Of a stretch of 10,993 nucleotides of DNA, positions 1-10,993 are shown piece by piece (within the stretch, counting starts at the first letter, position 1; each line of letters starts with the position of its first letter). The stretch spans positions 1-10,993 of the forward strand of contig JBJCIZ010000313.1 of the NCBI GenBank assembly GCA_051294375.1, read 5' to 3'. The notes under the pieces were generated by a model. That model was not told where the DNA came from. It worked only from the letters and a program-made list of their open reading frames with translations, and searched no databases. The stretch comes from Paraspadella gotoi. Lineage: Eukaryota; Animalia; Chaetognatha. A program made the position numbers and the translations under genes.

Positions 1-27
1 GAGAGAAAGAGAGAGAGAGAAAGAGAG
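1..27. repeat. (GA)n-like microsatellite
   Basis: gagagaaagagagagagagaaagagag at the window start. Confidence 0.85.
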
Positions 28-112
28 TAACAGATAGGGAAGGATATTCTCAGATACAATAACATAGTCAAAAAGTATATTTTCTCATCTAAACTTTGCT
101 CTCACCCTAACT

Positions 113-360
113 CGCCCCTGGGGGAGCAGTTTTTTGCTCCCCAAGGGGTTACCCCCAGGGGCAGACTTTTTTTGGCCCCAGGGGGCTAAGCATTAGGGGC
201 GCCCCTAATAGACCCAAAATGTTGGCCCCAGGGGGAACCCCCCTGGGGCGGCCCCCTGAGGCAATCCAGAGGGGGCGCCCCCTCAATGACCATTTTACTG
301 CTCCCCCTGGAATAGCCTGCCCCCTGGGGCCGCCCCTAGAGCCACCCCGGGGGGCGGAGG
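113..360. repeat. GC-rich island of CCCC(N)GGGG palindromes and hairpins, possibly a non-autonomous DNA-element remnant
   Basis: Perfect palindromes ATTAGGGGCGCCCCTAAT (192-209) and GAGGGGGCGCCCCCTC (269-284); hairpins GGGGAGCA/TGCTCCCC (121-142) and GCCCCAGGGGG/CCCCCTGGGGC (225-249); direct repeat TTGGCCCCAGGGGG (172-185, 222-235). Sharp contrast with the AT-rich flanks. Element origin is inference. Confidence 0.6.
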
Positions 361-479
361 ATTTGGGAGATGACATATCTCGGATCGCTTTCGGTTTTGA
401 GTGCACATCGCTTCCTTACTTTAGAAATTTTACATTTGTTATTATTTATAAAAATACTTTCTTTAGACAATTTTTTTTA

Positions 480-980
480 TCAGTCAATCAATTAAGTAAT
501 CAATTAATTTATCAATCAACTAATTAATAAATTTATTTAACAATAAATTATTAAAAGAACTAATTAATTAATTAATCAATTAATTAATCAATCAAATAAA
601 CAATGTCAGTGTTATCATTCTCATCTCCAACGTCGTTGTTGCTTTTGTCCTGGTCAGTGACCTGACAAAAAGACCTAAAAATTAATAGGCCTGATATGAA
701 TTTATTTATTTGATCAATCAATCATTTAATTAATCATGATGGTGCTATCCTCGTTGTCATCATAATCATCATCAGGGTAGTCATTTTTTTTGTCATAATG
801 AAAAGACAAAAAAACAAACAAGTTTGAGCTAACAATGCCAGAACTGATCAGTTAATTAATTATTCAATCAATTAATCAATTATTCAATCAATCAATCAAA
901 AAATTAAGCAATCAATAAATTTGTCATCGTCGGTATTATCATTGTCACGGTTGCCATCATTAATTATTTAATTAATTAAT
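480..980. repeat. Degenerate minisatellite: AATCAATT/AATT blocks alternating with GTC/ATC/GTT triplet blocks
   Basis: AATCAATTAATT-type runs at ~480-600, 700-737, 850-920 and 960-980, separated by gtcatcgtc/gttgtt-type blocks; the same pattern resumes at ~1590-1740. Confidence 0.7.
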
Positions 981-1340
981 CTCCTTTTTCTTTGTTGTAC
1001 ATTGCAAAAATGTATCTTTATTATTTATTTATCCCTGTTGTTTTGTTTCTCTCTCTCTCTCTCTCACTCTCTGTCTCTCTTTAACAAGTTTCACTTCTTT
1101 TCACAACTCACTCAATCTGCCCTTACCTTCAACCTGTCCTCACATCTGACCACTATTCTGTCTCACCACATTGTTGGAAAAACTTTTACCCCCTCTCTCT
1201 CTCTCTCACACTCTTCTTTTACACAAATTTATTATTAAATTTCATATGCTGATGAAGGCTTGAAGTAAACAAGCTGAAACATGTCCAACTATTAATTAAA
1301 AATCGTTGTTACAAATTCAAAATTTTTTGCTTTTTTTAAA
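981..1340 (+). mobile_element. Penelope-like element (PLE) pLTR-like fragment, non-coding
   Basis: CT-rich segment ending in a minimal type I hammerhead (1244-1292), followed by ATTAAA and a T-rich tail; it interrupts the AATT minisatellite. Boundaries approximate; no RT or GIY-YIG ORF seen. Confidence 0.5.
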
Positions 1341-1790
1341 TTAATTAATTGAAATATTTTTATAATGTTTGCGGTGACTCAAAACAAAAATTTATAGAAA
1401 AATTTGAGGCCTGTTTTTTGTGATAAAACCTGGTATTATCAAAAACAGTAAAAAAGTAAAAATGATAAAAATAATAACAACAACAACTAGTATTTACATT
1501 GGCTGAGAAAAAGGTCAGCCATAACAAGATTGGGTAAAAACAGGTCATTCTTATTGACCACTACTGTACTACGGCTCACAAAGTACAAAGTCTTCGTCGT
1601 TGTTTTTGTCATTGTATTCATCGTCGTTGTCATCTTTGTTCAAATCATTTGAGCTCCCAAATGTTCGATGTTATTATTTTAATTAATATGGAATTAATTA
1701 AATAATTTATTTTTTTCAATTAATTAATCAATTAATTACTGCTAATGATAGTGGGCAAATCCGGCATTGTTTGCTCAAACTTGTTTATTA
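1110..1790 (+). repeat. Segment duplicated at 4627-5301
   Basis: Collinear match from actcaatctgccc to cttgtttatta; differences are mostly 1-2 nt indels. Confidence 0.95.
1244..1292 (+). ncRNA. Minimal type I hammerhead ribozyme (PLE-type, palindromic stem III)
   Basis: CTGATGA 1249-1255; extra A1256; stem II GGCTTG/CAAGCT (1257-1262/1270-1275); GAAA 1276-1279; palindromic ACATGT 1279-1284; GTC cleavage triplet ending at C1285; weak stem I ATATG/CA(AC)TAT. Confidence 0.8.
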
Positions 1791-1815
1791 NNNNNNNNNN
1801 NNNNNNNNNNNNNNN
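1791..1815. other. Assembly gap (25 N)
   Basis: Run of 25 N. Confidence 1.
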
Positions 1816-3890
1816 AATGAACGAGCCAACAGAAAGACTGAAAGCGTGAGATGGCAAGGAAGAAAAAGGGAAAGGGAAAGGCTATCGAAAATAAAAAGGA
1901 TGCGACGAATTTGAATTGATCGTAAATTAAAAAAAAGCGAGGAAAATATATTTATGATAAGAAAGAAGAAGAAAGAAGGCCAAGTAGAGAGGAGTTTAAT
2001 GAGAAGATCTATTAAAAAAGAGATGAGGCAAAGGAAGTGTCTAATTTGATGCGTTGAGCGTGGGCAATGATAAGACACAATGAAAAAACGTGGCGAACGG
2101 TTTCGATCGATGCCTCTCTGATTTTAATCGCCTTAAGTAATTGTTCTGAGCGCAAATTAATTGATCATGTACTTTTTGGTAATATGTGCGATATATACTA
2201 CTGGACATTACTTGTTTATCTGACATGAGACCCTTGAACCATCAACAAAAATGCTACATAGATCAAAAATAGTAAAAAGATGAAGCAATATAGCTCGAAA
2301 CCTTACAAAATTTTTAGACCAGTGCTTTTATAAAAGCAAAAAAAATATTAATATTATTAAAACAAAACTTTAGAACTGATAAACAAATAGTTAAGCCTAG
2401 GACCAAGGAGAATATTTTTTACCCCATGCATTTTCCTCAATTTATATGAATCATTATTGTTATTACATAGTTTAATTAATTCTAAAATAACAGATATGAC
2501 AAATTTCATTTTCAATTTTCTTATTGAATGGGAAGTTTTCTCTGCTGTACTTCCCCTTTGTCTAATTATTTAATATTTTTAAGGTATTTTCAAAACCTTT
2601 ATATAATTAGCTGATATTTTTGCACTTTTTATTAATTCTTTCAAAGCAAAAAACAACATTATAAAAAACATTTTAATTAATAAAAAAATACTGATTGAAT
2701 GATTTTGGAAAAAAATATTTAACTCGAGAATAATGGATTATGAGTCAGGATAAAAATTTTGCAATTCTAAAAAAATCAAAGGCCTCTAGACCTTTCTGAT
2801 TTTTTCTAGAAGGCTGATTTTTTTATTTTTTTTGATTTATTTTGATTTTCTATGCCAAAACCATTATTCTCATATAAGTGCATAGGTCGGTCAAAATTTT
2901 TTTTCCAACAATTTGAAGAGAAGTATTTACACTGTTTTTAATTAGGCTTTTTTGGGGAGATAATAAATATTAATAATTATTAGTCGAATGCGGTACATCT
3001 GAAAGTGATATTGTCTCTAAAATGACAAAAATAATTTTCTTTCAAGTTTTGAATTTTAATGTTAATATTTAAATGCGCATAGAAATAGTGAGATTACTCC
3101 TGCTTTTCCGAAATTCTTTTAACAAAGTATTTTACTTGCGTAGATTTAAAATTATTTTTTTTAAACTAACTTTGGAACAGAAAAGAAGGGTAGCAAGGTG
3201 GATGTAGTGATCAAATTAAAGCCTAATCATGGGACATCCTTCTAAAATAGGAGTTTTATTAAATAAATCATAATCTTTAACACAGGCTTTTGTTTAAATC
3301 AGATTGTTAAAAGTAATAACAGTTTTTTGCTTTAAAAATATCAGAATAATGCACTATGACATATTTTTTCTTTTTCTTTTGTAATATTTGAAGGACAAGA
3401 CTGGATATTTACATTTTGGTTTATTTTATTAAATTTTTATTCCTAAAAAGTTGGCTTATATTTCTTCAGTTAAAGTAATAAACAAGCAAGAAATTTATGA
3501 TGTTTAGCTTGATAAAATGTATTGTTTAAATATTAAAAAGAATAATACAAAAATTGTTTCAGCTGATATAAACAGTCTGGACATCTACCTTCTCTGTTCT
3601 GGTAAAAAAAAAAATCGTCATTTTTATCAATCATTCTTTTACTTGCAAACCTAAAAGCTTGACACACTGCCTGGTTTATCCATAATAAAGTTAGTTAATA
3701 CAAATTAGTATTAGCCTCGCGGGTCAAACATATTTTGAACAAAATGCAAACACAGATCCATTTGTGGTAAAATTGTATTTAGATAGTGTTCGCTTACGCT
3801 TTCCAGATCGCGTCCACATCTCTGCTTCAGACATATGGCTATTGGATTCCTGAATTCTATGGTGGACTAAAATCCACCAACTGTTCATCA

Positions 3891-3962
3891 GCAGCCATTG
3901 GTGCCGGAGGCAAGTCATTCGCCTCCCAACCCAAAGGTCCGGGGTTCTAGACCGGTGGTCGC
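3891..3962 (+). promoter_or_regulatory. tRNA-derived (Gly-CCC-like) head / internal Pol III promoter inside the LTR; not a functional tRNA
   Basis: 72 nt; acceptor-like GCAGCCA/TGGTCGC (6/7 pairs incl. one G-T); A-box-like TGGTGCCGGAGG 3899-3910; B-box-like GGTTCTAGACC 3943-3953; loop CTCCCAA with CCC at 3925-3927 in the TCGCCTCCCA context typical of eukaryotic tRNA-Gly; anticodon and T stems are degenerate. Confidence 0.75.
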
Positions 3963-3964
3963 CT

Positions 3965-4040
3965 AGCAGTTAAGAGGGACGGGGCGCTTAACCCACCTGT
4001 AACACGCTGTTACAGCCTGATCCGAAGCTCAGGGACTGCT
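3965..4040 (+). ncRNA. Twister ribozyme-like motif, type-P5 permutation (P2 and T2 degenerate in this copy)
   Basis: P5 AGCAGTT/GACTGCT (3965-3971/4034-4040); GA-CGG 3978-3982; mini-P1 GGCGCT; T^AA 3989-3991; P3 CTGTAACA/TGTTACAG (3997-4004/4008-4015); P4 CCTGA/TCAGG (4016-4020/4029-4033); L4 TCCGAAGC; T1 pseudoknot CCG(4022-4024):CGG(3980-3982). Confidence 0.72.
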
Positions 4041-4087
4041 TACATTGAACGGTTCTGTCTTTAACACAATAATTACTGTCTCTTCAT

Positions 4088-4100
4088 TGGTGAGCCCGAC
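4088..4100 (+). promoter_or_regulatory. Primer-binding site (tRNA-Trp-like)
   Basis: TGGTGAGCCCGAC one base after the LTR-terminal CA; 12/13 match to the start of the classical tRNA-Trp PBS TGGTGACCCCGAC; identical at 6341-6353. Confidence 0.75.
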
Positions 4101-4105
4101 TTCCG

Positions 4106-4463
4106 NNNNNNNNNNNNNNNNNNNNNNNNNNNNNNNNNNNNNNNNNNNNNNNNNNNNNNNNNNNNNNNNNNNNNNNNNNNNNNNNNNNNNNNNNNNNNNN
4201 NNNNNNNNNNNNNNNNNNNNNNNNNNNNNNNNNNNNNNNNNNNNNNNNNNNNNNNNNNNNNNNNNNNNNNNNNNNNNNNNNNNNNNNNNNNNNNNNNNNN
4301 NNNNNNNNNNNNNNNNNNNNNNNNNNNNNNNNNNNNNNNNNNNNNNNNNNNNNNNNNNNNNNNNNNNNNNNNNNNNNNNNNNNNNNNNNNNNNNNNNNNN
4401 NNNNNNNNNNNNNNNNNNNNNNNNNNNNNNNNNNNNNNNNNNNNNNNNNNNNNNNNNNNNNNN
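4106..4463. other. Assembly gap (358 N) covering the TRIM internal region and most of the 3' LTR
   Basis: N run between the PBS and the resumption of LTR sequence (gaagctcagggactgct). Confidence 1.
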
Positions 4464-4601
4464 GAAGCTCAGGGACTGCTTACATTGAACGGTTCTGTCT
4501 TTAGCGCATAACAATAATTACTGTCTCTTCAATTCGAAGTTTATTGTAAAATCACAACATACCTTAAGGCCTGCGATCATTCAAACAAGAATTGCATAAA
4601 G

Positions 4602-4626
4602 NNNNNNNNNNNNNNNNNNNNNNNNN
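4602..4626. other. Assembly gap (25 N)
   Basis: Run of 25 N. Confidence 1.
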
Positions 4627-5301
4627 ACTCAATCTGCCCTTACCCTTCAACCTTCCTCACATCTGACCACTATTCTGTCTCACCACATTGTTGGAAAAAC
4701 TTTACCCCCTCTCTCTCTCTCTCACATCTTCTCTTTACACAAATTTATTATTAAATTTCATATGCTGATGAATGCTTGAAGTAAACAAGCTGAACATGTC
4801 CAACTATTAATTAAAATCGTTGTACAAATTCAAAACATTTTTTGCTTCTTTAAATTAATAATTGAATATTTTATAATGTTTGCGGTGACTCAAACAAAAA
4901 TTTATAGAAAATTTGACGCTGTTTTTTGCTGATAAAACCTGGTATTATCAAAAAACAGTAATACAAAAATAAAAAATGATAAAATATAATAACAACAACA
5001 ACTAATATTTACATTGGCTGAGAAAACAGGTCAGCCATAAACAAGATTTGGTAAACAGGTCATTTATTGACTCACTACCTGTACTACGGCTCACAAAGTA
5101 ACACAAGTCTTCGTCGTTGTTTTTGTCATTGTATATCGTCGTTAGTCATCTTTTTCAAATCATTTGACTCCCAAATGTTCGATGTTATTAGTTTAATTAA
5201 TATGGAATTAATTAAATAATTTATTTTTTTCAATTAATTAATCAATAATTACTGCTAATGATAGTGGCAAATCGCGCATGTTGCTTCAAACTTGTTTATT
5301 A
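4627..5301 (+). repeat. Indel-rich second copy of 1110-1790, probably redundant long-read sequence
   Basis: Starts right after a 25-N gap, while copy 1 ends right at a 25-N gap; differences are dominated by homopolymer and single-base indels. Confidence 0.85.
4760..4807 (+). ncRNA. Second, error-bearing copy of the minimal hammerhead
   Basis: CTGATGA 4765-4771, stem II GCTTG/CAAGC, but GAA instead of GAAA before CATGTC; lies inside the duplicated segment. Confidence 0.5.
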
Positions 5302-6113
5302 ATATATTATTTATATATATTTATTTTATTTGCTTTTTTTCAGTGCAAAGGGGAAAAAAGAAAGAAGATAGAGAAGACGAGAGTGTGGTAGATGTATAAG
5401 CATAATATTATGTCAATATTGCCAATAAAACAGATCAATCCCTTTTGTTTAAACTTGTTTTGTAACATGAAAAACATTATGGATTTAAAAAAAGAGACTT
5501 TAAATTTAAAGAAAAATAATAAAATATAAGAATACAAATTTTTAATTTATATAGAATTAAAAAAAGTTTATTTAAATTATTAATTTAACTTCATTACAGT
5601 TTATTTTTCAGATATAAATATTTTTTTCCTACTCAGATTTATTTGAAATATATTAAAAAGAACAAATATGTAATTTTTTTCCATAGATTCGACCAAAAGA
5701 GGAAAGAGAATAAAAGAAAACAAAAAAATAAAAGAGAGAATAAGAAAAAGTGAATAAAAATTAGGAGCAAACCAATTTTAAATGTGAAAATAAATATAAT
5801 AACAAACAATTTTTAAAAGAAAAATCACAGAAAGAGCAGGGGGTTGCAGAAGATTTTTGATTACATTATAGATACCTCTTTCATTTCTGTACCAATTAAA
5901 AAACAAAGACCCAGGAAGCGAACACGCGCAGGGTTTTTATAGCTTCAGGTTCATCTTTATATCTTCAATTTCTTCTATTGTCTCTACTGCTGTTTCTTCA
6001 TCGGGTTCTTCAAAAATCGGCTCGCTTCCACAGTGTTCGCTTACGCTTTCCAGATCGCGTCCACATCTCTGCTTCAGACAATATGGCTATTGCGATTCTC
6101 CTGTAGCAAATTC

Positions 6114-6783
6114 TATGGTGGACCTCAAACTCTCACAACTGTTCATCAGCAGCATTGGTTGCGAGGCAAGCATTCGCCTCCAACCCAAAGGTCCGGGGTT
6201 CTAGACCGGGGTCGCTAGCAGTTAAGTAAGGGACGGGCGCTTAACCCACCTGTAAACGCTGTTACAGCCTGATCCGAAGCTCAGGGACTGCTTACATTGA
6301 ACGGCTTCTTTCTTAACACAAATAATTACTGTCTCTTCATTGGTGAGCCCGACTTCCCGAACACAACAGCAACAACAATACTTTCAGGCGACATGCCTCA
6401 ACTTGGTGACGAACTTTCCACCACAACACACCAAATCACTGAGAGACGCAAACAGAACTTCTCCCTCGATCGACTACGCGCTCGAGGGATGGTAATGGTT
6501 GGCGACTATAAATGTTTCAAGCCACAAGACCCGTTCATCAGCGCATTGAGCCATGTCTCGCGAGGCAAGTCAGTTCGATCGCCTCCCCAACCACAAGCGT
6601 CCGGAGTGTTAGCCCGGCTGCGTCGTCCATGCTGGCGAGTTAGGGTCCATGAGGCGCTTAACCACGCCTGCATCCACGCATGCTTACACCTAGATCCGAA
6701 CGACTCAGGGAACTGCTTACAGATATGCTGAACGATTCCTGTACTTTTAGCGCGAGACAATACACACTATCATCTGTCTCTCA
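6114..6783 (+). mobile_element. TRIM copy B (complete but noisy): LTR-PBS-~155 nt internal-PPT-LTR
   Basis: ATTC 6110-6113; LTR 6114-6339; PBS 6341-6353; purine-rich GAGGGATGGTAA 6484-6495; garbled 3' LTR ~6496-6783 keeping landmarks (gttcatcagc, gaggcaagtca, cgcctcccc, ggcgcttaacc, gatccgaa, tcagggaactgcttaca, ctgtctctca); ATTC 6784-6787. Confidence 0.75.
6217..6292 (+). ncRNA. Twister-like motif in the 5' LTR of copy B
   Basis: AGCAGTT...GACGG...TAACCCACCTGTAA..GTTACAG CCTGA TCCGAAGC TCAGG GACTGCT; same core as 3965-4040 with small indels. Confidence 0.6.
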
Positions 6784-6844
6784 ATTCTCGATAAAGTTTA
6801 TGGGTGAAAATCACGAACATATCTTAAAATGCTCAACTTTACCA

Positions 6845-6882
6845 CTAATTATAACTTTTGGCCAGTGATCCCAGGCCTTAAA
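6845..6882. repeat. 38-bp inverted repeat, left copy (partner 10935-10972)
   Basis: CTAATTATAACTTTTGGCCAGTGATCCCAGGCCTTAAA versus the reverse complement of 10935-10972, CTAATTATAACTTTTGGCCCGTGATCCCAGGCCATAAA: 36/38. Confidence 0.9.
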
Positions 6883-7348
6883 TGCCTTTACAATTTTACA
6901 TTGTATTAGGGATGCGCATCGTTCGAATCGAAGCTCCGATCAAGATTCCTTTATATTTCACTTCTATTCAAAACTGCATAGTCAAGGCCAAAAAAAATTA
7001 TGTCAATATTGGCAGATTTCGAAAGCTTGGCGTCTTGGGAAGCCAATGGAGGTAGAGCGCGATCAAAATTCCCATTTTATCATGCCCAAAAATGGTATTT
7101 AAATGGACTGGTCAGGCCGTTTTTCCCCTATTCCAAGAAAACCTCCTGGCTCTTGAGAAAAAAAGACCAAATCATACATATCAGTACAGTTTCCTTAAAA
7201 CCTTATAGTCTTCTCTACATGATGAAAAAAAGCAAAATTAAAATTCTTGCAATCTTAATTGATTGATAAAGCAATCAAATGAACTGGTTTTTTAGGTGAA
7301 AACTGCATAGTCAAGCCTTCATTTTTTTCAATTTTGAACACTATTGAT

Positions 7349-7601
7349 AGAAACTGTATTGATTTTACTATTCAAATCAGGTAGACTTAATTCAAAACCG
7401 TTTTCTCAATATAATGCAAAATTTTAAAAAAGTCCAATAAAATCTTATTAAAAACAAAAATCGTCGCTCAGTGTTGCTTGTGAGTCCCAAATGCTAGAAA
7501 AATATTTTTTTAAATTTTTTATATTTTTATATAATATATAAAAATATTTATAGAAATATAATTATAGTGTTAAAAATGATTTTTTTTATTCAATCCGAGA
7601 A
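7349..7601 (+). repeat. ~255-bp direct repeat, copy 1 (copy 2 at 8117-8375)
   Basis: agaaactgtattgattttactattc...ttattcaatccgagaa present twice, with a few substitutions and one short indel near aaagcgcagg. Confidence 0.95.
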
Positions 7602-8116
7602 AGATCTTTTGTCCGTGAGCGGCGACTCAGCCAGCATCGCCACTCAGTCCGATGAACTTGTAATGCTAGAACTACCTTATATAACTAATTCGTTATATTA
7701 CTATTGCATTGCTCTTTTATTAGTTTTTTTAGACAAATGAACATTTATATGTTATGATATAATCAGATGTTTTTACTTGTTGTTTCCACAAGGTCTGGAA
7801 AATGTTTTCACAATCAGTTTAAATCAAAATTAATCAACTCAAAACACCTCGTTAATAATAATTGCTTCATCATTGTTAATTAATCATTTTACATTGTACT
7901 ATTGTTACTCATATAGATATTGCAATTACTAATTAGTAAATGGAATATCTATATACTTTGATTATTTTATTAAGGTGATTTTAATCAAGAACCAAATAAG
8001 TTGGTTCAGTTCTTTTTATAAGACGTTCAATAAACATTTTAGTGCCACGAGCGTCAGCGTCAACATCAGCGCCACTTCCGGTTCCAAAAACGAAGCCATT
8101 GATTTGCGCCATCTAC

Positions 8117-8375
8117 AGAAACTGTATTGATTTTACTATTCAAATCAGGTAAAGCGCAGGCTTAATTCAAAAGCGTTTTCTCAATATAATGCAAAATTTA
8201 AAAAAAGTCCAATAAAATCTTATTAAAAACAAAAATCGTTGCTCAGTGTTGCTTGTGAGTCCCAAATGCTAGAAAAATAATTTTAAAAAATTTTTATATT
8301 TTATATAATATATAAAAATATTTATAGAAATATAATTATAGTGTTAAAAATGATTTTTTTTATTCAATCCGAGAA
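8117..8375 (+). repeat. ~255-bp direct repeat, copy 2
   Basis: Near-identical to 7349-7601. Confidence 0.95.
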
Positions 8376-8580
8376 GGGTAGTATTATATATTAAAAAGTA
8401 AATATGTAATAAAAATTATATTTTATAATAAAATTAGCTAATTTTTCTAAACTGCGATAATTTTTTTTTATTATAATATAATTTAAAAATATAAAATTAA
8501 AATACAATTTTAATTTTAATAAAATATAATAATCATATTAAATATAATAAATTAAAATAATTTTTAATTTTTTTTATTTT

Positions 8581-8582
<2 letters not shown>

Positions 8583-8641
<59 letters not shown>

Positions 8642-8693
8642 TAATAATAATAATAATAAATAAAATATAAATATTTTATATTAATTATAATTA

Positions 8694-8761
<68 letters not shown>

Positions 8762-8772
8762 TTATTATTATT
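8583..8772. repeat. (AAT)n and (ATT)n microsatellites in inverted arrangement, inside an almost pure-AT tract (~8380-8925)
   Basis: (TAA)n 8583-8660, central ATAAAATAT-AA-ATATTTTAT 8660-8679, (TTA)n ~8691-8772. Confidence 0.95.
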
Positions 8773-9216
8773 ATATAATCTGATAATAATATATATTTTA
8801 TTATAAAATAATTTTATTTTATTTATTTAAAATTATACAAAATTACTTTTAAATTATTTTAATATTCAAATACATTTTTTTAAAAATATTTTTATAATTA
8901 ATATATAATAAAAAATTATTTTTAACTGAGCGGGATTTTTCTGAAAAATTCAGGCCCAGGACCTCACTGTGCGCCGGTTCTAAAGCTTAGTACTACGCAT
9001 AATACTAATCTTTGTTGGATCAAAACGAGTTCGATTTTAACCGAAAGTTGATCGGTTTGAAGAGCGATTTTTGCGATTGCTTTTTGGCGATTACTTTTGA
9101 ACAGATTGTCGGATTATGATGAAATTATGCATGTAGATAATGTTAGCAATTGTCTATCAAACGCTTCCAAATTTGATATAAAACAATGAGTTGTTTAGAA
9201 ACGTTGCTCATCCCAA

Positions 9217-9511
9217 ATTATATTGAAGTTTAGAAATCCCTTTATTTCATATATAAAAATTGCATCAAAAATATTTTTCCGAGTTGACTAGTCTATTTGA
9301 ATCTGATGGTTTGATGCCAAAATGATGGTTATTTGTTAAGAGGAAAAAATACGAGCTCTTGAGATGCAACAGGATCTAAATCAAGTGTTTTTATATCTAT
9401 TTTTTACCTGAATTTTTCCCAGGGGCGTTTACATTGTTTGGTAGTCAGATTTTAACGAAAATCTGCATTGAAAAAGTCTTCCTCGATTTCTAAGAACGAC
9501 GTAGACTCCTA
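9217..9511 (+). repeat. Left arm of a ~295-bp inverted repeat (partner 9920-10218)
   Basis: Collinear with the reverse complement of 9920-10218, e.g. ATTTGAATCTGATGGTTTGATG, TTTACCTGAATTTTTCCCAGG, GCGTTTACATTGTTTGGTAGTCAGATTTTA, CGACGTAGACTCCTA; roughly 85% identity by eye. Confidence 0.95.
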
Positions 9512-9688
9512 CATAAATATTTGGTTACCATCAAAAGCAGGCTCGATCCTTATGCTTTTAAGATTTTTTTTATTTATTAGTGAATAATGACAAGATTCAG
9601 AGGTGGGACCGACGGACTGGCAAAGTGGAATATAGAGTTGGAATAAACAGATCTGACTCATGAACTTCTAAAACTTCCTTTTCTACAG

Positions 9689-9774
9689 CATCAACATCAA
9701 AGTTTGATTGTATATTATGTAAACAAGGAAGCTATTCAAGTGAAGAAAAATCTACCAAATGTGAACTCTGCAAG
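9689..9774 (+). CDS. Internal exon encoding a Cys-rich GCC2/GCC3 (ephrin-receptor-like) repeat: STSKFDCILCKQGSYSSEEKSTKCELCK
   Basis: Pyrimidine-rich acceptor cttccttttctacAG (AG 9687-9688), donor AAG|GTAAAT (9775); 2 nt + 28 open codons giving the CxxCxxGxY...CxxC pattern. Host gene not identifiable. Confidence 0.75.
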
Positions 9775-9919
9775 GTAAATTTATTTTTATAATTTTTGGG
9801 AGGGTTGTAGGATTTTCTATATTATCTTTCAATTTCATTATATTGTTAAGGATTTTCAATGCTTACAAGCTTTATTTATTAGGTTTATTTAAGCTTAATT
9901 TTTCTTATAACAAGTTTAA

Positions 9920-10218
9920 TAGGAGTCTACGTCGGTTCTCTAGAACATCAGAGAAGACTTTTTCAATGAAAATTTTTGCTAAAATCTGACTACCAAACAA
10001 TGTAAACGCTCCTGGGAAAAATTCAGGTAAACAATAGATGTAAAAACACTCAATTCCAATCCTGTTGCATCTGAAGGGCTCGCATTTTTTTCTTCTTGAC
10101 AAATAACCATCATTTTGACATCAAACCATCAGATTCAAATGGACTGGTCCGCTCCGGAAAATATTTTCGACGCAATTTTTTATATATAAAATAAAGGATT
10201 TCTCAACTTCAATACAAT
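9920..10218 (-). repeat. Right arm of the ~295-bp inverted repeat
   Basis: Reverse complement of 9217-9511. Confidence 0.95.
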
Positions 10219-10224
10219 GTCAAC

Positions 10225-10294
10225 GCATTTAACATATGTTGTGATTTTACAATAAACTTCAAATTCAGGAATCCGATAGCCATATATCTGGAAG
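10225..10294 (-). repeat. Empty-site paralogue of the sequence into which the TRIM inserted
   Basis: Reverse complement reads CAGATATATGGCTATCGGATTCCTGA-ATTT-GAAGTTTATTGTAAAATCACAACATA, joining the left flank (3828-3857) and right flank (4536-4561) of copy A with one copy of the 4-bp target. Confidence 0.9.
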
Positions 10295-10424
10295 GGCTCT
10301 CAAAATTTTTCTTTATATTTTATTTATAGTATTTTAATATGATCTGATCATGTAAATGAATTAGTCCATGTTTCGTGCGTGTGAAAATTTATTTAAAGTA
10401 AAAGTAAAAGACGAGTTAAGAATC

Positions 10425-10915
10425 AGAATTCTAAGAGTTTTCAACCGGGAGTCAGATTCGGAAAAAATCTTATATGGCGAAAATCTTCCAAAGAAGGGGT
10501 GGATTTTCCGAAGATTTTGGTTAATATTTTCTATATTTATGGTCGGATTTTTTTGAAATTAAAAAAAAGCAATATTGCCATCATTCTACATTGGCCATTC
10601 AAAGAATATATTAAAAAAACCTCTGACTTTTTTCGTCAGAGCTGAGTCCTAAGTTTAAGAAAACAATTTTGGATCTGCCCACGTAAGCATAGGAAGCCGC
10701 TTTAGAAAAAGAAGCCAGTGGCTTTTTTCTTATATTTTTATATCAATAGATGTGGAATGACGGGAATATTGTAAATCTCAAGTTTCGCTTTAATCAAACC
10801 TCATATTGTTGGGAAATGTTAGGAAACCCATCAAAATTCCACCCCTTTTTTTCAAAATTTTTGCCTCATAAGACTTTCGCCGATTCTGACTGCCTCTTAC
10901 AAACTTATAATTCCG
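10425..10915. mobile_element. Old foldback/MITE-like imperfect palindrome (~230-bp arms, centre ~10658-10682)
   Basis: Collinear inverted blocks: AGTCAGATTCGG/CCGATTCTGACT, AAGGGGTGGA/TCCACCCCTT, CAATATTGCCATCATTCTACAT/ATGTGGAATGACGGGAATATTG, TCCTAAGTTTA/TAAGCATAGGA; about 65-70% identity by eye; ends approximate. Confidence 0.75.
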
Positions 10916-10934
10916 TCTAGTTAATTTTTTTTTC

Positions 10935-10972
10935 TTTATGGCCTGGGATCACGGGCCAAAAGTTATAATTAG
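10935..10972. repeat. 38-bp inverted repeat, right copy (partner 6845-6882)
   Basis: 36/38 reverse-complement match to 6845-6882. Confidence 0.9.
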
Positions 10973-10993
10973 GATGAAATAAAGCTTGTATTC

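What the first reader, a model, noticed from the sequence alone, without database searches (positions are those of the whole stretch)
3858..4531. Candidate 'twister LTR retrozyme': a miniature LTR retrotransposon with a tRNA-derived Pol III head and a twister ribozyme in each LTR
Seen: ATTC-[229-bp LTR]-PBS-short non-coding internal region-PPT-[LTR]-ATTC (internal part and PPT readable only in copy B). Inside the LTR a tRNA(Gly)-like 72-mer (3891-3962) is followed 2 nt later by a twister-like fold (3965-4040). Known: plant LTR retrozymes carry hammerheads in their LTRs and give circRNAs; Cassandra TRIMs carry 5S rRNA in their LTRs; as I recall, Helenus-type TRIMs carry tRNA-like LTR sequence with 4-bp TSDs in animals; twisters are known in non-LTR retrotransposons (e.g. 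Schistosoma). I know of no description of TRIM + tRNA promoter + twister combined, but could not check this. Inference: Pol III transcription through both LTRs and cleavage at the equivalent U^A in each would release a unit-length RNA of about 400 nt with 5'-OH and 2',3'-cyclic phosphate ends, which RtcB could circularise and a Ty3/gypsy partner could reverse-transcribe.
Basis: partly seen in the sequence, partly recalled or inferred. Interest (0 to 1): 0.93.

Follow-up and report, generated by a model that had tools for sequence, protein, structure and literature searches.

The report
tRNA-headed LTR retrozyme with twister ribozyme
A small, high-copy jumping element carries in its terminal repeats a tRNA-like, likely promoter followed by a twister-ribozyme-shaped sequence, so it is predicted to cut its own RNA into a roughly 380-base unit that would likely circularise, a design so far described in plants with a different ribozyme.

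Summary
Confirmed as a miniature LTR element (TRIM). Contigs from four public runs break off into unrelated flanks exactly at 3858 and 4086 (64-140 and 29-60 contigs in three runs; 26 and 23 in the fourth). Both LTRs, a tRNA-Trp-type PBS, a 4-bp ATTC duplication and an empty target site are present. The LTR holds a degenerate tRNA with A/B-box-like motifs, then a twister-shaped motif in P5-permuted order: UAA cleavage loop, catalytic G-A, P3, P4, P5, and a pseudoknot changed on both sides (CGG:CCG). That change and the 3-nt P2 strand occur in natural phage twisters that pass Rfam. This copy has A at the critical G13 position; 93-99.7% of family depth has G. Against: no Rfam hit, P1 nearly absent, one P2 mismatch, no cleavage or RNA data, no cross-species covariation. 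Copy B looks like an error-rich duplicate of the same insertion, so the internal region and PPT rest mainly on it. Best reading: a Helenus-like Pol III TRIM working like an LTR retrozyme with a twister. Ten literature searches found no such combination. Cleavage likely (~0.65); circular RNA plausible (~0.5).

The parts
3854..3857 (+). left target-site duplication ATTC
   Evidence: sequence; family LTR start at 3858; empty site
3858..4086 (+). 5' LTR, 229 bp, TA...CA
   Evidence: loose ends with unrelated flanks at both ends in 4 of 4 runs laid
3891..3962 (+). degenerate tRNA-like head: 7-bp acceptor stem, T-arm hairpin, broken anticodon arm
   Evidence: acceptor pairs 0.94-0.98 at 6 of 7 positions; majority letters at 3893 and 3951 complete the acceptor stem and T hairpin; no ARAGORN or Rfam hit
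3899..3910 (+). A-box-like motif (likely Pol III promoter)
   Evidence: read by eye against the recalled consensus and the Helenus description in PMC10886601
3943..3953 (+). B-box-like motif GGTTC...
   Evidence: sequence; GGTTC is the conserved Helenus B-box core (PMC10886601)
3965..4040 (+). twister-like motif in P5-permuted order: P5 3965-70/4035-40; P2 3992-94/3975-77 (2 of 3 pairs); catalytic G3978, A3979; T1 3980-82/4022-24; T2 3995-96/4027-28; C3997-G4015; P3 3998-4014; P4 4016-20/4029-33; P1 at most one wobble pair
   Evidence: pair table; descriptor hit in 14 of 100,000 LTR shuffles; family majority G at 3995; natural controls
3989..3990 (+). predicted cleavage site U^A in the UAA loop
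   Evidence: position by homology to the domain table of PMC8501958; not tested
4087..4100 (+). primer-binding site, tRNA-Trp 3'-end type
   Evidence: 13 of 14 letters equal to the Gypsy-32_NVi and Helenus-2_SyJa PBS in Fig. S2 of PMC10886601; read-through from the LTR in 4 of 4 runs
4464..4531 (+). readable 3' part of the 3' LTR (includes the second half of L4, the P4 3' strand and the P5 3' strand)
   Evidence: 62 of 63 aligned letters identical to the 5' LTR, plus a 5-nt insertion
4532..4535 (+). right target-site duplication ATTC
   Evidence: sequence
6114..6783 (+). copy B: error-rich duplicate of the same insertion; 5' LTR 6114-6339, internal region about 6340-6493, 3' LTR about 6494-6783
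   Evidence: same flanks, indel-dominated differences; internal start matches loose ends behind 4105 in 3 runs shown
6484..6492 (+). PPT-like run (8 of 9 purines) just before the 3' LTR of copy B
   Evidence: sequence only, in the noisy copy; weak
10200..10300 (-). empty homologue of the target site (single target copy at 10261-10264)
   Evidence: aligns to the left flank (30 of 32 letters) and right flank (34 of 37) of copy A

Best explanation
This is a high-copy, non-coding miniature LTR retrotransposon whose LTRs carry a tRNA-like head followed by a twister-shaped motif, and it likely works as an LTR retrozyme: it would be transcribed from a predicted Pol III promoter, cut itself at the same U^A in both LTRs, and be copied from a likely circular unit RNA by a probably Gypsy-type partner. 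Shown: LTR ends, PBS, TSD, empty site, many insertion flanks, and an intact twister core in the family majority. Inferred steps: (1) Pol III starts near 3891 and reads through, as there is no run of four T in the LTR or readable internal region. [quoted passage not shown] (3) That RNA has no terminal repeat for strand transfer, so a host tRNA ligase closes it into a circle. (4) tRNA-Trp primes reverse transcription on the circle, which regenerates two LTRs, and an integrase leaves a 4-bp TSD. This particular copy's 5' ribozyme is predicted dead (A3995).
For: Family ends, PBS read-through and empty sites; empty site in the window. All four positions that tolerate no substitution in the Osa-1-4 scan (G13, G30, A46, G48; PMC5113685) are present in the family majority: 3995 is G in 97, 93, 99.7 and 99.6% of depth in four runs; G4027, A3979, G3981 are in the sequence. 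T1 is changed on both sides relative to the usual GGG:CCC and still pairs 3 of 3; 3 of 25 phage loci found with this variant are full P5 twisters and all 3 pass Rfam's gathering score. A 3-nt P2 strand is the norm in P5-type natural twisters, 30 of 34, against 0 of 39 P1-type. P3, P4, P5 fold with probabilities 0.66-1.0. Descriptor hits: only the two clean LTR copies in the window, 14 of 100,000 shuffles. Common non-core variants in the motif keep P5 as a G-U pair or fall in the P3 loop and its closing pair. P1 is dispensable and P2 imperfections are tolerated (PMC5113685; PMC11662667). No T4 in copy A's LTR or copy B's internal region. Plant retrozymes supply the precedent: ribozyme in each LTR, 4-bp TSD, PBS, PPT, circular RNA, Gypsy partner (PMC4918200; PMC7761336).
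Against: No Rfam twister hit at E up to 10, even on the motif alone, and no hit with a model built from 17 phage P1-type twisters (narrow, as its core was invariant by selection). P1 is one wobble pair at most, while Rfam's P5 consensus has an 8-bp P1 and no P3. P2 has a C-A mismatch that no listed variant repairs. The A-U pair closing P4 was found in 0 viral contigs with the usual T1. The descriptor was written after seeing the motif and loosened to admit this copy. Several fungal twister candidates were inactive in vitro (PMC11662667). With the LTR's last 41 nt included, P5 pairing drops from 0.97 to 0.15 in this copy. No cleavage, transcript or circle data, and no covariation across species. 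Internal region and PPT rest largely on one noisy copy.
Confidence: 0.52

Rival explanations
1. The twister is active but serves as a 3'-end maker in place of a Pol III terminator. The 5' copy is often left uncut, so a linear RNA from the tRNA head (3891) to U3989 of the 3' LTR has a 99-nt terminal repeat and is reverse-transcribed in the ordinary LTR way, with no circle.
For: The motif sits 2 nt after the tRNA, where many Helenus LTRs show a T-run (seen by eye in supplement parts 1 and 6 of PMC10886601); no T4 here. A weak P1 and a P2 mismatch could make cleavage slow; an alternative pairing with the LTR end is predicted at about 0.7.
Against: Both LTRs carry the same motif, so selective 3' cleavage needs an unexplained switch; the alternative helix is no better than 307 of 5,000 shuffled tails; in N. 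benthamiana the LTR ribozyme cut the primary transcript completely (PMC9695139).
Confidence: 0.2
2. It is an ordinary Helenus-type Pol III TRIM that captured a twister-bearing sequence; the motif is now a non-cleaving relic or structural element.
For: No Rfam hit, P1 nearly gone, P2 mismatch fixed in the family, A-U closing pair not seen in viral twisters; Helenus families move without any reported ribozyme (PMC10886601).
Against: Every substitution-intolerant position and both pseudoknots are intact in the family majority, with a two-sided T1 change; an active ribozyme is a cost to a linear TRIM RNA, so a relic would be expected to lose core positions first.
Confidence: 0.22
3. The twister likeness is chance, or the unit is a SINE-like repeat and not an LTR element.
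For: Post hoc descriptor; standard models silent; only one independent insertion is readable end to end.
Against: 14 of 100,000 shuffles; the family majority repairs the one core defect, which the descriptor did not use; sharp TA...CA ends, PBS, TSD and empty site.
Confidence: 0.06

Closest known systems
Plant LTR retrozymes (PMC4918200, PMC7761336, PMC9695139)
   Same: Non-coding, two LTRs each with a self-cleaving ribozyme motif, PBS, PPT, 4-bp TSD, presumed Gypsy partner, unit RNA defined by two cleavage sites.
   Different: Twister-type motif instead of a type III hammerhead; tRNA-derived head in the LTR; tRNA-Trp-type instead of tRNA-Met PBS; 229-bp LTR and about 380-nt unit against 300-400 bp and 600-1000 nt; circular RNA not shown here.
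Helenus / TRIMp3 (PMC10886601)
   Same: TRIM under 1 kb, tRNA-like sequence with GGTTC B-box core in each LTR, PBS and PPT; 4-bp TSD and 3'-end tRNA PBS as in animal Helenus; PBS nearly identical to Helenus-2_SyJa.
   Different: No ribozyme is reported in Helenus: 'twister' 0 times in text and supplement, twister L4 core words absent or in non-twister context, and this family's own words absent (line breaks in the FASTA can hide words; 3 of 11 supplement parts read). Here a twister-like motif follows the tRNA and no T4 run does.
Type-P5 twister ribozyme (Rfam RF02684)
   Same: Strand order, UAA, GA plus T1 strand, 3-nt P2 strand, T2, L4; the CGG:CCG T1 variant occurs in members passing the gathering score.
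   Different: P1 hairpin reduced from about 8 bp to at most 1; P3 present; P5 closed by a 6-bp helix; A-U closing P4; does not score with the model.
Twister variants of Schistosoma Perere-3 / RTE elements (PMC8501958)
   Same: Twister in a retrotransposon, weak or absent P1, similar P3 stem.
   Different: Those are P1-type, single, at the 5' end of an autonomous non-LTR element.
Cassandra and Ajax TRIMs
   Same: Small-RNA-derived Pol III promoter inside the LTR.
   Different: 5S rRNA-derived; no ribozyme reported in PMC10886601.

Membership tests
TRIM | two LTRs, under 1 kb, non-coding | tested here: met
   674 bp with gap in copy A, 670 bp in copy B; no protein function tested for the short frames in copy B
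TRIM | PBS directly after the 5' LTR | tested here: met
   4087-4100, 13 of 14 to a tRNA-Trp PBS; read-through in 4 runs; host tRNA not available
TRIM | PPT before the 3' LTR | tested here: inconclusive
   8 of 9 purines, only in noisy copy B
TRIM | target-site duplication, dispersed copies | tested here: met
   4-bp TSD with empty site at one locus; over 100 distinct left flanks in two runs; TSDs of other copies not read
Helenus (TRIMp3) | tRNA-like sequence with A/B boxes in the LTR | tested here: met
   acceptor stem, T hairpin, GGTTC; below ARAGORN and Rfam thresholds
Helenus (TRIMp3) | Pol III transcription (unproven for Helenus too) | not testable with these tools
   no T4 in LTR or internal region is compatible only
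Helenus (TRIMp3) | identity with a published family | tested here: not met
   family words absent from the supplement FASTA; Repbase and Dfam not searchable
Twister ribozyme | UAA cleavage loop, catalytic G-A, U24, A28, A29 | tested here: met
   3989-91, 3978-79, 4021, 4025-26; no listed variant at these places
Twister ribozyme | pseudoknot T1 | tested here: met
   3 of 3 pairs, two-sided variant seen in natural members
Twister ribozyme | pseudoknot T2 | tested here: met
   met in 93-99.7% of family depth; broken in this copy's 5' LTR
Twister ribozyme | helices P2 and P4 | tested here: inconclusive
   P4 5 of 5; P2 2 of 3 with a C-A mismatch
Twister ribozyme | helix P1 (conserved but dispensable) | tested here: not met
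   one wobble pair at most; dispensable per PMC5113685, PMC11662667
Twister ribozyme | score with Rfam twister models | tested here: not met
   no hit at E up to 10; 8 of 8 control loci hit
Twister ribozyme | self-cleavage at U^A | not testable with these tools
   needs an in vitro assay
LTR retrozyme | hammerhead ribozyme in each LTR | tested here: not met
   no hammerhead hit; twister-like motif instead, so 'works like', not a member
LTR retrozyme | unit-length circular RNA | not testable with these tools
   only contigs were available; no holder on record as RNA

The most novel reading that the evidence does not exclude
An independently evolved retrozyme: a Pol III-driven TRIM that uses an active, minimal-P1, P5-permuted twister in each LTR to make a circular RNA of about 380 nt, present in very many copies in a probably non-plant eukaryote. 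It would show that LTR retrozymes arose more than once with different ribozyme classes, offer a genomic source for twister-bearing viroid-like circles, and reveal a twister form that Rfam models miss.
Probability: 0.45. Interest if true: 0.9.

Novelty: new variant of a known kind. Interest (0 to 1): 0.76.

Why it matters
LTR retrozymes are described from plants with hammerheads, and twisters in retrotransposons from non-LTR elements. A twister in the LTR of a tRNA-headed TRIM joins three described ideas (TRIMp3, retrozyme, twister) in one element, gives a concrete biological job for a twister, and is directly testable with a 76-nt RNA and one RT-PCR. Twister-bearing circular RNAs are common in metatranscriptomes (10.1101/2022.07.19.500677, passages), and a genomic, reverse-transcribed element of this kind would be a candidate source or ancestor. 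The motif escapes Rfam, so similar elements may be overlooked elsewhere.

Tried and rejected
No genome is held for the window, so paired LTRs, solo LTRs, tandem arrays, other TSDs and an autonomous partner could not be counted. Rfam, whole window and local: no twister or tRNA hit. ARAGORN: none. No RNA holder listed among 12 runs; X5 is only guessed to be RNA and contigs cannot show a circle. Relatives: 0 hits in metagenome and viral contigs with the family-shaped pattern; the 18-letter P4/L4 word gave 29 metagenome loci, none extending beyond 18-31 letters of the LTR, judged chance. A model from 17 phage P1-type twisters missed the motif; it is narrow by construction. An alignment of 28 of the 34 P5 twisters was only inspected. 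Alternative register with the GAGGG at 3974-3978 as the T1 strand: rejected by eye, as it cannot pair L4 and leaves no P2. 5-bp TSD: rejected by the family end at 4086. Copy B as an independent insertion: rejected. An anti-ribozyme helix with the LTR end: not significant (307 of 5,000). Host identity: a broken exon-like stretch hits Pfam Ephrin_rec_like but had no homologue among longer proteins; not diagnostic. Summed contig depth (peak 1.16 million in X1 against 13-49 for listed single contigs) suggests very high copy number but is not a count. One paper search returned only p53 papers. Three look-ups of earlier findings returned nothing.
Full report
Question and data. No genome is held, so the family was studied through contigs of public runs and the ribozyme through natural controls and papers.

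The element is real. The stretch 3858-4086 (229 bp, TA...CA) is followed by a PBS, a gap (4107-4463), the end of a second LTR (4464-4531; 62 of 63 aligned letters identical plus a 5-nt insertion) and is flanked by ATTC on both sides. An empty version of the target lies at 10200-10300 on the minus strand and aligns to both flanks (30 of 32 and 34 of 37 letters). Four runs of one organism label, from three studies, were laid on 3700-4106: 5,873, 12,276, 2,071 and 818 contigs were laid. Loose ends pile up before 3858 (117, 140, 64, 26 contigs) and behind 4086 (52, 60, 29, 23) with agreement near 0.4, which marks many unrelated insertion flanks and fixes both LTR ends. This also settles the TSD as 4 bp. 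Contigs run on from the LTR through the PBS into letters matching the internal region of copy B (shown for 3 of 4 runs), and empty-site contigs occur in all four. The table was cut, so these counts are lower bounds. The flank 3700-3783 had no cover in these runs.

Copy B is most likely not independent. It has the same flanks, shares copy A's private letters in the 5' LTR, and differs by 19 gaps and 2 mismatches, an error pattern of raw long reads (inference). It still gives the layout: internal region about 154 nt, an 8-of-9 purine run, then the 3' LTR. The two predicted cleavage sites are 417 nt apart there; with insertion errors removed the unit is about 229 + 150 = 380 nt (estimate).

tRNA head. 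ARAGORN and Rfam see nothing. By folding, 3891-3962 closes a 7-bp acceptor stem, 6 pairs at 0.94-0.98; the majority letters at 3893 (92-99.7%) and 3951 (over 99%) complete the acceptor stem and a 5-bp T hairpin, and the common variants at 3959 and 3962 keep pairing. A GGTTC B-box core and an A-box-like motif are present (consensus partly recalled; PMC10886601). The anticodon arm is broken, so this is a promoter-type remnant, not a tRNA gene. No run of four T occurs in copy A's LTR or copy B's internal region. The PBS matches the tRNA-Trp PBS of Gypsy-32_NVi and Helenus-2_SyJa at 13 of 14 letters.

Twister. Mapped on the domain table of PMC8501958 and Osa-1-4 numbering (PMC5113685; some position numbers recalled), 3965-4040 has all core parts in P5-permuted order: P5 6 of 6 pairs, P3 7 of 7, P4 5 of 5, C15-G19, T1 3 of 3, UAA, catalytic G-A. 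T2 is broken in this copy by A3995, at a position where no substitution was tolerated in the Osa-1-4 scan. The family has G there in 97, 93, 99.7 and 99.6% of depth, and the noisy 3' LTR of copy B shows G too; A3995 fits CpG decay, as do most minor variants. Two unusual traits proved natural. Among phage twisters fetched with the usual core (133 loci of about 140), those in P5 order have a 3-nt P2 strand in 30 of 34 cases and P1-type ones in 0 of 39 (a looser parse gave 27 of 31, with 33 of 114 distinct matches unparsed). The CGG:CCG T1 occurs in 3 of 25 loci of a loose scan as full twisters, all above Rfam's Twister-P5 gathering score. A relaxed descriptor, written after seeing the motif, hits only the two clean LTR copies in the window and 14 of 100,000 LTR shuffles.

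Against the twister. Rfam gives no hit on the motif while hitting 8 of 8 controls; its P5 consensus has an 8-bp P1 and no P3, which explains but does not remove the miss. My own model of 17 P1-type twisters missed it as well. P1 is at most one wobble pair, P2 has a C-A mismatch with no listed repairing variant, and the A-U pair closing P4 was not found in viral twisters with the usual T1 (0 hits). Published scans say P1 is dispensable, P2 and P4 imperfections are mostly tolerated and pseudoknot breaks are not, which matches where this family is loose and where it is strict; the same study found several fungal candidates inactive. Covariation across species was not obtained, and no relatives were found in metagenome or viral contigs.

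Mechanism. Shown: an LTR element that integrates with a 4-bp TSD and has spread widely. Inferred: Pol III starts at the tRNA head and reads through; cleavage at the same U^A in both LTRs yields a unit RNA without terminal redundancy; such an RNA cannot do the ordinary first strand transfer, so circularisation by a tRNA ligase, as for plant retrozymes, is the simplest route; tRNA-Trp primes reverse transcription by a Gypsy-type partner. I put cleavage by intact copies at about 0.65-0.7 and this route at 0.52. Rivals: the twister as a terminator substitute with a linear RNA and a 99-nt repeat (0.2); a relic motif in an ordinary Helenus-like TRIM (0.22); chance or non-LTR (0.06).

Known relatives and novelty. 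It works like a plant LTR retrozyme but fails membership (no hammerhead). It meets the structural definition of Helenus, which is a grade of tRNA-bearing TRIMs, but matches no published family by word search, and no ribozyme is reported for Helenus. Searches for the combination listed hammerhead retrozymes, non-LTR twisters and Helenus separately and no paper title or abstract start joining them; one search was uninformative. The library lacks most subscription papers, Repbase and Dfam were not searchable, and the supplement of PMC11662667 could not be read. Papers seen: PMC10886601 main text parts 1-4 of 6, supplement parts 1, 6, 10 of 11 plus word searches; PMC5113685 whole text; PMC8501958 parts 1 and 3 of 9; PMC11662667 passages and section 35; PMC6154101, PMC7761336, PMC4918200, PMC9695139 and 10.1101/2022.07.19.500677 passages; all others as search listings only.

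Host. Not identified. The window is 31% G+C and the family shows CpG-type decay. A 4-bp TSD with a 3'-end PBS fits animal Helenus; fungal Helenus have 5-bp TSDs (PMC10886601), so a fungal host would add a further difference.

Verdict. Observation confirmed; interpretation partly supported; new variant of a known kind; interest 0.76.

Noticed in passing
window 1110-1790 and 4627-5290: A second duplicated segment whose copies differ mostly by indels, like copies A and B; suggests assembly duplication with raw long reads across the window.
   Followed up: no
window 3787-3857, 6032-6113, 10200-10300: The target of the insertion is itself a multi-copy repeat (summed depth of thousands to 200,000) with both filled and empty versions.
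   Followed up: partly
window 3974-3980 and 4078-4084: The LTR's terminal pyrimidine run can pair with the twister's catalytic strand (probability about 0.7) and could block re-cleavage of a circle; not significant against shuffles (307 of 5,000).
   Followed up: yes
window 4060-4075: Family depth falls several-fold here and loose ends show another sequence: LTR subfamilies differ between the twister and the conserved last 12 bases; copy A's two LTRs differ here by a 5-nt insertion.
   Followed up: partly
window 9562-9774: Exon-like stretch with an in-frame stop and a Pfam Ephrin_rec_like hit (E 1.8e-05), followed by a GT; probably a broken receptor-like gene. No homologue found among longer proteins.
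   Followed up: partly
window 9255-9481 and 9953-10180: Long inverted repeats (88-89% complementary), possibly a MITE-like element.
   Followed up: no
window 110-360: GC-rich cluster of CCCC/GGGG palindromic units in an AT-rich background. Together with the overall sequence style it reminds me of arbuscular mycorrhizal fungal genomes (recalled impression, untested).
   Followed up: no
L146:199-259, L153:199-260, L154:198-250: Phage type-P5 twisters with the CGG:CCG T1 variant; several sit just before a Shine-Dalgarno-like sequence, as do many of the P5 twisters in L003-L127.
   Followed up: partly
window 7383-7601 and 8158-8375; 8570-8775: A 220-bp direct repeat 775 bp apart, and a (TAA)n/(TTA)n inverted microsatellite.
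   Followed up: no

Follow-up and report, generated by a model that had tools for sequence, protein, structure and literature searches.

A small noncoding LTR element of the chaetognath Paraspadella gotoi as a probable twister-bearing retrozyme

INTRODUCTION

LTR retrozymes are known from plants, and their described layout includes a PPT and a noncoding center (PMC4918200, PMC6765202). The task of turning a transcript into unit-length RNA and then into a circle has hitherto been described only for hammerhead ribozymes, in these plant elements, and it is by hammerheads that retrozymes are defined. Minimal hammerheads with a weak helix III, found in Penelope-like elements and amphibian retrozymes, cleave as dimers (PMC7761336). 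The twister is defined by a set of stems and pseudoknots, of which stem P1 is dispensable (PMC5408937), and within the literature searched it has so far been tied only to the 5' processing of non-LTR elements. The twisters of Schistosoma Perere-3 and RTE elements are single, lie at the 5' end of an autonomous non-LTR element, and have a P1 to which the target-site duplication (TSD) contributes, as described in PMC8501958, where 1.6% of twister variants are also reported to have an LTR-type reverse transcriptase downstream. In its accessible portions, a 2026 paper cites only the Perere-3 work for twisters in retroelements (PMC13725137); the accessible text of PMC5680766 and of bioRxiv 2022.07.19.500677 holds nothing on twisters in LTRs, and the word "twister" is absent from a 2024 retrozyme review (PMC11722881). 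Neither a twister in an LTR or a TRIM nor a natural dimeric twister was reported in anything our search returned; most subscription papers lay beyond its reach, and the supplementary lists of Roth et al. 2014 could contain such sequences.

Here we describe a locus in 10,993 nucleotides of P. gotoi DNA (contig JBJCIZ010000313.1 of assembly GCA_051294375.1; this whole stretch is called the window) that is probably a twister-bearing LTR retrozyme, none of which was found in print. An earlier examination of the letters alone (the sequence-only reading) had singled out a twister fold at 3965-4040. Our main conclusion, absent from that reading, is that this fold belongs to an element resembling an LTR retrozyme.

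RESULTS

A short LTR element within a 4-bp target-site duplication

The insertion (copy A) and a second rendering of it (copy B) have the following parts:

3854..3857, + strand: 5' TSD, ATTC
3858..4086, + strand: 5' LTR, 229 bp, TA...CA termini, member of a high-copy family
4088..4100, + strand: primer-binding-site-like sequence (PBS), starting TGG one base beyond the CA of the LTR; family contigs continue through it
4464..4531, + strand: copy A, 3' end of its 3' LTR; the N gap 4107-4463 takes up the remainder and the internal region
4532..4535, + strand: 3' TSD, ATTC
6114..6783, + strand: copy B, an error-rich second rendering of the same insertion, again bounded by ATTC, with a 5' LTR (6114-6339), PBS, noncoding interior, purine run (about 6484-6489), and noisy 3' LTR (to about 6783)

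Nine public runs (three studies, one organism) have 10 to 20% of the words of 3300-4106. The borders were examined in assembled contigs from six of them, in two sets (X1, X2, X4, and X6; and X1, X3, X7, and X6); X5, X8, and X9 were left out. Contigs stopped matching before 3858 in 117, 140, 64, and 26 cases (X1, X2, X4, and X6, respectively) and after 4086 in 52, 60, 29, and 23 cases. Since the flanks beyond both ends were unrelated among contigs (agreement of 0.41 to 0.46), the LTR is a high-copy 229-bp repeat with TA...CA ends. Empty-site contigs join 3856/3857 straight to the right flank. The element thus has two LTRs within a 4-bp TSD, as LTR retrozymes do; the motif in its LTRs is of the twister type, where a hammerhead would be expected, and a pattern search for hammerhead words gave no match on the LTR sense strand.

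The interior, as represented by copy B and by contigs, is short and noncoding and contains tandem units of about 36 nt (6384-6423 in the window); contigs loop back by 36 bases within it, and unit-length RNAs therefore probably vary in size. A purine tract ahead of the 3' LTR was seen only in the noisy copy B and in one contig. Copies A and B have a common left flank, right flank, and ATTC TSD, and copy B lies within an error-rich duplicated block, so it does not represent an independent insertion; its GC at T2, to which the sequence-only reading had appealed, accordingly carries no independent weight. Taken as a whole, the locus is a TRIM-type nonautonomous LTR element with a twister-type fold on its sense strand. 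The sharp LTR ends, together with the PBS and the 4-bp TSD, led us to reject a Penelope-type element with pseudo-LTRs.

The primer for the TGG-starting PBS may be a tRNA-Trp. The 3' end of a phage tRNA gene (L010:94-200) is complementary to the same 13 PBS letters, showing that the words of the PBS correspond to an actual tRNA end. This gene was the only return of a PBS-anchored scan of viral contigs for an autonomous helper, and the window holds no tRNA genes. The LTR starts with TA, not TG, and the loose-end majorities flanking it are AT-rich, with mostly ATAT-like letters abutting the LTR, which suggests a target preference. The target into which the element inserted belongs to the same dispersed repeat family as an inverted pair at 9255-9481 and 9953-10180 (88 to 89% complementary), and near 10240-10290 the - strand carries the target site uninterrupted.

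Other repeats and motifs in the window

Two sets of indel-rich duplicate blocks lie beside N gaps (1110-1790 versus 4627-5290, and 3784-4560 versus 6028-6830); such a block is probably an uncorrected long read or a second haplotype placed in the scaffold. At 1249-1285 (+) there is a minimal type I hammerhead-like motif comprising CTGATGA, a stem II hairpin, GAAA, a palindromic helix III (ACATGT, 1279-1284), and GTC. It has the dimer-type form known from Penelope-like elements, was found by pattern and unscored by Rfam, and recurs as a noisy duplicate near 4765-4800. A 33-bp inverted repeat pair (6845-6877 and 10940-10972; 32 of 33 positions identical, about 4.1 kb apart) may possibly represent the terminal inverted repeats of a DNA transposon. 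At 8580-8775, (TAA)n faces (TTA)n in a long AT palindrome. Protein searches with reading frames from the flanks gave no hits.

A type-P5 twister-type fold in the LTR

The fold in the 5' LTR of copy A has these parts:

3965..4040, + strand: type-P5 twister-type fold, 76 nt, closed by P5
3965-3971/4034-4040, + strand: P5, seven pairs, six of them Watson-Crick (3965-3970/4035-4040), plus U3971.G4034
3974-3977, + strand: 3' strand of P2; the 5' strand is 3 nt within 3989..3996
3978: G3978, predicted general base, just before A3979 and the T1 3' strand (role by analogy with PMC5408937)
3979: A3979, predicted to form a trans A.A pair with A4025 (role by analogy with PMC5408937)
3980-3982: CGG, 3' strand of the three-pair T1 pseudoknot (C4022-G3982, C4023-G3981, G4024-C3980)
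3983..3988, + strand: 6-nt self-complementary linker in place of the P1 hairpin
3989..3996, + strand: segment with the predicted cut, U3989/A3990, followed by A3991
3995-3996: T2 dinucleotide, AC in the window copy (A3995.C4028 mismatched, C3996-G4027 paired)
3997-4004/4008-4015, + strand: P3, eight pairs, in a hairpin (3997-4015) with a variable loop
4016-4020/4029-4033, + strand: P4, five pairs, in a hairpin with L4 (4016-4033)
4021-4028, + strand: L4, TCCGAAGC

The twister-type fold is real. P3 (8 bp), P4 (5 bp), P5 (7 bp), L4, and T1 all lie where the first examination had placed them, and its type-P5 order and predicted cut between T3989 and A3990 agree with the fold coordinates. The conserved features of twisters are present, namely, the G (base), the cut-site A (acid), the next A, and the U..AAGC of L4, and L4 and L1 are joined by three Watson-Crick pairs plus the A.A pair. 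P2 and P1 depart from the twister pattern. Instead of four pairs, P2 has two direct pairs and a third (C3994-G3974) that forms only with A3975 bulged, its 5' strand being only 3 nt long; the P1 stem, conserved yet dispensable in twisters, has no monomer hairpin here.

How unusual this arrangement is was gauged with a type-P5 twister descriptor with free T1 letters, one T2 mismatch allowed, 3 or 4 nt for P2, and 3 to 20 nt for the P1 region. Its sole matches within the window, both on the + strand, were copy A and the 5' LTR of copy B. None of 100,000 dinucleotide shuffles of the LTR matched (one T2 mismatch allowed). A second set of 60,000 gave 0 matches to the full descriptor and 0 to 2 with single elements dropped; with P2, P3, and P5 dropped together, 11 of the 60,000 matched. 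Among 180 fetched loci, 179 had the core words and none passed the descriptor. These rates are optimistic, because the descriptor was written with the sequence already in view; the match is nonetheless far from marginal.

The minimum-energy fold includes P3, P4, and P5 and is of ordinary stability (z of -1.77, with 11 of 200 shuffles equally good). It also contains a 3-bp hairpin with an 8-nt loop carrying a self-complementary GCGC, and the whole LTR is richly paired, both of which would suit a structured LTR RNA signal other than a ribozyme, e.g., a palindromic-loop hairpin for genome dimerization, with the twister words arising by chance. We consider this very improbable: none of 160,000 shuffles and none of the 180 control loci had the G-A/T1 complement, UAA, T2, P3, P4, and L4 together in this order and spacing.

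The covariance-model check proposed with the fold came out negative, with no Rfam twister model scoring at an E value of ≤10 over the window and over 3900-4100, scans that covered decayed window copies only. Pattern searches returned 9 and 1 matches in viral contigs, which were rejected as chance relatives; 15 matches in metagenome contigs (loci of 43 to 70% GC, full stem set absent) and 23, 12, and 120 matches to canonical or P3-order patterns in viral contigs were likewise rejected as chance. Prokaryote genomes gave 0 matches. No relative with a different T1 was present among the pattern matches in viral and metagenome contigs and prokaryote genomes.

Family state of the fold and decay of the window copy

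In the following, depth is the sum over overlapping contigs and not a copy count. Position 3995 was G in 97.4, 93.0, 99.7, and 99.6% of the depth in the four runs X1, X2, X4, and X6, and the loose-end majorities in X1, X3, X7, and X6 all agree on G. The T2 of the family is therefore intact (GC), with both pairs in the majority (93 to 99.7% of depth), and the window copy, with its A.C mismatch, is decayed, which bears out the sequence-only reading of AC as CpG decay. Six LTR positions set the window copy apart from the majority (3893, 3951, 3995, 4007, 4043, and 4060); of these, 3893 and 3995 are CpG-to-CpA changes. With one of its two T2 pairs lost, it is probably weakened or dead.

Within the 76-nt fold, variants reached 15% in any run only at 4005 and 4007 in the P3 loop, at 3965 in the terminal P5 pair, and at 3995; all other core positions stayed below 15% in every run (X1, X2, X4, and X6). 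The polymorphism amounts to 37 to 66% at 4005 and to 16 to 44% at 3965, where A-U becomes G.U. Such a pattern fits a conserved structure, although the evidence is thin. No variant of at least 3% was observed in these four runs at the conserved G, the cut-site A, the next A, or the U..AAGC of L4, nor in the linker. The same holds for P2, where all variants were below 3%; the short P2 is thus the family state, and the P2 repair that had been suggested for this copy is unneeded. One X6 contig carries a linker G>A together with a change of the first P2 base.

The T1 pseudoknot had been described as compensatory (CCG:CGG). The pairing is real, whereas its compensatory nature within the family is conjectural: the only T1 variants were uncompensated CpG decay, i.e., the T1-breaking G4024A (2.4 to 13.9%, the latter in X2) and C3980T (0.2 to 7.4%), and no compensatory change was seen in the within-family variant tables, which carry no haplotypes. 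T1 letters vary among natural twisters, so a different triplet is ordinary and the least novel part of the locus.

The repeats are AT-rich and CpG-decaying. Decay of at least 3% was found at 8 of the 10 LTR CpGs, the exceptions being 3960 and 3985, the latter in the linker; conservation of this CpG was discounted as support for the linker, since one X6 contig shows decay there. X1, X2, and X6 also contain a diverged LTR subfamily, with 37 differences over 202 bases (3858-4059) and no gaps.

Prospects for cleavage

In the whole-LTR context, P3 and P4 had pair probabilities of 0.98 and 0.93 (P4 0.84 to 0.94 overall). Nested folding, which leaves the five pseudoknot pairs out of the model, favored a rival hairpin (3981-3983/3992-3994) by 5.2 kcal/mol, with a pair probability of 0.78 to 0.83 versus 0.0 for P2, and gave P5 only 0.10 to 0.14 in longer contexts. 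The dominant rival hairpin, the 3-nt P2 strand, the absent P1 hairpin, and the absent Rfam score would all be in keeping with an inactive relic, derived from a twister by loss of a P2 base and the P1 stem and carried passively by an element that spreads as an ordinary TRIM; low family diversity fits selection or recent amplification alike. We nevertheless regard a relic as unlikely, because the family majority keeps all catalytic bases along with both pseudoknots and three stems, and because defects of P1 and P2, in pairing or in length, were without effect in tested twisters, all of them of type P1 (PMC11662667).

In the same work, cleavage was seen for about 94% of roughly 2,600 natural type-P1 twisters, fungal candidates were inactive, and a single mismatch in a 2-bp pseudoknot lowered mean cleavage from 0.76 to 0.53 (PMC11662667). 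A suggestion reported in PMC5408937 is that adding or deleting P2 pairs from the usual four might disrupt the active site. The T1-breaking G4024A and the X6 contig with an altered first P2 base also speak against activity. On balance, family copies with an intact T2 are probably active, without certainty.

The linker at 3983..3988 is unfavorable as a monomer hairpin (+5.6 kcal/mol) and favorable as a 6-bp self-duplex (-8.3 kcal/mol). Because it is palindromic, two LTR copies could share P1 in the manner of helix III of dimeric hammerheads. In such a double twister, cleavage would take place only with both LTRs in one transcript or in dimerized RNAs, and the shared P1 would also dissolve the rival hairpin. 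This proposal is speculative and we hold it with low confidence: by arithmetic, about 5% of random 6-mers would be self-complementary if G.U pairs are counted, and with P1 dispensable in twisters, dimer dependence is not required.

DISCUSSION

Proposed propagation of the element

The LTR borders, the 4-bp TSD, the empty site, the position of the PBS, the noncoding interior, the sense-strand twister core with its stems, and the majority T2 are all directly seen. We favor, with moderate confidence, the view that they belong to a small noncoding LTR element whose intact copies self-cleave in both LTRs, yielding unit-length RNA that is circularized as in retrozymes. Transcription would run through both LTRs, and each would be cut at U3989/A3990 with G3978 as base and A3990 as acid, releasing a unit of about 420 to 445 nt (the two predicted cut sites lie about 417 nt apart in copy B and 445 nt apart in copy A, where the distance spans the scaffold gap). 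A monomer in the P5 permutation would have its two cut ends held adjacent by P5, P2, and T1; this should favor circularization and re-form the ribozyme, and ligation of these ends would give the circle. A tRNA would then prime at the PBS, and reverse transcription and integration would be supplied, as in plant retrozymes, by a helper LTR retrotransposon, putatively of the Ty3/gypsy type given the 4-bp TSD, PBS, and purine tract (PMC4918200, PMC7761336, PMC6765202).

An active twister could also serve end processing, trimming a linear RNA from read-through host transcripts as in Perere-3, with no circular intermediate. In the accessible literature, 5' processing is the only role of twisters found in retroelements (PMC8501958, PMC7761336), and this precedent speaks for it. 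Cuts at the same site in both LTRs, however, would remove the terminal redundancy, and a circle would restore a template for two full LTRs. LTR reverse transcription needs terminal redundancy, and we judge end processing without a circle to be quite improbable.

If the retrozyme-like reading is true, the twister in both LTRs of this high-copy TRIM would represent a second, independent origin of the ribozyme-circle strategy, based on another ribozyme class, and would have a definite function within an LTR element. There would also be a P1-less, short-P2, P5-permuted subtype that the Rfam models miss, and others may be overlooked. Were the double twister true, an LTR retrozyme not based on hammerheads would be driven by a twister whose cleavage is gated by dimerization.

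Comparison with known systems

As a fold, the motif resembles the type-P5 twister (Roth et al. 2014 via PMC5408937; Rfam models) in having its termini in P5, in T1 (three pairs plus A.A), T2, P3, and P4, and in the core G, the U/A cut site, the A, and the L4 pattern. It differs in the 6-nt palindromic linker in place of P1, the 3-nt P2 strand, and its location in a eukaryotic LTR. With the Schistosoma Perere-3 and RTE variants it has in common a P1-poor twister within a retroelement; here there are two copies, they lie in LTRs, and the permutation is P5 (PMC8501958). The dimeric minimal type I hammerheads of Penelope-like elements and amphibian retrozymes offer a parallel from a different ribozyme class, in that a helix too weak in the monomer could be supplied in trans by tandem copies (PMC7761336).

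The closest likeness in layout is to the plant LTR retrozymes (Cervera et al. 2016, PMC4918200), which are likewise nonautonomous and noncoding, with a 4-bp TSD, a self-cleaving-type motif at the same place in each LTR (predicted in the present case), a PBS after the 5' LTR and a purine tract before the 3' LTR (both putative in the present case), and solo LTRs. The P. gotoi element differs from the plant elements, as described in that paper, in carrying a twister where they carry a type III hammerhead, in its shorter LTR (229 bp versus 300 to 400) and unit (about 420 to 445 nt versus 600 to 1000), and in its TA...CA termini; the plant primer is tRNA-Met (PMC4918200).
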